Part shown: positions 1-64,000 of the stretch, piece after piece
Position numbering within the stretch: the first letter of the stretch is position 1
How the letters are laid out: the number at the start of each line of letters is the position of its first letter
Assembly: GCA_016179955.1 (NCBI GenBank)
Contig: JACPCD010000005.1
Coordinates: forward strand, 10,323 to 74,322
Direction of reading: 5' to 3'
Source: Candidatus Woesearchaeota archaeon
GTDB lineage: Archaea; Nanobdellota; Nanobdellia; Woesearchaeales; GW2011-AR9
DNA: 64,000 nucleotides
Position numbers and translations under genes: made by a program
The notes under the pieces: generated by a model
Told to the model about the DNA's origin: nothing
Database searches by the model: none
What the model saw: only the letters and a program-made list of their open reading frames with translations

Positions 1-889
1 GAACTAATATGGTGAGTATCTTCTTCAGCGAAGGGCCAATTTTATATTTGTTGACTACGGCCAGCGGTACCATCACGACCGGAAAAACATAGGCCACCAT
101 TCGCAGCACGTTGGTGATAGAGGAATGGGCAGAATAAAAGCCCAGACTCTGGAAGTCAACCTTCGCACCAATCACAATTTCGCTGATGAAACTTAGCCAG
201 TAGAAGCCCGCTTGCACCAGGAATAGGGCTAAAGATAATTTTAAAAATTCCCTGTTTGAAAATGGTTGCTCTGTCGCTATTTCTTCTTTCTTCTTGTTCC
301 ATAAGTAGAGCAAGCTGATAGGAAGGAACGAAACTGCAAATGCTAACAGCACCATTATAAAGCTCCAGGAGAGGACGAAGGCTAGCAGGATGGCGGCAAT
401 GAAAATTAGGCGTTGCCACAGGGAATACCAGGACGCAGTGGAAAATCTCTTTTCTCCCCGTAGGATAGAATAGGTGGTGTAAAACAAAGTGTAGGTCACG
501 ATGAAGAGAATGACTGTTCCGTTAAAATATTTCAAATGCGGGTTAAGGTTAAAGTATTCCGTAACGACTACAGTTAAAGCAGTAAATATAATTGAAGATG
601 CAGATATCAGGTAAATATAATTTTTAAAGCTCTTTTGCAAGGTAATTTGTTTTCTTACGATGAGTTGGGTAAGGGCATAGGGAAAACCAAACGCAGTAAA
701 GAGGAAGGTCAGGTTGGTCAAGCTGAAAAAATAAGTAAATATTCCCAACTCCTCTTGCCCATAGAGTCTGGCGATTAGCACTTTGATTATAACAACTGTT
801 ATTGCAATAAGCCCATAAATAAAGAAGGTCTTAAACAGGTGCGATTGCGTTTCTCCCGGTTTAAGGAACTTTTTGGTCAAGTTGATCAT
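1..889 (-). CDS. MOP/Wzx-type polysaccharide flippase, N-terminal ~296 codons (3' end lies beyond the left window edge)
   Basis: Absent from the ORF track because it has no in-window stop. Hand translation from the ATG at 889 (MINLTKKFLKPGETQSHLFKTFFIYGLIAITVVIIKVLIARLYGQEELGIFTYFFSLTNLTFLFTAFGFPYALTQLIVRK...) stays open to position 1 and shows serial hydrophobic helices. ATGA start/stop overlap with the upstream gene at 886-889. Track ORF 156..419 is another frame of the same strand. Confidence 0.7.
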   Translation of the reverse strand, partial: MINLTKKFLKPGETQSHLFKTFFIYGLIAITVVIIKVLIARLYGQEELGIFTYFFSLTNLTFLFTAFGFPYALTQLIVRKQITLQKSFKNYIYLISASSIIFTALTVVVTEYFNLNPHLKYFNGTVILFIVTYTLFYTTYSILRGEKRFSTASWYSLWQRLIFIAAILLAFVLSWSFIMVLLAFAVSFLPISLLYLWNKKKEEIATEQPFSNREFLKLSLALFLVQAGFYWLSFISEIVIGAKVDFQSLGFYSAHSSITNVLRMVAYVFPVVMVPLAVVNKYKIGPSLKKILTILV

Positions 890-1341
890 TTTAAGAAAGT
901 TATAATCTTTTCGGGGATGGTGCAAAGAGGAGATTTATACTGGCCAAATCGATGTTTTTTAGCTTGGTTTAAACAAGACTCTAGCAATTCTACTTTATCG
1001 CAATAGCGCAGTGCCGAGGTTTCCTTGGCCATGGCCCGGAGATATTCCACTTGATGTCGCGGATCCGTCCTATCTCGGTTGGGAATAGCAATGAGTTTCT
1101 TTTTCAGCGTCAGCACTTCAAACACCACGCCCGGACCGCCATGGCTGATGACCAGTGACGCTTTCCGGTAATAGGGGGTTAGCGGGCTTTTGAAGGTGAA
1201 CCATTCACATTGGCGGGGCTTGTATTTCCCATGCCCTAATTGGATAATTACCTTATCTCTAATCTTTCCTCCCGCGACCAATTCATCTACTTTCTGCACC
1301 AATTCTTCAAACTTGCCATTTCCTACCGTAACGAAGATCAT
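886..1341 (-). CDS. Alg13-like glycosyltransferase subunit (GT28 C-terminal domain; PssE/Cps14G type)
   Basis: MIFVTVGNGKF... and ISHGGPGVVFEVL motifs typical of the Glyco_tran_28_C / Alg13 catalytic half. ATGA overlap with the Alg14-like gene at 1338-1341. Confidence 0.8.
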   Translation of the reverse strand: MIFVTVGNGKFEELVQKVDELVAGGKIRDKVIIQLGHGKYKPRQCEWFTFKSPLTPYYRKASLVISHGGPGVVFEVLTLKKKLIAIPNRDRTDPRHQVEYLRAMAKETSALRYCDKVELLESCLNQAKKHRFGQYKSPLCTIPEKIITFLK

Positions 1342-1820
1342 GACAGCCTCCCCGCAAAAATCGCTTTAGGATATACTTTTTTCAGGCTTTCCCACTGCAC
1401 AAAAAATAAGTCAGAAACTGGGTACACTAACCGTCCGGCCCAAGATTTATGGTGTACCCTCACCCAGGATTCAATGAAGATGGTCTTGATACCAATCATT
1501 TTCGCCAGCCAGAAGAGGGGTATCGCCAGGGAAGGGCCAGCGCTGAGGATTGCGTTCGGCTGAGAGTGCCTTAAAATTCTAAACCCGTCAAGAGTTGCCG
1601 GAAACATCTTAAAAAAAACCTTAACCAGAGAGTTATCCTTCATCAATCGCGGGTTTTTCATCGTATATACTTTTCCTTTGAAGTGAATCATATTTAAGGA
1701 AGTGGTATCATCGTGCCCCAAGACATATTCATATTCGTACCTTGGGCCAAGTCTCTGGACTACCTGCAACATCTGCGAGGTATGGCCGCCCATTCCCAGG
1801 ACGATGAGGAGCTTCTGCAT
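1338..1820 (-). CDS. Alg14-like membrane-anchor subunit of a split UDP-GlcNAc transferase (PssD/Cps14F type)
   Basis: LIVLGMGGHTSQML matches the Alg14 G-x-GGHT-x-x-M signature. Size is 160 aa. Translationally coupled to the Alg13-like gene. TATA box centred 27 nt upstream of the ATG. Confidence 0.8.
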   Translation of the reverse strand: MQKLLIVLGMGGHTSQMLQVVQRLGPRYEYEYVLGHDDTTSLNMIHFKGKVYTMKNPRLMKDNSLVKVFFKMFPATLDGFRILRHSQPNAILSAGPSLAIPLFWLAKMIGIKTIFIESWVRVHHKSWAGRLVYPVSDLFFVQWESLKKVYPKAIFAGRLS

Positions 1821-1843
1821 ATCGGTTCTCAGGTTTGATAATA

Positions 1844-1851
1844 TTTATAAA
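1844..1851 (-). promoter_or_regulatory. TATA-like box TTTATAAA (palindromic), 27 nt upstream of ATG 1820; may also serve the + gene at 1893 (45 nt away)
   Basis: Position measured by hand in the 72-nt divergent intergenic region. Confidence 0.5.
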
Positions 1852-1892
1852 GGTTTGGAAAGAGTAAATTACGCTATTATAGGGCTTTTTTA

Positions 1893-3677
1893 ATGGAAAA
1901 AAAGAAAGAAGAGTTGTCCATTCAGGGACCGGTTGGCCGGCAGAGCGAATTGCATAAAGAGGGTCCTGACCGTGCTTCCACCTCTCCCGCTAACAACAGT
2001 GAGGAGGGAGCAATATCCCGTAACTACGCTCGTTGGTCGGACCACGCCGCGGCGAAGATCTCCTCGTTTCTTAAAGATAAATATAACTTGGCATTTTTAG
2101 TGGTGTTATTTTTAGCTTTTCTGATCCGCCTGAAGTACATCGGACAGGAAAGCATCTGGAATGACGCAGCCGTGCATTTATGGTATGCGATTAAAGTAAC
2201 TCACCAGCCGCTTTTTATTTTTACTCAAGAATATCTGTTAGGTGATTATGCTACGGTTCAAACCTTAACCGCTTTTTTGTATTTGTTCACTAAGAATGTG
2301 TTGCTGGCAGGGCAAATCGTCGCTATGTTTTATGCGATTATCGGAATCATATTCATGTATCTTTTAGGAACTGAAATACGCAGCCGATTTACGGGATTGA
2401 TGGCGGCAACCTTATTAGCGTTTAATCATCTTTTTTGGTTTTACAGTGCTCGTCCGTTGGGAGATTCGCCACTTCTAGTTACTACCATTGTCCTTCTGTA
2501 TTGTATGGTCAGGTTGGAAAAAGAGAAAACTCTCCGCTGGGGGATACTCAGTGGGGTTATGTTTTTAGCAGCCATGTTTACAAAGCAACAATCTGTTCTT
2601 TACATCTTCGCCTTAGTGATTTATGTGCTTTTGTTTAGACGAAAGGAAATGTTCAAAAATAAGGCCTTGCTCGCCTCTTGGCTCATTCCCGTGGTTTCCA
2701 TACTTATTGCCCATGTTGTTGGAAAAATTTTCTTTCATGCAAAAGTTTTAGATCGGATCTTCAAACTATTCTTTGATTTGCGGGGTCTGCCATTTGGATT
2801 CGAAGCAGCCGGCATGCTGCAATGGATATTTTCGTGGTACCTGATTCCTTTTGTTATTATCGGGGCTTTGCTGGTCATTTTCTACCGAGAGAAAAAGTAC
2901 TATTTTGGACTGACCCTTTTTGCATTTTATTATCTGTTCTTTGAGGTAAATGTTGATAATACCCAAGATCGCTATGTTCTCCCGTTGTTTTCCATCGCCA
3001 TACTCTTGGCAGTCTTCGCCTTGGAAGAAATAAGCACTTACATCTCCATGTTTATCCATAAGTTTGCCAAACCAATTATCGTCATTGTCGTAGTCATTTT
3101 CATTAGCTGGAATTATTATCAGGTAGGCGATGCTCTCAATTATAATAAATCTTTTAGTTATTTGGGCTATCAGGAAGCGGGGCAATGGATGAAAGAGAAT
3201 GTTCCTGCCAAAGATCCCATCTTTGTCGGTGAGTATCGCTCGATACGTGCTTTCTCCGAGAGAGAATTTGGTGGCCCTATGCTGGAAGATTACGGCGGTA
3301 ATATCATTAATCTGCGCTCACCATACCGCTACAGCACCGAAGGGGTCAAACCCAAAGAGGAAGAGCAGAGAAACTTTGAAGAAGATATTTTGGTCTTATC
3401 GCAAAGTCGTGATATCTATCTTGAAATTGACATCTGGGAATACGCCCAGCCGACCTGGTACTGGCCCTTATCGCAGGCAAGCCTGGATTATTTCGTAAGC
3501 CTCGGGTTTTATCCCGTCAAGATAATCGAACGGCCGGTGTTGACCAAGGATGGGCCAAAAACCATTCCAGTCATCTTTATTTTAAAGAAAGACCGTACCG
3601 GAACAACGGCCAATGGTTCTCTCCTACAGACAGCAGTTAATGATGAAACACAATGGCGGCAAAAGTTTCTCAATTAG
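1893..3677 (+). CDS. GT-C fold membrane glycosyltransferase (GT39/ArnT/PMT-like)
   Basis: 594 aa. Hydrophilic ~60-aa N-terminus, then more than 10 hydrophobic helices. Acidic first-loop motif (ESIWNDAAVH). Soluble C-terminal ~150 aa. Confidence 0.65.
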   Translation: MEKKKEELSIQGPVGRQSELHKEGPDRASTSPANNSEEGAISRNYARWSDHAAAKISSFLKDKYNLAFLVVLFLAFLIRLKYIGQESIWNDAAVHLWYAIKVTHQPLFIFTQEYLLGDYATVQTLTAFLYLFTKNVLLAGQIVAMFYAIIGIIFMYLLGTEIRSRFTGLMAATLLAFNHLFWFYSARPLGDSPLLVTTIVLLYCMVRLEKEKTLRWGILSGVMFLAAMFTKQQSVLYIFALVIYVLLFRRKEMFKNKALLASWLIPVVSILIAHVVGKIFFHAKVLDRIFKLFFDLRGLPFGFEAAGMLQWIFSWYLIPFVIIGALLVIFYREKKYYFGLTLFAFYYLFFEVNVDNTQDRYVLPLFSIAILLAVFALEEISTYISMFIHKFAKPIIVIVVVIFISWNYYQVGDALNYNKSFSYLGYQEAGQWMKENVPAKDPIFVGEYRSIRAFSEREFGGPMLEDYGGNIINLRSPYRYSTEGVKPKEEEQRNFEEDILVLSQSRDIYLEIDIWEYAQPTWYWPLSQASLDYFVSLGFYPVKIIERPVLTKDGPKTIPVIFILKKDRTGTTANGSLLQTAVNDETQWRQKFLN

Positions 3678-4573
3678 CCACGATCCAAGTCGATCTGGAC
3701 GGGTTATGGACCAATCTGCAGTATTATGGGCATGACGCGCCCGTAAGCCCCGATATCGTATTTACGTCGGGATTGCGCCGTTATCTGGATCTCTTTGAGG
3801 AATTAGGCATAAAAGCAACTTTTTTTGTGATCGGGAAAGATGTTGGCATTCCGGAAAAAAAAGTCTTGCTTCAGGAAGCTCATGAAAAAGGGCATGAATT
3901 GGCCAATCATACATTTACACACCCCTTTGGTTTCCGCAAATTATCAGCATCGCAACAACAGGCCGAGATTGAGCAAGGGGAAAGAGCTATAGGTTCCATT
4001 ACCGGCAAAAAGCCACGTGGATTCAAAGCGCCAGGGTATGATGTTGACACCAAAATATTATCCTTACTTGCAGAAAAAGGGTATCTTTATGATTCCTCTG
4101 TTATCCCCACCCCGGCATATCCTCTTTTAATGAAAATAAATAGTATTCTCACCCGCAGTGTCTCTCGAAACCATGGCCCGCGGTGGAGTTGGGGAATGGC
4201 TCCCAATGCACCCTATCATCCTTCGTCAAAAAAGGTCTGGAGGAAGGGAAATAATCCACTCTTGGAATTGCCGTGTACCACCTTTCCCGTACTACGAATC
4301 CCTATCCATGCCACCTTTGCCGTAAAATTAGGATACCCTTTTTTCCGAGGGGCATTAGAAGTCGTAAAGAAAAGGGCTATTCCTTTAAATTATGAATTTC
4401 ATGCTGCCGACCTGTCTGACACTATCATCGACTCACGTCTGGGGCACCTGCAAGGGATCCCAATAGAAAAAAGAATGGCTTTAGTACGAAAGATGTTAGC
4501 AGCTATCTCCACCAATTATGAGCTTCGGACTTCTATTGAGTTGGCTCAGGAGTTTATCACCCATGGCCATTGA
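3653..4573 (+). CDS. Polysaccharide deacetylase (CE4 / NodB-homology)
   Basis: KATFFVIGKDV and ELANHTFTHP motifs (NodB metal/catalytic motifs). Directly upstream of a FemAB-like gene, as in EPS loci. Confidence 0.85.
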   Translation: MAAKVSQLATIQVDLDGLWTNLQYYGHDAPVSPDIVFTSGLRRYLDLFEELGIKATFFVIGKDVGIPEKKVLLQEAHEKGHELANHTFTHPFGFRKLSASQQQAEIEQGERAIGSITGKKPRGFKAPGYDVDTKILSLLAEKGYLYDSSVIPTPAYPLLMKINSILTRSVSRNHGPRWSWGMAPNAPYHPSSKKVWRKGNNPLLELPCTTFPVLRIPIHATFAVKLGYPFFRGALEVVKKRAIPLNYEFHAADLSDTIIDSRLGHLQGIPIEKRMALVRKMLAAISTNYELRTSIELAQEFITHGH

Positions 4574-5615
4574 ACTATTAACTCCACACACTGAATCGGA
4601 ATATGCAAGGTACGTCGAGCATCATCCTCGTGGAACTATAGAATTTTTAGTAGGATGGCGAGACTTATTGCAAACAAATTTTAAGTTTAAACCAGTCTAC
4701 CTCATACGAAAAAATTCTAAAGAAGTTATTGATGGAGTTCTTCCTTTGTCTTTAGCAAAGAGTATTTTTGGTACGCGGCTTGTATCCCTGCCCTATGCAG
4801 TTTCAGCAGGTGTATTGGCTGATTCTGAAGAAGCACTCAAAGAATTAGTATCTTTTGCCGAAGAGTTGGCCCGAACTGAAAAAGTCGATTTTATAGAGAT
4901 TCGTGAATCTGAAAAAGCAACACTTTATCCGGCATCTTTTCGTTGCTCCCAAAGCGTCTTCTCTTTTTCTTTAGCCTTAAGTCCAGATGTTGATGCGGTC
5001 TGGAAAAAACTTCCTAAAGGGAGCGTCCGCTGGGGTATAAAGAAAGCGGAAAAAAGCGGATTAACCCAGAGGCATGGAAACTCCAAAGAATACCTCGATG
5101 ATTTTTATCAGCTCTTCCTGCAAACCAGGAAATATCGTGGCGTTCCAGCCTACCCCTATTCTTATTTAAAAGGGATCATGGACTTATTTAGTGATAAAGC
5201 CCGTATTTACATCGCTGATTATAACCAAAAACCGGTTGCCGGGATACTTTTATTATATTATAAACAGGAAGTGCGTTACGCTTTTGCTGGTGCGATACCC
5301 CATCCTAAAATATTGCAGTTGCAGCCGTACCATTTACTCTTATGGCCGGCAGTTAAAGATGCTTGTGAGCGCGGATATACTGTGTTTAATTTTGGGGGCG
5401 CAGCCCTTACCACCAATGACGGGGGATTATATGAATTTAAGAAGAAATGGGCTGATAAAATCACCCCTATAGAATCTTATGTTTATACTCCTAAAAAAAA
5501 ATACGTGCCCCCGTCAGAAAGCCCGTTATTTAAGATGGCTGGAAAGCTATGGCAACATCTTCCTATTCCCATAGTTAAAGCAGTTAGCCCTTATGTTATT
5601 CGTCAGTTCGTTTAA
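4563..5615 (+). CDS. FemAB-family (GNAT-fold) aminoacyl/peptidyl transferase-like protein, paralog 1
   Basis: FNFGGAALTTNDGGLYEFKKKWA and C-terminal ...SPYVIRQFV are shared with paralogs at 13753 and 59548. The track start at 4518 overlaps the deacetylase by 55 nt; ATG 4563 (MAIELL...) overlaps by only 11 nt. Confidence 0.75.
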   Translation: MAIELLTPHTESEYARYVEHHPRGTIEFLVGWRDLLQTNFKFKPVYLIRKNSKEVIDGVLPLSLAKSIFGTRLVSLPYAVSAGVLADSEEALKELVSFAEELARTEKVDFIEIRESEKATLYPASFRCSQSVFSFSLALSPDVDAVWKKLPKGSVRWGIKKAEKSGLTQRHGNSKEYLDDFYQLFLQTRKYRGVPAYPYSYLKGIMDLFSDKARIYIADYNQKPVAGILLLYYKQEVRYAFAGAIPHPKILQLQPYHLLLWPAVKDACERGYTVFNFGGAALTTNDGGLYEFKKKWADKITPIESYVYTPKKKYVPPSESPLFKMAGKLWQHLPIPIVKAVSPYVIRQFV

Positions 5616-5620
5616 ATAAA

Positions 5621-5704
5621 ATGGCAAACTACAAAATATCTTTCCTGCAAAAGGAAGAGTACCATCATTATGTTCATTTGCCAGAAGAAAACCGGTTGGA
5701 GTAA
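5621..5704 (+). pseudogene. 27-codon remnant of a FemAB-like gene 5' end (MANYKISFLQKEEYHHYVHLPEENRLE*)
   Basis: Hand alignment with the start of the 13753 gene (MENYKISFLQEQDYGKY...): 10/14 aa and 33/42 nt identical over the first 14 codons. Similarity then decays and a stop follows at 5702-5704. Confidence 0.55.
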
Positions 5705-5708
5705 TAGA

Positions 5709-6422
5709 ATGAATACTAAAATTACAGTCGATGAAAATGAATTGCGTACGAAATGCCGATGGCCGAGAAACCCAGGCATTCTAGGGGATAAAATGATGGA
5801 TGAACTAGGGGTATATCTAGCGAAGCTACTCTTACATACCGCTATTGCCCCTAACCACTTGACGATTATGGGCTTATTTTCGGGTCTTATTGGTGTGGGG
5901 TTGCTTACTTTTCCTAATTATCTAATCGTTGGAATAGGATACCTCTTGATATTCCTTTTCGGGGTTATAGATTACACTGACGGTGTCATCGCGAGATATA
6001 AAAATATAGCTTCTGAGAAAGGGAAGTATTATGATGATTTAGGGCACTTCATTCCTCCCCTCATTTTTCTGGCAGTTGGGATACACATTCTTAACACTAC
6101 CGGGAACGTAACTGCAGTTATTTTAGGCGGGCTCTCATCATTTATGTACGTGAGTATTGACTTCAATGCAAAATTAATGAATCTCATCACTGGTGAAAAA
6201 AAGCATCAGCTTTATTTAACAGGTGCATCTCCCATCAGGTCCGCGATATTAAAGATACAGAAAAACCTCACTTTTGGGGTCCATATAATCATACTCTTCG
6301 GTATAGCTACCCTTGCAGAATATTTTATTCCTGAGAGTAGTTTCTACATGTTGCTATTTTTTGCTCCGTTCCTTACTCTTACTTTTTTTGCTCAGACATT
6401 TTTCTATTCTAGAAAACTATAA
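5709..6422 (+). CDS. CDP-alcohol phosphatidyltransferase-family membrane transferase
   Basis: DYTDGVIARYKNIASEKGKYYDDLGH fits D-x2-DG-x2-AR-x8-G-x3-D, but the last Asp position is His. Multi-TM. The track start at 5670 overlaps the remnant; ATG 5709 sits just after the remnant stop. Confidence 0.75.
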   Translation: MNTKITVDENELRTKCRWPRNPGILGDKMMDELGVYLAKLLLHTAIAPNHLTIMGLFSGLIGVGLLTFPNYLIVGIGYLLIFLFGVIDYTDGVIARYKNIASEKGKYYDDLGHFIPPLIFLAVGIHILNTTGNVTAVILGGLSSFMYVSIDFNAKLMNLITGEKKHQLYLTGASPIRSAILKIQKNLTFGVHIIILFGIATLAEYFIPESSFYMLLFFAPFLTLTFFAQTFFYSRKL

Positions 6423-6469
6423 ATTTTTGAGCGATTATTCCAATTTTTCTTATTTCTGTTTATTAAAAT

Positions 6470-7627
6470 TTAACTAATGCGCCGCAGGATGGTGCGCAAA
6501 GATTTTTCTGTAAGCTCCCGTGGATTGTTCTTTACCCTTTCCTGATTAAATCCATTGGCAACAATAATGTCGTGATCTTCCGGGGTGGTTATGTTAAGCA
6601 TGGCCAGTTTTCTGGTAAGTTCGATCTGATCCATAAGCTGGTTTATCTTTTGTTGCATCTCCTCTGGTGTCTGGACCCGAAAGATCGAACACAAATCGTC
6701 CATAGTTTTTTTAACATAGGCCGGTCCTCTTGTATCCAGACAATCTTCAGCATTTATTCCTGTATTATAAAGAGAAATTTCTCCTAAAGTCAAGGCACAG
6801 GCATGACCATGAGCAATGCCAAAATAAGATGTTAGGGGATAAGAGATGGAGTGGCAGGCGGTAGTTTTGGAAACATTTATCGCCTTGCCCGCAAGATTAG
6901 CTGCTTTCATCATGGCCGCACGATGTTGCAGTGAAGGATTAGTGACTGCAGATTTTAAATTATCTAAAACAATAGTAATTGCCTGCCGAGCGTAATCTTT
7001 TGATTCTTCTGTTGACTGATTGGACCAGTAGGATTCGACCGCATGACACAAAGCATCTATCCCGGTAGAAGCAGTAATATTCTTAGGCAAATTTAAAGTA
7101 AGGGTTGGTTCCAGGAATACATATTCTGGCAGCATCCATTCCTGATGAGCCAGAGAATATTTTTTTTTATGGATATAAACCACCGCAAAATGGGTTGCTT
7201 CAGAACCAGTTCCAGCAGTGGTGGGGATAGCAATCAGTGGTTTTGGTTTTTGGCTTGGCTCAATCTCTTTTTTGATATACCTCTCTGGTTCTTCCGGTTC
7301 CGCCACCAGAAAATTAATTGATTTGGCCATGTCCATGACGCTTCCTCCACCAATTGCAATAGCCAGATCGCTTTCAGCCTGTCGGAATAAAGCTATTCCT
7401 TTCTTAATGTCTTCAAGTTGCGGGTTGAGTGAAAAATCAGAGAAAGTAGTTACTTTATAAGCAGAAAGAAGCGGCTCCATCATTTCTTGTGCCCTTGAAT
7501 GTTGGTAAGAAATTTTACCAGTTACTAGAAATATTGAGGAAGGTTTTTCCTGTTCTAATACTTTTTTGAGACCAGCCAGGCTTCCTGAACCAACATATTC
7601 TTGCTGCATTTTTTGCATTTCAAGCAT
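6470..7627 (-). CDS. Iron-containing (group III) alcohol dehydrogenase; by context, phosphonoacetaldehyde reductase (makes 2-hydroxyethylphosphonate)
   Basis: 385 aa Fe-ADH architecture (GGGSVMDMAK glycine motif, His-rich metal region HAVESY...HGHACA). Lies 4 nt downstream of ppd on the same strand. Confidence 0.7.
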   Translation of the reverse strand: MLEMQKMQQEYVGSGSLAGLKKVLEQEKPSSIFLVTGKISYQHSRAQEMMEPLLSAYKVTTFSDFSLNPQLEDIKKGIALFRQAESDLAIAIGGGSVMDMAKSINFLVAEPEEPERYIKKEIEPSQKPKPLIAIPTTAGTGSEATHFAVVYIHKKKYSLAHQEWMLPEYVFLEPTLTLNLPKNITASTGIDALCHAVESYWSNQSTEESKDYARQAITIVLDNLKSAVTNPSLQHRAAMMKAANLAGKAINVSKTTACHSISYPLTSYFGIAHGHACALTLGEISLYNTGINAEDCLDTRGPAYVKKTMDDLCSIFRVQTPEEMQQKINQLMDQIELTRKLAMLNITTPEDHDIIVANGFNQERVKNNPRELTEKSLRTILRRIS

Positions 7628-7631
7628 CTCT

Positions 7632-8765
7632 TCATCTTTGAATAAATTCCATGAATTTATTTTTATTTTCCATCGGAGATTGCGTGGGCCGTCCTAGATC
7701 CTTACGCGCGCCTTTATTGCAGCGTATCTCTAATAATGCCGGACCTTTCCCTTGCTTAATTGTTAGTAATTCCTCCCGTATCTCCGTCGCATTCTCAGCA
7801 CTACAAAATGTTTTATACCCATTAGCTTTCGCTATTCCGGGAATATCAATAGCATTAGCGGCGGTAGGCTGTCCGCCAACGGAGTCATGGGCAAAATTGT
7901 TGAAAATGATATGGTTAAAGTTTGCTGGTCGTAATTTTCCGATGGTTGAAAGAACTCCCATATGCATAATTAAAGCTCCGTCCCCATCAAAACAATATAC
8001 TCTTTGATTCGGCTTCTGGAGAGCGATGCCTAAAGCGATGGATGAAGAATGCCCCATCGATCCGACAGTTAAGAAATCTTGGTGGTGTCCATGTCCTGCT
8101 GCTTTCCGAAACTCAAATAATTCCCGTGAGGTTTTTCCCGTGGTAGAGACAATGATATCACCTTTATCAAGAAGCGAGGCTACCAATTTAATTGCTTCCT
8201 CCCGAATCAAGGGGAAATGAGTCTCCTGTTTCGTTTTCAATGAATAGGAATCAAATGTCCCCTCTCGAACTACGAAAGCATAAGGAGTTTTAGTATTGTC
8301 CAAATGTTCAGCCGCTTTTTGTACTTCTTTTTTCACTTCCTCTTCACTTTCAGGAAGGATAGCATACGGAATTTCTAACACCTCCAGCAACGGCAAAGTT
8401 ATTCTGCCCATCTTGCGATGCTGCGGCTCATCTTTTTTTCCTGCTTCGCCCCGCCATCCGATGAGCAGCAGCAGCGGTAAGGAATAAATTTCTTTATCGG
8501 TAAGCGAGGTTAGAGGATTAATACAATTGCCTAATCCCGAATTCTGTAAATAAACTACGCCCACTCTTCCTGTTGCTAAATGATAGCCTGCGGCTAAGGC
8601 AATGGCATTTCCTTCATTGGCAGCAATGATATTATTTTTTGAAGAAGTATTATCTGTAACGTACGCACAGAAATCTTTCAACAGGGAATCAGGGACGCCA
8701 GCGTAAAAAGAAAAGCCGTGTCCATGCAATAGATTAAAAAAGTATTGCGGTGAAATCATCTCCAT
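7632..8765 (-). CDS. ppd: Phosphonopyruvate decarboxylase (TPP-dependent)
   Basis: N-terminus ...FFNLLHGHGFSFYAGVPDSLLKDF and TPP motif GDGALIMHMG...x...NN. Sits in a locus with PEP mutase. TATA geometry favours Met3 (ATG 8759) as a leaderless start. Confidence 0.85.
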   Translation of the reverse strand: MEMISPQYFFNLLHGHGFSFYAGVPDSLLKDFCAYVTDNTSSKNNIIAANEGNAIALAAGYHLATGRVGVVYLQNSGLGNCINPLTSLTDKEIYSLPLLLLIGWRGEAGKKDEPQHRKMGRITLPLLEVLEIPYAILPESEEEVKKEVQKAAEHLDNTKTPYAFVVREGTFDSYSLKTKQETHFPLIREEAIKLVASLLDKGDIIVSTTGKTSRELFEFRKAAGHGHHQDFLTVGSMGHSSSIALGIALQKPNQRVYCFDGDGALIMHMGVLSTIGKLRPANFNHIIFNNFAHDSVGGQPTAANAIDIPGIAKANGYKTFCSAENATEIREELLTIKQGKGPALLEIRCNKGARKDLGRPTQSPMENKNKFMEFIQR

Positions 8766-8781
8766 TCAGAGAAATATGCCG

Positions 8782-8789
8782 TTTATAAA
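8782..8789 (-). promoter_or_regulatory. TATA-like box TTTATAAA for the ppd-adh operon
   Basis: Centre is 26.5 nt from ATG 8759 (Met3) and 20.5 nt from ATG 8765. Confidence 0.5.
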
Positions 8790-8868
8790 AGTGATGAAAC
8801 GTGTTTCCCCATTAAATCTGTTGTCTTTAGGACTTGACAAACCCCAAGTTCGCAAGAAAATCATAACC

Positions 8869-8876
8869 TTTAAATA
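8869..8876 (+). promoter_or_regulatory. TATA-like box TTTAAATA for the radical SAM gene
   Basis: Centre is 27.5 nt upstream of ATG 8900. Confidence 0.55.
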
Positions 8877-8899
8877 TTCTCAAACTTCTTCAACTTTTA

Positions 8900-10438
8900 A
8901 TGAGTAAAAGTTCGCTTCCGATAATTAATACTGGACCCGAAGAAGATTGTTTCAATTCGTCCCCACGACGACTCTCTAAAGTACCAATGACGCCTGCCCT
9001 AGAAACTTTGCTTAATCCCCATTTACATAACAAAGAAGCTATTTTTACAAGCCCCATAAGACCGCCCGCGGAGGGTGAGAAAATATACCATCTTTCAGAG
9101 GAACAGATTAAAGCACTAAGGGATTTGAGAGGAAACACTATTGATCTTCATCCCGGCATGGGCGGGATTGCCCCCCATAAACTTATTGACATGATTAAGC
9201 AAGGAAAACCGCTAACTTCTTTAGATTATATGATCACCAGAGGATGTAATTTTGAATGCACTTGGTGTTTCGCTGGGTCTGATCCTTATCAAAGAGATTA
9301 TCTTCCTTTTAACGTTCTTGAATCATTAACCACAGAAGCTGCGGATATAGGAGTAAGTTTATTTGTTCTCACTGGTGGGGAACCGTTGGTATATAAAGAC
9401 CCCGCTCTAGGAAAACAAAAGGAGCGAGGGGACCATTTTTTTAGAATTGTTCAAATGATCAGAGATACTTATAATAGAAAGGATAATCCGGCAAAGATCC
9501 TTACCTTTGATGATGTAGCCTTAATCACGCCGAAAATTGCCAAAAATTTCGCTGATTTTGAGGTTGGCTTATGTACAAAAGGCGATACTTTAAACCCGGA
9601 ATTGCAAGATTTTAAAGTCAATCAATCAGGAGCATTTAAAAAAATGCAACAGGGATACGAAAACCTGATGCATGTTGGATATGGTAAAAATCCAAAATTA
9701 CGCTTGGTTGTTAATTCAGTTCTGGACCACACCACTTTTGATGGAATAATCGATCTTCACCTGTGGGTCATGAAAAATGGATTTGATCACTCGATTGTTC
9801 CAGTACACTATTGCGGCAATGCTGAAAATGAGGATCAGGAGGCAGGAATACATTCTCCGCATGTAAAAGTCCTCTATGATTTAATCACCAGAATTGATGC
9901 TGCATATTTTGGTGTAAAATGGGAAGCTTGGTCTGCGTTTACGTACAATAAAACCTGTAACCGGAATAGATCGGGGTTGCACATCAGGGCCGATGGAGAC
10001 GTTACCGCGTGTTCAGAATCCCCAGGGAGATCTGAAACCAATAAATATACTTTTGGTAATGTTTTATCCGATAAAAATTTTTCACTTAGAACGCTAGCTA
10101 ATAGCCAACAATTAGCTGCTTACCGGGAAGAATTTGCTAAAGGACATGGCACCTATGTCTGCTCCCCAAAAGTATGTGATTTGTATGCTAATGATTTATG
10201 TCAGGGCGGTTGCGCAACTCGATCAGCGTATTCAAAAATTGATTATGAAACTGGTCTGATTGTAAAAAACGATAACCCCCATAGTTATAGTGAATTTAGG
10301 GAAGACCCTTTATGTCCTGCTTGGACCGTTCTTGCTGAACGCCAGGGCGTTCTTAAAAAAAGTTTACTGAGAGAAATTCATGATCGGCTACTTTCCAACA
10401 GTCAAAGTATAGAAGCGAGAGAATTCCCTTTTTCTTAA
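8900..10438 (+). CDS. Radical SAM enzyme with C-terminal Cys-rich SPASM/twitch-like domain; substrate unknown
   Basis: CNFECTWC (C116-x3-C120-x2-C123) plus the GGEPL glycine motif. C-terminal CSPKVCDLYANDLCQGGCATRS. About 100-aa N-terminal extension with no motif I recognise. Confidence 0.8.
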   Translation: MSKSSLPIINTGPEEDCFNSSPRRLSKVPMTPALETLLNPHLHNKEAIFTSPIRPPAEGEKIYHLSEEQIKALRDLRGNTIDLHPGMGGIAPHKLIDMIKQGKPLTSLDYMITRGCNFECTWCFAGSDPYQRDYLPFNVLESLTTEAADIGVSLFVLTGGEPLVYKDPALGKQKERGDHFFRIVQMIRDTYNRKDNPAKILTFDDVALITPKIAKNFADFEVGLCTKGDTLNPELQDFKVNQSGAFKKMQQGYENLMHVGYGKNPKLRLVVNSVLDHTTFDGIIDLHLWVMKNGFDHSIVPVHYCGNAENEDQEAGIHSPHVKVLYDLITRIDAAYFGVKWEAWSAFTYNKTCNRNRSGLHIRADGDVTACSESPGRSETNKYTFGNVLSDKNFSLRTLANSQQLAAYREEFAKGHGTYVCSPKVCDLYANDLCQGGCATRSAYSKIDYETGLIVKNDNPHSYSEFREDPLCPAWTVLAERQGVLKKSLLREIHDRLLSNSQSIEAREFPFS

Positions 10439-10515
10439 GGTTAGATCTCCATTTGTAATTCCATTGAAGCCGTAAAAATATTTTTGAAGATATATCTTTA
10501 TTAAGTTTATTATAC

Positions 10516-10555
10516 CAAAAGACATAATTATTTATACAATTTGTTATGTCTTTTG
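10516..10555. terminator. Hairpin 1 in a convergent intergenic region (12-bp perfect stem CAAAAGACATAA/TTATGTCTTTTG, 16-nt loop)
   Basis: Arms at 10516-10527 and 10544-10555, paired by hand. Confidence 0.35.
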
Positions 10556-10561
10556 TATATA

Positions 10562-10599
10562 CAAATGGCGTAAATTTGTATAACAATTTACGTCATTTG
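10562..10599. terminator. Hairpin 2 (15-bp stem with one G-U, 8-nt loop TGTATAAC)
   Basis: Arms at 10562-10576 (CAAATGGCGTAAATT) and 10585-10599 (AATTTACGTCATTTG). Confidence 0.35.
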
Positions 10600-10631
10600 G
10601 TATAGGTAGGGAATTACCACTTAGTAAAGGA

Positions 10632-11999
10632 CTAAACCTTATTTCTTCCTTCTTGGTTAAACCAGGGAATCATTTCACCAAAAGCACGGGCAGAATTCTG
10701 TTTCCCTATCAACGAAAGTTCTCGCTGAGGTTCACCCGCAACCCTTCCGCCAATTCTCAAAACTAATAATTTTCCATCCGGTCCGCGAAAATTATGTGGA
10801 ACAAACGGCTTTACATACATAGAGTCGTTTGGCATGATGGATTCGCAATACTCGTGGTCATCAGTGCGCCAGTTAATGTTCACTGGTGAATTTCCCACAT
10901 TATACACATATTGATGCAGGCCGACTTTAAGATCTAGGATGTCTCGGTTTTTATCGGACTGTTTAAGAACTTTCAACTCCAAGGCCCGGGAGTGGGATAG
11001 ATGACTTGTTCTTGCCAATTCCACCAATTTATACGCTGGATCAATACTGGGAAAATCCCATCTCCGGTTAGTTCTATAATAATTGACCAACACTTTCTTT
11101 TGTATATCGTCTGGAGGCAGTAATTCCCGCCGGTCAATATTTAATGCTTCTGCCAGCGCTTCGAGGTCATCAGGTTTTGGTAAAACCGTTCCCAATTCAT
11201 ATTTTTCTAAAAGAGATAAAGAAAGTCCAGTTCTCCGAGTTAATTCCGGATGATCAATACCGGCTGCTTCTCTATGAAACCGTAGCAGAGAAGCAGCTGC
11301 TTTTTCTCGAGTAGAAAAATCCAAGGCATAATCAGCGGCAAGTTCTGGACCTATTGCAGATAATTCTTGTTGTGTTTCTCCGGCAAGCTTATTTCCATAG
11401 GTTAAAGCAAGAATAAGTCCTTTCTCGCCAGCCCTATTCTTGCGGGTGGCAAATGTATGCGGAACAAACGGAGTAATATACATGGAGTCGCCGGTATTCA
11501 TGACCGCAACTTTTTTATCCCCCCTTTCTCCTTTGTAATAAAAATTAACCGGACCGATAAAGTATGTAAATTGATGCAGGAAGTGTCCATTGTTCCATTG
11601 CACTGCCTGATGGTTAGCACTATTGTTATCTACTATGCACAGTTCTTTGATCCATTCCGGCCGAAATTGGCCGACCGTGCTGGCAACTGTATCGCGATAT
11701 TCATAATACGGCTGGCCGGCACGTTTCATAACCCGGCTAGTTTTGGCGGATTCTTTCGCTCGCATGATTTTAACACCGATTGGACAATCATCGTTGACAC
11801 AATAGAAATCACGTTCGTTGACCGGCCATATCCCTGCTGCTCGCCTTATTAATTCCGCCGGAATCTCTTTCTCACCACTTAAATAATAATTAAGTTCGTC
11901 CACTGGGATCTTAAGGTCAGCTGCTGCATCTTCCGGTCGGCGTTTGAGATCATTCAGAATGCCTAAGAGATTCTGCGCGCTTCTTTTTTTATAGTTCAT
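10632..11999 (-). CDS. mpnS: HEPD/MPnS-family non-heme Fe(II) 2-hydroxyethylphosphonate-cleaving dioxygenase; residue pattern predicts methylphosphonate synthase
   Basis: 455 aa with two (HTH + cupin) repeats. The first cupin has H139, Q143, H181 with F153 and I175. All five sit at a constant -9 offset from the N. maritimus MPnS residues H148, Q152, H190, F162, I184 as I recall them. No Glu at the position of the HEPD Glu ligand (I175 instead). Codons verified on the DNA (CAC 11585-11583, CAA 11573-11571, TTT 11543-11541, ATT 11477-11475, CAT 11459-11457). Confidence 0.65.
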   Translation of the reverse strand: MNYKKRSAQNLLGILNDLKRRPEDAAADLKIPVDELNYYLSGEKEIPAELIRRAAGIWPVNERDFYCVNDDCPIGVKIMRAKESAKTSRVMKRAGQPYYEYRDTVASTVGQFRPEWIKELCIVDNNSANHQAVQWNNGHFLHQFTYFIGPVNFYYKGERGDKKVAVMNTGDSMYITPFVPHTFATRKNRAGEKGLILALTYGNKLAGETQQELSAIGPELAADYALDFSTREKAAASLLRFHREAAGIDHPELTRRTGLSLSLLEKYELGTVLPKPDDLEALAEALNIDRRELLPPDDIQKKVLVNYYRTNRRWDFPSIDPAYKLVELARTSHLSHSRALELKVLKQSDKNRDILDLKVGLHQYVYNVGNSPVNINWRTDDHEYCESIMPNDSMYVKPFVPHNFRGPDGKLLVLRIGGRVAGEPQRELSLIGKQNSARAFGEMIPWFNQEGRNKV

Positions 12000-12104
12000 T
12001 TTATTCCAGTTGGGGCTACTATGTCAAAAATATGCCACCTGCCTATTTGACCGGTGGACCATGTCCCTCGGTGTGGTTTTCGGCAGCATATTGGGATTGG
12101 AGTC

Positions 12105-13409
12105 TCATTCACCATTTGGTATTAGAGTAATAATTTCTTTAATGGACATGCATTGTTCATTACTTGCTTCATAACTTCGTTTATTCTTTAAAATAGATTC
12201 TGCTGTTTTTACCATAGCAGGATAAGCACTACGCAATAAATGATTAGCATATACAACCATATTAACTCCTGCCGTAATAAGTTCTTCTTCAGTGATTATA
12301 GAATAGGTGCTAGGGACCACGACTAAACTTACTTTAGTCTCAAATTTTTTGTATTCCTTGCAAAACTGTAAAATTTCTTCCGGGTTCTTTTCTTTACTAT
12401 GGATCATTATTCCATCAGCTCCAGCGGCAATGTATGCTTTTGCTCTTTCCAGGGCGTCAGCTAAACCTTTCTTTAGAATTAAACTTTCTATTCTCGCAAT
12501 AATCATAAAATCATCGGAAGCCTGAGACTTTTTCCCTTCTGAAATCTTGCGGCAAAAATTTTCTATTGTATCCTGATTTTGCTCTACTTCAGTTTCAAAA
12601 AGAGAATTTCTTTTCGAACCAATTTTATCTTCAATTACCACTGCTGAGACGCCCAATCTTTCCAAGGTTTTTACCGTAAAGCGGAAATGTTCAATTAATC
12701 CTCCGCTGTCAGCATCTACCAGCATTGGTTTAGTAGTTACCTCAAAAATTTCACTTACAGTGTTGCCTATAGAGGTAATATCCACATATTCAATATCTGG
12801 TTTACCTTTAGAAGTAGCATGGGTCAAACTGCTTAACCAAGTGGCATCAAATGTTTTGGGGACATTATCTTCATCTTTCACCATGGTTTTTTCAACAATA
12901 ATCCCGGTTAAACCATTATGGGCTTCTAAGATGCGTATCATGGATTTAGCGTCCAGCAAACGCCGCAGCATATTGCGGCGAATATCGGGGGTAATTCCTC
13001 TTTGTTTAACTTTAGTTATTAGCTGGGTTGAAGAAATCCCCTGAGTATAAAGCGGTTCAACAACTTGGCCGCCCCATTCTTTCATCACCTCTATTACCCT
13101 TTGGCGCTTTTTTGCCTGTATCCCTATTTTCCAGTCATCGCCATGAACAAAATAATCCGGCTTTAATTCTCGTATGGCGGGGATGTAATCGTCATCTTCC
13201 TGCGCATAGACCTTGCTTACCGTGCGTATATTTTCAATAACTTTTTTACGCTGCTCAAAAGTCAATATGGGGAGCCGCTTATAATTAGCAATGGCCCGAT
13301 CGGTCAGAAGCCCCACTGTCACTTCTCCAAGTTTGCTGGCTTCATTAAGAATATTCATATGGCCGTCGTGGAGTAAATCGGCAGCCATGGGAACATATAC
13401 TTTTTTCAT
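12105..13409 (-). CDS. pepM: Fusion of a cytidylyltransferase-like domain (HxGH) and phosphoenolpyruvate phosphomutase
   Basis: N-terminal MAADLLHDGHMNIL (HxGH nucleotidyltransferase motif, ~135 aa). The C-terminal ICL/PEPM fold carries the PepM-diagnostic EDKIGSKRNS (EDK-x5-NS). SD-like GTGAGGT lies 8 nt upstream of the ATG. Confidence 0.85.
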   Translation of the reverse strand: MKKVYVPMAADLLHDGHMNILNEASKLGEVTVGLLTDRAIANYKRLPILTFEQRKKVIENIRTVSKVYAQEDDDYIPAIRELKPDYFVHGDDWKIGIQAKKRQRVIEVMKEWGGQVVEPLYTQGISSTQLITKVKQRGITPDIRRNMLRRLLDAKSMIRILEAHNGLTGIIVEKTMVKDEDNVPKTFDATWLSSLTHATSKGKPDIEYVDITSIGNTVSEIFEVTTKPMLVDADSGGLIEHFRFTVKTLERLGVSAVVIEDKIGSKRNSLFETEVEQNQDTIENFCRKISEGKKSQASDDFMIIARIESLILKKGLADALERAKAYIAAGADGIMIHSKEKNPEEILQFCKEYKKFETKVSLVVVPSTYSIITEEELITAGVNMVVYANHLLRSAYPAMVKTAESILKNKRSYEASNEQCMSIKEIITLIPNGE

Positions 13410-13752
13410 CTTGGTACCTCACTTTTACCTAGTTTTCATCTTGCTTCTGGTTAAAAAATAGTATATAAACTTTCGGGAACAGCAATACCTTTTCTTCTGC
13501 ATTCAACTAAGATAAATAATCAAAGTGTTTATTAAGCGTTTTTATATTTTCATCATATACCACTACCAGCTACCGTGAGATTGTCTGCAGAAAACAATCT
13601 TTATTTCAAAATATTAATAAATACCCCTTTATGTTTGATAACTTGGCTACTCCAGAATGGAAAAAGAAGTAATTATATGTTAAAATGAAAGAAACTATTA
13701 ACATAATTATATAACCAATCTTTGTTACCAGTTCATCCCGTATATTATCAAA

Positions 13753-14802
13753 ATGGAAAATTATAAAATCTCTTTTCTGCAAGAGCAAGATTATGGTAAA
13801 TATGCTTCTTTCCTCAAAGAATGTCCCGAAGCATTATACGAACACGACCTCGCAATTAAAGACTTAGTTGCTAAACACTTTAAATTTAAACCAAGCTATT
13901 TAATTGCGAAAGAAAACGAAAAGATAGCTGGGGTTCTGCCCATCTTTGAAGCTAAAAGTATCCTGGAAGGAACCCGGTTTGTTTCCATTCCTTTTTTCCC
14001 TTTCGGCGGGGTTATTGGCAAGGATATTGACTGCAAAAGGCAGTTGCTGGATAAAGCGAAAGAGCTGGCAGCCAATGCTAAATTCCTCCAGATACGGCAG
14101 CGTGAAGAGCTTCTCCCGGAGTTAGTTCAAGAGATGGTGGTGCAGAAGCCCATCACCAATTTTTTTATTGATCTTAAAAAAGGAGAACCAGAAATGTTTG
14201 CTTCCCTGGATAAAAGCATCCGCTATGACATACGAAAAGCCCAGAAACACCATCTTCCTGTCGTTATTGGCACTACCCCTTTACTTCTGAATGATTTTTA
14301 TACCGTATACTTAAATACGCGGAAGAAGCGGGGAGTTCCTGCCTGGCCGTACGGCTTATTTCAACAGGCCTTGCAGAACTGCAACACAAAAGTCGCAGTA
14401 ACCTATCATCAACAAAAACCAATTGCGGCCAGTTTCCTGTTTATGGATAAAGAAACTATCGAATACGCCTTTGCCGGGACCGATTATCGTTACTCCTGGA
14501 TGTGTCCCTACTATCTTTTAATCTGGGAAATCATTCGTTTTGGTATTCGCAACAATTACAAGACTTTAGAGCTTGGTGGTTCTACCAGAGAGATGAATGA
14601 TGGAAATATGTACCTGTTCAAAGACCAGTGGGCCACCCGAAAAGCGGAGATTCCGTATTACTTCTATGCTGCTGATCCTCAAAATATTCCTTCCCTGCAC
14701 CGTTCCTTTGCTCTCTACCGTTGGTATGGCCGTTTTTGGCGTTTGCTTCCCACGGCAGTGATTAAAAGAATAAGCCCATTCATTATACGCCAGTTTGTGT
14801 AA
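13753..14802 (+). CDS. FemAB-family transferase-like protein, paralog 2
   Basis: Same architecture and C-terminus (...SPFIIRQFV) as the 4563 gene. LELGGSTREMNDGNMYLFKDQWA core. Confidence 0.75.
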   Translation: MENYKISFLQEQDYGKYASFLKECPEALYEHDLAIKDLVAKHFKFKPSYLIAKENEKIAGVLPIFEAKSILEGTRFVSIPFFPFGGVIGKDIDCKRQLLDKAKELAANAKFLQIRQREELLPELVQEMVVQKPITNFFIDLKKGEPEMFASLDKSIRYDIRKAQKHHLPVVIGTTPLLLNDFYTVYLNTRKKRGVPAWPYGLFQQALQNCNTKVAVTYHQQKPIAASFLFMDKETIEYAFAGTDYRYSWMCPYYLLIWEIIRFGIRNNYKTLELGGSTREMNDGNMYLFKDQWATRKAEIPYYFYAADPQNIPSLHRSFALYRWYGRFWRLLPTAVIKRISPFIIRQFV

Positions 14803-14841
14803 CCTCAAACATATAAACTAATACGAAAAAATTAAACCCCC

Positions 14842-15882
14842 ATGAACACCATCCATCGACGACTGGAACGAACCTTGGCTGCCTTTTCCGGGGTCAAGAA
14901 TGCAGTTCTTTTCAGCTCCTGCCGCAATGCTCTGTATACTTTACTTTTAAGTTTACAACTAAAGCCGGGAGATGAAGTAATCATTCAGTCATTCATTTGC
15001 GACAGCCTGACTCAGGCCATCCGTAAAGCTGGAGGGGCCGTTGTTTTTGCGGAAGTGGAACCATCCACACTCAACCTCCATCCACGAGAGATCCAACGAA
15101 AGATAACCCCTCAAACGAAAGCAGTTGTTTTTGTCCACACCTATGGAAATACATCAAATATAAATCAAGTCCAATCTTTATGCCGGAAGAAAAATATTAT
15201 CCTTATTGAAGACATCGCTCATGCTCTTGGTGCTACTTACCGAGGGAAACCCGCCGGTAGTTTTGGTGACTATGCCATTTATAGTTTTACCAAACAGATG
15301 ATCAATGTTGGCGGGGGTGCTCTGCTCAGCAATAAAGACCTTTCTCTCGTGCGTCGATTGCGTGACCAACCGAAAGCTAAAGCAAATTTTTTAGATTATG
15401 GTAAGCGGTTATTTGCCTCCCTATACGAAACCAGGGCTTTCTGGCTCTCCAAACTGATGATTGACTCGGTACGTTCCCGTCAAGATTTAAAGCTTGTTAA
15501 TGCTCTTTCCCCTCACTTCACCTGCAGTACGCTCGAAGCATATCTTGCCTTGCGACAGCTGAAATCCCTCTCACTGCTGATACGTAAGCGGCAGCGGAAT
15601 TATGAGTACCTCGCCAGATTCGTTAAAACTCAACAAGTTGTGAAAAAAGCAAGTTCCAGTTATAATTATCTTTCTTTTCTCTTTCCTAATAGCATCACCA
15701 GAGATCGTGCCTTACAAAAAAACTTTCTTTTTCTCCCCCCCTGGCCCGGAGCGGAAGTTTCCAGCACCCTGTTGTTTGTACCCAACAACCCTTTCTTTTC
15801 CAAGAAAAAGCTTCGTTTGTTAGTGCAGTCATACAATAAAGTTTATAAGCACCCGGCTGCGGGGACTATTCATGGAAAATAA
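14842..15882 (+). CDS. DegT/DnrJ/EryC1-family PLP enzyme (short, divergent), paralog A
   Basis: IEDIAHALGATYRGKPAGSFGDYAIYSFTKQMINVGGG, including the candidate Schiff-base Lys. Paralog of the 57775 gene. Confidence 0.65.
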   Translation: MNTIHRRLERTLAAFSGVKNAVLFSSCRNALYTLLLSLQLKPGDEVIIQSFICDSLTQAIRKAGGAVVFAEVEPSTLNLHPREIQRKITPQTKAVVFVHTYGNTSNINQVQSLCRKKNIILIEDIAHALGATYRGKPAGSFGDYAIYSFTKQMINVGGGALLSNKDLSLVRRLRDQPKAKANFLDYGKRLFASLYETRAFWLSKLMIDSVRSRQDLKLVNALSPHFTCSTLEAYLALRQLKSLSLLIRKRQRNYEYLARFVKTQQVVKKASSSYNYLSFLFPNSITRDRALQKNFLFLPPWPGAEVSSTLLFVPNNPFFSKKKLRLLVQSYNKVYKHPAAGTIHGK

Positions 15883-16225
15883 TACCAAAGCGATTCTGCT
15901 GGCGTTGATCTGCACCGCCATCGTGTCCGTGGCGCAGATATTCCTCAAACAAGGCAGCGACGCATTTTCTCTTTCTTTGGACCAGATCTATAATTACCCG
16001 TTGCTGGCGGGAGTTGTTCTCTATTTTGCCGGGGCGGTCGTTTTAATCTATGCCTTTCGCCTGGGAGAACTTTCAGTTGTCTACCCTGTTATGGCATCAA
16101 GTTACGTGATTGTAACCATTTTATCCAGCATCTATCTGCAGGAGCCCATCATCCCCCAGAAATGGATTGGCATCAGTTTAATCACTTTGGGCGTCATTAT
16201 CATCGGCCGGGGAGGGAAATCATGA
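15872..16225 (+). CDS. Small 4-TM EamA/SMR-like protein (ArnE/ArnF-like flippase subunit candidate)
   Basis: 117 aa with four hydrophobic helices. Paired with a second small subunit via an ATGA overlap. Confidence 0.6.
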   Translation: MENNTKAILLALICTAIVSVAQIFLKQGSDAFSLSLDQIYNYPLLAGVVLYFAGAVVLIYAFRLGELSVVYPVMASSYVIVTILSSIYLQEPIIPQKWIGISLITLGVIIIGRGGKS

Positions 16226-16557
16226 ATCTTCCGTTGGCCGTAACTTTTATTTTTGTGTCTTCCATCTTTGGCGCCTTTAGTACGCTGCTGTTCAAGATGG
16301 GCTCTCTTTTACGCATTAATCTCAAAAATAAAAAAATGATAGGGGCAGTGCTCCTGGCGGGGGTTTCTTTCTTTTTTTATCTCCGTGCCCTGCAGCAAGC
16401 TCCCCTGACATTCATTTACCTTACTGCGTCCATTAGTTATATTTGGGCTATCGTCCTTGCCCGGCTGGTACTTCACGAACGTATAACTAAGTATAAAATT
16501 ATAGGTATAAGTTTGATTTGCCTCGGTATTATCTCACTTTATGTACCCTGGTCGTAG
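16222..16557 (+). CDS. Small 4-TM EamA/SMR-like protein, second subunit
   Basis: Start moved to ATG 16222 (MNLPLAVTF...): ATGA overlap with the upstream stop, and GGGAGGG 5 nt upstream. The track start at 16162 adds a non-hydrophobic His-rich leader in the overlap. Confidence 0.6.
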   Translation: MNLPLAVTFIFVSSIFGAFSTLLFKMGSLLRINLKNKKMIGAVLLAGVSFFFYLRALQQAPLTFIYLTASISYIWAIVLARLVLHERITKYKIIGISLICLGIISLYVPWS

Positions 16558-16584
16558 AATTTAAAGAACGACATACTTATCACT

Positions 16585-17322
16585 ATGGCAGCCAGCACCA
16601 AACTATCCCTCATTGTTCCCTGTTATAACGAAGAGCGTGGCATTCAGAATCTCTATCATCAGCTTGCGCCCGTACTCGATAAATTAGAAAAGGAATATTC
16701 CCTTGAAGTTATTTTCGTAGACGATGGGAGCAAGGATCAGACCGTTGCGCTTCTCCAGCAATTCTTTAGCGGGAAAAAGTATGTTCAAATTGTCCGCCAT
16801 GAGGTAAACAAAAACTTGGGCGCTGCCGTCCGCACCGGTTTTGCTCATGCAACCGGTGACATCATCATCACCATGGATAGCGATTGCACCTACGATCCGC
16901 AGGGCATTTTTCCCATGCTCCAGCTTTTGGACCGTGGTACTTCGATCGTGACTGCTTCTCCTTACCATCCTTTAGGCGGCATCCGAAATGTGCCGAAGTA
17001 CCGCCTATTTTTAAGCAAGTCTATTACGGGCATCTATCGTTTCCTGACTGGGGCAAAAATCTACACTTTTACCGCCCTGTTCCGGGCGCAGCGGAAAGAA
17101 GTGGTGCAGAACATCCTTTTTAAGTCTAATGATTTTCTGGCCACCGCCGAAATTCTAGTTTCCGCTCTAAACCAAGGCCATCATGTAAAAGAATACCCCA
17201 TGGTCCTCAGCGTACGGGAGTTTGGTGAGTCCAAGATGAAACTATTGAATGTCATTTGGAGCCATCTTAAATTTGCGACGAGTTTAGTTCCCCAAAGAAT
17301 AAAAAGGGGTTTAAAGCCATAG
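16585..17322 (+). CDS. GT2 polyprenyl-phosphate glycosyltransferase (DPM1/ArnC-like)
   Basis: LSLIVPCYNEE...FVDDGSKDQT...MDSDCTYDP (GT-A DxD region). 245 aa, soluble type. Confidence 0.75.
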   Translation: MAASTKLSLIVPCYNEERGIQNLYHQLAPVLDKLEKEYSLEVIFVDDGSKDQTVALLQQFFSGKKYVQIVRHEVNKNLGAAVRTGFAHATGDIIITMDSDCTYDPQGIFPMLQLLDRGTSIVTASPYHPLGGIRNVPKYRLFLSKSITGIYRFLTGAKIYTFTALFRAQRKEVVQNILFKSNDFLATAEILVSALNQGHHVKEYPMVLSVREFGESKMKLLNVIWSHLKFATSLVPQRIKRGLKP

Positions 17323-17328
17323 TTTCTA

Positions 17329-18438
17329 ATGAATTCACTGAAGATATGCACTGTTCTGGGCACCCGGCCGGAAATTACCAAATTGTCTCCCTTACTCCCG
17401 CTGCTCGATCAGGAATTTAACCATTGTATCATTCATACCGGCCAGCATTATGATTATGCCCTGGATGGTGTTTTCTTCAAAGAATTACATCTGCCAGCTC
17501 CCCAATACCAACTAAACATCGGTTCTCATTCCCAGGGAAAGCAAACCGGACGAATGCTTGAAAAGATAGAAGAAGTATTAGTGCAAGAGCAGCCAGGATT
17601 AGTCATCGTTGAAGGCGATACAAATACTACTATGGCCGGCGCGTTAGCCGCTGCTAAATTACATATTCCCGTCATGCACGTGGAATCCGGCTGCCGTTCC
17701 TTTAACCGAAAAATGCCGGAAGAGATTAATCGCATCGTGGCTGATCATAGCGCGGAGTATCTCATTGCTCCGGATGAGGATAGTGTCAAAAATCTGCAGC
17801 AGGAAGGGATTCCTTCTCAAAAAGTTTTTTTGTTGGGCAGTACCGTTTTTGATGCCGTGGAACGAACCAAGACCTTCATTCAGCCGGAACACGTTTTGAG
17901 CCAATGGGGATTGTCGAAAAATGGATTTATTCTGGTGACCCTGCATCGTGCCGAGACGACTGACAATATGGAAGTTATTACAAATATTGTCCAGGCATTA
18001 AATACCCTCGCCTTGAATATTCCCATTGTCTTTCCCATCCATCCGCGGACCCGAAAGACCATTACGGAAAATGCCATTACTTTCAATAACAATATTCTTT
18101 CCATTGATCCCCAACCCTATTTGTCATTCCTGGCCTTGCTTTCTGCCTGCCGATTTTGCATAACTGATAGTGGGGGTATCCAAGAAGAAGCATTGGCTTT
18201 CAATGTTCCTTGCTTAATCCCCAGAACCGAGACTGAATGGGTGCGCTTAGTTCGTGCCGGTAAGAACTTGTTGGTTGGTGTTAAAACTGAGGGCATACTC
18301 TCAGCCGCCAGAAAAATTATTGAGGATGAAACTGAACTACGGAAAATTAAAGAAACACGCTATCCTTACGATATCGGCACCAGTAAAAAAATAATAGAGC
18401 TTATACAAACCATTGACCATGATCCATCCCACCGCTGA
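17329..18438 (+). CDS. wecB: UDP-N-acetylglucosamine 2-epimerase (non-hydrolysing family)
   Basis: [42 protein letters not shown] motifs. Confidence 0.85.
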
Positions 18439-18964
18439 CGTTTCTCCTGCTGCCATTATAGGGCTGAATGTGCGTATTTGGCACCAGGCGCAGGTACGGG
18501 AAGGCGCCGTTATCGGAGATAACTGTATTGTAGCCAAAGGCGCCTATATCGATAAGAACGTGATGATGGGGGATAACTGCAAGATTCAGAATTATTCTTC
18601 TTTGTATCATGGTGTGGTGCTCGAGCGGGGCGTTTTTATCGGTCCGCATTGCGTTTTAACCAATGATAAGCATCCCCGAGCTATAACGTCAGATGGTTCT
18701 TTAAAACAAGAAACGGATTGGAAAGAAGGAAAGATTCTGGTTCGGGAAGGGGCATCTCTTGGCGCGAGAGTAGTCGTGCTCCCGGGCATCACCATCGGGA
18801 GATTCGCTATGGTGGGCGCTGGTTCTGTCGTTACCAAATACGTTCCTGATTTTGGGCTAGTGTATGGCAATCCAGCGAGGTTGCAAGGGTATGTATGCAA
18901 ATGCGGCCAGAAGTTAGACGCTGGAAAAAATGCCGGAGAAGCATGTATTCAATGCTCCCGTTAA
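18413..18964 (+). CDS. Left-handed beta-helix (hexapeptide) N-acetyltransferase, WbpD/WlbB-like, with a C-terminal Cys4 ribbon
   Basis: Hexapeptide repeats throughout. C-terminal CKCGQKL...CIQC. Confidence 0.7.
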
Positions 18965-18980
18965 CCTTAGGGACAATGAG

Positions 18981-19988
18981 TCATGGCATCCGGAGGGCAT
19001 TATAAAAAAATTCTGCTTCCTTCTTCAGTTTCTCGCTGCTTTCCTTGTTGTTCTCCAATATTAATGCTTTTACCCCTGCATTTACCAATTGTTGCATTGA
19101 TTTCTGAGGATCAAGCACTGTATACATCTCATCCTCACCATCGGTTATAAACGTGTGAGATTTAAACCACTGGGCAACTTTCTTTTTCCCATTTATCATT
19201 ATCGGAAGTGCATAAGAAAATTTTTCATAACCTGGTTGATTACCCTGCCAGTCCGCTAAGGTTAATGCTTTCTCATCAAATGCTTTAATTATTCTTCCAT
19301 CCGGAAGGCTTACGCGTTGGTCCATGCCTTGGGTTTCTGGTTTTTTCTGCTCGGCTACAAATACGTGCCCGTTGGTGTGGACAACTGGAGCCAAGTAACC
19401 AGAATCAATTATTTCCTGTACTGCTCCATAATACCACGTTGCAGATTCCGGTGGTATTTTGGTAGAGTATGTTCCATCCGCTAGACAGGTAACGTCCAGC
19501 GGTTTTTGAAGTGATTGCAGATAAACTCCGGTCTGAAACAAGTGGCATATATCAATAAGAACTTTCGACTCCGCAGATTGCGCCAATGTTATCAAGTCTT
19601 TTGGAAAAGCAGTATTTGCCTCCAATGCTGCCGGTGACGTTGCCGGAAGTGCTTCAATAGCTTTGTGTTCGTATCGTAATCGTTGAAGTCGTTCAATCTT
19701 CTCCTTAAATCCATCAACGGCAACATATATTGCTCCAAAAGGCGAATTTTTACCTAGGTCCGACAGGAAATTCAATCGATCCAAAAGTTCAATCCAGCGC
19801 TGTTCTTCTTCCTTACCCTTAAGGTCAATGCTGGTGGGGAATAAACCTGCCCGTGCTTCTTCCTCTAGAGCATTCCAATCCTCTCGACGAGCGATCACTG
19901 CCTCATAAACTGAAAAGCCCGCTTTCTTTAAATTCTCGGTTTGCTTCCCGGGTCTTGCTTTTCCACCTATTGTAAAATCAAGGGGCAT
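18981..19988 (-). CDS. Hypothetical protein (335 aa), no family recognised
   Basis: Long ORF with its own TATA plus decamer promoter, and the only minus-strand gene inside a plus-strand run. The DICH and ILEN motifs faintly recall TIM-barrel sugar isomerases but occur in the wrong order. Confidence 0.5.
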   Translation of the reverse strand: MPLDFTIGGKARPGKQTENLKKAGFSVYEAVIARREDWNALEEEARAGLFPTSIDLKGKEEEQRWIELLDRLNFLSDLGKNSPFGAIYVAVDGFKEKIERLQRLRYEHKAIEALPATSPAALEANTAFPKDLITLAQSAESKVLIDICHLFQTGVYLQSLQKPLDVTCLADGTYSTKIPPESATWYYGAVQEIIDSGYLAPVVHTNGHVFVAEQKKPETQGMDQRVSLPDGRIIKAFDEKALTLADWQGNQPGYEKFSYALPIMINGKKKVAQWFKSHTFITDGEDEMYTVLDPQKSMQQLVNAGVKALILENNKESSEKLKKEAEFFYNALRMP

Positions 19989-20010
19989 CGTATTCTGCCA
20001 ACGGGGCTAT

Positions 20011-20030
20011 TTTTTAATGTTTCTGGAACA
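20011..20030 (-). promoter_or_regulatory. TATA-like box (20011-20018) + 2 nt + conserved decamer TTCTGGAACA (20021-20030; reads TGTTCCAGAA on the transcribed orientation)
   Basis: TATA centre is 26.5 nt from ATG 19988. Same architecture at 32283, 50317 and 55442. Confidence 0.55.
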
Positions 20031-20074
20031 AAAATCGGGCCCTGTAAACGCCCCTATACCTTAGTTACCCAACC

Positions 20075-20082
20075 TTTATAAA
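20075..20082 (+). promoter_or_regulatory. TATA-like box TTTATAAA for the aminotransferase operon
   Basis: Centre is 28.5 nt upstream of ATG 20107. Confidence 0.55.
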
Positions 20083-20106
20083 TCAATTTTATGCTTTTTG
20101 TCCTGC

Positions 20107-21186
20107 ATGATTCCTATTGCCAAACCTCTTCTGGGGGCGGAAGAACAGGCGGCAGTGCTCCACGTGTTAAACTCAGGCATGCTGGCTCAAGGCCAAAAAG
20201 TCGCGGAATTCGAGCAGGCCTTTGCTCAATTCATTGGCGTACGCCATGCTATCGCCACGTCCAATGGCACTACGGCGTTGCATGCTGCTGTACTGGCTCA
20301 CGGCATCGGTCCGGGAGATGAAGTCATAACCACCCCTTTTACTTTTATTGCTACTGCCAATGCCATTAAAATGGCTGGCGCTACTCCGGTCTTTGTGGAT
20401 ATTGATGAGGATACTTTCAACCTCAACGCTTCTCTTATTGAAGCGGCCATTACTTCCAAAACTAAAGCCATTCTTCCCGTCCACTTGTTTGGACTGCCAG
20501 CGGAGATGGACAAGCTCCAGTCGATAGCTCGAAAGCATAACATAGTCATAATTGAAGATGCCGCTCAGGCGCATGGCGCAGAATTTCAAGGAAAAAAAGT
20601 GGGTTCGTTTGCAACTGGCTGTTTTTCATTCTATCCTACCAAGAACATGACCACCGGAGAAGGGGGCATGATTACAACTAACGATAATCAATTGGCGGAA
20701 AGATTACGCAAAATAATTAACCACGGCTCAACCCAAAAATATGTTCATGATTCTGTTGGCTATAATTATCGTATGACTGATATTGCGGCCGCTATTGGGA
20801 TAGAACAATTAAAGAAACTAGAATCATTCAACCAAAAACGACGGGCGAACGTGCGCTATCTCCACCAGAAACTTGCTTCCATACCTGGAATAATCTTCCC
20901 TAGTCTTACTGAGGGGCATGTTTTCCACCAATACACCATTAGAGTAACGCCAAAATTCAGAGTGTCACGAGATATCTTTCTCAAATCTTTGGTGGAGAAA
21001 GGCATTGGCTGTTCTATTTTTTATCCCATACCAATCCATAAGCAGAAAGCATATGTCCCGTACGGGTCTTCTACGTACCCCGTCGCGGAAAGAATGGCGC
21101 AGGAAGTACTCTCGCTCCCTATCCACCCCACCGTTTCGGAAACGGATTTGGATACCATTGCTGCTGCTATCCGGGGGCTGGCATGA
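20107..21186 (+). CDS. DegT-family sugar aminotransferase (WbpE-like)
   Basis: MIPIAKPLLGAEE..., SNGTTALH, and FSFYPTKNMTTGEGG with the Lys. The track start at 20098 is a TTG; ATG 20107 fits the leaderless geometry. Confidence 0.85.
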   Translation: MIPIAKPLLGAEEQAAVLHVLNSGMLAQGQKVAEFEQAFAQFIGVRHAIATSNGTTALHAAVLAHGIGPGDEVITTPFTFIATANAIKMAGATPVFVDIDEDTFNLNASLIEAAITSKTKAILPVHLFGLPAEMDKLQSIARKHNIVIIEDAAQAHGAEFQGKKVGSFATGCFSFYPTKNMTTGEGGMITTNDNQLAERLRKIINHGSTQKYVHDSVGYNYRMTDIAAAIGIEQLKKLESFNQKRRANVRYLHQKLASIPGIIFPSLTEGHVFHQYTIRVTPKFRVSRDIFLKSLVEKGIGCSIFYPIPIHKQKAYVPYGSSTYPVAERMAQEVLSLPIHPTVSETDLDTIAAAIRGLA

Positions 21187-22163
21187 CCAGAGTGGCAGTC
21201 ATCGGCTTGGGAAATATGGGCAAGCATCATGCCCGGAATTATTTTGAGATGGAAACAGCAGAATTGATTGCCGTCTGCGACGTAAACCAGGAGCTGGCCA
21301 ATACCGCTGCTAAGAGATTTTCATGCAAGGCGTACCATGACTATAAAGATCTGCTGAAGAATGAGCAGATTGACGCCGTAAGTATCGCTGTTCCCACCCA
21401 TCTTCACCAGGAAGTAGCTTTATATTTTCTGGGGCAAAAGATTGATGTGCTTATTGAAAAACCGATTGCCGCCACCATTCAGGATGCCGAAGCGATAATC
21501 CGTGCCGCTCAAGAAAACAACTGCATCCTGCAAGTGGGCCATGTGGAACGGTTTAATCCTGCCGTCAAAAAGTTAAAAGAAATAATTCAGCAGGGAAAAT
21601 TGGGAGAGGTAACTTCTATCATTGCCCGCCGGGTAGGAACGGTTCCAGTTCAAGTCCGGGACGCCAACGTTCTTATCGATCTGGCAGTCCACGATATTGA
21701 CATCATTAATTATCTCTACGGCTCCAGCGCAGAGAAAATCATGGGGAATATTGGAAAGGCCATGATCGAGAAACGGGAAGATTATGCCGAAATTTTCCTC
21801 AAATATGGCAATCGTTCCGGCTTTATTCAAGTCAACTGGATTACACCTATAAAGATTCGTAATCTTAGCGTCACGGGCAGCAAAGGCTATGCGGAACTGA
21901 ATTATATTACGCAGGAATTAGTCATTTATGAAAGCAATTACACCCGGGAGATGGTTGATGAGTATGGCGATTATGTGGTGAAGTTTGGCCTTCCGAACAA
22001 AACTCAGGTGGGAGTTGAGACTGTTGAGCCCCTTTTAATCGAGCTACAGGACTTTGTGCGCTGCGTGAAAAAGAGAGAACAGCCTTTAGTAAACGGGGAG
22101 ATGGGGTTACAGGCCCTCTCTGTTGCCTTGCAGGTGATGCGTCAGGATTCTGTTATTCAATAA
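21183..22163 (+). CDS. Gfo/Idh/MocA NAD-dependent sugar oxidoreductase (WbpB-like)
   Basis: VAVIGLGNMGKHH Rossmann motif and the EKP motif. ATGA overlap with the aminotransferase gene. Confidence 0.8.
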   Translation: MTRVAVIGLGNMGKHHARNYFEMETAELIAVCDVNQELANTAAKRFSCKAYHDYKDLLKNEQIDAVSIAVPTHLHQEVALYFLGQKIDVLIEKPIAATIQDAEAIIRAAQENNCILQVGHVERFNPAVKKLKEIIQQGKLGEVTSIIARRVGTVPVQVRDANVLIDLAVHDIDIINYLYGSSAEKIMGNIGKAMIEKREDYAEIFLKYGNRSGFIQVNWITPIKIRNLSVTGSKGYAELNYITQELVIYESNYTREMVDEYGDYVVKFGLPNKTQVGVETVEPLLIELQDFVRCVKKREQPLVNGEMGLQALSVALQVMRQDSVIQ

Positions 22164-22171
22164 GGTACGCC

Positions 22172-23869
22172 ATGGAAAAGAAAACTATATTCTTGATTAT
22201 CTTTGCCATTTTCATCTTTGGGATCCGCCTGGCAAATATCAACGAGGCTCTTTATGATGATGAAGCTAATTTTGCGTATTCACTGACGGTGATGGATAAA
22301 TGGGGTTTCAATCATGATTACCCGTCCCCACAGCCACTTAACTTGATTTATAAGCCATTTATTGCTGTATTTGGGCTGGAAACGTGGGTTTTTCGTATAG
22401 TTCCCTGGCTGTTTGGGATAATCAATACGCTCTTAGTCTATTTTTTTGCGCGAAGGCATTGGGACGAAAAAGTTGCTTTTTGGGCAACTCTTCTGATGTT
22501 AGTCTCATTTTATCCCACGCTGGCATCGCTGCAGTTTGATGTAGAGGGTAATTTAGTCATGTTTTCGATTATCCTATTCATTTTTTCGTACTTGGAATAT
22601 AAAAAGAATATCGAGAATAAGAAACGCCTTTTTTGGCAGATAATTTCTGGAATTGGGTTGGGGCTGGCTGTCGCAACAAAGTACAATTCTTTTTTTCTGG
22701 CCGCCGTTCCCGCTTTATATTCCTTTTTTATGGATAGTGACAGGTTTCTCCTGCGACTAAAAAAAGCCATAAAAGATATCTATTTTATCTATTTTATTGG
22801 TTTAATCATTTTTATAGGAATTACATTTATGGGCTTCATCGCCTCCCCGGAAAAGTGGCTTTACTTTGTACCAATTATTTCTTGGGCAGATGGATTTGGG
22901 ACCGACTATCGGCCGCAATCCATTGGTCTTTTAGGCCCCATGTTATTTTTTTTATGGTCAACGCCATTGCTCTTTGGTTTTTATATTTTATCCTTCTTTC
23001 AGGAGCGGAAGAAAATTCTACTCCCACTTATTTGGGTTACTCTCACCCTCTTATTTTATACTTTTGGCATGACCTATGGTTCGATGGATCGTTATTTTAT
23101 GCATACCATTCCGGCTCTGGTGATTCTTGGTGGATACTTTTTATCAAAAATTTCTTTTCAGCGCAAAGAGATTGCTGTTTGGTCGTTCCTTATAATAATC
23201 TGGACCACCTTTCTCTTTCTGGTCAATTCTTTACCTTCAAAATCACTTGCCCGTTTTCCCTCCATTTATTTTGAAGAGATTAAACATAGGAATATAAACT
23301 TCTTGTTCTCCTATACTTCTGCCTCCGGCCCTACTTTCGGAGTCAATTTTGCAACTGTCTTTGTAACTTCAGTAATTGCTCTTCTGTGTATTTTTTTCTA
23401 TATTTTAGCAGTTGAAAAAATGACTTCCCGGGCTTTCATTTTAATATTCTTCCTGGCCACCTTGTCTTTTAATATTTTCCTGGTCTCCGAATACCTATTC
23501 CACCCTACCGGCGCTGATATTAGCGGAGTGAAGTTAGAAATGGTTCAATATGTCAAAGAGCAGGAATTAAAAAAACCAATTTATACTAATGATGAAGGAA
23601 TCCAATGGTATTTTGATCATTGGTATAAAAATAAAAATAATCTCACCCTCGGTTTTGGGGATAATGAGCTTGAGGATGTGCCAATCGTACTTAAAGATAG
23701 CATTGCCAACCAAGGAGGTACGATTATTTTAGTTCGTTGGCCACCCCTTCCATCCGGAAGTACAGCTTTAAAAGTGATCAAGCTCTGTACGTTGCAGAAA
23801 CAGTTTTATTCAAATAGGGAAACTTTTGGAGAAATTTACCTATGTCAGCCGGATTATCGGATAATTTAA
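22172..23869 (+). CDS. GT-C fold membrane glycosyltransferase (ArnT/GT39/GT83-like), second copy
   Basis: 565 aa, polytopic. First-loop acidic motif EALYDDEANFAY. Soluble C-terminal domain. Confidence 0.65.
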   Translation: MEKKTIFLIIFAIFIFGIRLANINEALYDDEANFAYSLTVMDKWGFNHDYPSPQPLNLIYKPFIAVFGLETWVFRIVPWLFGIINTLLVYFFARRHWDEKVAFWATLLMLVSFYPTLASLQFDVEGNLVMFSIILFIFSYLEYKKNIENKKRLFWQIISGIGLGLAVATKYNSFFLAAVPALYSFFMDSDRFLLRLKKAIKDIYFIYFIGLIIFIGITFMGFIASPEKWLYFVPIISWADGFGTDYRPQSIGLLGPMLFFLWSTPLLFGFYILSFFQERKKILLPLIWVTLTLLFYTFGMTYGSMDRYFMHTIPALVILGGYFLSKISFQRKEIAVWSFLIIIWTTFLFLVNSLPSKSLARFPSIYFEEIKHRNINFLFSYTSASGPTFGVNFATVFVTSVIALLCIFFYILAVEKMTSRAFILIFFLATLSFNIFLVSEYLFHPTGADISGVKLEMVQYVKEQELKKPIYTNDEGIQWYFDHWYKNKNNLTLGFGDNELEDVPIVLKDSIANQGGTIILVRWPPLPSGSTALKVIKLCTLQKQFYSNRETFGEIYLCQPDYRII

Positions 23870-23918
23870 ACTAGATATTCCCTATAGCTTGCTGGGTGGT
23901 AGTTCAATTATGGTTAAT

Positions 23919-23938
23919 TGTTTCGAAAGGTTTAAATG
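23919..23938 (+). promoter_or_regulatory. Degenerate decamer TGTTTCGAAA + 2 nt + TATA-like TTTAAATG
   Basis: TATA centre is 25.5 nt upstream of ATG 23960. The decamer matches TGTTCCAGAA at 7/10 positions. Confidence 0.4.
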
Positions 23939-23959
23939 CGCACCTGCTCCCTCAAAAAT

Positions 23960-25042
23960 ATGCCCGAATTTACTATAAGAACGCCTTCCGGAGAAAGAAT
24001 AATCGGTTCTGGACATCCCGCATTTATAATCGCAGAGATGTCATCCAATCACGGTCAGAATTTTGATACCGCTGTTGAGATAATTAAAGCGGCTGCCAAA
24101 GCAGGAGCCGACGCAATTAAACTGCAGACCTATACTCCGGACACGATGACTATCAACTGCAATACTGAGCATTTTATTGTTGGCGGAAAGGAAACGCCGG
24201 AAGGCTGGAAAGGACAAACACTCTATGAATTATACCAGAAAGCATATACTCCTTGGGAATGGCATGTTCCATTACAGAAGATTGCTGAAGAGTTGGGATT
24301 AGTTTTTTTTTCCACGCCATTTGATGAAACTGCAGTTGATTTTTTGGAGAGTTTAAATGTTCCAATCTATAAAATAGCTTCCTACGAAGTAACGCACCTG
24401 CCCTTGCTCAAGAAAGTGGCTCACACAGGAAAGCCAGTTATTATGTCTGTTGGCTTTGCTACGCTTGATGAAATAGGCCTTGCCGTGAGGATTTTACGGG
24501 AGAATGGTACAAAAGATATTGCCCTTTTGCATTGTGTAACTGCTTATTCTAATGAACCAAACCCTGAAAATATAAACTTGATAACTATGCCCGATATCCA
24601 GTCTCGGTTCAATGTTGTGGTTGGTTTTTCAGACAATAATCACGGGATCGAAATTCCTCTCCAGGCAGTATTAATGGGTGGCAGCATTATAGAAAAGCAT
24701 ATGGTGTTAGACACTTCCAAGAAAACGCTGGATGCTGATTTTTCAATTAATCCTTATGAATTCAAAAATCTTGTTGCTGCGGTTAGAAAATCAGAGAAAA
24801 TACAGGGGGTAGTAAAGTATGGAACCCAATCTTCAACTGAGGAGCATAATAAGCAGTATCGGCGTTCCATTTTTGCAGTTTGCGATATCGCTAAAGGCGA
24901 ATATTTTACGGAAGATAATGTAAAAGTAATTCGACCTGCTGCCGGGTTGGAGCCAAAATACTATGAAATTATTTTGAGCAAAAAGTCCAACCAGGCCATT
25001 AGCCAGGGAACCCCATTGGGGTGGGATTTACTTGCCGACTAG
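23960..25042 (+). CDS. pseI: NeuB-family nonulosonic acid synthase (pseudaminic acid synthase-like) with a C-terminal SAF domain
   Basis: HPAFIIAEMSSNHGQNFDTAVEIIKAAAKAGADAIKLQTYTPDTMT. The track ATG 23936 lies inside the TATA box; ATG 23960 (MPEFTIRT...) is preferred. Confidence 0.75.
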   Translation: MPEFTIRTPSGERIIGSGHPAFIIAEMSSNHGQNFDTAVEIIKAAAKAGADAIKLQTYTPDTMTINCNTEHFIVGGKETPEGWKGQTLYELYQKAYTPWEWHVPLQKIAEELGLVFFSTPFDETAVDFLESLNVPIYKIASYEVTHLPLLKKVAHTGKPVIMSVGFATLDEIGLAVRILRENGTKDIALLHCVTAYSNEPNPENINLITMPDIQSRFNVVVGFSDNNHGIEIPLQAVLMGGSIIEKHMVLDTSKKTLDADFSINPYEFKNLVAAVRKSEKIQGVVKYGTQSSTEEHNKQYRRSIFAVCDIAKGEYFTEDNVKVIRPAAGLEPKYYEIILSKKSNQAISQGTPLGWDLLAD

Positions 25043-25070
25043 AAAATCAGGGGAGTGTTTAAAGAAATAT

Positions 25071-25100
25071 GGGAGAAATAAGAATATTTATTCCTCTCCC
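25071..25100. terminator. Hairpin downstream of the synthase gene (GGGAGA/TCTCCC plus AATAA/TTATT stems, CC bulge)
   Basis: Paired by hand. Lies 29 nt after the stop at 25042. Confidence 0.3.
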
Positions 25101-25133
25101 TGGACGTTACTTTCACTAATGGTTGTTTAGAAA

Positions 25134-26333
25134 ATGGAAAATTTTTTTATTTCAGAAGAAGCACAGGTTGGGTCTGGGGTCAGGGAAAGACTGGAACTTT
25201 TGCATAGAAGAAATAACGCCACAATTGTTATAGAAAAGAACGTTAAAATTTCTGATGATGTTATATTTTCTGATGTTTTGCAGTCTTTGTTCATAGGTCA
25301 ATACACCTTTATCGGTAAAAGAACATTTTTTGCTTTTAAACGAATAAATATAGGGGCTCATTGCAGTATCTTGGCCGGGATGTATTTCGGGAAAAGACAG
25401 ATGGAGACTTTTATTCCCGGCATACAAAAAGGTAGGATGGGCACATTTGATCAATTAACTATTGGGGTTGGTGCCCATATCTACGGGGATAGTGAAATTT
25501 ACGCTTTAAATGTAATTTTTGGAAACTTCCTGAGAATGAATAGCCGTGTCAAGATAGATGGGTATAAAGACTTCAAGGCCGGCCACAATGTTTGGGTTGG
25601 TAGCGATACTACCCTTAATGCTACTGGTGGTCTGGAGATAGGAAACAATACTGGCATTGGTGAAAAATGCTTAATCTGGAGCCATGGGTACTGGTCTGAT
25701 TTATTAGAAGGGTCAAATATATTTACCATTAAAAAAACCACCATTGGGGATGAATGCTGGGTAGCTGCGGGGACTTCCATCACTCCTGGAGTAAAAGTTG
25801 CTAACCGTGTATTGATGTTGCCTGAATCAAACGTGGTCAAGTCCATCGAAGAAGAAAACGTTGTTGTAGGTGGAAATCCAGCTAAAAAGATACAAAAAAT
25901 TGTCGGTGGACAGACAATAGACCTGGCCCATTTTTCCCCCAAGAGCCGGGAGGAGAAGTATGGTTATTTAAAGCAAGTTCTTAATGATTTCTGCAGGCGA
26001 TTCCAAAAAGTAGACCTAAAAGATGGCCAAAATTATACTACCTGGGATGTTTTGCAAGGGGGTTATTCTGGACAATTGTTTTTATTGTTAAATGAAAATA
26101 AAGATGATGACGTGGTTGACCTTTTATCTCACTCCACTGAAAATAAAGAGATATTGGTTTTCTCACCCCACGATGTTGGAAGTAATATCTCTACAAATTT
26201 TAATTATATGACCAGAACGCATTCTTCTTTGCTTAAAAATGATGGCTCTTATAATTTACTGGCTTTGGAATTCATTAAGGATTCCAATACTTATATCGCA
26301 AAATTTATCCCCCAGGATGGTTTTTATAAATAA
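25134..26333 (+). CDS. Left-handed beta-helix acyltransferase with a ~130-aa C-terminal domain of unknown function
   Basis: Hexapeptide-type repeats across residues ~40-250 (IGAHCSI, IGVGAHI, VGSDTTL, IGNNTGIG, IGDECWV, VVGGNPAK). Confidence 0.6.
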   Translation: MENFFISEEAQVGSGVRERLELLHRRNNATIVIEKNVKISDDVIFSDVLQSLFIGQYTFIGKRTFFAFKRINIGAHCSILAGMYFGKRQMETFIPGIQKGRMGTFDQLTIGVGAHIYGDSEIYALNVIFGNFLRMNSRVKIDGYKDFKAGHNVWVGSDTTLNATGGLEIGNNTGIGEKCLIWSHGYWSDLLEGSNIFTIKKTTIGDECWVAAGTSITPGVKVANRVLMLPESNVVKSIEEENVVVGGNPAKKIQKIVGGQTIDLAHFSPKSREEKYGYLKQVLNDFCRRFQKVDLKDGQNYTTWDVLQGGYSGQLFLLLNENKDDDVVDLLSHSTENKEILVFSPHDVGSNISTNFNYMTRTHSSLLKNDGSYNLLALEFIKDSNTYIAKFIPQDGFYK

Positions 26334-26839
26334 TGGCCATCAACATTAATGATTCAATGAATGGAGACGGAGCGGTCAATAAAGAAAATATAATGAAGAT
26401 AATGCCCTATCATGAAAAATTTTTAATGCTGGACCACGTAGAATTTTTAGATCATAAAAAAATAATTGCCATTAAAGATGTGCCTCTGGATGATTTTTGG
26501 GTTGGCTATCATTTTGTCAACTTTCCCATTATGCCTGGCGTCTTAATAATAGAATTTTTAGCCCAGGCAGGCAGTTTATTAGCTCGATATAATATTCCCC
26601 ATCATGAGGGAAAAGATATCCTGGCCCACACCATTAGCAATAGTCGTTTTATTCATCCGGTTTTCCCCGGGGATAGATTAAAATGCGAGGTCCTAATGTC
26701 TGAATTTAATGGGAACAAAGCGCTATTCCACGGAAAAGCCTGGGCAAATAATCAACTTTGCTCCGAGGCAGAGTTTACTTTAGCCGCAGTGGATAAAGAG
26801 AGATTTAGAAATAAATTTATGAACGTCAACAAAAGGTAA
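26333..26839 (+). CDS. FabZ/FabA-like hot-dog 3-hydroxyacyl thioester dehydratase
   Basis: MPYHEKFLMLDHV...GYHFVNFPIMPGVLIIEFLAQAG includes the catalytic His and Glu positions of FabZ. Confidence 0.75.
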   Translation: MAININDSMNGDGAVNKENIMKIMPYHEKFLMLDHVEFLDHKKIIAIKDVPLDDFWVGYHFVNFPIMPGVLIIEFLAQAGSLLARYNIPHHEGKDILAHTISNSRFIHPVFPGDRLKCEVLMSEFNGNKALFHGKAWANNQLCSEAEFTLAAVDKERFRNKFMNVNKR

Positions 26840-26842
26840 TTT

Positions 26843-28174
26843 ATGGATAAAGAAAAAGTTTTCATATTTGATATGGACGGGGTAATAACCGACACGAAAA
26901 ATGGGTTGTATGCTCTTTATCAAGAGTTTATAGAATCTTTTGGCAAGAAAATAGGTCCCGGTGAATGCAGCCGGCTTGATGGCCCAAAAATAGAAGAAAT
27001 AATTACATACGCAAAGAAAGAACACGATCTTCCCGGAAGCCATCAGGAATTGTTGGAAAAATACAATCAAAAAATTGAAACAATATATCAATCAGTAAAA
27101 TTAGTTGCAAATGTTCGAGGAGTTATCGAAACTCTTCATAAAAATAAATTTAAAATTGCTTTAGCTAGTTCTTCTAAAAGAAAGAACATCAATGTAGTAC
27201 TGCAAAAATTTAAAATTGGAAGTTATTTTGATTTCATTGTTTCTGGCGACGAGGTCTCTGCCGCCAAACCTTCCCCAGAAATATATAACCGTGTGCGAGA
27301 TCATTTTGGAGATAAAGAATATTATGTCATTGAAGATTCCCTCCACGGCGTTACCTCGGCAATAAACGCCGGAATGAACGTCATCTTCTTCAACCCTTAC
27401 CGGCAAACAAAACCTAACGGCATTACTTACACTATTTCTCGGATGGAGGAGATGAAGAGAATAATCTCTGAGATTAAAGCGGATTGTAAAATTATCGCTC
27501 TTGCCCGGGACATAAAAGTTAATATCAAACAACCGGAATTGTCATTTTCTTCAAATGATTTAGGGATTATTGATGCTCTCTGGAATCAAGAAAAAACAAA
27601 AAATTCATTTTTATTCAATGGGAAAATGGTCAGTTATCATTCTCACTATTTTGAATCAAACCAATTAATTATTAATTGTTTTATAACCGAATATAAATAT
27701 TTTGTTGCTAAACTTAAACTACCCTCTTTAAATATCCCCATCTGTCCTTTGGCAGTAAGTGGCGTAATCATTGACAGCGAAGGTAAAGTCCTTCTCGGCC
27801 AAAGAAAAAAAGTTACCGAATACGAAAACTTCTATGAGTTTGTTCCTTCCGGGGGGCTTAATGCTAATAATATGGTTGGTGACACCATCTCTTTTGAAAA
27901 GCAAATTAAAGCAGAATTTAGGGAAGAGACCGGAATGGGCCCGGATTATATTAAAGAAATAACCCCTTTTTGCGTTATTTTAGACAAAAAACACTGGGTC
28001 TACGATATTTGCTCTAAAATATTCTTAAAGACAGCTTTTCCCGCTCTTTTTGAAACTGAAGAATATAACCACCTTCATCCCCTGCGTCTCCAAGATATTT
28101 TGGGATTTATTAATAATCAAAATATTGTACCAACTTCTTCCCTTCTTCTTGGAATTATGAATGAAGGTGAATAG
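26843..28174 (+). CDS. Fusion of a HAD-superfamily phosphatase with a C-terminal Nudix-like domain
   Basis: N-terminal FIFDMDGVITDT (HAD motif I), ALASSS (motif II), IEDSLHG (motif IV region). C-terminal ...PSGGLNANNMVGDTISFEKQIKAEFREETGM resembles a Nudix box (REUxEExGU with Arg replaced by Ala and unusual spacing). Confidence 0.6.
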   Translation: MDKEKVFIFDMDGVITDTKNGLYALYQEFIESFGKKIGPGECSRLDGPKIEEIITYAKKEHDLPGSHQELLEKYNQKIETIYQSVKLVANVRGVIETLHKNKFKIALASSSKRKNINVVLQKFKIGSYFDFIVSGDEVSAAKPSPEIYNRVRDHFGDKEYYVIEDSLHGVTSAINAGMNVIFFNPYRQTKPNGITYTISRMEEMKRIISEIKADCKIIALARDIKVNIKQPELSFSSNDLGIIDALWNQEKTKNSFLFNGKMVSYHSHYFESNQLIINCFITEYKYFVAKLKLPSLNIPICPLAVSGVIIDSEGKVLLGQRKKVTEYENFYEFVPSGGLNANNMVGDTISFEKQIKAEFREETGMGPDYIKEITPFCVILDKKHWVYDICSKIFLKTAFPALFETEEYNHLHPLRLQDILGFINNQNIVPTSSLLLGIMNEGE

Positions 28175-28225
28175 GTCAGCAAAATAATCGGGATGTAGTC
28201 TAGGGGCAGGTTTGGTGGCTCACGT

Positions 28226-29257
28226 TTATCTATCAACGTGATTGATACTAATTGTCCTTTTATCCCGAGCTGACTGCTTAGCTGCTTCTACTAGTTTCAA
28301 GGTAGAAATACTATTGGCAATATCATTCATGGTTGGAGAATATTTTTCAACGCAGGATAAGAAATAATCTAATTCTTGGGTATACATGTAATTAGGATCA
28401 ATTATCAGCTCTTTCTCTTTTAGTGGATCTGCTGGTAATCCAAATATCCTAATCGTGGTTTTTTCCGGCGCATTGCCTATGCTTTCCCAGGTAATTGTTT
28501 TTTTCTCCCCCACTACTTCGTATCCCCGGCGCTTTGTCTTCTGCAGGCAATCAAAATGAAGCTGGGCAAGTATACCTGTTTTGAATTTCAGAGTAATTTC
28601 TGCCAGATCTTCAGCATCTATTTCTAAATCACTCACCTTGGCAATGGTGGCAGAAACCCCCTCTACTTTGCCAAAGAGCCAACACAGATAATCAAATTCA
28701 TGAATCCCCTCTAAAAGCATTCCTCCCCCTTCTGCTGCTTTGGCAGAGTACGTTTGACGATAATCAATTGTACGCCAAAACGGCAAATACTGGCCAACAT
28801 AAACATGGACAGAATAAATTTTTCCCAATTCTTCAGAGGAAAGCACCCGGCGCAATTCTTGAATGGCGGGGTGAAACCGCATATTGCAGCCAATTAATGT
28901 TATATTTTCCTTTTCTTCTGCAATAATTCTAATTTCTTCTAGTTCAGGAGAAGTATTTACTGCTATTGGTTTTTCAATAAAAACATCGCAGCCGGCAGAC
29001 AGCGCTGCCTTAGCCGGAGCTATATGGTAATTAGTAGGAGTACAAATAAAGACCGCCTTTTGTCTTTTAAGTTCTTCTGGCGTAATTCCTTCAACGAAAG
29101 TGAACCCATATCTCCCAGCAGCATTCCTTGCTTTTTCTGCATCAACATCAAATAAAAAGACGTTCATATTTTTAGCCTTCAGATTTTGTGCATGCCGAAG
29201 TCCGATGGAACCTACGCCAATTACTAAAGCATTATTCTGAGGTAGATTTTCTTTCAT
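28226..29257 (-). CDS. Gfo/Idh/MocA-family oxidoreductase
   Basis: ALVIGVGSIGLRH Rossmann motif and EKPIA. Last gene of the pseB-pseC-cytidylyltransferase run. Confidence 0.75.
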   Translation of the reverse strand: MKENLPQNNALVIGVGSIGLRHAQNLKAKNMNVFLFDVDAEKARNAAGRYGFTFVEGITPEELKRQKAVFICTPTNYHIAPAKAALSAGCDVFIEKPIAVNTSPELEEIRIIAEEKENITLIGCNMRFHPAIQELRRVLSSEELGKIYSVHVYVGQYLPFWRTIDYRQTYSAKAAEGGGMLLEGIHEFDYLCWLFGKVEGVSATIAKVSDLEIDAEDLAEITLKFKTGILAQLHFDCLQKTKRRGYEVVGEKKTITWESIGNAPEKTTIRIFGLPADPLKEKELIIDPNYMYTQELDYFLSCVEKYSPTMNDIANSISTLKLVEAAKQSARDKRTISINHVDR

Positions 29258-29363
29258 TTTTTGCTGAGTTGATACCCTGCCCCTTGGGGCGACTTCATTG
29301 TTTAATGCCTGCTGTTTCCAGCAAACATTAAAAATACCCCGCCGCTTGCGGTGATTTGGATTT

Positions 29364-30104
29364 TTATTTTGTGGTTTTATCTATTATATTTTTTTCAATA
29401 ATATTTTTACATAGTCCAAATTCAAATCCATCTGCTATGTGTATAGACCTTTCTTTAGGCATTTTGTAGATGGCCATTTTTTCACCAAAGAAATGCCTTA
29501 CATTGAAAAGTTGGTTTATTTTCATTATTTTAATTGCGCCATTAGGCGAATAAACTGGAGGAAGCTCTGTCCGTGATTTCAGAAATTTTTCTCCAAAATA
29601 TAATTTGCCGTATCCTGGTTCATATTCATCAACCACCCAGTGGAAAAAATGGGGATCAACTTCAGAAACGGAAACCAAGGAATTGGCACCAGTTTCCTTA
29701 AATTGAAGATAACTTTTAACGATGTCTTCCGCGGTACGCAGAGGAGAGGTCGGCTGCAGGCAGATCAAGTCATCAAACTCTAATTCCTTGGTCTCTTTCA
29801 ATATTTTAAGCGCATACAAAGATGGCTTGACGACTTCGGTGGTGTCCCTGGCCAATTCCAGCGGAAGTTTAAAAGGAATTGCCCCATAGCTGTGAGCATG
29901 CTGGAGAATTTCATCATCATCCGAAAGGACATAAATATGCGGGGTAATTAAAGAATTTCTTGCTGCCGCAACTGAATAATAAAATAATGGTTTATCAGCA
30001 ATGGGCAAACAGTTCTTTCGGGGCAATCTTTTTGATCCGCCACGGGCAGGAATAACTATAATGGTCCTTTCTGATAGATATTTTTGGAAAGAATCAGGCA
30101 TCAT
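29364..30104 (-). CDS. CMP-nonulosonate synthetase (acylneuraminate cytidylyltransferase family; PseF-like)
   Basis: IIVIPARGGSKRLPRKN, and QPTSPLR. Confidence 0.75.
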   Translation of the reverse strand: MMPDSFQKYLSERTIIVIPARGGSKRLPRKNCLPIADKPLFYYSVAAARNSLITPHIYVLSDDDEILQHAHSYGAIPFKLPLELARDTTEVVKPSLYALKILKETKELEFDDLICLQPTSPLRTAEDIVKSYLQFKETGANSLVSVSEVDPHFFHWVVDEYEPGYGKLYFGEKFLKSRTELPPVYSPNGAIKIMKINQLFNVRHFFGEKMAIYKMPKERSIHIADGFEFGLCKNIIEKNIIDKTTK

Positions 30105-31233
30105 GTAATATTCTCTTGACCGTTTGAATAATGAACTCTTGTTGTTTGGTACTCAAGGAAGGGTATATGGGCAGCGAAATTATACTTTTGAACGTGCGGT
30201 GAGTTATCGGGTAATCTTCTGCCTTCCAGCCAAATCTTTTGTGGTAAGTGAATTCATATGCCGGGATGTGGTGAACATTAACGCCAATCCCATTCTCTCT
30301 CATCTTCTTAAAAAATAAGTCCCGCTCATAATTTCCAATTAAAATTGGATATAAATGCCAGGCATGCCGAACTTTCTCTCTTACGATGGGCACCCGGAGG
30401 TGGGGATGTCCTTGCAGGGCTGCGGTATAACGCCAGGCAATAGTCTCCCGCTGTTGGATAAACCCATCTAATTTTGCCAATTGTGATAATCCCAAAGCAG
30501 ACTGGAAATCTGTAAGACGATAGTTTCGTGCTAGATGGAGAACATCGTAAGACCATTCCGCCTGCGGTCCAAATCGTTCCTGAACTTCTTTATTGATGCC
30601 ATGGTTGCGCAAAAGACGCAATGTATGGTCAAATTCTTTATTATTGGTGAGCACCATCCCCCCCTCACCAGTCGTGATATGTTTTACGGGATGGAAACTC
30701 AAAACGGTCATGTCAGCAAAAGAGCCGATTTTCTGGTCGTTATATTCAGCGCCTAAAGCCTGGGCCGAATCCTCTATCAAAAAGAGCCGGTGCTCTTGGG
30801 CTATCTTCTGCAGTTCTTCAATATTACACGGTTGTCCGGCATAATTAACATACAGGAGGGCCTTGGTCTTGGGGGTTATCTTCTTCCGGACTGAAGCAGG
30901 ATTAATATTATAAGTTTCAGAATCAATATCGGCTAAGACGGGGATACAGTTGTTGAAGAGTATGCTGTTGATGGTGGCAATGAAAGTGAAGGGGGTGGTA
31001 ATTATCTCTGATCCTGGCGCGAGTCCCAATGCCTGAATGGCCATATCCAACGCAGCGGTCCCGCTACTTACTGCTATCCCGTACGTTGCATTACAATATC
31101 TGGCAACTGCCTCTTCAAACTCTTTTACCTTTGGCCCGGTCGTTATCCAATCACTTTCTAAAACAGTGGCTACTGCCCTAATATCGTCAGCAGCAATGGC
31201 CTGTTTTCCATAAGGGATATATTCAGTATCCAT
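30094..31233 (-). CDS. pseC: UDP-4-amino-4,6-dideoxy-hexose aminotransferase (PseC-like, DegT family)
   Basis: IPYGKQAIAADDIRAVATVLESDWITTGPKV and LSFHPVKHITTGEGG. Confidence 0.75.
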   Translation of the reverse strand: MDTEYIPYGKQAIAADDIRAVATVLESDWITTGPKVKEFEEAVARYCNATYGIAVSSGTAALDMAIQALGLAPGSEIITTPFTFIATINSILFNNCIPVLADIDSETYNINPASVRKKITPKTKALLYVNYAGQPCNIEELQKIAQEHRLFLIEDSAQALGAEYNDQKIGSFADMTVLSFHPVKHITTGEGGMVLTNNKEFDHTLRLLRNHGINKEVQERFGPQAEWSYDVLHLARNYRLTDFQSALGLSQLAKLDGFIQQRETIAWRYTAALQGHPHLRVPIVREKVRHAWHLYPILIGNYERDLFFKKMRENGIGVNVHHIPAYEFTYHKRFGWKAEDYPITHRTFKSIISLPIYPSLSTKQQEFIIQTVKRILHDA

Positions 31234-32260
31234 GGTACGGGCCTATACTTTCTAGGATTTTGTTTTCCATGAGGGCCTCAAATAACTTTTCCTCACTGAT
31301 TAAGAAATCTTTTGAATTTAATTCTGTAGAATTAATAAGCGGGGCACTTTCCAGATGCTGAAAATGTGTTCCCTGCTGATATTTGTCAATATCTGACCGG
31401 ACCACATAAAAATTCTCCAATTGGTGCGTTCTCCTTGATTCTGTTTCATTGATAAGCACTTCATGAATTTTCTCCCCTGGCCGTATCCCGATTACTTTTG
31501 TTTTTATCTCTTTATGGTAATATTTGGTGAGAACCGTAATAAGATCTACAATCTTAAAAGAATTAAGTTTTGGGATAAAAATCTCACCGCCTCGGCTATG
31601 TATTATCGAATTAAAAATCAAATCGACGGCTTGGTTGGGGGTGATTAGAAATCTGGTCATACGTTCATCCGTTAGCGTTATTTCCTCCTGGTGAAGGATG
31701 CTGTGGATAAATGAAGGGATTACGGAGCCGGTACTGTCTAATACGTTCCCATAACGGACGGATAAGAAAATTGTATCTGCCGAACCTTTGCTGTAGTTTG
31801 ATTCAGTGAATATCCGCTCCCCGATAAATTTACAGGCTCCATACGTGTTGACCGGCGAGCACGCCTTATCGGTCGACACAAACACAGCTTTTTTGACGTT
31901 TTCATCCCAGCAGGCCTTAGCCACATTAAGTGTTCCCAAGACATTCGTTTGTATTGCTTCCTCCACATTATATTCGATTATATCAATGCGCTTTAAAGCT
32001 GCCGCATGAATGACAATATCCACGCCTTTCAGTGCCTTACGAAGCCGGCTGTAATCACGAACATCGCCAATGAGATGTCGTAGCTGGGGGTGGTTATTAA
32101 ACTTGGTTTGGGTATGAAAATGCTTTACCTCATCCCGGCTAAATAATCTGATGCTTTTGGGATTATACGGAAGAATTCTCTGCACCAGCTTATTTCCCAA
32201 AAAACCGGTGCCGCCAGTAATAAGAATAACTTTATCTCTAAATAAGTCCCCATAAAGCAT
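31223..32260 (-). CDS. pseB: UDP-GlcNAc 4,6-dehydratase (PseB/CapD-like SDR)
   Basis: VILITGGTGFLGNKL, FSRDE, GDVRD, HAAALK, STDKA...YGACK. Start set at ATG 32260 (MLYGD...), which lies 26.5 nt from the TATA centre. The track start at 32335 adds 25 poorly conserved-looking residues. Confidence 0.75.
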   Translation of the reverse strand: MLYGDLFRDKVILITGGTGFLGNKLVQRILPYNPKSIRLFSRDEVKHFHTQTKFNNHPQLRHLIGDVRDYSRLRKALKGVDIVIHAAALKRIDIIEYNVEEAIQTNVLGTLNVAKACWDENVKKAVFVSTDKACSPVNTYGACKFIGERIFTESNYSKGSADTIFLSVRYGNVLDSTGSVIPSFIHSILHQEEITLTDERMTRFLITPNQAVDLIFNSIIHSRGGEIFIPKLNSFKIVDLITVLTKYYHKEIKTKVIGIRPGEKIHEVLINETESRRTHQLENFYVVRSDIDKYQQGTHFQHLESAPLINSTELNSKDFLISEEKLFEALMENKILESIGPYHGY

Positions 32261-32282
32261 ACTTTGTTTCGCTTTTTTCTCA

Positions 32283-32302
32283 TTTAAAAATGTTCCGGAA
32301 CA
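32283..32302 (-). promoter_or_regulatory. TATA-like TTTAAAAA + 2 nt + decamer TTCCGGAACA (part of the perfect palindrome TGTTCCGGAACA) for the pseB operon
   Basis: Measured by hand. Same 2-nt spacing as the three other sites. Confidence 0.55.
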
Positions 32303-32363
32303 ATGATTAGATACCAAAATCCAACCTGCCACCACTAGGTCAAGTGAAGCAATCGAGAACCAT

Positions 32364-32384
32364 TGTTCCTAAACGCTTTTAAAT
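32364..32384 (+). promoter_or_regulatory. Decamer variant TGTTCCTAAA + 3 nt + TATA-like TTTTAAAT for the second cytidylyltransferase
   Basis: TATA centre is 27.5 nt upstream of ATG 32408. The decamer matches at 8/10 positions. Confidence 0.45.
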
Positions 32385-32407
32385 CATTTTCTGCCCCTCA
32401 CCATCTA

Positions 32408-33115
32408 ATGATTCAGCACCAACGTGTTTTAGCATATATCCCTATCCGCAGCGGCTCCAAGAGCATTCCCGATAAGAATATTATCGACGTAGGGGGAAAA
32501 CCGCTGGTAGCACACTCGATCGAGGCCGCCAAAAAGAGCCGGTATGTTGATAAGATTATTGTTTCTACCGATTCTCCGCGATATGCTGAAATCGTTAAAG
32601 AATATGGGGCCGAAGCACCCTTTCTTCGGCCAGCGGAACTTGCTGATGACACTGCCATCGAGATGGATGCCTGCCAGCACATGATGGGGTGGGTGGAGAA
32701 AAATTGGGCTGATAAATTCGATATCCTTGTCAAACTAGAAGCGACTTCCCCTCTGCGGACGGTAGAGGACATAGATAAAGCCATTGAAGAATTAGTGGAA
32801 AAAAGTGCCGATACTGTGGTTACGGTCACGGAAGCGTTTACTCATCCATTTTGGATGAATATCCTTCCCGCAGACCATTCCCTGAAGAATTTCATTGCCC
32901 CAGACATCGCCAGAAAAAATCGCCAGCAATTACCTACTTACTATCAACTGGACGGCGTGGTGTATGTTGCCCGCTGGAATTTCCTGAAACAACATAAAAC
33001 CTGGTTCGCTGACAATAGTTATGCTACTATCACCCCTAATAGCCGGGCGGTTGATATTGATACCATCTCTCAATTGGAGTTAGTGAGGATACTTATAAAA
33101 AATAGCCAACCCTAG
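32408..33115 (+). CDS. Second CMP-nonulosonate synthetase paralog (NeuA/LegF/PseF family)
   Basis: VLAYIPIRSGSKSIPDKN and EATSPLR. The track start at 32363 is a TTG; ATG 32408 fits the leaderless geometry. Confidence 0.75.
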   Translation: MIQHQRVLAYIPIRSGSKSIPDKNIIDVGGKPLVAHSIEAAKKSRYVDKIIVSTDSPRYAEIVKEYGAEAPFLRPAELADDTAIEMDACQHMMGWVEKNWADKFDILVKLEATSPLRTVEDIDKAIEELVEKSADTVVTVTEAFTHPFWMNILPADHSLKNFIAPDIARKNRQQLPTYYQLDGVVYVARWNFLKQHKTWFADNSYATITPNSRAVDIDTISQLELVRILIKNSQP

Positions 33116-33133
33116 TAAATCACAATTAAATGT

Positions 33134-34132
33134 TTACGACATGAATAATCCCCCATTAATATTAAATGTTTGCCCAGTAATATAATTTGATTTATCTGAG
33201 ATTAAAAAATGCACTAATTTTGCAACCTCTTCCGGCTCTCCGAACCTCTGCAGGGGAATCTGGCGCATTATGTCCTGTATGGTTCCTGGCGGTATTGTTT
33301 CGGTCATCTTGGTGTTGATAAATCCCGGGGCAACAGCATTAACTAATATCTTATCTTTAGCATATTCCTTGGCGATAGTTTTAGTGAACGCTATAATCCC
33401 TCCTTTTGTTGCCGCATAATTGGCCTGCCCAATATTGCCGGTTTCGCCAACGATGGACGAGATGTTCACTATCTTCCCCCCACCCTGTTTTTGCATTTGT
33501 TTGATAACCGCTTTGGTGCAGTTAAAAGTCCCCGTTAAATTGGTGGAGATAACTTGATCCCACATTTCTACCCCCATATTCTCTAATTTTTTATCCCGAG
33601 TAATCCCTGCATTATTGATGAGAATATTTATTTTCCCGTATTCTTCTATAATTTGTTTAACCATCTCCTCTACTTTTTGGTAATTAGAAATGTCGGTAGG
33701 GATATATGTTGATTTTCGTCCAATTTTTCTAATCTCATTTGCCAGTTCTTCCCCTTCGGGAAGGAACTTGCTATTGTTAACAACAATATCTGCTCCGTTC
33801 TTTGCTAATTCCAACGCAATTGCGCGGCCAATTCCTCTCAGGCTTCCGGTAACCAAGGCAACTTCTGCGGTTTCTTCTTTTGTTTCTTCTACCATCACCG
33901 GTATAAAAAAGTTTATCTCCCCATACATATTCTCAATGGGCCGGATTTTCCCCTGTAAGCCAATGGACAGCACCTTGCGGTATTTTTTATCTATTTGGGT
34001 AATTAATCGTTCTCTCTGTTCGTTTTCAACCATTCCCACCAAGTATCCTGCTTCATATGGTGGGAGGGGCGTCGCTGTTTCAGAGTAAGTTATTAAAGTC
34101 CACGATTGATCTCTGCTTTTTATTATCCCCAT
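33134..34132 (-). CDS. Fusion of an N-terminal DUF35-like OB-fold domain with a FabG-type 3-oxoacyl reductase (SDR)
   Basis: The C-terminal ~245 aa carry VALVTGSLRGIGRAIA, NNAGITRD, YAATKGG (SDR TGxxxGxG, NNAG, YxxxK). The N-terminal ~85 aa resemble the OB-fold partner of archaeal-type thiolases. Confidence 0.7.
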   Translation of the reverse strand: MGIIKSRDQSWTLITYSETATPLPPYEAGYLVGMVENEQRERLITQIDKKYRKVLSIGLQGKIRPIENMYGEINFFIPVMVEETKEETAEVALVTGSLRGIGRAIALELAKNGADIVVNNSKFLPEGEELANEIRKIGRKSTYIPTDISNYQKVEEMVKQIIEEYGKINILINNAGITRDKKLENMGVEMWDQVISTNLTGTFNCTKAVIKQMQKQGGGKIVNISSIVGETGNIGQANYAATKGGIIAFTKTIAKEYAKDKILVNAVAPGFINTKMTETIPPGTIQDIMRQIPLQRFGEPEEVAKLVHFLISDKSNYITGQTFNINGGLFMS

Positions 34133-34141
34133 ATCTTTTTA

Positions 34142-35308
34142 TTATTCATTTATTTTCTTTAAAATATGAATGGCAGCAGTGCCGCCAACACCTCCAACGT
34201 TGTGAGTTAACCCTATTTCTGCAGCTTTTACCTGTCTGCTACCGGCCTCGCCCCGTAGCTGTGTTACTATCTCATAAATCTGTGATATACCAGTAGCGCC
34301 AATGGGGTGTCCGTTTGCTTTAAGTCCACCATCCGTGTTGATGGGCAAGCTGCCTTGCAGGGCGGTTCTGCCCATTTTAATCCATTCTTTGCTCTCTCCG
34401 GGTGCACAGAAGCCAAGATCTTCCATGGCCACCATTTCGGCAATGGTAAAACAATCATGGACTTCGGCTAGATTAATATCCGAAGGAGAAACCTTTGCTT
34501 GTTGGTAGGCTTCCGCAGCGGCCAATTTTGCTGCTGGAAAACAAGTGAAATCCTCTCTTTGAGTAAGAGAGATAAAGTCCGTCTTCAGGCTCGAGGCAAT
34601 TATTTCTACATCCCGTTTCGAATGCCTTTTCTTTGAAATAATAATGGCAGCCGCCCCATCTGAAACCGGTGAGCAGTCAAATAACCGTAACGGTGAGCTG
34701 ACCATCACCGAGTTTTTAATAGTGTTTAAGTCAATTTTTTTATGTTGAAAATGGGCCGAAGGGTTTAAAGTAGCATTGTAATGGGCTTTTAATGAAATCA
34801 AATCTAAATCATCGCTCGTTGCCCCATATTTTTCCATATACTTTTGGGCAATGAAAGCATAGCTGGCTGGAAAACTGAGGCCCGGGAGTTGATCCCGTTC
34901 TACATCCCCAGCGGAGGCAATCGCTTTTGAAATAACCCCTGAATCATAGCCGGTCATTTTTTCCACCCCTAATACAAGAATATTCTCAAATTTATTCATA
35001 GCAATTAACGCTTGATGCACAGCTGCGCCACCAGAGGCGCAGGCAGTTTCAACTCTGATTATGGGAAGATGGCGATGAGGAAATAATCCCGAAATAACTG
35101 AATTAAGATGCAGCTGGTTTTGTAGAATTCCTCCCAAGAAATTACTGACATATATCGCCTGAATATTTTCACTAGGAAAAGAACTATCCACCATTGCTTT
35201 ATTTATGGCTTCTTCCGCTAATTGGATTAAATTTTGAGTAGTCACTCCAAACTTCGTCTTGCCTATTCCAATGACATACATTTTAGCAGATTCAAGGAGG
35301 TAGGACAT
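34142..35308 (-). CDS. Thiolase-fold condensing enzyme (archaeal/SCP-x type acetyl-CoA C-acetyltransferase-like)
   Basis: MYVIGIGKTKFG, active-site region ETACASGG, and C-terminal NVGGVGGTA. Possible true start at Met10 (ATG 35281). Confidence 0.75.
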   Translation of the reverse strand: MSYLLESAKMYVIGIGKTKFGVTTQNLIQLAEEAINKAMVDSSFPSENIQAIYVSNFLGGILQNQLHLNSVISGLFPHRHLPIIRVETACASGGAAVHQALIAMNKFENILVLGVEKMTGYDSGVISKAIASAGDVERDQLPGLSFPASYAFIAQKYMEKYGATSDDLDLISLKAHYNATLNPSAHFQHKKIDLNTIKNSVMVSSPLRLFDCSPVSDGAAAIIISKKRHSKRDVEIIASSLKTDFISLTQREDFTCFPAAKLAAAEAYQQAKVSPSDINLAEVHDCFTIAEMVAMEDLGFCAPGESKEWIKMGRTALQGSLPINTDGGLKANGHPIGATGISQIYEIVTQLRGEAGSRQVKAAEIGLTHNVGGVGGTAAIHILKKINE

Positions 35309-35397
35309 TTATAAACCATTTGTTTTTTGGAGAGCGTCTTTAGTACCACAACCTTTATTAATGCCTATCGTAAAAATTAATATCCCATTTAAATAAA

Positions 35398-35409
35398 TTT
35401 AAATATAAA
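35398..35409 (+). promoter_or_regulatory. TATA-like TTTAAATATAAA for the 35432 operon
   Basis: Centre is 27-30 nt upstream of ATG 35432. Confidence 0.45.
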
Positions 35410-35431
35410 CCCAAATTAAGATTGTACATCT

Positions 35432-36694
35432 ATGCAATCAAAAGGAAGCGGCATGGACCCCCGACACCCCCATCGAGTTTCTCCAAAAGCATTAGAATAC
35501 CTTAAAGAGGTTGTAGATTATGGTTTTGGCAATTCTTCCGGGCCGGGGATGACTACGCGTTTTGAAAAGGCCTTTGCCTGTAGATTAGGTATGGGTTTTG
35601 GAATTTCCCATTGCAATGGCACTGCCACCATGCATTCCTGTTTAGCTGCTGCTGGGGTGAAGCCTGGAGATGAGGTCATAGTTCCACCGTTGACAGCAGC
35701 AGCAACGGCTATTTGCGTCCTGCATCAAGGGGCAATTCCGGTCTTTGCTGATATTGATGAATTAACGTTTAATATAAGCCCTCAAAGTGTTGAAGAGCAT
35801 ATCACCCCCCTCACCAAAGCGATTATTCCTGTCCATTTGTACGGCCTGATGGCTGACATGGATAGCTTAATGGAAATTGCTAAAAAGCATAATTTAACAG
35901 TAATTGAAGATAGTGCCGAATGTTTTCTCGCCTCATGTAACGGCAAGCTGGCTGGAACGATTGGACATGCTGCCAGTTTCAGCTTCCAGGCTTCAAAACA
36001 TCTTACCTGCGGTGATGGTGGTATTGTCGTAACCAATGATGAGAATTATGCTACCATGATCCGCCGGTTTTCCGTTTTTGGCTATCATACGCTGACGGGG
36101 AGAAGTGGCGGTGTGATGCCCAAACGAGAGCGGGGTGATCCCACCTCCATTCGCCACGATTTTTTGGGGTGGAATTATAGGATGTCAGAATTACAGGCCG
36201 CAGTTGCCTTAGAACAGACTGAACGGATGGATGAGTTGGTAGACCAGAGAAAGAAGATAGGAGCCATGTTTTTAGAGGCGGTGAAAGGTTGTTCGTGGCT
36301 TGTTCCCCAATATACTCCTCCCGGCTATGACCATTCTTATTGGACCTTTGTGTGCCGTTTCGAATCAGAACCGGCCGGATGTATCTGGCAGGAATTCCGA
36401 CAGAAATTTTATGATTTTGGGGGAGATTTTTTTTATGGAGCTTGGCGTCTTATTTATAATGAACCAGTTTTCCAAGAGCGCAGTTTCTTGGGTGGTTTTT
36501 TCCCGGTAGATTCCGATCTCTACAAAGGAAAGTACAAAGATTATCGGCCAGGATTATGCCCCGTTGCCGAAAAATTACAGCCAAAATTAATGCAGTTCAA
36601 AACCAACTATGTTGATCTCAACGAAGCAGCACGCCAGGTGGGCATTCTTAGAGAAACGATCAATTATTTTGAGGAAAAGCGAGAGGTTAAGTGA
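35432..36694 (+). CDS. DegT/DnrJ/EryC1-family PLP enzyme (420 aa, long form)
   Basis: CNGTATMHSCL, and VIEDSAECF...FSFQASKHLTCGDGG with the Lys. Confidence 0.75.
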   Translation: MQSKGSGMDPRHPHRVSPKALEYLKEVVDYGFGNSSGPGMTTRFEKAFACRLGMGFGISHCNGTATMHSCLAAAGVKPGDEVIVPPLTAAATAICVLHQGAIPVFADIDELTFNISPQSVEEHITPLTKAIIPVHLYGLMADMDSLMEIAKKHNLTVIEDSAECFLASCNGKLAGTIGHAASFSFQASKHLTCGDGGIVVTNDENYATMIRRFSVFGYHTLTGRSGGVMPKRERGDPTSIRHDFLGWNYRMSELQAAVALEQTERMDELVDQRKKIGAMFLEAVKGCSWLVPQYTPPGYDHSYWTFVCRFESEPAGCIWQEFRQKFYDFGGDFFYGAWRLIYNEPVFQERSFLGGFFPVDSDLYKGKYKDYRPGLCPVAEKLQPKLMQFKTNYVDLNEAARQVGILRETINYFEEKREVK

Positions 36695-37308
36695 TGCGCA
36701 CTTCAAGGATCCTGCGGATGAAAGACATTGCCCAACACTTGGTCCCCTCTGATATTGTGTTGGATATTGGGGCTTACGATTGTGAACTGCAGAACCATAT
36801 CACTGTAAAAGAATACAAAGGGGTTGATCTTACCCCATTCAAAGACGGGGTTCTTAAAGTAAATGTATCGTATGAAAAACTACCATTTAAAGACAAGACG
36901 TTTGACAAAGTAGTTATGAGTATGCTTTTAAGTCACATTGATAACCCTCTTTTTGCACTGCAGGAAGCTCGCCGGGTAATGAAAGACAATGGGGAAGTTA
37001 TTTTAGTGTTTAGTAATATTGAAAATATTAATAAACTGTTTCAAGGACTGTTTTTAGCAAAAAAATTAATTCAAAGACCGAATTATTCTTACATTTCTGT
37101 ATTTGGTACCCAAGAGATAGCGAACATCTTAGCTCGATCTTCATTTAAAGTATGTGGCCTCAAAAAAAGATGTGCCGAATTATTCGGTTATCGTCTGCCC
37201 TTCCTTGATTGGACCGGACTATTTTCAGAGTATGTATTGGTTGTAGCTGAGAAGTCAAGAGAAGTAGTCCCCGCTTGGAGTTATGGTAAGAAATTTTCGA
37301 ATTTATGA
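36691..37308 (+). CDS. Class I SAM-dependent methyltransferase
   Basis: VLDIGAYDC (motif I-like), FDKVVMSMLLSHI. ATGA-type overlap with the upstream gene, and a GAGAGGT SD. Confidence 0.65.
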   Translation: MMRTSRILRMKDIAQHLVPSDIVLDIGAYDCELQNHITVKEYKGVDLTPFKDGVLKVNVSYEKLPFKDKTFDKVVMSMLLSHIDNPLFALQEARRVMKDNGEVILVFSNIENINKLFQGLFLAKKLIQRPNYSYISVFGTQEIANILARSSFKVCGLKKRCAELFGYRLPFLDWTGLFSEYVLVVAEKSREVVPAWSYGKKFSNL

Positions 37309-37375
37309 GGCTCAATAGGGTTCCTGAATCTTATTTTCTACCCTGTTTTTATTAATTGTTCGATTTTCTCCAATA

Positions 37376-38773
37376 TTAATTTTTTTCTTTTTTTAACATA
37401 TAATCACTAATTCCCTGCACTAAACGCTTAATGTTGTCTTTATCTAGGGAATGATTATTACAATCACTAGGAAGTCTTGCCAGTCCGGAATAGCTGCAGC
37501 GAAACATCGCCGCCACAAAATTAATTAGGTTGTCCCTATTTATTTTTCTGTCAACACTGTTTTTAATTATTTCCGGGAGAAATTCTATATTTTTAACTTT
37601 AATTGTTTCTTCACAGACATTATAAAAAATATTGCCAAAGGTAACTGCCGGGATTTCAAAGAGCAATGCCTCCCATCCTGATGTTCCCGTTATGGTTAAG
37701 AGCAGCGAAGATTTTTTTATCAATTCAAAATTATTTTGGTGAGGCGATATAAGTCTAACATTTGGTATTTTCTTAATCCTCTTATAAAAACTGAGATTTC
37801 TATTCCCATAACCAAAGGGGTGTTCTTTCACGTAAAGAAGATGTGTAAGGGGCATCGATTTGGAAATATTCTCTATTAAGCTTAACTGATCCACGTACCA
37901 CTTCCCATATATTAAAGTTGTCGATTCTGGTTGATAATGGAGCGGAAAAAGAACATATTTTTCTCCAGGGCGGGGGGTCTCAAAAATACCGGCATGATCA
38001 TATACTTTTTGGATAAGGGGCCAAAACACAAATCGTAAATCAGGGGGTAATTTTCTGTATTTTAATACTTGGTAAGCATATGATGATGCCCGCTCTGCTT
38101 TTTTACGCAGCGGTTCTTTAAATTCTTTGGCACAATCCTGAATTTTTGGCTTATTTTGGAAGTCTTTTACGAATTGTTCGGATTTAATTCTTTCTTCCGA
38201 GGATAAGCCATTCCTTTTGATATCTTTATAGGCATAATCTAAGGAGGGCCATATGTTGGAAAGATCTTCTGCGAATGTAAACCGATTTGGCACTATGGAA
38301 GAAACTAATTCAATAATCCGTACTTTATTCTTCTGCAGTACTGAATAAAGAACTATTGCATGGTACCCTGATGGCCCGTAACAAATACAATAATCTGGCT
38401 TTATTTCTTCAACAATTCTTTCCATCCCTTCGAATGCACTTTGAAAATAACTTAAAATCTCCTCTGTTGAAAGCTTTCCTCTACTCCTTTTTCTAACGGC
38501 AGAGACAGACCAGGCATCCCAAATATTTATATTATATCTTTGTTCGCATTTACTAAGATAGCCCCTATCTGCGGTTGAACCATTATGGAAAGGAAACAGG
38601 GTTGTAATCTCATTTTTAGGAACTCCCTGAGCCACCAAATAATCTAAATTTTTTTCCCTGGTAGCTATGAAATGCGGCTTTATTGCTTGTGTTTTGGCCA
38701 TCTCTTGGTATATCTTCCACATCCAAATCTCTCTATCGCAAGAGCCAGTTAGGAAAAGTATCGTTTTTACCAT
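37376..38773 (-). CDS. Capsule-synthesis (KpsS/KpsC-like, PF05159-type) glycosyltransferase; candidate nonulosonate transferase
   Basis: LFPLHYQPESTT...LYVKEHPFGYG pattern resembles KpsS-type capsule proteins. Neighbours the CMP-sugar genes. Confidence 0.5.
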   Translation of the reverse strand: MVKTILFLTGSCDREIWMWKIYQEMAKTQAIKPHFIATREKNLDYLVAQGVPKNEITTLFPFHNGSTADRGYLSKCEQRYNINIWDAWSVSAVRKRSRGKLSTEEILSYFQSAFEGMERIVEEIKPDYCICYGPSGYHAIVLYSVLQKNKVRIIELVSSIVPNRFTFAEDLSNIWPSLDYAYKDIKRNGLSSEERIKSEQFVKDFQNKPKIQDCAKEFKEPLRKKAERASSYAYQVLKYRKLPPDLRFVFWPLIQKVYDHAGIFETPRPGEKYVLFPLHYQPESTTLIYGKWYVDQLSLIENISKSMPLTHLLYVKEHPFGYGNRNLSFYKRIKKIPNVRLISPHQNNFELIKKSSLLLTITGTSGWEALLFEIPAVTFGNIFYNVCEETIKVKNIEFLPEIIKNSVDRKINRDNLINFVAAMFRCSYSGLARLPSDCNNHSLDKDNIKRLVQGISDYMLKKEKN

Positions 38774-38848
38774 AAGTTATCGGAATTACTTATTCTTTTT
38801 TTTAAACTTTATGTAAAACTAGCTTCCAAAACCTCTTTTTAATAAACT

Positions 38849-38856
38849 ATTTAAAT
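38849..38856 (+). promoter_or_regulatory. TATA-like ATTTAAAT for the GNAT/deacetylase operon
   Basis: Centre is 25.5 nt upstream of ATG 38878. Confidence 0.5.
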
Positions 38857-38877
38857 TGGGGACGGTTGGGGGCTATA

Positions 38878-39909
38878 ATGGAAGTAAAGCTTTTAACAAA
38901 CGATGAATATGGTGCTTTCTTTAAATTTAATGCTGATTGCTATCCAAACCGGCCCAATATATTAGAACGGTTTAAATTCCAATCGTTAGCTAACCCTTTT
39001 CTGAAACCGGAGGATGGCCCCTTAGTACTCCTCGCCTATATTGATGAAGGCCAGATTGTTGGCCAGTTAGGACTTAATCCCGAAGTATGTTTTCTAAGAG
39101 GAAAAGAGTTTCGTTGCTTTTTTGGCTATGATCTTTTTGTCTCTGAAAAGCACCGCGGACAGGGAATTGGGTCTTTATTAGTTAAAAAAGCAATTGAAAA
39201 ATACAGCCCCTTCTTTGCTGTTGGCGTTTCTCAATCAGCAAGTAAGTTATATTCTGACTTTAATTTGGTGGGTAGTATGCACACTTTTTTATGGTTTAGA
39301 AAAGTAAGTAGCTTGCCGAAGTTGTGGTTTAATAATACTTTCTCTACCCCTGGTTCTTCCCCTACATCAAAAAATTCTAGCTATATTTTTCCAAAAAATG
39401 TTTCATCTCCAACCCATGATTTCAAATTAGTAAGCTCTTTACGTAACTGGCCCAACCATAATTGGAATGGAGAAGTAATGGAATTATCCCGCTCTTTGAA
39501 GTTTTTACAATGGCGGTTCTTTAGTCGGAAGGGTCACCAATTTTATGTATGGAGATCTCGCGGCAGTCAAGCTTATTTTGTGGTTAATATTGTAGCCCTA
39601 AAAGGCCTGCGGTTTCTTGCTCTTGTTGATTACCGCATTTCTATTGGGAAAGATGACTTTTTTAGGGATATCTTAAGCATCTGTAAAAAATTAGCCAAGG
39701 AAGCCGGTTGTGAGGGGGTCGTCCTTCTTAGTTCCCACACAGTATTCGATAGGGCTTTGAGGAAGAGTTTTTTTATAAAAGCCCCCCATGAACAGAAAGT
39801 ATTAATCAATTCTCCTCTGCCCCTGTCTTTAGACCAGATTAACAAAAGGGAATCGCTGTTTCTCACCATGGCTGATGCAGATTTTGAATTTTCATATGGG
39901 TTAGTCTGA
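38878..39909 (+). CDS. GNAT-family N-acetyltransferase with an extended C-terminal domain
   Basis: DLFVSEKHRGQGIGSLLVKKAIE (GNAT motif A). The track start at 38866 is a TTG. Confidence 0.7.
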   Translation: MEVKLLTNDEYGAFFKFNADCYPNRPNILERFKFQSLANPFLKPEDGPLVLLAYIDEGQIVGQLGLNPEVCFLRGKEFRCFFGYDLFVSEKHRGQGIGSLLVKKAIEKYSPFFAVGVSQSASKLYSDFNLVGSMHTFLWFRKVSSLPKLWFNNTFSTPGSSPTSKNSSYIFPKNVSSPTHDFKLVSSLRNWPNHNWNGEVMELSRSLKFLQWRFFSRKGHQFYVWRSRGSQAYFVVNIVALKGLRFLALVDYRISIGKDDFFRDILSICKKLAKEAGCEGVVLLSSHTVFDRALRKSFFIKAPHEQKVLINSPLPLSLDQINKRESLFLTMADADFEFSYGLV

Positions 39910-39911
39910 AT

Positions 39912-40832
39912 ATGGCAATAATTAAACGGAGTAAAATAAAGAAAATCTTGGCTGGAATATTAGGTATATTTCTAATCCTCTCTCGCTCATTTTATAAGTC
40001 AAAGAAAGAGATGTTCTCTGGTCAAAAAGTAACTGGCATTTTTTTTCATAATCCTTCTCCTGAAGTATTTGGGCGCTCCATCCGGTGGTTAATAAAGAAC
40101 AACTGCATTTTTATTACTACGGATCAGCTTGTTGCCATTCTCCTTCATAAAGCTGCTCTGCCACCACGGGCCGTTTGGATAACTTTTGATGATGGGTGGA
40201 AAGATAACATGAAGAATGTCCTTCCCACCCTGCAGAAATATAAGATCCCAGTAACCTTTTTTATTTCTACTGCTCCCGTAGAAGAAGGTTTTTTTTGGTT
40301 CAGCGTGGTACGAAAATATAATCAACAGCTCCCCCCCCCATTTAAAGAGGATGTTAAAAAATTATGGTTCATCGAGGAAACCAAAAGGAAAAAGATAGTT
40401 GCTGAATTGTTAAGAAATATAAATGGTGGTATAGAAAGGGAGGCCATGACGGTTGAAGACATCAAATCCATTTCCATTTTGCCGCAGGTAACCATCGGGG
40501 CCCATACTGTAAACCACGCCATTACCACCAATTGTACTCTTCCGGAGCTTATGTATGAAATAAAGGAATCTCAGCAGAAATTAATGGAATGGACTGGAAA
40601 AAAAGTGAAATTCTTTGCTTATCCGAATGGGAACGTTGGGGATAAAGAAAAGGCGATCCTCCAGCAAAATGGATTTACTTTAGCTACCACTATTGAAAAA
40701 AGCCGTATTTCTCCTGTTCAGGACCTATACGTGGTACCAAGATATGGGGTTAATGATGATGCCTTCTTCTCAGAATATCTCTGTCAGATGACAGGGGCTT
40801 GGTGGAATTTTCTGGATAAATTTAAGATTTAA
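39912..40832 (+). CDS. Membrane-anchored polysaccharide deacetylase (CE4)
   Basis: N-terminal TM helix, WITFDDGWKDN, IGAHTVNH. Confidence 0.8.
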   Translation: MAIIKRSKIKKILAGILGIFLILSRSFYKSKKEMFSGQKVTGIFFHNPSPEVFGRSIRWLIKNNCIFITTDQLVAILLHKAALPPRAVWITFDDGWKDNMKNVLPTLQKYKIPVTFFISTAPVEEGFFWFSVVRKYNQQLPPPFKEDVKKLWFIEETKRKKIVAELLRNINGGIEREAMTVEDIKSISILPQVTIGAHTVNHAITTNCTLPELMYEIKESQQKLMEWTGKKVKFFAYPNGNVGDKEKAILQQNGFTLATTIEKSRISPVQDLYVVPRYGVNDDAFFSEYLCQMTGAWWNFLDKFKI

Positions 40833-40876
40833 TGGGTTGGAAACTGAAACTAGTGCCACCGCCGGTTTCCAGCCCA
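40833..40876 (+). terminator. Hairpin starting immediately after the stop codon (14-bp stem with two G-U pairs, 16-nt loop)
   Basis: Arms at 40833-40846 (TGGGTTGGAAACTG) and 40863-40876 (CGGTTTCCAGCCCA), paired by hand. Confidence 0.35.
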
Positions 40877-40950
40877 TATTCGACAAATTTATAGACTGAA
40901 CATACATAATCATTATAAAGCCAATAATAGTAACTTATGTTCATCTTAAA

Positions 40951-42036
40951 ATGGCCTTTGCCGGAATTTTACACGGAATTAATGATATAAGATATCAGGA
41001 ACATACCCCGCGAGCTATTACTGGAGAAGAAGTCCAGGTAGCTGTAAAATGTGCCGCTATCTGCGGATCCGATATCCCCAGAGTAAAGAGCAAAGGCACG
41101 TATAAATTCCCCACTATTCCCGGCCATGAAATATCCGGTATCGTGGTGGAAAAAGGGGAAAATATTAAATCTATAAATGCCGGGGATAGAGTTACTGTTT
41201 ATCCTTTAATGCCTTGTGGTATTTGCCCCCCTTGCCAGTCCCATTGTCCAAATTTGTGTGAGAATTACAATTACCTCGGTTCTCGCTGCGATGGCGGGTT
41301 TGCGGAATATGTTGTTTGTCCGGCCAAAAATGTTATAAAAATAGCTCCCACGGTGTCTTTTGAAGCGGCCGCTTTGGTCGAACCAATGGCGGTGGCTCTT
41401 CGGGGGATCAAAAAAAGTAATATCTCTTCTGGAGATAAAGTGGTTGTTTTAGGCTTGGGTTCCGTAGGATTATTTGCAGTTCAATGGGCCAAGATCTTCG
41501 GGGCGTCGGTGGTGATAGGAGTCGACCGGAATCCTCATAAATTAAAAATAGCTGCTGCCGTGGGGGCCAATTACACAATTAATTCTTTAGATTATAATTA
41601 TAATGCAGAATTTCAAAAGATATTTGGTGCCCAAGGTGCGGACGTCGTTATAGAATGCAGTGGAGCGAATAGTTTTCAAGAATTGGCTATTACTATTGTT
41701 AAAAAAGGTGGAACTATCTCTTTAATCGGGAATCCCCAGGGCGATGTAACAGTTAAAGAAAAAATATTTCAGCAGATAGTGCGAAAGGAAATTACCCTTA
41801 AGGGAAGTTGGAACTCTGTCATTCTTCCTGAAGAAGATGAATGGGGTTTGGTGTTGGATTATCTCTCTGCCGGAAGAATTGATCCGGTATCGATAATTAC
41901 TCACTACTTTAATCTAAGTGATATCAAACGGGTGTTTGATGATCTTTATGAGCGAAAAATAGCTGGATATTGCAAAGGTGTTTTTGTAATAAATAAACAT
42001 TTGGATCCGGCGACATTGAACCAGGTGATACTATGA
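40951..42036 (+). CDS. Zn-dependent MDR alcohol/polyol dehydrogenase
   Basis: CAAICGSDIPR, GHEISGIVVEKG, and structural-Zn cysteines CGICPPCQSHCPNLC. Confidence 0.8.
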   Translation: MAFAGILHGINDIRYQEHTPRAITGEEVQVAVKCAAICGSDIPRVKSKGTYKFPTIPGHEISGIVVEKGENIKSINAGDRVTVYPLMPCGICPPCQSHCPNLCENYNYLGSRCDGGFAEYVVCPAKNVIKIAPTVSFEAAALVEPMAVALRGIKKSNISSGDKVVVLGLGSVGLFAVQWAKIFGASVVIGVDRNPHKLKIAAAVGANYTINSLDYNYNAEFQKIFGAQGADVVIECSGANSFQELAITIVKKGGTISLIGNPQGDVTVKEKIFQQIVRKEITLKGSWNSVILPEEDEWGLVLDYLSAGRIDPVSIITHYFNLSDIKRVFDDLYERKIAGYCKGVFVINKHLDPATLNQVIL

Positions 42037-43100
42037 TTTCGCAGATGAGGGCAGCAGTTTTACAGGGAATCAACGATCTAAAATTAGGCTCTGTTCCTGT
42101 GCCGCAATTAAAGCCCGGCAGTTTGCTTTTAAAGATTCATGCCTGCGCCATCTGTGGTTCCGATATACGTATTCTTAAATCTGGAAATAATCGGGTAAAG
42201 TATCCCGCTATCATTGGGCACGAATCATCTGGAGAAGTTGTCATGGTTGGCGAAGGCATTACAAATTTTAGAGTTGGTGATCGCCTTGCTTTGGGTGCAG
42301 ATATACCATGTGGCAGGTGCATTTATTGTACTAATGGTTTAGGCAATTGCTGTGATGAGAATTATGCCTTGGGGTATAAATTCCCGGGAGCATTTGCCGA
42401 ATATTGTTTGCTGGAACCAATAATGGTCAATTATGGCCCCCTTATCAAAATTCCAGATTCTGTAAGCTATGATGAGGCTGCACTCATGGAGCCATTGGCT
42501 TGCGTGTTAAACGGGTTCGAGTTAGCGCAGATGAAGGTTGGGAAAAGTGTGTTAATCATTGGGGCGGGCCCTATTGGCTGCATGGGGATTATGGTCGCAA
42601 AGGCGTTGGGGGCATCTGCGGTTATATTGGCCGAAGTAGATGAAAAAAGATTAGAAGAAGCAAAACAATTTGGCGCCGACATATATATTAATTCCCGGAA
42701 AGACAACCTCATAGAGGAGGTAAAAAAGATGACGTTGGGAAGAGGGGTTGACGGTGTATTTACTATGTGTCCTTCAGTCGAAGCCCACGAACAGGCAATT
42801 GAGCTCGTGGCTAAAAGGGGTTATGTCAATCTTTTTGGAGGATTGCCGATTGGGTCCCGAAAAGCCCAAATTACATCTAATTTAATCCATTATAAAGAAT
42901 GTTTTGTGATGGGCTCTCATGGTTCAACTCCTCGTCATAATAAGCTGGCGATGGATCTTATTGCCACTAAGAAAGTTGACGTGGGAAGACTTATTACTCA
43001 TCGCTTTGGCCTTGAAGAGATAAAAATGGGAATCAAGGTAATGGAGAATTTAGAAGGAATGAAAATTATTATCAAGCCGGGAGGTATACCTACGTCATGA
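42033..43100 (+). CDS. Zn-dependent MDR alcohol/polyol dehydrogenase, second copy
   Basis: CAICGSDIR, GHESSGEVVMVGEG, CGRCIYCTNGLGNCC. ATGA overlap and an AGGTGAT SD. Confidence 0.8.
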   Translation: MISQMRAAVLQGINDLKLGSVPVPQLKPGSLLLKIHACAICGSDIRILKSGNNRVKYPAIIGHESSGEVVMVGEGITNFRVGDRLALGADIPCGRCIYCTNGLGNCCDENYALGYKFPGAFAEYCLLEPIMVNYGPLIKIPDSVSYDEAALMEPLACVLNGFELAQMKVGKSVLIIGAGPIGCMGIMVAKALGASAVILAEVDEKRLEEAKQFGADIYINSRKDNLIEEVKKMTLGRGVDGVFTMCPSVEAHEQAIELVAKRGYVNLFGGLPIGSRKAQITSNLIHYKECFVMGSHGSTPRHNKLAMDLIATKKVDVGRLITHRFGLEEIKMGIKVMENLEGMKIIIKPGGIPTS

Positions 43101-44002
43101 ACCTTAAATTAGGGATTAATACTGGCTTTGCGCTCAATCGTTTCCCCCTTCCGGAGGAATGGATGAAGATTGTCGGGGAAGATTTGGGCTTACGGTATGT
43201 TCAACTTACTGCCGATATGCTTAACCCCGCTTTGGGTGATGTCATTGTGTCTGATTATATCGCCAGAATTAATAGACTTAAGATAAAATACAATGTAACT
43301 ATTGATAGTATTATGACGGGTGCTTTTACCAGAGTAAATCACTTTTCTCATCCCGATGCAGGGCAACGATTATACTGGATTGATTGGTTCAAGAGGCTGG
43401 TAGATATTGGGGTTGCTGTTGGTGCCACTAATCTTTCGAGCCATTTTGGCATTATGTCCTATTATGATCTGAAAGACCAATTGAGGAGAAAGCAAGTCCT
43501 GGAGCAGACCATTGCCGCTTGGAAAGAGATTGCCATATACGCAAAGTTAAAAGGGATGCAATATTTGAGCTGGGAACCGATGTCTATCGCCCGGGAGTAT
43601 GGCGAGACCATCCAGGAAACAAGAAAAATACAACGCATGTTAAATGATAGTGCTCTGCCCATCAAATTGTGTTTAGATGTCGATCATGGTGATGTTTCTT
43701 CCCCGAATCCCGATGATACTAACCCTTATGCCTGGCTGCGGGAGTTTGGGAAAGATGCCCCCCTTATCCATCTTAAGCAGAGTTTAAAAGACAAAAGTGG
43801 CCATTGGCCGTTTACGCCAGAAACCAATAGGGAAGGAAAAATTATTGCAGAGAAAGTGATTAAAACATTAGAGGAAAGTGGATGTAAAGACTCCCTGCTT
43901 CTCTTGGAGTTTTCGTTTCGGGAACGAGAACCGTTTGAAAGCAGGGCCCTAGGGGATTTAAAATCATCGGTTGAGTACTGGCGGGATTTCGTTTCAAATT
44001 AA
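43097..44002 (+). CDS. Xylose-isomerase-like TIM-barrel sugar(-phosphate) isomerase/epimerase
   Basis: LSWEPM and LCLDVDHGD metal-ligand motifs in the expected order. GGGAGGT SD. Confidence 0.65.
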   Translation: MNLKLGINTGFALNRFPLPEEWMKIVGEDLGLRYVQLTADMLNPALGDVIVSDYIARINRLKIKYNVTIDSIMTGAFTRVNHFSHPDAGQRLYWIDWFKRLVDIGVAVGATNLSSHFGIMSYYDLKDQLRRKQVLEQTIAAWKEIAIYAKLKGMQYLSWEPMSIAREYGETIQETRKIQRMLNDSALPIKLCLDVDHGDVSSPNPDDTNPYAWLREFGKDAPLIHLKQSLKDKSGHWPFTPETNREGKIIAEKVIKTLEESGCKDSLLLLEFSFREREPFESRALGDLKSSVEYWRDFVSN

Positions 44003-44824
44003 TTTTTCTTGCTTCTCAAGGACTATTCTTCGTTGTAAAGCAAATACCATTGGGGCAGCAAAAATTAAAAATGAATCTATTGTATCAATTACTTTAAGTA
44101 TATTCCATGGGAGGTTAATGGTCTTTGCTTTGGCAGTCACTCCTCCCGATAAAGGGAAGATGCAGAATTCAGAAAATTTATGGTATTTTATAGAAAAAGC
44201 AGGAATATTCTTCTCAAAAGAAACCCGGTCATCAAAGAGGAGGTTGGGTACCGCATTGTTTCCTGACCATGGGTCGTCTTTATCATTACAAGGCTGATTA
44301 ATATTATAAGGGTCACGGTGAAATGACCACCCTTCATGTTTAAGTATCTTCAACATTAGTCTAGTCATTAGTGAACAGTTCATCTCTTGGATCAGCAGCC
44401 TTCCTCCCGGTTTCAGTATTCTCTCCATTTCTCTGAAGAAATTTATTGGATATGCAACATGGTGGATAGTATTACTGCAAAAAACAACATCCACGGAATT
44501 ACTTTTTATTTTGGTGTTAAGTGCATCGACTACCTGATCAACCCAGGGATGTTTTTCTATGTCAGATAATATCAATTGGGCATCTTTTCTAATGAAATCT
44601 CTGGAAAATCCTGCCCCACAGCCAACCTCTAATACTTTATCTCCGGGATTAATGTGTTTGTTCATCCAGGAATATCTTTTTTCAAGCAGGAACGTAAGAT
44701 TAGTCGGTTTATTCTTATAAAAATCTTCCCGGGCTGAGACCACATCGCCTTCTCTTTTTAGGCGGTTCTCGGCATGGGGGGGGAGATACTCTTTCCAAAA
44801 CCAGGGCTGTTTCATCTTTTTCAA
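43994..44824 (-). CDS. Class I SAM-dependent methyltransferase
   Basis: VLEVGCGAGFS (motif I), PGGRLLIQE. Confidence 0.7.
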   Translation of the reverse strand: MKKMKQPWFWKEYLPPHAENRLKREGDVVSAREDFYKNKPTNLTFLLEKRYSWMNKHINPGDKVLEVGCGAGFSRDFIRKDAQLILSDIEKHPWVDQVVDALNTKIKSNSVDVVFCSNTIHHVAYPINFFREMERILKPGGRLLIQEMNCSLMTRLMLKILKHEGWSFHRDPYNINQPCNDKDDPWSGNNAVPNLLFDDRVSFEKNIPAFSIKYHKFSEFCIFPLSGGVTAKAKTINLPWNILKVIDTIDSFLIFAAPMVFALQRRIVLEKQEKLI

Positions 44825-44832
44825 GTTTAATT

Positions 44833-45096
44833 TTATTTCACTAAATTCTCTCCAGTATCCAACTTTATTACTTTGATTGCAGCCACCGGGCAGACTCCTG
44901 CTGATTCCAAGGCTTTGGGAAGCAATTCTTCATCGATAATAACCTCTTGGAATTTTTCATTCTTATTTGCTGCAGGGAGTTTTAAGTCTGCTTTGTTGTT
45001 CTCTACATCAAATTGCCATATCTCTTCTCCGACAGCTACGCAGGAATAAGCACCAATGCAAGCTTCTCGGTCCAGTATGATCTTGTATTTTACCAT
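44833..45096 (-). CDS. Small ferredoxin-like Fe-S protein (divergent mono-cluster type)
   Basis: 87 aa. REACIGAYSC...GVCPVAAI cysteine pattern. Confidence 0.55.
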   Translation of the reverse strand: MVKYKIILDREACIGAYSCVAVGEEIWQFDVENNKADLKLPAANKNEKFQEVIIDEELLPKALESAGVCPVAAIKVIKLDTGENLVK

Positions 45097-45112
45097 GCGC
45101 GTCTTCTCTCCC

Positions 45113-45880
45113 CTATCTGTTTTTTACAGTCATTGAAGAGGCTTTTTTTTCTCCATACCTCTTTAATAAAACCATATAATTTATAAACTTATTAATGGTC
45201 TTTAATTTTGATAAATGGCTGAACGCCCACTTGGATTCCCCGTATTGCCGGTCGCGGTAATCAACCGGGATGTTTATAATATTAATCTTTTCTTTTTTTG
45301 CTTTATACAATACGTAAAAATCTAAATTAAAATCGTGGGGAAGATAAACCAATTTATTCAAGAATTCCCGGTGAAATACTTTTGGCTGACCATTTATGTC
45401 TGGATATATTTTCCAGAAAATGGCGGTGGCCAGGATATGGAAGCAAGTTGTCAGTATTTTTGGGATTACCTTCCTCTCTCTTCTCCTTCCTTTTACTAAA
45501 TGGCTTTGTGGACTGCTTTGGGTGGCTAGTTTATGGTACCCGTCTATTACATCCAGGGGGTCACACTGCATATCGGCATGCGAGTACGCAATTATATCCG
45601 CTGAACTTTCTTTCAAACCACTAATTATTCCGAACCCATATCCAACATTTCTCTGCACTTTAATTGATTTAGCAAATGAATATTCTGGCTTTTGTAGTTC
45701 TTCCAGTAAAATATCGGCAGTATCATCTGTAGAACCATTATCGACCATGATTAATTCTAACTTCAAATCCCCTTTGACTTGCCTAAATCTCTCTAAAGTT
45801 AACTGAACATTTGGCCCTTCATTGTAACAGGGAATAACTACTGAAAGTTGTGCTTTTTCTTTAATATTTTTTTTAATCAT
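45113..45880 (-). CDS. GT2 glycosyltransferase
   Basis: LSVVIPCYNEGPN...MVDNGSTDDT...SHADMQCDP. Confidence 0.8.
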   Translation of the reverse strand: MIKKNIKEKAQLSVVIPCYNEGPNVQLTLERFRQVKGDLKLELIMVDNGSTDDTADILLEELQKPEYSFAKSIKVQRNVGYGFGIISGLKESSADIIAYSHADMQCDPLDVIDGYHKLATQSSPQSHLVKGRRRERKVIPKILTTCFHILATAIFWKIYPDINGQPKVFHREFLNKLVYLPHDFNLDFYVLYKAKKEKINIINIPVDYRDRQYGESKWAFSHLSKLKTINKFINYMVLLKRYGEKKASSMTVKNR

Positions 45881-45946
45881 TTTCCCTTTACTAATAATTT
45901 CACCTAAAACTTTTTTTATATTTTCTTTTTAATTTAGTCTATCTAC

Positions 45947-46705
45947 TCATTTTCTCCGTGAAGTTTCCTCCAATTCAAATTCTTTTAATTCATCCGGGGT
46001 TCCCCAGCAGATCCATCGTTCAACATCAAAGATAACGGAACGCTTGTTCAACTTGCGCAGGAAAATGGGCACGGCATCAACATAAAACTCATTTTTAATG
46101 CGATGATTTTCTGTAATCATCAGGTTAACGGCATCAAAGAAATCTTTCGCCTTTTTGAAATAAAATGTGGCCACCACGGCATGGTCATAATAGGGGTCTT
46201 TTGAGATGGGGATCTTTACTGACATATCTTTAATTGTCATTCCGTCTTCATCTAACCTGGCCCATCCATAGGCGTGTGGGTTTCGCCGCATCTTTTCCAT
46301 CTGGGTGAAGGTCCACAATACGCAATCAATAGAAGGGTCCGTCATCAGTTTCTCATATTTTTTCTTGTCATAAACATACCCATTGTCACAGGCAGCAATA
46401 AACAAAGGCTCGTCAGGAAGCACATATCCCTGAGCGAGAAGGCAGGTATTAGCCTGTCCTAATGTGGTGGTGTTTACGGCGATGATTATGGCCGGTGGTA
46501 TTTCGTTTTTAATGACTTCATCCAGATGGTGCTGCTGGATATGCTCTTGTCGGACAATAAAAATCCATTTGTCGCTTTGGGGCATGCTCCGAATGGCCCG
46601 GATGATCATTGGTACGCCCAAGACCGGGATTAATGGTTTGGGGGTCGAGTAGCCTTGCTCTGAGAATCGTGAGCCTAGTCCGGCCATGGGAATAATATTT
46701 GCCAT
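45947..46705 (-). CDS. Sugar-phosphate nucleotidyltransferase-fold protein
   Basis: MANIIPMAGLGSRF...PKPLIPV (G-x-G-x-R signature) and C-terminal WGTPDEL. Confidence 0.65.
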   Translation of the reverse strand: MANIIPMAGLGSRFSEQGYSTPKPLIPVLGVPMIIRAIRSMPQSDKWIFIVRQEHIQQHHLDEVIKNEIPPAIIIAVNTTTLGQANTCLLAQGYVLPDEPLFIAACDNGYVYDKKKYEKLMTDPSIDCVLWTFTQMEKMRRNPHAYGWARLDEDGMTIKDMSVKIPISKDPYYDHAVVATFYFKKAKDFFDAVNLMITENHRIKNEFYVDAVPIFLRKLNKRSVIFDVERWICWGTPDELKEFELEETSRRK

Positions 46706-46745
46706 TTTTAATTAAGTGCTTTATTTATTTCTATTTTTTGTTCGT

Positions 46746-48332
46746 TCAATGCACCATCTTGCTATAGGGATGATACGGCAGCTTGTCAAAATAATCCTGC
46801 CAGTAGATGAACTCCTGATAATCTGTGGTGGAATTAAGAGACACAAACTTGTCCACCTCGAATGGGACCACTTTCTTGCCTTCCTGAATAAGGCGGTTAA
46901 TAGCCGTGGTAAAATAGCTCTGCTTATGGGGGTCCAGCGAAATCAGCTGCTGTATAGAATCAAAAAGATCATTTGCTTTTCTATAAATTACTGTTCCCAC
47001 GACCGCATGATCTTTATAAGGATTTTCAGAGATAACTTCTTTTTCTGAAATAAATTCTGCTTTCCCATCGTGGAGTTTTACATACCCATACTTAGGATTC
47101 CGAAGAATATATTCGTGGTGGGTAAGAGTAAAGACAATAACATCCACTGAAATGTCATCAAAGAGGTGTGATAATCTCCTCTCATCGTATCGAAGAATGT
47201 AATTATTTCCCGATACACATACTGGCGAATCCTGGTTAATGCTGTCCCTGCATTTTAAGATTGTTTCTGCGTTACCGCCAGTTTTTTCTGGAAGATAAAT
47301 AATCTCGGTGTTTTGAAAAATGCTTTTTATCATAGGGTCAATATTGTACTGTGTTTTATGGTCTTCCAGACAGAGAAATATGTTCTTAATGCCCCGGGGG
47401 TGCGAATTAACCGTAGAAAAAAGCAAAGGCTTGTTAAGGAGAGGAATGAGATAATTCGGCTTTTCTATACCTAGGGAACCAAAAGACTTCTCTCCACCAG
47501 CTAAAGGAAAAATATTGGTCGTCTTTATGTTCACATTGTTGAACCCCACGATTGATCCGGAACAGGAAAAGAAAAATTCAGACCAAAACTTATAAATTTC
47601 ATAATCTCTGGGGGTGCCCCAACAAATAAATTTCTCGACTTCGTAATTCAATACTTTTCTTCCTTCTTGCATCATCAATATATACGGCAAAGTAGCATAG
47701 GCTTCCCCCCTGACACTTATTTTCTGTTCTATGATCCTCTGGCAGTAATGCTTAAAAAGTAGACCGGTCTTGAAATAATAGGTGCCGGTCGACGCATAAT
47801 CCTGTTTTCTATCTTCCGAGAAAGATTCTTTTTCCCGAAGACCGGTTACATACCCTGCCCCGCTAACCTCCATATATGCATAATAAGTATTTCCAAGAGA
47901 CGCGGGGTGAAATCCTTTAAATGACGGTATGGCCCCATCACAGGGAATTGATTGTACTTTATGGAGAAAGTCTCTATAATCCCATTTCATCGTAAAATCA
48001 CAATAATTAACGATCACTCCCTCATCATCTTTGATATCATCGAATGCGAAAAAACAGGTGTAGACCGGCCCCCCTTCGATTTGGTCATAATTGACCGGTA
48101 TTATTTTGAATTTAGGGGTTAAATTACCCAGTATTTGTCTTAGATTTGTTGTTTGGAGATGTTCTTCATTACAAATGAATAGGAATTCATCCTGGGGCGA
48201 GAATAAATTCACCACATGTTCAATCATCGGCTTGCCGTCAATCTCCAGCAGAGGTTTCGGTCCATGAAATGAAACTTCATTGTACCTTTTTCCCTTTCCA
48301 CCCATAGGGATGATTATTTTCATGGTAACCAC
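46746..48332 (-). CDS. Tandem (duplicated) nucleotidyltransferase-fold protein
   Basis: First half IIIPMGGKGKRY...PKPLLEI...CWGTPRDYE. Second half IFPLAGGEKSFGS...KPNYLIPL. Both halves resemble the 45947 gene product. Confidence 0.6.
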   Translation of the reverse strand: MVTMKIIIPMGGKGKRYNEVSFHGPKPLLEIDGKPMIEHVVNLFSPQDEFLFICNEEHLQTTNLRQILGNLTPKFKIIPVNYDQIEGGPVYTCFFAFDDIKDDEGVIVNYCDFTMKWDYRDFLHKVQSIPCDGAIPSFKGFHPASLGNTYYAYMEVSGAGYVTGLREKESFSEDRKQDYASTGTYYFKTGLLFKHYCQRIIEQKISVRGEAYATLPYILMMQEGRKVLNYEVEKFICWGTPRDYEIYKFWSEFFFSCSGSIVGFNNVNIKTTNIFPLAGGEKSFGSLGIEKPNYLIPLLNKPLLFSTVNSHPRGIKNIFLCLEDHKTQYNIDPMIKSIFQNTEIIYLPEKTGGNAETILKCRDSINQDSPVCVSGNNYILRYDERRLSHLFDDISVDVIVFTLTHHEYILRNPKYGYVKLHDGKAEFISEKEVISENPYKDHAVVGTVIYRKANDLFDSIQQLISLDPHKQSYFTTAINRLIQEGKKVVPFEVDKFVSLNSTTDYQEFIYWQDYFDKLPYHPYSKMVH

Positions 48333-48934
48333 GCTTCCGGTCTTTTGGTTAAGACGGCATCCAGGATAATTTCTCGTCGCTTTAAAGTATTTTGATAGGC
48401 TTTTATTTTATCTTCTCTTCCGAGCAACTCTGGAGAAACCAGGCAAAGCTTATATCCTTGTGATTTTAAAAATGAGTAGGTTCTTTTATCTAAAGGAAGT
48501 TCCGTTATTTCTTTCTTCTTCCCCATCACATCAATGAATATCCAGGGGATTTGTCCCGGGAAAGCTCGGCCATATTTTATACCTGTTTTAATAGATTCAA
48601 AAGTAGAAAAGCGAGCAGAAAGGTTCTGCACCCCTTCTTTAGCTAATTTGGTCAAAAAAGGGGGAGTAACGTCTAACAGAAAATAATCCGTAAAGTGGTG
48701 CTTTTTCATCAATTCTATCACATATTTTTCAATTCCTTCGCTTTTAATATCCAGAATGAGAAAAGCATGATGATAATGTTTCAGCCATTCTTCAAAATCG
48801 GTTCCTGGGACAAAGGGGTCATGGTGAAGTATGATTCGATTGCCTTCCGGCCGGAGGTCAATTTCGACTCCGAACTCAGGCGGGGTCTGTTTGAGTTCTT
48901 CTACCGTATTAACGCGGTGTTTAATGATGAGCAT
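48320..48934 (-). CDS. GDPD-like (glycerophosphodiester phosphodiesterase fold) protein, tentative
   Basis: MLIIKHRVNT...GVEIDLR...IILHHDPF resembles the GDPD N-terminal His/Glu/Asp motifs. The track start at 49003 is a TTG, so ATG 48934 is used. Confidence 0.4.
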   Translation of the reverse strand: MLIIKHRVNTVEELKQTPPEFGVEIDLRPEGNRIILHHDPFVPGTDFEEWLKHYHHAFLILDIKSEGIEKYVIELMKKHHFTDYFLLDVTPPFLTKLAKEGVQNLSARFSTFESIKTGIKYGRAFPGQIPWIFIDVMGKKKEITELPLDKRTYSFLKSQGYKLCLVSPELLGREDKIKAYQNTLKRREIILDAVLTKRPEAWLP

Positions 48935-49021
48935 TCTTATCCCCTCTTTTTCTGCCCTCTCCTTTCTGCTAATTCTTCTCTGGGGAGAAGTTGAATAAAC
49001 CAATTGGTCATTTTTGTCATT

Positions 49022-49702
49022 TTATTTTTTCTCCAATGATGTAACCATCAAATCCCTCTGTTTCAGGATCTCTAGGTTGTTGTTGAACCCTTCCTGATTA
49101 AAGAGCCCGGCGCTGCCGCCAACGAAAACATGGACACCTCGCTCTGCAAGTTGTGGCAAGGTCTTTTCATTGATTGCCCCGTCAGCAACCAGCTTTAAAG
49201 AATCATTTTTTCCGCAGCGGAATTCCCGTAACTGGTCAATCTTATGAAGCACGGCATGCTCAAATTTTTGTCCAGCAAACCCTGGCTGTACAGTCATAAA
49301 CATCAAGTAATCAATCTGTCCGATATAAGGATAGATTCTTTCGAGTGAAGTCTCCGGATTGATAACCAAACCGGCTTCTAATCCTTCCCGTTTGATCAGC
49401 TCAATGACATAGTGGGGGTCTTCTGCCGCCTCGATATGGAAATAAATAATATTCACCCCGGCATCCTTAAGGCGAGAAATAAACTTTGATGGCCGCCGCA
49501 CCATCAGGTGGGCATCAAATTTCTTATGGGTAACACTTCGCAATTCTTTAATAAGATCTATATTTAATGCGATATTTTCAACAAAATCACCGTCCATGAT
49601 ATCAAAATGGAACATATCTATCCCCGCGTTGAGCAGGGAACGGACATCCCGATAAAGATAAAGCTGGCTTGCGCACATCAAGGAAGCAGTAATGATAATC
49701 AT
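49022..49702 (-). CDS. rpe: Ribulose-phosphate 3-epimerase family
   Basis: FHFDIMDGDFVENI, HLMV, and MTVQPGFAGQKF motifs. Confidence 0.8.
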   Translation of the reverse strand: MIIITASLMCASQLYLYRDVRSLLNAGIDMFHFDIMDGDFVENIALNIDLIKELRSVTHKKFDAHLMVRRPSKFISRLKDAGVNIIYFHIEAAEDPHYVIELIKREGLEAGLVINPETSLERIYPYIGQIDYLMFMTVQPGFAGQKFEHAVLHKIDQLREFRCGKNDSLKLVADGAINEKTLPQLAERGVHVFVGGSAGLFNQEGFNNNLEILKQRDLMVTSLEKK

Positions 49703-49724
49703 ATTCCTATTTGCTGATATACAG

Positions 49725-49732
49725 TATAAATA
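49725..49732 (-). promoter_or_regulatory. TATA-like TATAAATA for the rpe-led minus-strand operon
   Basis: Centre is 26.5 nt from ATG 49702. A degenerate decamer-like TTATGGAATT follows at 49735-49744. Confidence 0.5.
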
Positions 49733-49791
49733 CCTTATGGAATTATAAAGAATTTGCTTATGTGCTGCCTAAGATGGGTTTGGGTTCTGTA

Positions 49792-49956
49792 GGCTCTGTC
49801 CTAAATCTCGCTGACGCTCGGGTTAGTGGATTCAAAGCTTTGTTGTTGCTTCTTTAAGGCTGACGTTCCCCGGATGGGACAACCCCCTTGTCAGCAGGAT
49901 ATTCTGGTTGGATAAGCTTTGACCTGATGCCACTAACCTACATTTAGGACAGAGCC
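49792..49956. repeat. 165-bp GC-richer nested inverted repeat (rod-like); candidate MITE or structured RNA
   Basis: Perfect 15-nt terminal arms GGCTCTGTCCTAAAT (49792-49806) / ATTTAGGACAGAGCC (49942-49956). Inner stems at 49821-49829/49930-49938 (GGTTAGTGG/CCACTAACC), 49832-49840/49914-49922 and 49859-49864/49890-49895. Confidence 0.55.
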
Positions 49957-50294
49957 GTTTCTGCACTTAATTCTGAGTCCTGGCAGTATTTAAAGTTATA
50001 GTGTAAAGCAATAGATGCCTTTTGAAGTTCTTTTCCAAGATAAGCAGCATGATCCAATAATGACACCCACCCTTCATCAATAATTTTATACATAATCTCT
50101 TCAGGGGTCTTTCCTTTTATGATTCTGATTAACTTGTGCTCATTAGTACAATGTCCTACTTCTATCATCTGCTGCTCCGGGTTAATGCGTATTAAGAAAT
50201 AACCGGCCGGGTCCAGAACCCATTTCTGCCGAAACCCGTCAGCATCTATCGCTTCTTTGATCTCTTCTTTGATTTCCCACCATTTTCCTTTCAT
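49944..50294 (-). CDS. Small protein, DUF4346-like (tentative)
   Basis: LDPAGYFLIRI...IEVGH...LLDHAAYLGKELQKA resembles DUF4346 as I recall it. Start moved to Met7 (ATG 50294), 26.5 nt from the TATA centre. The last 4 codons and the stop lie inside the right arm of the inverted repeat. Confidence 0.4.
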   Translation of the reverse strand: MKGKWWEIKEEIKEAIDADGFRQKWVLDPAGYFLIRINPEQQMIEVGHCTNEHKLIRIIKGKTPEEIMYKIIDEGWVSLLDHAAYLGKELQKASIALHYNFKYCQDSELSAETALS

Positions 50295-50316
50295 TCCATA
50301 AATTTGGGTCATAATA

Positions 50317-50336
50317 TTTATAAATATTCTGGAACA
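50317..50336. promoter_or_regulatory. Palindromic TATA box TTTATAAA (within ATATTTATAAATAT) serving both directions, + 2 nt + decamer TTCTGGAACA
   Basis: TATA centre is 28.5 nt from ATG 50349 (+) and 26.5 nt from ATG 50294 (-). Confidence 0.55.
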
Positions 50337-50348
50337 TTTAACACTTAT

Positions 50349-51902
50349 ATGGCAGATATTATACTTTTACAGCCAAAGTGTGGCGTATGGGATATTATGG
50401 GGGTTCGGGCCCCCACCGGCTTGCTGGCTGTTGGCGCAGTTCCAGTTAACGATGGGTATGCCGTCGTTCTTATTGACCAAAGGGTCAATTTTAATTGGGA
50501 AAATGAAGTAAAGAAGCAGATCCTGGCCGGAGCCAAAATTGTTTGCTTAACCACCATGGTTGGAGAGCAGATTATTCTGATGATGCATGCGTCAAAATTC
50601 GTGAAGTCACTAAATCCCGGCATTATCACGGTCCTTGGAGGAAGCTGGGCGCAAATACAGCCAGAAATGTGCATGCAGGATGATAATATTGATATTGTTT
50701 GTTATGGGGAAGGAGACCATCTTCTTTCCGATATTATGGCTTACTGCGCAGGGGAGAAAAAAATTGAACAAGTGCCGGGCATATTCTATAGAACGCCCGA
50801 TGGCGAAATAAGAAAGACAACACCTCGTCCATCCATTAAGAACCTTGATGAGCTCCCCCCTATACCTTATCATCTTATTAACCTCAAAAATTATGCTGCA
50901 GTCGGTTTTCGCCCCCATTATCCCTCAATGGCTCTGGTGACCAGCCGTGGATGCCAGTTCCGATGTACTTTTTGCAATATCGTTACACTCTCCAAGTCCA
51001 CAAATGAATTCGGAGAGATGCTCTCTAACCAGTGGCGGGGATATTCTGTCAAGCGTTTAATGGCTGATTTAGAGCATTTAGAAAAAACCTATGGGATTAA
51101 AGACTTTTACTTCCAGGATGATTTAATTAGCGGTAGCCATAACCGTTTTGTAGAATTTGTCAAAACCATCGCAGAATCAGGGAAAGATTACAATTGGGGA
51201 ACCGCTGGCATTCGGGGGGACCATATCCTCAGGTTAGATGACCAAACAATGGAAAATTTAGTAAAAAGTGGCTGCAGAAACTTAGACGTGGGGGTCGAAT
51301 CGGGAAATCCCCGTATGCTTAAATTAATGAAGAAGGACACCACTTTAGAGGTAATCCGGAAAGTCAACCAAAAGATGAGCAAGTACCCCATCATTATTAA
51401 ATATACTTTTATGGGGGGGTTTCCAACGGAAACGGAGGAGGAGTTTTTGGACACTATGAAATTTAGAAGAATCCTTCAAGAGGAGAATGAATATGCGGTG
51501 GCGCCTATCTTTTTCTATACCCCTTATCCAGGAACAGAAATGTTTCAGTTGGCGATAGATCAAGGATTTGTTCCTCCCCAAACCTTGCAGGAATGGGCTG
51601 ACTTTAATTATAACACCTGGTATTTAAAATACCCTTGTTGGTTAACCGCCCAAAAAATCCGCTTAGTTGAGAATGCCGTATTTTTATCCTATTTCTCTGA
51701 TAAAAAGATGGGATACAAATATCCTAACCCTTTGCTCCGGAGGCTGTTCCTGATGTATTATCCTTTTGCCAGATTTCGCTACCGCCATGATTTTTATAGG
51801 TTTATGGCGGAAAAGTACCTGGCAAAAGCCTTATCTCATTTAAATTCAAAGACAGATTTATTTAATCGTATACAGAAAAGATCCACTAACACTGCTCCCT
51901 AA
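50349..51902 (+). CDS. B12-binding-domain radical SAM enzyme (class B type)
   Basis: N-terminal Rossmann-like B12-binding region (ILLQPK..., VCLTTMVGEQ, VLGGSW). Radical SAM CQFRCTFC (C-x3-C-x2-C). The track start at 50304 would overlap the divergent gene; ATG 50349 (MADIILLQ...) fits the TATA spacing. Confidence 0.8.
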   Translation: MADIILLQPKCGVWDIMGVRAPTGLLAVGAVPVNDGYAVVLIDQRVNFNWENEVKKQILAGAKIVCLTTMVGEQIILMMHASKFVKSLNPGIITVLGGSWAQIQPEMCMQDDNIDIVCYGEGDHLLSDIMAYCAGEKKIEQVPGIFYRTPDGEIRKTTPRPSIKNLDELPPIPYHLINLKNYAAVGFRPHYPSMALVTSRGCQFRCTFCNIVTLSKSTNEFGEMLSNQWRGYSVKRLMADLEHLEKTYGIKDFYFQDDLISGSHNRFVEFVKTIAESGKDYNWGTAGIRGDHILRLDDQTMENLVKSGCRNLDVGVESGNPRMLKLMKKDTTLEVIRKVNQKMSKYPIIIKYTFMGGFPTETEEEFLDTMKFRRILQEENEYAVAPIFFYTPYPGTEMFQLAIDQGFVPPQTLQEWADFNYNTWYLKYPCWLTAQKIRLVENAVFLSYFSDKKMGYKYPNPLLRRLFLMYYPFARFRYRHDFYRFMAEKYLAKALSHLNSKTDLFNRIQKRSTNTAP

Positions 51903-51913
51903 AAGGCAGCTCT

Positions 51914-53446
51914 TCACTTAATCATCAGCTTTCTTAACCACCACAAATTTATCGTAAGTCTTTTTTCTAACATTTCTATTATTTTTACATCATCTTCCGT
52001 GAAAGAAGAGAAAGAGATAAGAAGAACTAAGTACAGAATGAGATAAATTACTATGCTGGTTAAAAGCAACCAAGAAGATTCAGGGCGGATAAATCTTAAA
52101 AAATAAATCATTATTAAAGGGATTAGGCCGCTACCAATATATTTAAGATATTCTTTCCATCGGATGACCAGATTGATGCGTTTCCAGATTATGATGAAAA
52201 TAGTCCCTTCTTTTATGAGAATTGATATGGTGGTCGCCACAGCAGCCCCGACAATGCCCCACCGGGGGATAAATAAGAAATTTAAGAGGATATTGGAAAT
52301 GACCGCCACGGAGTTTATATAAAATAAAGTTTTAGTCTTGTGAAAGACCATCATGGTTTCCGTTGCCGGGCCGATAACTATTTTTAGGAAATAGGCCACC
52401 ATTAGTACTTGCAAGACCAGAAATCCGGATTCATATGCCGGGCCAAAAATTATACCTAATATTTCCTTAGAAAAGAATAGCACTATAAAAAGCATTGGGA
52501 GACTTAATAAAAATATCCACCGGGCGATGGAATCATACATCTGGGCTATCTTTTTGTATTCTTTCCTGGCATAAGATTCAGAGGCTAAGGGGAAAAAAAT
52601 ACTTCCAAAGGAAGCGAGGACAATAGTGAGGGTATTTACAAATGGCAAGGCGACATTATAAACTCCCACTTCTTCAGAAGTCCTTAAAGCCCCCAGGAAT
52701 AGCGTGTCTATCCAGCCCATTATACTTACAAAAAGGCCAGAGAAGAACAATGGGAGAGAAAAAGAAACCAACTTTTTAAGTTCAAATACTGCTTTTATTT
52801 TGGTTCTGATAATGGAGAACGTTTTTGTTTCTAAGAGATAAAATCCCCAGGCAGCACTTAAAACATATGAAACTAAAAAAGCTATGGCTATTAAATAAAC
52901 ATTTCCTTTCAAAATGATGATTAAAATAACTATTAATATGGATGAAACCGGGCGGATGAACGCATTCAACTGGTTTCGGTAATGTATCTTCTTAAATGCA
53001 ATAAATATATTGGTCAACAGATTGGAATATCCGAAAAACGGGACTGCCAAAGCAAAGATAACTAAAAGCGGTGCCAATTCTTCCTTGTTGAATATTCCAA
53101 TGGCTATGTAATTTGAAAATATGATCATTAATGCCGAAATTACTATGCTGGTGGGGAGTATAAATTTTAAAGAAGCTATAATCACTCCCTTGATTTTTTC
53201 TGGCTTATTTTTTGCCAGATAATGGGAAATAAATTTAATTACTCCGGAAGATATCCCTAATGTTGCCAGGAGGATGGCGATATTGAATACCCCCTCTCCC
53301 AAAGAAAGTAAACCATAATCGGATGGCCCTAAATAACGGGAGACGATTATTCTGTAAATGAATTTCATCAAATATATGAATAATGTTCCCAGAAAAAATA
53401 AACCAGCACCTTTTATGAGTTGTTGCAGACTATTCTCTTCGGACAT
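51914..53446 (-). CDS. MOP/Wzx-type oligosaccharide flippase
   Basis: 510 aa, roughly 12-14 TM helices, with N-terminal ...RYLGPSDYGLLSLGEG typical of polysaccharide biosynthesis (Wzx) proteins. Confidence 0.75.
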   Translation of the reverse strand: MSEENSLQQLIKGAGLFFLGTLFIYLMKFIYRIIVSRYLGPSDYGLLSLGEGVFNIAILLATLGISSGVIKFISHYLAKNKPEKIKGVIIASLKFILPTSIVISALMIIFSNYIAIGIFNKEELAPLLVIFALAVPFFGYSNLLTNIFIAFKKIHYRNQLNAFIRPVSSILIVILIIILKGNVYLIAIAFLVSYVLSAAWGFYLLETKTFSIIRTKIKAVFELKKLVSFSLPLFFSGLFVSIMGWIDTLFLGALRTSEEVGVYNVALPFVNTLTIVLASFGSIFFPLASESYARKEYKKIAQMYDSIARWIFLLSLPMLFIVLFFSKEILGIIFGPAYESGFLVLQVLMVAYFLKIVIGPATETMMVFHKTKTLFYINSVAVISNILLNFLFIPRWGIVGAAVATTISILIKEGTIFIIIWKRINLVIRWKEYLKYIGSGLIPLIMIYFLRFIRPESSWLLLTSIVIYLILYLVLLISFSSFTEDDVKIIEMLEKRLTINLWWLRKLMIK

Positions 53447-53470
53447 GGCTATTTTAAAGTTAATGCCTGG

Positions 53471-53478
53471 TTTTTAAA
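53471..53478 (-). promoter_or_regulatory. TATA-like TTTTAAAT upstream of the flippase gene
   Basis: Centre is 28.5 nt from ATG 53446. Confidence 0.4.
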
Positions 53479-53531
53479 TATTATCAAACTGTAGCGTCAT
53501 TGAAAAGTTCACGTCAGCTGCCACCATAAGA

Positions 53532-55367
53532 TTAACGTTCATCTCTGGTCAAGGGCACTTTATAAACGATATACTTCTCGTTTTCATAAAATAAACTAAG
53601 GTTCAATTCTTTTGGTTTCTTGAAGAGGGCATAGCTAATATTGTACTTGCGGTTTAATCTTTCCAAATCGTTTTCCTGAAGCGAATCGTAACCCTGAAGT
53701 ATCAGATAATACTCTTTGAGTTGCGAGAATGTTGTAATTTGGTGATTGCTGATATCTCTAATCCGGAGGAACCATCGGGCCATACCTTTGTCAGTAAAAG
53801 GATGTAAATGGTCTACTACAATTGACCTATTGGCAGTTGTCCTGAACCCCGATAGGTCAAAGGGGGTTAAAAAGACGGCATCAGGGGGAGAGTTAATCTT
53901 AAGATAATCCAACATTTCATTTGTTTCAGGGTCGTGAGTAGGGATATGTAAATGGGGGTTGAAAGGGCCAATTATTGCCGTTGCTAAAGAAATAATTATT
54001 ACAATAATAGCAATTATCCTTTCCTTTGCTGTCAGTGTGTACATTAATATGAAATAAAACATAATTGGGATTATGACAAAAGGGAGCACGGCATTGAGAG
54101 CCATGCGTTCTCTGGGGAGCAGAAATAATAAATAGTTATATACTAAAAATATTCCTGCACCGGTTAGTAATATTGTTATAGGGATTATGGTGTTTTTTTT
54201 CCTAAGGAAAAGATCAAATACATCCATTTCTTTTTTTTCTTGATAATATTCAATTAATAAGAATAAAGGTATCGCCAAAATAGCCAGCAGCGGATAGATA
54301 AAAAAAATCGGAACCATTATCAAATACTTCTTTTCTAACCAATTTCTTGATTTTTCTAAACGGTCAAAGAGATATGCCCCTAACGTTAAATATCCCAAGA
54401 GGGCAATTATCTTTGTGGCCCTAAATATTACCATCTTAGTTATCGTTGCAATGGGGTATATCTCCACAAAGACAACCCCTATAATGATATACAATAAAAT
54501 TATCCACGAAAAATTTCTGATGATCCGTTTATGTTTATACTCATAATTCGTCCTTTTTAATATAAAGATAAACAATATAACAAAAAGTATAAAAGGCAAG
54601 ATGATTGTCATCCCCCATGACGATGGCAGGGTATGGGTTACATGAAAGTTAGCATAAATTTTGGCAGCAGCTATCGCCAGAGTAGGGGTACTATCAATAT
54701 TACTCAAATACAGCGGTATAATCAACAGCAAGGAAATTATAAAATAGGGGGCACTTTGCAACAAAGAGATGGCTTTCTCTTTGGAGAAGAGGGGTTTAGA
54801 AAGGAGGAGGCCTCCAATAAACAATCCAGCAATAGGGATTCCTTCTCCAACATCTATAAGTGTAACTAATCCCAATATTGTAAAAGAATAAATATATTTC
54901 TCCCTAAAATAGAAATATATTGCAATGACTAAGAGAGCTGAGGCCAGACCATTAGCCGAAAGAGAAGATTTAAAAAAAGAAATCCCTCCGAGAACAATAG
55001 GGTAGCCCACAAAAAAGATTGCGGTTGTGAAAAAAGTCTTATTCTTTTCCTTTAAAATTGTTTTTATTAAATAGTATAATCCACCAATGAACAGGGCAAA
55101 AGAGAGACTATGCAGAAATAAGACTGTCCACTCTAAGTTCCTAAAAATATAATTTATAATTATAATTAATTGGTTATAGAAATATCGAGCATCAAAACCA
55201 GAAGTCTCTTTAATGTACCAATCATTAGAGAGATAGTCTGGGTTCATTATGTGAAAAACAGTAGGGATATTTTGAGCCTGGCTTGCGGTGCCTAATTCGG
55301 TGCTCGTGAGAAAACCGTAGCTGATGGCTAAGGTGATTAAAGCAAGAAGATGATAGTTGATTTTCAT
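53532..55367 (-). CDS. Large polytopic membrane protein with a C-terminal soluble domain; possible GT-C glycosyltransferase or polymerase
   Basis: 611 aa with more than 12 hydrophobic helices followed by a ~130-aa hydrophilic tail. I recognise no diagnostic motif. Confidence 0.4.
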   Translation of the reverse strand: MKINYHLLALITLAISYGFLTSTELGTASQAQNIPTVFHIMNPDYLSNDWYIKETSGFDARYFYNQLIIIINYIFRNLEWTVLFLHSLSFALFIGGLYYLIKTILKEKNKTFFTTAIFFVGYPIVLGGISFFKSSLSANGLASALLVIAIYFYFREKYIYSFTILGLVTLIDVGEGIPIAGLFIGGLLLSKPLFSKEKAISLLQSAPYFIISLLLIIPLYLSNIDSTPTLAIAAAKIYANFHVTHTLPSSWGMTIILPFILFVILFIFILKRTNYEYKHKRIIRNFSWIILLYIIIGVVFVEIYPIATITKMVIFRATKIIALLGYLTLGAYLFDRLEKSRNWLEKKYLIMVPIFFIYPLLAILAIPLFLLIEYYQEKKEMDVFDLFLRKKNTIIPITILLTGAGIFLVYNYLLFLLPRERMALNAVLPFVIIPIMFYFILMYTLTAKERIIAIIVIIISLATAIIGPFNPHLHIPTHDPETNEMLDYLKINSPPDAVFLTPFDLSGFRTTANRSIVVDHLHPFTDKGMARWFLRIRDISNHQITTFSQLKEYYLILQGYDSLQENDLERLNRKYNISYALFKKPKELNLSLFYENEKYIVYKVPLTRDER

Positions 55368-55441
55368 AATTAAAGCACTATATTATGACGGAAAACTTCT
55401 CGCCACCCCTAAACTTCCTTCTGTTTTACAGCTTAAAAATA

Positions 55442-55461
55442 TTTATAAATCTTCTGGAACA
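55442..55461 (-). promoter_or_regulatory. TATA TTTATAAA + 2 nt + decamer TTCTGGAACA; near-identical copy of the 50313-50338 block
   Basis: 26-nt block 55438-55463 versus 50313-50338 with one mismatch (hand alignment). About 78 nt upstream of ATG 55367. Confidence 0.5.
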
Positions 55462-55478
55462 TTAATTTTCAGATGAGC

Positions 55479-56561
55479 TTATTGATTAACCTTATCACTT
55501 TCTTTAAAAATCGAATGGTGAAATGATCTCAAATTATCTTCCTCTCTAAATTTTCTCTGGATTAAAGTTCTTGATTTTCTGCCCATACAGGCCATAACCT
55601 TACTCTCCTTAATGCATCGGCTTATAGTGTGTGCAATGTGCTTGGTGCTTTTTGGTTGAATTAAAAATCCATTCCCACCATTATTGATGATTTCCGGTAT
55701 CCCATAAACCCTGGCCGCAATCACCGGCTTCCCGCACGCCATCGCCTCCAAGATGACATTGGGAAAAGATTCTACAAAGGTAGGGAGCACCAAAACATCA
55801 TGCTGATTGATGATATAGGGCAACTCTTTCTGCTCTACCCTCCCATAATACTGGACAAAGGGATACGTTTTCTTATATTGAGCGAGCAATTTCCCATCCC
55901 CCACAATGCTCAAGTGCACGCTTTCCTGAAGCGGCTTAATTGCCCGGAAGAGATATTCCAACCCTTTTTCGGGGTTGAGATTGCCAACGAAAATGAGATT
56001 TAATTTTGGGCTTATTCTAGGAACTTTCATCGGCCGGAAAAGTGTTGTATCCACGCCATTGTATATCACTTCATAATTGTGTTGGTACTGGTGCTGGACC
56101 AATGCTTTCGAGTTGTAGATCACTTTATCACAGCTTTTAATAACCAGTGGTTTCGTCATCTGTAAGATCATTGTTTTAAGAACTGATGACAGCGAACTTA
56201 ATTCGTAAACCCAAGGGCTGGCCGCACGCAAAAACAATTTTGATTTCTTCTTTCTCTTCAGTAAAACGCCAAAAAGCCCCCCGACGAAAAAATCATTGAT
56301 GTAGATGGGGGTTCGTGGTGGAACTTTTCGTTGATATCTCCACCAGTCTCTAAACCCCCCGCTGCAATACCGTCTATTTCCCTTTTGGATGGAATATTTC
56401 TTCCCCCGGCAGAAAACAATGACCTTTTCAAAATGCTTTCCTAGCATCTCCAAAATGGATGAATGAATGGAATTTTCCAGGGTTTTTTGTGTCGCCAGGC
56501 TAATAAAAATGATAGTTCTGGGGTTGTTTTTTGTAATGGGATTCATTTTATCTTTGCTCAT
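55479..56561 (-). CDS. GT4 (group 1) glycosyltransferase
   Basis: VLVLPTFVESFPNVILEAMACGKPVIA (E-x7-E motif). Confidence 0.8.
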   Translation of the reverse strand: MSKDKMNPITKNNPRTIIFISLATQKTLENSIHSSILEMLGKHFEKVIVFCRGKKYSIQKGNRRYCSGGFRDWWRYQRKVPPRTPIYINDFFVGGLFGVLLKRKKKSKLFLRAASPWVYELSSLSSVLKTMILQMTKPLVIKSCDKVIYNSKALVQHQYQHNYEVIYNGVDTTLFRPMKVPRISPKLNLIFVGNLNPEKGLEYLFRAIKPLQESVHLSIVGDGKLLAQYKKTYPFVQYYGRVEQKELPYIINQHDVLVLPTFVESFPNVILEAMACGKPVIAARVYGIPEIINNGGNGFLIQPKSTKHIAHTISRCIKESKVMACMGRKSRTLIQRKFREEDNLRSFHHSIFKESDKVNQ

Positions 56562-57711
56562 ACAATTTCAGGTATCTTTTGCTTATAACTGACCAATAAA
56601 ATTTTTTAATCTTTTCTTTCCCCCCCGTAGATACTCTTCGAGCCAATCCCTCCTGGGCAAGAATTCTTTTAATGGCGGAAGAATATCCTTTCGGATTATT
56701 AATGTTAACCAACAATCCTTCTTTTCCATTCTCAATTAAATCCGGCGTACACCCTTCGTTCGTCGCCACTACCGGTAATCCTGACGCCATCGCCTCCATC
56801 ACCACGCCCGGGAGGCCTTCCCCTTCCGAGGGCAGCAGCAAGACATCAGCCAAATGCATCAACTCCGGGATATCTTTCCGCCCCCCCGTAAATAGTACCT
56901 GTTGCCGGAATTCCGGCCTGACTTTCTCTTTAAATATATTTTTTCCATGGGCATCACCCACTATCAGCGTTTTAATCTTGAATCCTTCGCGGAGCAGTTC
57001 TTGGCTGACTTTTATGACTTTTCCTACCCCTTTCCGTTCCGTAAGCATGCCCACAAAAAGAATAACCTTTTCATCTTTAATCCTGAATTCCTTCCGAAGC
57101 AGGTTTACTTTTTTCCGATCCACCTTCTGAAATCTTTCGAGATGAATGCCGGTGGGAATGACCCGCAGTTTTTTCATCGGCACTCCCGCTTGCCGTGCAA
57201 AGGGCACCATCGCCTTGCCATAGGTCGTTATAGTTTTGGGGATGGTAAACAGAAAGCGGCCCAGGAATCGCGTGTACAGTCGAAATGCCGGCACTAACCA
57301 CCAGGGCTGTTTTGGTTGGTAAGAGTATCCTACAAAACCGTCCGTGGTGAGAATCGTCTTTCGTTCTTTGCGATGCAGCCATGCATACAGCAGCGGAACA
57401 ATAGAGAGAGGGTAATAATATTCCCAAATATGAATCTTATCGTTTTTCTGAAAGGCGTTTCGGGTCGCTTTCCATAAGGCAACGGGGTTGGGAAAAGAGT
57501 ATCGCAGCGGGGCAAAATACCAGGCGGGGATGGGAATGGCTTTTATAGAACCCTGCAGTATAACTCTGTTTGCAACCCAATTTTCTGTAGGGCAGTTCTT
57601 GCTTACAGGGTACATAATAGCGACCGTATGGCCCATTTTAGCCATAATTTCGGTCAGTTCAGCAATGGGCCGGCGGATGTTGTTGGTGGGGTTAATATAG
57701 TAGATATTCAT
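56548..57711 (-). CDS. GT4 (group 1) glycosyltransferase
   Basis: LLLPSEGEGLPGVVMEAMASGLPVVAT (E-x7-E motif). Confidence 0.8.
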   Translation of the reverse strand: MNIYYINPTNNIRRPIAELTEIMAKMGHTVAIMYPVSKNCPTENWVANRVILQGSIKAIPIPAWYFAPLRYSFPNPVALWKATRNAFQKNDKIHIWEYYYPLSIVPLLYAWLHRKERKTILTTDGFVGYSYQPKQPWWLVPAFRLYTRFLGRFLFTIPKTITTYGKAMVPFARQAGVPMKKLRVIPTGIHLERFQKVDRKKVNLLRKEFRIKDEKVILFVGMLTERKGVGKVIKVSQELLREGFKIKTLIVGDAHGKNIFKEKVRPEFRQQVLFTGGRKDIPELMHLADVLLLPSEGEGLPGVVMEAMASGLPVVATNEGCTPDLIENGKEGLLVNINNPKGYSSAIKRILAQEGLARRVSTGGKEKIKKFYWSVISKRYLKLYEQR

Positions 57712-57745
57712 GGTTTTTCTCTCTTGAGCCTCTTTTTAACAAGTT

Positions 57746-57753
57746 ATTTAAAT
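57746..57753 (+). promoter_or_regulatory. TATA-like ATTTAAAT (palindromic) in a divergent intergenic region
   Basis: Centre is 25.5 nt from ATG 57775 (+) and 38.5 nt from ATG 57711 (-). Confidence 0.5.
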
Positions 57754-57774
57754 AGATTTATGGAAGAAAAAATC

Positions 57775-58842
57775 ATGTTATTGAGCCAGCAACGGATAAC
57801 TGCTCGTGTCAGTGATTTATTTCCTCGTCCGCTGGACCGAAGAACCATCCATAAGTACATCCCTCAACCATACAAATATTGGGTTGGCTCTGCCCGGGAA
57901 GGAATCCGGCAGGTTTTGTCGCAGCTTCGTGTCGAAAAGAACGTTAAAAAAGTCGGCGTTCCTGCCTACACCTGCCAGGTTGTTTTAGAGGCGGTCTACC
58001 GTGCTGGCTGCCAGCCCATGTTCTATGATTCTGGGGTCGTTGCCGAAACCTCTGAAATTCAAAAAATAATTACAAAGGTTGATGTTCTCATCGTAACACA
58101 TAATTTTGGCTTTCTGCCGGATATTGCTTCTATCTCTACGCTTTGCAAGAAGCATAAAGTTATTCTCATTGAAGATTGCGCCCAGGCGCTCGGCGCAACA
58201 TATCAACATCAGTTAGTGGGCAGTTTTGGCGATTATGCAGTGTATTCGTTTGGAATAAGCAAGAATGTGGGGTTTTGCGGAGGGATAATCTCCAGCAAAC
58301 ATCCGCTTCGCCTTTCAGGGCTGAAGAAATATCCTCTTGGAACATTGTGGAAAACAGTAGCTTCAGTGCTGGTTTCACCTTTTTTCTTTCATAAATATTT
58401 TTATCCTTTCTTTTATCCCCGACTTTCTCGTCATTTGGGGCGCCAGCCTCCATTTCCCCCGGGGCCTTACTCCTGTCCTCCGCTGGCGAAAAGAGTTGTT
58501 CTGCACCAATTGAAACGATATGATAAAATACAAAGCATTCGGCGAAGAAATGGAGAATACTGTCTTCGGGGATTGCGGGGAGTCGTTCCATTTGTCGAAC
58601 CAAAAAATGGTGCTCCTGCGTGGTTATACTTTGTGCTTCTCAGCATTAAAGCATCAGCATTACAAAAAAGATTGCTCCATCATGGCGTTGATATTGGCCT
58701 GATGCGCACCTTTCGCTGCCTGGATAAGAATAAACCAAAAGCTGCTGCGGCCGAGAAGAACGTTCTTGCGTTTGCTTTATATAGGTCCCCTCAGGAAATT
58801 GCAATCATGGTTAAAGCCATACGGCAAATCGCTCATGAATAA
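57775..58842 (+). CDS. DegT/DnrJ/EryC1-family PLP enzyme (short, divergent), paralog B
   Basis: IEDCAQALGATYQHQLVGSFGDYAVYSFGISKNVGFCGG parallels the 14842 gene. The track start at 57628 runs antisense through the neighbouring GT4 gene start; ATG 57775 (MLLSQQ...) fits the TATA spacing. Confidence 0.65.
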   Translation: MLLSQQRITARVSDLFPRPLDRRTIHKYIPQPYKYWVGSAREGIRQVLSQLRVEKNVKKVGVPAYTCQVVLEAVYRAGCQPMFYDSGVVAETSEIQKIITKVDVLIVTHNFGFLPDIASISTLCKKHKVILIEDCAQALGATYQHQLVGSFGDYAVYSFGISKNVGFCGGIISSKHPLRLSGLKKYPLGTLWKTVASVLVSPFFFHKYFYPFFYPRLSRHLGRQPPFPPGPYSCPPLAKRVVLHQLKRYDKIQSIRRRNGEYCLRGLRGVVPFVEPKNGAPAWLYFVLLSIKASALQKRLLHHGVDIGLMRTFRCLDKNKPKAAAAEKNVLAFALYRSPQEIAIMVKAIRQIAHE

Positions 58843-59200
58843 TCCCCACTCCACCAAAACCGGAATAATCTTAATTATTTTATGTACTTTATTTACCGCC
58901 TCCGGCCAAATATTATTCAAGTACGGCTCCGAAGATTTTTCTTTCGAAATCATACGATTGCTAACCAATTACCACCTCCTCTTGGGATTTGTCTTGTATG
59001 GTATGGGAGCAGCCCTATTGGTGCTGGCATTGAAATTTGGCAATCTCTCTGTCATATATCCTTTTGTGTCGCTCACGTTTATCTGGGTCATGTTCATCTC
59101 TGCGTTCATATTCGGCGAGGTTATCAATAGCTTTAAGATCAACGCTGTCATTTTAGTTATCTTTGGCATCGTCCTTATTGCGGGAGGAAGTAATGGTTAA
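58835..59200 (+). CDS. Small 4-TM EamA/SMR-like protein (ArnE/F-like), module B subunit 1
   Basis: MNNPHSTKTGIILIILCTLF... with four helices. 8-nt overlap with the upstream gene. Confidence 0.6.
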   Translation: MNNPHSTKTGIILIILCTLFTASGQILFKYGSEDFSFEIIRLLTNYHLLLGFVLYGMGAALLVLALKFGNLSVIYPFVSLTFIWVMFISAFIFGEVINSFKINAVILVIFGIVLIAGGSNG

Positions 59201-59546
59201 AGAGATTATTATCGGAATGGGGCTGGTTGGCATATCCACGCTCCTGGGGGCCATTGGCGCGCTGCTGTTTAAGATTTCTTCCACCAGAATTACTTTCAAT
59301 TTTGTTAGCCTCTTCCGCAATGTGCCCATTTATTTTGGGATATTTTTGTATGGGATCTCGGCGCTTCTTTTTGTCTATGCCCTGAGATTTGGCGATCTTT
59401 CTTCATTATATCCTATTGCCGGCTTAAGTTATGTCTGGGTATCGTTATTGTCAGTATTCTTTTTAGGCGAACGGATGAATGGTTATAAATGGGCTGGCAT
59501 AGCGTCGATAATGACTGCGGTAGTTTTTATCGGGATTGGAGCTTAA
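59193..59546 (+). CDS. Small 4-TM EamA/SMR-like protein, module B subunit 2
   Basis: MVKEIIIGMGLVGISTLL... with four helices. GGGAGGA SD and an 8-nt overlap with the upstream gene. Confidence 0.6.
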   Translation: MVKEIIIGMGLVGISTLLGAIGALLFKISSTRITFNFVSLFRNVPIYFGIFLYGISALLFVYALRFGDLSSLYPIAGLSYVWVSLLSVFFLGERMNGYKWAGIASIMTAVVFIGIGA

Positions 59547-59547
59547 A

Positions 59548-60588
59548 ATGCAGGTGGTGGAACTCTATGGGCGGGAGAGTTATCTTGGTTCTTTTTTAGA
59601 GAAGAATGACCATCTCATTTTCCACACTTTCCCCTATAAGCAATTTATTGAAGAAGCCTTTAGCTGTCGCTACCAATTACTTTCGGCAGTTGATAATGGA
59701 GGGATCAAAACAATTTTTCCCTTCGTTGACGTGCGCAGCAAAATCTTCGGCAACCGAATAATTTCTTCCGCGTATATTGAATATGGGGGATTTGCCGGGG
59801 ATGAGAAGTATGTGGGCCCCCTGCTGGATTTTCTCTCTGAACAATATAAAAGAAGCCATGACGTCTTAGAAATTAGAGGGGGGATTGCCCAATTCGATTC
59901 TCTGCTGGCAAAGCACCTGATTCAAAAGAACTTTTACCAACGGTTTGTCCTCCCTCTAGCAGACGAACAGACCATCTGGAAAAACATCCAGCATGCCAAG
60001 CGCAAAGCCATCAATAAGGCTCTGAAAGAAGTGGACGTTGAGGATGTACCCGTTGCGGAAATACCCCAATTATATTCGTTGTATTGTCGAAATATGCGTG
60101 CCTTTGGCAGCCCCCCCTATAGCAAAAGATATTTTGAAAGTTTTTATAAACATTTGGTGGCAAAGGGCATGGCGAAAGTGTATGGCGCATATATCCACAA
60201 AAAAGGGGAGCAGAAATTAGTTGCCGCCTTATTGGGGTTCTGTTACGGCGATCGGGTGCATATCCTTATTGCGGTTTCTGATCCACGATACCAGCAGCAT
60301 CGCCCCAATGATGCGATGCATTGGACTTTTATCCGCTGGGCCTGCCAGAATAATTATAGGTGGTTTGACTTTGGCCGTGTACGTGAAGGTTCAGGACAGT
60401 TTGAGTATAAGCAGAAGTGGGGGCCGACTGTAATGGATTTACCGTCCTATTTTATGCTGTGGAAAAGTAAAGAAGTCCCGATGGTGGATCCAGAAAAACA
60501 TAAATTAGTGGTGAACCTCTGGAAAAAGATGCCGCTCCCAGTTACTAAATTAGTGGGTATGCCGTTGCGCAAGGGGCTGGGGATTTAA
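59548..60588 (+). CDS. FemAB-family transferase-like protein, paralog 3
   Basis: FDFGRVREGSGQFEYKQKWG core. The track start at 59536 is a TTG; ATG 59548 follows the upstream stop by 1 nt. Confidence 0.75.
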   Translation: MQVVELYGRESYLGSFLEKNDHLIFHTFPYKQFIEEAFSCRYQLLSAVDNGGIKTIFPFVDVRSKIFGNRIISSAYIEYGGFAGDEKYVGPLLDFLSEQYKRSHDVLEIRGGIAQFDSLLAKHLIQKNFYQRFVLPLADEQTIWKNIQHAKRKAINKALKEVDVEDVPVAEIPQLYSLYCRNMRAFGSPPYSKRYFESFYKHLVAKGMAKVYGAYIHKKGEQKLVAALLGFCYGDRVHILIAVSDPRYQQHRPNDAMHWTFIRWACQNNYRWFDFGRVREGSGQFEYKQKWGPTVMDLPSYFMLWKSKEVPMVDPEKHKLVVNLWKKMPLPVTKLVGMPLRKGLGI

Positions 60589-61320
60589 TTTCATCCATTC
60601 CCGGCAGCTAATCCATTTGCTTTCCGCTTTCTCCACGTGCTTCTGTAAGATTTCCCACGCCTTTTTTCCGCTGTGGCGGAGCAAGAGGCTATTGACCAAT
60701 GACTTCGGTGCCGATAATTCTTTTTTCTCCAGCAGTTCCCAGGGGTGCAGGTAGAACATATATGGTTTAGGAAATACCTTAGAAAAGGGATGCAATAATT
60801 TCAGGTACGATAATCCGCTGTTAACGGCCGGATAGATCATCGTCGGCATGGGAAATATCGTCATTCCTTCCCGCTGGAACGGTTTTCCGGGGAGAGTGAG
60901 ATTTTGGTAACGTCCCGGAAAAAATCGGGCAAAAGAGGAATCGTAGGTATAGCCATACTTCTGCAGGAGTTCCAGATGGTCTTTCGTCGTTATGAATCCA
61001 GGCGCCCGAAATCCTGTACATTCAATACCGTACTCGGCAAGAACTTCTTTCGATTTTTTAATTTCCCATTCGGCATTTACTGGATTCAGCCAGTGATGGG
61101 TATGGGAATGTGCCGCAACTTCATGTTTCCGGGAAATTTCTTTGATTTCTGGTGCATACTTTTCAAGCAATGACGTCACGGTAAAAAAAGTCGCTTTGAT
61201 GTTATGCTGGTCAAAGAACTCTAACAACCTCGGGATAACTACGTGCATGCTTTTGCACTCCCGTGAGCCTAAGTCTGGTTCTAAATCCACAGTCATGATG
61301 CGAGGAGTTGCAGTAACCAT
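60550..61320 (-). CDS. Polysaccharide deacetylase (CE4)
   Basis: KATFFTVTSLL and AAHSHTHHW motifs. Its 3' end overlaps the convergent FemAB-like gene by 39 nt. Confidence 0.8.
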   Translation of the reverse strand: MVTATPRIMTVDLEPDLGSRECKSMHVVIPRLLEFFDQHNIKATFFTVTSLLEKYAPEIKEISRKHEVAAHSHTHHWLNPVNAEWEIKKSKEVLAEYGIECTGFRAPGFITTKDHLELLQKYGYTYDSSFARFFPGRYQNLTLPGKPFQREGMTIFPMPTMIYPAVNSGLSYLKLLHPFSKVFPKPYMFYLHPWELLEKKELSAPKSLVNSLLLRHSGKKAWEILQKHVEKAESKWISCREWMKLNPQPLAQRHTH

Positions 61321-61323
61321 TTT

Positions 61324-63234
61324 TTAGAGCAACGATTTTAAGGCCACTTTATTATCCAACGGTATCTTCTCACTATCAATAAACATCCGCTGCCACAATT
61401 CAAAGTTGATTAGCGTAAACAGCTGTTTCCCATAAATCAGTTTTGAGGAATTATATTTCTCCCAGATGTTTTTGACGTATTCATAATTAAAATATCCTCG
61501 GTGGCGGACGTTTGCCGGCGTAAAAATCTGCTCTGCCAGTGACCGCAGCTCCTCCTTATACCACTTATCGAGCGGCATGAAAAAAGCATGTTTCTTAGCA
61601 GAGGTTATGGTTCGCGGCAAGATGTCTTTCATCGCCCGGCGTAGTACCCATTTATCAGTCCGACCCCTCATTTTCAACCGTGGATGCAAAGAAGCAGCAT
61701 ATTCAACTAAGCCGTGGTCCAGGAAGGGAACGCGTCCTTCAATGGAATGGGCCATGGTCATGCGGTCGTTGATGAAGAGCACGTAATTTGGAAGCCAGGT
61801 TTTCGTATCATAATAAAGCAGCCGGTCCAGCAGCGGTTCTCGCTGCTGTTGATAATAAATTTCTTTTGCAGGATGTATGCTGGTGCGAAAATTCTCGCTG
61901 AAGAGCAGCTGCTTATCTTTGGTGGTGGTGATGGAAGTCAAATCGTGATATGCTTTTCGTTCCTGCGAAAGATCGTGAATAAAATCGACGACTTTCTCTT
62001 TTCCTTTAGTGCCCAGTGATGCCGGATAGTCAAAAAATGCATTGAGGATAGGCGTGGGGATACTTCTCACCACACTTTTAGTAATGAAGCGGGGAAATTT
62101 CCGAAGGTGTTGCGCTTTCAGAAAAGTCTTATACTGCACATAACCAGCAAAAAGTTCGTCCGCACCTTCACCAGAGAGCACCACTTTCACTCTCTTGGTC
62201 GCTAGTTGAGACAATTTAAATTGGGGAATAATGACTGGATCGCCATGTGGTACGTCCAGATGCCATAGAATTGAGGGCAGCATCTCAGAAATTGCCTGGT
62301 CAACGACAATCTCATGATGGTCCGTTTGAAAATGTTCTGCCACTCTTCTGGCCTGCTGCAATTCGTCCACCTTCTGGCTGTGGTCAAATCCGACGGAAAA
62401 TGTCTTAACTGGCTCGGTGGTACTCTGTGATGCTAAACCAACGATTGCTGCCGAATCAATTCCTCCGGAAAGATACACCCCTACGGGAACGTCCGCCATT
62501 AACCGCTGCTGCACTGATTCCTGCAGTTCTTCTTTTACTCGGGAGACCGCGTTGTTGTCCCTCAGCGTCCTGGGCATGGGCACATCCCAAAATTGATGCA
62601 ACTGTAATTCTTTCCCTTTCACCGTGAGTGTATATCCCGGCAGCATTTTTTTGATGCCCTGAAAGAGCGTCTCTTCTCCCGGAACATACCGCCAGTTGAG
62701 GTAGTGATATGCTGCCGAGAGGTTAACTTCGCGTTTAAGCGATGGTTCCAGCAGCAGCGCTTTTATTTCCGAGGCAAACAGAAACTTACTGCCATCCCAG
62801 TAATAGTATAATGGCTTTATCCCTAATCTATCCCGGGCCAGAAATAGCTTTTTATTCTTTTGATCCCAGATGGCAAACGCAAATTCCCCGTCAAATTTCT
62901 CCACTATGCTCTCGCCCCATTCTTCATAGCCGTGGACGATGACTTCCGTGTCGGTGTTGGATTCAAAGCGATGGCCTTTCTCCTCCAGCATCGTGCGTAA
63001 CTCTTTGAAATTGTAAATCTCCCCGTTAAACGTCACCCAGACTGTTCCTTCCTCGTTGGTCATGGGTTGTCGTCCAGCGTCCGATAAGTCGATGATGGAC
63101 AAGCGGCGGTGGCCTAAGCTGATGCCCCGGCTCCTATAAACGGCACCGCCATCCGGACCGCGATGCGTAAGAATGGCAGTCATTCTTTTCACTAATTCTT
63201 TATCGTCCCAGTTAAATCCGCAGATGCCGCACAT
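61324..63234 (-). CDS. asnB: Asparagine synthase (glutamine-hydrolysing) family amidotransferase
   Basis: MCGICGF N-terminal nucleophile Cys2. SGGIDS PP-loop motif (VYLSGGIDSAAI). Confidence 0.85.
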   Translation of the reverse strand: MCGICGFNWDDKELVKRMTAILTHRGPDGGAVYRSRGISLGHRRLSIIDLSDAGRQPMTNEEGTVWVTFNGEIYNFKELRTMLEEKGHRFESNTDTEVIVHGYEEWGESIVEKFDGEFAFAIWDQKNKKLFLARDRLGIKPLYYYWDGSKFLFASEIKALLLEPSLKREVNLSAAYHYLNWRYVPGEETLFQGIKKMLPGYTLTVKGKELQLHQFWDVPMPRTLRDNNAVSRVKEELQESVQQRLMADVPVGVYLSGGIDSAAIVGLASQSTTEPVKTFSVGFDHSQKVDELQQARRVAEHFQTDHHEIVVDQAISEMLPSILWHLDVPHGDPVIIPQFKLSQLATKRVKVVLSGEGADELFAGYVQYKTFLKAQHLRKFPRFITKSVVRSIPTPILNAFFDYPASLGTKGKEKVVDFIHDLSQERKAYHDLTSITTTKDKQLLFSENFRTSIHPAKEIYYQQQREPLLDRLLYYDTKTWLPNYVLFINDRMTMAHSIEGRVPFLDHGLVEYAASLHPRLKMRGRTDKWVLRRAMKDILPRTITSAKKHAFFMPLDKWYKEELRSLAEQIFTPANVRHRGYFNYEYVKNIWEKYNSSKLIYGKQLFTLINFELWQRMFIDSEKIPLDNKVALKSLL

Positions 63235-63236
63235 GG

Positions 63237-64000
63237 TTATCGCTTCCGGTATTCCTGTTTTTTGAGTTTATACAAAATATCTTCCTGCAACTGCCGATTG
63301 CGGTCCATCATGTCCGCAATCAAGCCCAGAATGATGAATAAAACCCCGATAATGATAAGGAATACATTGGCGTAGATGACGATAAGATATGGATCAACCC
63401 TACTGATGAGCAGCCAGCGGACGAATAACACTAAACTGCTTAATAGTCCCAGGAGCGTCAGGTAAAACCCCGTCAACCCAAAAAATTTCAGTGGTTCATA
63501 ATCCCTCATGCTCCGCAACAGGATTAACGCTACTTTTAACCCATAGGAAAAAACATTCTTGACCACCCTGGATTTTCCGTTTCTCTCGCCGATAACCTTG
63601 CAGGGCACTTCCTGGATGCGGAATCCCTTTTTGACCAGATCAATGAATACTTCCTGGGTGTAGGTATATCTGCTGAATAACACTAGATGGAGTGCTGCTT
63701 CCTGGGAATAGGCTCGGAAACCGCATTGCGTATCATGGTAATGGGTATGCAGAAAGGCATTTAATACTTTGGTAAAGAGCTTGTTGCCAAAGATCTTGAT
63801 GGCAGGCATCCTCGGCATTAATGCCGGGTCTTTGAAGCGAGAGCAGGTCACCATATCCGCTTTATCATCGAGGATGGGCTGAAGAAGTTTGGGGATGTCG
63901 TGAGGGTTGAATTGTCCATCGGCATCAATGTTGACGATGATATCTGCCCCCATCTTTAACGCTTCATGGATGCCATCGCGGAAGGTAATGCCCAGCCCTA
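63237..64000 (-). CDS. GT2 polyprenyl-phosphate glycosyltransferase with C-terminal TM helices, 5'-truncated by the window edge
   Basis: The frame stays open to position 64000. ...IVNIDADGQFNP (DxD region). The C-terminal ~90 aa form two hydrophobic helices, as in DPM1/GtrB-type enzymes. Confidence 0.7.
   Translation of the reverse strand, partial: GLGITFRDGIHEALKMGADIIVNIDADGQFNPHDIPKLLQPILDDKADMVTCSRFKDPALMPRMPAIKIFGNKLFTKVLNAFLHTHYHDTQCGFRAYSQEAALHLVLFSRYTYTQEVFIDLVKKGFRIQEVPCKVIGERNGKSRVVKNVFSYGLKVALILLRSMRDYEPLKFFGLTGFYLTLLGLLSSLVLFVRWLLISRVDPYLIVIYANVFLIIIGVLFIILGLIADMMDRNRQLQEDILYKLKKQEYRKR

Follow-up and report, generated by a model that had tools for sequence, protein, structure and literature searches.

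Gene content of the window and position of the decamers

The analysed DNA, hereafter called the window, is a stretch of 64 kb, taken from a groundwater Candidatus Woesearchaeota MAG, about 7% of which is intergenic. Two of the encoded products, PseB and a hypothetical protein, show 100% identity to proteins reported at NCBI for Candidatus Woesearchaeota archaeon (HYU22_00485, the hypothetical protein, and HYU22_00650), and the window DNA is also found in the Logan assemblies SRR12113431/24/84; a neighbouring run of the same SRR series has been tied to a groundwater organism (bioRxiv 10.1101/2024.02.19.580942). Pfam annotation of about 50 proteins encoded in the window identifies the entire 64 kb as a surface-glycan island, which contains a nonulosonate pathway (PseB, PseC, NeuB and two CMP-transferases), as well as aminotransferases, PMT-type transferases, glycosyltransferases, FemAB-like enzymes, a flippase and a cluster for phosphonate biosynthesis. 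The latter, located between positions 6470 and 13409, is of the methylphosphonate type; this Woesearchaeote has the complete set, with the following genes:

6470..7627, Fe-alcohol dehydrogenase
7632..8759, TPP decarboxylase
10632..11999, methylphosphonate synthase homologue of 455 aa (6b9s, E = 2e-158), labelled by Pfam only as HTH_31/cupin
12105..13409, PEP mutase/cytidylyltransferase fusion

The product of 10632..11999 keeps the His/Gln/His ligands together with a Phe and an Ile, where HEPD (6b9r) has Tyr and Gly instead; these residues are taken here as the discriminators between MPnS and HEPD. Being the only HTH-containing protein of the window, it was considered as a possible regulator, and rejected as a methylphosphonate synthase.

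The original prediction concerned four copies of the decamer TGTTCCRGAA, each placed two nucleotides upstream of an 8-nt TATA box and directed towards a minus-strand gene, and three degenerate copies. All four composites are present on the minus strand, with identical 2-nt spacing, and the degenerate copies were confirmed at 32364 (TGTTCCTAAA), 23919 (TGTTTCGAAA) and 49735 (AATTCCATAA). A fifth, near-exact site, missed in the first reading, is likewise separated by 2 nt from a perfect TATA box. The sites and their look-alikes are listed below.

13462..13481, minus strand, fifth site TGTTCCCGAA-AG-TTTATATA (decamer at 13472-13481), 52 nt before the ATG of the PEP mutase/cytidylyltransferase fusion
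20011..20018, minus strand, TATA box of site 1, ATTAAAAA, spacer AC, 22 nt before ATG 19988 of the hypothetical gene 18981..19988
20021..20030, minus strand, decamer of site 1, TGTTCCAGAA, at -12 to -3 from the TATA box and about -42 to -33 from the predicted TSS
20063..20082, plus strand, partial copy AGTTACCCAA-CC-TTTATAAA, 25 nt before ATG 20108 of the DegT-GFO-PMT operon, matching the decamer in GTT and AA only
23919..23938, plus strand, degenerate copy TGTTTCGAAA-GG-TTTAAATG, 21 nt before ATG 23960 of a NeuB-family synthase
32283..32290, minus strand, TATA box of site 2, TTTTTAAA, spacer CA, 22 nt before ATG 32260, the true PseB start
32293..32302, minus strand, decamer of site 2, TGTTCCGGAA, promoter of the pseB-pseC-cytidylyltransferase-oxidoreductase operon
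32364..32383, plus strand, degenerate copy TGTTCCTAAA-CG-CTTTTAAA, 24 nt before ATG 32408 of a CMP-sugar cytidylyltransferase
49725..49744, minus strand, weak copy AATTCCATAA-GG-TATTTATA, 22 nt before ATG 49702 of ribulose-phosphate 3-epimerase
50317..50324, either strand, palindromic TATA box of site 3, TTTATAAA, spacer TA, 22 nt from ATG 50294 (minus) and 24 nt from ATG 50349 (plus)
50327..50336, minus strand, decamer of site 3, TGTTCCAGAA, promoter of the DUF4346 gene 49944..50294
55442..55449, minus strand, TATA box of site 4, TTTATAAA, spacer GA, 74 nt before ATG 55367
55452..55461, minus strand, decamer of site 4, TGTTCCAGAA, promoter of the DUF6798 membrane protein gene 53532..55367

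The exact decamer occurs within the window at four sites, corresponding to five strand matches, as the palindrome of site 2 counts on both strands; the expected number is 0.26, and none of 100 shuffles preserving dinucleotide frequencies reached five matches. All exact copies fall within intergenic DNA, always with 2 nt between the decamer and the 8-nt TATA box downstream of it, and no decamer was found with a different spacing to a TATA box. When one mismatch is allowed, 16 matches are found versus 9.2 expected, most of them background. The observation is real and non-random, and slightly broader than first reported.

An origin from repeats or mobile elements was rejected, no repeat larger than 26-31 nt being found in the window. 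No tRNA or Rfam matches were found in the window either, and, since at sites 1-3 transcription is predicted to start downstream of the element, its interpretation as an RNA element was rejected.

A further decamer-like sequence is located inside the pseB operon, in a 106-nt spacer (29258-29363) that separates the cytidylyltransferase gene from the oxidoreductase gene and is absent from the syntenic loci L246, L250 and L251. In this spacer, a CCGCaaGCGG hairpin precedes a run of T, and the plus strand contains TTTCCAGCAA-AC-ATTAAAAA, pointing antisense into the operon.

Leaderless promoters and the two halves of the decamer

At sites 1-3, exactly 22 nt separate the TATA box from the ATG (19988, 32260 and 50294), and these are therefore leaderless archaeal promoters; in most first genes of the window the TATA box is found 20-26 nt before the ATG. 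At site 4, where the distance is 74 nt, the 5' UTR is predicted to be about 52 nt long, and one of about 30 nt is predicted for the fifth site, where a GAGGT Shine-Dalgarno-like sequence precedes the PEP mutase ATG. The starts of the longest ORFs for PseB (GTG 32335) and for the DUF4346 gene (ATG 50312) are wrong. Protein lengths in the databases (345 aa for PseB, 335 aa for the hypothetical protein and 235 aa for the cytidylyltransferase) agree with the leaderless starts.

Throughout the window, taking the longest ORF systematically sets the start too far upstream (longest-ORF/leaderless start: 32335/32260, 32363/32408, 50312/50294, 50304/50349, 20098/20108, 23936/23960, 35308/35281, 57628/57775), an ATG located 20-26 nt past the TATA box fitting both the public gene calls and the starts of the orthologues. 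Internal operon genes are preceded instead by GGAGG/GGTGA-like ribosome-binding sites. The 54-nt divergent spacer at 50295-50348 contains a single palindromic TATA box, TTTATAAA, with BRE-like sequence on both sides. This box (50317-50324) probably serves both divergent leaderless genes as a bidirectional promoter, with the decamer placed between the box and the radical-SAM start.

Upstream regions of 78 first genes, from the window and from the syntenic loci L246, L250, L251, L259, L261, L262 and L243, were aligned on their best TATA box. A good TATA box is present in 60 of them, and all sampled promoters come from glycan islands, except for that of the L243 ferredoxin. The pattern C-7 R-6 n A-4 A-3, followed by 2 nt and by the TATA box, is found at all sites and orthologues; the four exact sites all have a purine at -6 and A at both -4 and -3. 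Outside the decamer class (47 of the 60 aligned promoters) the same positions show C-7 in 47%, R-6 in 66%, A-4 in 64% and A-3 in 60% of the cases.

In archaea, the TFB-recognition element (BRE) is bound by the C-terminal HTH of TFB and sets the polarity of transcription. In the decamer, the 3' half, C R n A A, is the canonical BRE: position -6 is a purine, positions -3 and -4 are A, it points to the downstream gene, and at least about half of the aligned promoters contain it. This half accounts by itself for the fixed spacing and orientation. The orientation is always towards the downstream gene, also at palindromic TATA boxes, and the BRE is especially important here because many of the TATA boxes are the palindrome TTTATAAA. 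The published BRE is 6-7 nt long (RNWAAW), with key positions at -3 and -6 (PMC5512572; bioRxiv 10.64898/2026.06.17.732947), whereas the element described here is conserved as far as -12 (TGTTY), the extension being restricted to a subset of promoters. Since conservation to -12 is seen in 13 of the 60 promoters and in the orthologues, the TGTTY part is not canonical BRE, and the element is longer than a BRE, as originally proposed.

The 5' half is located at -12 to -8 from the TATA box, corresponding, at sites 1-3, to -42 to -38 from the ATG/TSS; its centre is 5 bp from that of the BRE half, as deduced from the geometry. Matches of at least 8/10 to the decamer are found in the same 13 promoters, versus a single 8 at a control offset. 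Among the 47 other promoters, 7 carry GTT starting at -11, versus 0-2 at any other offset, in strict register with the TATA box. Taken together, these two sets indicate that about one third of the promoters carry the TGTTY extension, and about two thirds do not. The original prediction was to count as refuted if the decamer proved to be simply the general BRE consensus, found at most promoters of the organism: this holds for the BRE half and, in the available sample, does not hold for the TGTTY half, because two thirds of the promoters are without the extension. By using a PWM derived from the relatives only, the non-orthologous window sites 4, 3, 1 and 13462-81 score 25.5, 22.1, 19.7 and 19.1 bits, with a null maximum of 19.6; with site 2 included the ranking is 4, 2, 3, 1 and 13462-81, with scores ranging between 19 and 25.5 bits.

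Conservation in related lineages and associated genes

A metagenome scan for PseB returned six loci, none of them of use for the comparison; one is the L246 lineage, and at another (L254) no recognisable TATA box was found upstream of the gene. PseB promoters from four lineages read TGTTCCGGAAca, aGTTCCAaAAcg, TGTTCCAaAAcg and TGTTCCAGAAcg, in each case 2 nt before T/CTTTTAAA, with the TATA box 22 nt before the ATG. The pattern (T/A)GTTCC..AAC.-TATA is thus kept, without any change in spacing, in L246, L250 and L251, for a protein identity of 67-79%, while the intergenic DNA around the cores is unalignable among lineages. The NeuB promoter keeps TGTT(T/G)C..AA in four lineages (window, L246, L250 and L251), and the orthologous promoter of the CMP-sugar cytidylyltransferase in L251 reads AGTTCCAAAA. 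At the DegT operon, only the GTT core at -11 and AA at -4/-3 are kept in 4-5 lineages, GTT being found in L261, L259 and L250. The orthologues of the site 1 gene, hyp335, in L259 and L261 have lost GT and keep only C-7 A-6. A-4 A-3, which indicates that the TGTTY extension is dispensable at some promoters. The thiolase promoter is conserved in two lineages without the extension, which is also missing from the L243 ferredoxin promoter, just outside the window. For DUF6798, the closest orthologous contig stops 76 nt upstream of the gene, before the expected TATA box, and the other orthologue is too distant.

At site 2 the decamer forms, as originally noted, the perfect palindrome TGTTCCGGAACA; this is peculiar to the genome under study and is not conserved. 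In its place the orthologous promoters have AGTTCCAAAACG, TGTTCCAAAACG and TGTTCCAGAACG, position -5 is not always a G, and conservation stops at -12, so that the proposed half-palindromic operator for a dimeric factor is not sustained. Neither a second half-site nor a conserved dyad (TTCnnGAA or a 12-bp palindrome) was found in the window and in the orthologous promoters. The unconserved palindrome, the variability of G-5, the lack of conservation upstream of -12 and the absence of the element at other TATA distances all argue against a dimeric regulator with a symmetric operator.

All three nonulosonate units (pseB operon, neuB operon and CMP-transferase) show matches of at least 8/10, compared to 7 of the 33 window promoters overall, corresponding to a hypergeometric p-value of about 0.006 for a three-unit grouping defined post hoc. 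Copies of the element are found before the PEP mutase, DUF4346, DUF6798 and hypothetical genes as well. Of the co-regulation originally suggested for nonulosonate and export genes, the nonulosonate enrichment is therefore retained, with the same post hoc reservation, while a confinement to these two categories is contradicted by the PEP mutase, DUF4346 and hypothetical genes. The flippase, which the original prediction counted under site 4 only in case of co-transcription, has its own, different promoter. Within the glycan-island promoters sampled, the element is shared by 3/3 nonulosonate units and conserved for PseB, NeuB and DegT in 4-5 lineages, yet it is also found at unrelated genes and is lost at hyp335.

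Two further pairs of look-alike promoters are found in the window. The sequence GGTTTGATAATATTTAWAAA, at 1832-1851 (plus strand) and 53471-53490 (minus strand), precedes a PMT_2 gene and the flippase; CCTCTTTTTAAYAA..TATTTAAAT, at 38832-38856 and 57729-57753, lies 20 nt before the GNAT (38878) and DegT (57775) starts. These pairs suggest that the island may use several promoter classes.

The search was extended to other assemblies. Logan contigs containing the window-edge proteins extend only 1.7-2.2 kb outside the window, and none of the loci obtained by pattern scanning belongs to this genome, as judged by tetranucleotide similarity. The matches listed for TGTTCCRGAANNWTTWWAAA in viral contigs are chance matches, and the ATG-anchored version gives one viral match. 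In genome contigs the composite is present at no fewer than 118 loci, mostly bacterial chance matches; seven archaeal ones were inspected.

In four other archaeal MAGs, one labelled Methanosarcinales, another a Woesearchaeote and two from groundwater archaea, the exact composite is located 22-24 nt before real ORFs (L128:7287-7331, L153:1930-1975, L169:5062-5106 on the minus strand, and L206:543-589). By N-terminal sequence alone, these resemble an ATP-citrate-lyase-like protein, a possible PHP-domain protein, an unidentified protein of 348 aa and a HAD-type hydrolase. The neighbouring promoters in the four loci are without the element. By a rough estimate, four such matches before ORFs of unrelated function are compatible with chance among very many archaeal promoters.

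Interpretation and comparison with known systems

The reading that we favour, with a confidence about evenly balanced between acceptance and doubt, is that the decamer combines a BRE with an abutting upstream element, which would act through the pre-initiation complex of leaderless Woesearchaeal promoters; it is derived from sequence comparison. The BRE part would recruit TFB beside TBP, and fix the direction of transcription at TATA boxes which are often palindromic (TTTATAAA). The non-palindromic TGTTY (T-12 G-11 T-10 T-9 Y-8) marks all nonulosonate operons, where related lineages keep it, and about one third of the glycan-island promoters, here and in related islands. Its action would most likely be positive, in fixed register with the pre-initiation complex, by stabilising TFB/TBP, and the outcome would be a shared high or co-ordinated transcription of the operons. 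TGTTY could be read, about equally likely, either through extra contacts made by TFB or a TFB paralogue, or by a small factor located on the opposite DNA face and touching TFB. The extended TFB contact contemplated by the original prediction is thus a viable option. We know of no TFB-BRE contacts beyond about -7, and a direct reading of TGTT by TFB would therefore be without precedent. That in this DPANN lineage TFB or a TFB paralogue reads an extended BRE of 10-12 bp, the presence or absence of TGTTY sorting promoter classes, so that the basal machinery of an organism very poor in dedicated regulators would exert a sigma-factor-like control on surface-glycan (nonulosonate) synthesis, appears doubtful.

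Graded similarity to the decamer across many promoters (e.g. GGTTTGATAA, CGTTTCATCA, AGTTACCCAA and TCTTTCCAAA), enrichment of GTT at -11 even outside the decamer class, the fixed TATA register and the asymmetric conserved pattern would all be expected if the decamer were the best match to an organism-wide extended BRE, read by TFB and defining no regulon, the exact copies being the strongest promoters. The small number of regulators encoded by DPANN genomes also speaks in favour of such an explanation, which we nevertheless regard as rather unlikely. GTT at -11 is missing from about two thirds of the 60 promoters, and those lacking the extension include conserved ones, among the thiolase (2 lineages), ferredoxin, GT4 and GNAT promoters; the match scores are in excess at 8-10, rather than forming a smooth tail; and L128 and L153 carry the exact composite, but their neighbouring promoters do not.

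The restriction of the element to a subset of promoters, its enrichment at nonulosonate units and its maintenance at orthologous promoters could also reflect a dedicated regulator, having the full decamer as operator. By overlapping the BRE, it would repress by TFB exclusion and co-regulate the surface-glycan genes, activation being a less likely variant; at the shared TATA box (50317-24), the bound factor could oppositely affect the DUF4346 and the divergent radical-SAM genes. Archaeal repressors often overlap the BRE/TATA box, and activators bind just upstream of the BRE (PMC5512572). Against such a regulator stand the lack of a conserved dyad or direct repeat, the absence of the site 2 palindrome in orthologues, the variable G-5, the absence of conservation upstream of -12 and the fact that the element never occurs at another TATA distance. 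Furthermore, the BRE-overlapping part is already accounted for by the BRE, and Pfam scans of the about 50 proteins of the 64-kb window revealed no regulator gene, the HTH_31 match being the methylphosphonate synthase, although one may be encoded elsewhere in the genome. On the whole, we consider this explanation rather unlikely as well. Far less probable still is shared ancestry without shared function, by which promoter cassettes would have been copied during the shuffling of glycan islands. Sites 3 and 4 do share 26 nt with 96% identity, and other look-alike promoter pairs exist (GGTTTGATAATATTTAWAAA at 1832/53471; CCTCTTTTTAAYAA..TATTTAAAT at 38832/57729), but among the other sites the likeness ends at the 20-nt functional core, and this core is kept at orthologous promoters, where PseB is 67-79% identical and the flanks are unalignable. 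A core kept despite unalignable flanks points to selection, not to recent copying.

To our knowledge, nothing is known experimentally about the transcription signals of Woesearchaeota or other DPANN archaea, and no paper on a Woesearchaeota TATA box or promoter was found in the full-text literature. The locus offers a clean promoter model, consisting of BRE, TATA box, 22 nt and a leaderless ATG, and led to the correction of several start codons. It also provides a candidate class-specific element, tied to genes for the cell-surface sugars which these episymbionts present to their hosts. If specific, the element would give a handle on the co-ordination of the glycan island in a regulator-poor genome; if general, it would define the extended BRE of the lineage.

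Activator sites upstream of the BRE are known in several archaea, such as the EarA boxes of M. maripaludis fla, the S. solfataricus ara-box and the sites of P. furiosus TFB-RF1 (PMC5512572, PMC5937170). Like the element described here, they lie just upstream of the BRE. They serve a functionally coherent gene set, with EarA governing a surface structure, and have been proposed to aid TFB or TBP recruitment (PMC5512572, PMC5937170). However, they are associated with a weak BRE/TATA and with dedicated factors, either identified or inferred, and their sites occur as repeats or palindromes with a looser phasing, whereas here a single 5-nt extension accompanies a near-consensus BRE and TATA box. 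The TFB/TBP paralogues of haloarchaea and Sulfolobus TFB3 offer a different parallel, in that a variant general factor could select a promoter class by TATA-adjacent sequence, as in the option of an extended TFB contact; TFB3 itself has no DNA-binding HTH (PMC6101591).

The closest precedent would seem to be the A(N)TTTC element of Sulfolobus acidocaldarius, located at -44 to -39 in UV-inducible promoters, where it is essential; S. tokodaii has it too, and no protein that binds it has been identified so far (PMC5817253, PMC6101591). The two differ in sequence and phylum, and while the Sulfolobus element was proven essential by reporter assays, the present one is known from sequence alone; unlike the former, it is contiguous with a consensus-quality BRE. 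TGTTY is a short, non-palindromic motif, found at a fixed place (-42 to -38, within the range of about -38 to -44 typical of the Sulfolobus type) just upstream of the BRE. Both elements are short, asymmetric and T-rich, directly upstream of the BRE at a fixed position; the Sulfolobus element is shared by promoters of one functional class and kept in related species, and TGTTY may resemble it in this respect.

Follow-up and report, generated by a model that had tools for sequence, protein, structure and literature searches.

The 165-bp segment at positions 49792-49956 of the window, by which we mean the whole 64,000-nt stretch of DNA analysed here, is almost certainly a MITE, i.e. a non-coding and non-autonomous DNA transposon that uses the termini of an insertion sequence (IS). 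An earlier note on this DNA had left the choice between a miniature inverted-repeat element that landed in the 3′ end of a gene and a structured RNA. The first of these options proves to be the right one since the terminus is shared with an IS, related copies are bounded by perfect 9-bp target duplications and the orthologues of the interrupted protein lack its Ala-Leu-Ser end. Two properties of the wider family, a central hairpin conserved across classes with different termini and integration at the edge of promoters, are each backed by independent tests. The window belongs to contig C11 of a 0.95-Mb assembly (G000; 81% complete, 44% G+C) and the homologues of its proteins are found in Woesearchaeota and Nanoarchaeota MAGs, which identifies the host as a small archaeon of the DPANN type. 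The element and its surroundings are organized as follows:

49783-49791, no strand: left-hand copy of the duplicated 9-bp target site, GGTTCTGTA, matching the right copy at 7/9 positions at the exact boundaries
49792-49806, plus strand: left terminal inverted repeat (TIR), GGCTCTGTCCTAAAT, perfect complement of 49942-49956
49807-49820, plus strand: asymmetric left-arm insert without a right-arm partner, CTCGCTGACGCTCG
49821-49829, plus strand: left strand of the subterminal stem, GGTTAGTGG, whose partner is CCACTAACC at 49930-49938
49832-49840, plus strand: left strand of the third stem, TCAAAGCTT, whose partner is AAGCTTTGA at 49914-49922
49859-49895, plus strand: central (apical) hairpin with the outer stem GCTGAC (49859-49864) / GTCAGC (49890-49895)
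49923-49929, plus strand: asymmetric right-arm bulge, CCTGATG (CCTnAKG in other subfamilies)
49942-49956, minus strand: right TIR, exact complement of the left TIR, closing the DUF4346 gene
49957-49965, no strand: right-hand copy of the duplicated target site, GTTTCTGCA, within the coding tail (Ser-Ala-Glu-Thr)
49944-50294, minus strand: host gene for a small DUF4346 (pterin-binding-like) protein (Pfam PF14251, 1.5e-22)
49022-49702, minus strand: downstream gene for ribulose-phosphate 3-epimerase (Pfam PF00834, 8e-57)

The nested repeats described earlier are thus all present in the window. The 15-mer TIR occurs at these two sites only, while about 0.11 chance matches would be expected even with two mismatches allowed. 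In subfamilies whose termini differ (alignments A2 and A4) the left-arm insert is conserved in the form CTCGCTnnCGCTCGG. The apical hairpin reads GCTGAC-GT-TCCCCGGATGGGACAACCCCCT-T-GTCAGC with the conserved motif TCCCCGGATGGGACAACCCCCT at 49867-49888. The rod-like fold beats 200 of 200 shuffled sequences on both strands (−65 kcal/mol and z = −3.9 on the plus strand, z = −4.5 on the minus strand). At 0.50 the G+C content of the element lies above that of the adjacent spacer (0.39) and of the genome (0.44), as had been claimed for the segment relative to its flanks. The lack of protein-coding potential was likewise borne out: the only ORFs overlapping the 165 bp are 44-48 aa long and either exit the element or stop at its edge. 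What had been taken as a weak hint of a target-site duplication is a 7/9 match of the flanks in the exact register, and the calculated chance of at least 7/9 in one fixed register is ~1e-3.

The element sits between two co-directional genes and supplies the end of one of them. On the minus strand the sequence across the right boundary is ..AC|G GCT CTG TCC TAA, where the bases before the bar belong to the DUF4346 gene and the rest to the element. The gene had been said to take its last four codons and the TAA from the repeat; this is correct for the TAA, but instead of four whole codons the element gives the last base of a Thr codon followed by Ala-Leu-Ser. The final three residues and the stop codon of the DUF4346 protein are, in other words, transposon-derived. 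The PF14251 domain is complete and ends at residue 112 of the 122-aa ORF, ten residues ahead of the stop. Sixteen DUF4346 orthologues (58-69% identical in the alignment) all have Y.QD, mostly followed by S/P-E/P-L/F, and end in unrelated tails of 1-13 residues past the conserved QDSEL. An ALS end, i.e. the same C-terminus in orthologues without the repeat, which the earlier note had seen as speaking against an insertion, occurs in 0 of the 16. With the domain intact and the orthologue tails unrelated, the insertion probably changed only a dispensable tail. The orthologues begin MKG(K/R)WF, which corresponds to the ATG at 50294 (MKGKWW...) given in the earlier note and disagrees with the start of the longest ORF at 50312; as all of them start at this position, the protein is probably 116 and not 122 aa long.

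These data allow a tentative reconstruction of the insertion event. The copy would have entered the non-conserved C-terminal tail of the DUF4346 gene, and about seven original codons (reconstructed as ...SAET-KPILGST*) would have been exchanged for Ala-Leu-Ser-stop from the right terminus. Joining the flanks via one copy of the duplication yields a putative original tail ...SELSAETKPILGST*, and the empty site would be expected to read ...GCCTAAGATGGGTTTG, a single 9-mer, then CTTAATTCTGAG. A protein search for the pre-insertion allele returned a closest orthologue that is only 72% identical and no empty-site allele.

The terminus of the element also bounds an 887-bp IS in the same genome (G000:C39:1-887), the first 15-17 nt of which are identical to the left TIR. 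This IS starts with GGCTCTGTCCTAAATCT, ends with TTTTAGGACAGAGCC and contains one 268-codon ORF encoding a DDE transposase (Pfam DDE_Tnp_1, PF01609, 7e-11, 42.7 bits against a cut-off of 23). The best NCBIfam model is transpos_IS5_2 (3e-36), whose score of 125 bits stays under the curated cut-off of 140, and a tblastn comparison with IS903B of enterobacterial plasmids gives ~25% identity (E ~1e-4). An IS903B copy that we read directly has the terminus GGCTTTGTTGAATAAATC, resembling that of the element and the IS. G029, a genome of the same order, contains an IS that shares the terminus of the C39 IS and is 67% identical to it; there it is multicopy and breaks the assembly. The flanks on two G029 contigs are mutual reverse complements (TTTTCAAAG), which gives a 9-bp duplication. 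The C39 IS begins at the first base of its contig, and its transposase frame reads on across the right terminus to a stop in the flanking DNA. To the right the IS is bordered by CGGCAATTC|CAAAAC|ACTTAAAAA, with a gene start ~25 nt further on.

A second IS5-like IS in this genome (G000:C19:13848-14781, 934 bp) has the terminus GGCGTTATTGAAAAGT and the duplication GGTTTGGG(G), and its transposase is 28% identical to that of the C39 IS. It lies 6 nt upstream of a TATA box (CCCCAAACC|ACATCT|TTTAAATA).

By analogy with IS903, an IS903-like DDE transposase of the IS5 family would bind both 15-bp termini and excise the element, and reinsertion at staggered cuts 9 bp apart would produce the 9-bp target duplication. 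One candidate for this enzyme is encoded by the 887-bp IS with the same termini elsewhere in the genome; that this particular transposase mobilizes the element is what we infer from the matching termini and the duplication length. Similarity between the element and the C39 IS is confined to the outer 17-18 bases. Since they have nothing in common beyond these terminal bases, the element is not a simple deletion derivative of the IS. Such an origin was ruled out also on the ground that the core motif of the element is found in neither IS.

Within the 81%-complete assembly there is only one full-length copy with these termini, which counts against the MITE. Solo right ends of the same MITE family are located at C2:2667-2706, C10:891-914 and C27:24353-24375 (extended end GGCTCTGTCCTAAATGTAGGTTAG); they are probably truncated copies and point to earlier activity in this genome. 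A further remnant is listed at C11:87405-87426, and the remnants consist of the terminus plus GTAGGTTAGCAGC, after which the sequence is unrelated. Three full-length copies with 74-76% identity (BLAST) are present in genome G031, and in two of them the flanking 9-mers are identical (TATCCAGGC in one, TTTTATACA in the other), whereas in the third they match at 8/9 positions. A covariance model (R1) built from 14 copies and run on 41 related genomes matched about 150 copies in 20 of them, with a maximum of 29 per genome; together with the single full copy and the solo ends at home, this settles whether the element is multicopy, a point raised in the earlier note. Among 68 full-length matches the flanking 9-mers agree at 9/9 positions in 24 and at 8/9 in 10, compared with 0 and 1 of 67, respectively, when the boundaries were displaced by 40 nt. 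The exact core motif was detected in 18 of 251 genomes of the window's order, with up to 31 copies and a patchy distribution, while a reversed control pattern had no matches. A pattern search of viral contigs gave 4 matches.

The single full-length copy with these termini in the assembly could in principle make one think of a chance palindrome or an assembly artefact. We regard this as practically out of the question, as no shuffled sequence attains the observed repeat or fold and full-length homologues are present both in other genomes and in public assemblies of independent origin. One of the latter (L124) contains a 164-bp copy with the same terminus and a perfect 9-bp duplication.

A spread of these elements beyond DPANN into the Methanosarcinales was considered and rejected. 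Seven MAGs were tested, six labelled Methanosarcinales and one 'Euryarchaeota archaeon'; they are 1.0-1.7 Mb in size and lack McrA, and for this reason the Methanosarcinales labels, which look wrong and are unreliable, were treated as such. The records named 'uncultured Methanosarcinales archaeon' that contain Woesearchaeota-type MITEs are L124, L073, L099, L156, L145 and L069.

The extent of base pairing in the family is an argument for the alternative, namely that the segment encodes a structured non-coding RNA, either as a gene in its own right or as a mobile module, and that the termini are the base of an RNA helix. Among 95 distinct copies, 93.8% of cells stay paired and 35 of the 37 pairs show double changes; covariation in homologous copies was one of the checks proposed in the earlier note. 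The subterminal helix is 96.6% paired with double changes in 10 of its 10 pairs, conservation extends to the apical motif and the asymmetric bulges, the fold is stabler than that of shuffled sequences, and the inner hairpin is closed by a conserved U.G (66 cells, against 3 with A.C or C.A). The 93.8% pairing of the arms also counts against a simple MITE, because it exceeds what transposase binding alone would need. However, folding as RNA would be expected to leave more G.U than A.C mismatches, and the two are balanced in the terminal helix (21 versus 26) as well as in helices 2 and 3 (11 versus 9 and 15 versus 13, with one helix-end position set aside in each). The balance thus holds except at three helix-end positions, and the outer stem of the core, examined in a separate sample, has 11 G.U versus 7 A.C. 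The orientation of the copies relative to flanking ORFs is random (11 versus 14 and 11 versus 19), and both genes next to the copy in the window lie on the strand opposite to that with the conserved motif. Rfam had no match for the window region at E <= 1 or for ten diverse copies at E <= 0.1, apart from an unrelated tRNA, and ARAGORN detected no tRNA or tmRNA in the window. Finally, 9-bp duplications and termini that match an IS characterize a mobile DNA unit. The balanced wobble counts and the random orientation give no pointer to one RNA strand; the self-complementarity is therefore selected or somehow renewed without any single RNA strand being indicated. We consider an RNA gene very improbable, and this option of the earlier note is abandoned in favour of the MITE.

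The central hairpin (C4-GNAN-G4..C5) is the best-conserved block of the superfamily, even in 38 copies that were not found via the motif. A pattern scan with one genome per species located the motif in dozens of MAGs of Woesearchaeota, Nanoarchaeota and those simply labelled 'archaeon', and it occurs in rod-shaped elements with differing termini, each with its own 8-9-bp duplication. The outer stem around the motif varies freely in sequence yet keeps its pairing, i.e. it covaries. A MITE subfamily in genome G001, which belongs to another genus, has the same core and the terminus GGCGTTATTGAAAAGT, which is the terminus of the C19 IS described above. A third MITE family with this core, in the genome of the window itself, has the terminus GTATTTGTTTAGC, a length of ~133 bp, an 8-bp duplication and four copies:

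G000 C8:6139-6271: MITE copy with terminus GTATTTGTTTAGC
G000 C27:11182-11314: MITE copy with terminus GTATTTGTTTAGC
G000 C39:29724-29856: MITE copy with terminus GTATTTGTTTAGC
G000 C9:9816-10011: MITE copy with terminus GTATTTGTTTAGC

In the C9 copy an insert of ~62 nt splits the hairpin between GTGACA and TCCCC. An IS with the terminus GTATTTGTTTAGC was not found in the G000 assembly. The core thus recurs in combination with several kinds of termini; two of these correspond to distinct transposases, and neither of the two IS contains the core. These comparisons show that the rod-like fold is a family trait and that the superfamily, in archaea of the Woesearchaeota/Nanoarchaeota type, keeps complementary arms and an apical hairpin whatever the termini.

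We also considered an alternative hairpin, or switch, in which the G-run of the core pairs with the 3′ C-run; it was dropped, as this pairing is not consistently kept and several copies change the C-run without compensation. A triple-compensated core, TCTCC / GAGAC / CCCTC in place of TCCCC / GGGAC / CCCCC, was seen in two copies with different termini, L048 (G001) and L214:1323-1478 (G017). This variant is a hint that both C-runs may serve as partners of the G-run.

To see where the family inserts, we analysed 34 copies with intact duplications that had been picked regardless of their flanks, and in 25 of them a TATA-like hexamer begins 4-9 nt (mode 6) past the duplication on one side, compared with 1-3 of 34 in outer control windows. 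An ATG usually follows ~20-25 nt past the TATA box, as expected for leaderless genes. From 20 hand-picked flanks with the 6-nt spacing we derived the consensus N9-ARAAcm-TTTAWAWA, the other side being patternless, and the TATA box can be faced by either end of the element (17 versus 10). The same layout of duplication, hexamer and TATA box was present in 6 of the 6 IS copies checked. Insertions thus usually fall at the upstream edge of core promoters, in the order 9 bp, BRE-like hexamer and TATA. Superfamily copies are often found as neighbouring pairs, either back to back or nested at a shared target 9-mer (G003:C21:40032-40290, C24:7995-8272 and C37:16088-16356; G004:C8:38381-38632; L079:2818-3200), and such pairs are consistent with repeated use of one promoter-edge site. 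Since IS903 has a target preference of its own, the symmetric WTTYA-N9-TRAAW (PMC2577343), an intrinsic sequence preference is one possible cause of the pattern. Recognition of the promoter bound by TBP/TFB is another.

Why should the hairpin be kept when the termini change to suit different transposases? This retention suggests a functional nucleic-acid module, such as a synapsis hinge or a host-factor site, that would be needed by very short elements. Our best guess, made with low confidence, is that the apical hairpin acts at the level of the element's DNA, e.g. as a hinge or host-factor site that aids the pairing of the ends. The combined proposal, according to which the element integrates at promoter edges, perhaps by reading TBP/TFB-bound or bent DNA, and retains its hairpin as such a module, is put forward tentatively, and we would rate its chances as slightly short of even.

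The copy in the window fits this picture less well than most of its relatives. Its duplication is imperfect (7/9) and, unlike most copies of the family, it has no recognizable TATA box, both of which count against the MITE. On the side of the epimerase gene the flank is TACAGAACC|CAAACC|CATCTTAG, where the hexamer is BRE-like and no TATA box comes next, and the ATG of the epimerase gene is 89 nt away from the element instead of the ~47 nt implied by the layout of duplication, hexamer, TATA box and ATG. The promoter region of the epimerase gene lies between this gene and the element, with TATA-like boxes at 49725-49733 and 49743-49750. As the duplication has drifted to 7/9, the insertion looks old and probably is. 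One possibility is an old insertion beside a promoter that later decayed or was displaced; another is that the A-rich half-site by itself drew the copy to an off-target position. Between the element and the epimerase gene, the spacer also contains a 21-nt direct repeat (15/21; 49709-49729 and 49752-49772) with a spacing of 43 nt, and on subtraction of 43 nt the distance from the element to the ATG comes close to the usual layout of the family. A 43-bp promoter duplication displacing the copy from the canonical register is nevertheless unproven, a 15/21 repeat being within chance by calculation.

The same location raises the question of whether this copy has been domesticated, either to provide the DUF4346 gene with its 3′ end (stop codon, 3′-UTR hairpin or terminator) or to insulate it from the epimerase promoter. 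In favour of this, the element supplies the stop codon, it lies between two co-directional genes, and its arms have stayed intact, in contrast to the duplication, of which 7/9 positions still match. However, the last contrast is not statistically secure, since it involves two changes in 18 nt (calculated). The terminus read in any of the three frames hits a stop within 4-8 codons, so that supplying a stop needs no selection, and the orthologue tails are variable and dispensable. On the minus strand, moreover, no T run follows the hairpin. We therefore regard domestication as unlikely, and take the copy as a MITE that came to rest in the tail of a gene.

The family resembles IS903 in several respects: a DDE_Tnp_1 transposase of ~270-300 aa, an IS length of ~0.9-1.06 kb, a 9-bp target duplication, termini starting GGCTyTGT...TAAATC (compared directly with the IS903B copy) and a defined pattern around the 9-bp target. 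It differs in that the transposase is only ~25% identical to that of IS903B and the host is a DPANN archaeon. The target here is one-sided (N9, BRE-like hexamer, TATA) and not a symmetric palindrome, and the passenger has a conserved structured core common to classes with different termini. MITEs mobilized by IS5-family transposases are likewise non-coding elements that share only the termini with the IS.

Among bacterial elements, the Correia elements (NEMIS) of Neisseria are similar in being MITEs of ~100-160 bp that have inverted termini and occur in many copies between genes, often adjoining or overlapping gene ends and promoters. They are reported to have a central binding site for a host factor (IHF), and no autonomous partner of theirs is known. 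In contrast to the archaeal family, they duplicate TA and not 9 bp; here the central block is a G+C-rich hairpin, and an autonomous IS is present. The Rickettsia palindromic elements, palindromic repeats of ~100-150 bp, can sit within coding genes and alter the protein. Those are translated through in frame, whereas here the reading frame closes after three codons of the element, and the copies of the family are mostly intergenic. Closer to the host of the window, the archaeal MITEs of Sulfolobus (SM1-SM4) and of haloarchaea are likewise short and non-coding with IS-matching termini, and a census of archaeal MITEs, which reports counts only, lists a Woesearchaeota genome with 105 MITEs per Mb (PMC11602168). 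In the searchable literature we found no description of a conserved apical hairpin, of one core combined with different termini or of promoter-edge insertion in such elements.

For the annotation of this genome the 165 bp should be entered as a mobile element and not as an RNA gene. The class of element is an ordinary one and its identification is secure; it is the hairpin conserved across terminus classes and the integration at promoter edges that are apparently undescribed. The hundreds of insertions represent a natural data set on how a DDE transposase finds archaeal promoters, and the conserved core raises the question of what short elements require for their movement besides their termini. 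In DPANN archaea, whose genomes are tiny and whose intergenic regions are very short, parking upstream of BRE/TATA spares the genes, and this avoidance of gene disruption may explain the success of the element in these organisms. At the same time, promoters could be rewired or insulated by it. Should targeting depend on TBP/TFB, it would be a prokaryotic counterpart of the integration, tethered to promoters or to a polymerase, that is known from some eukaryotic elements.
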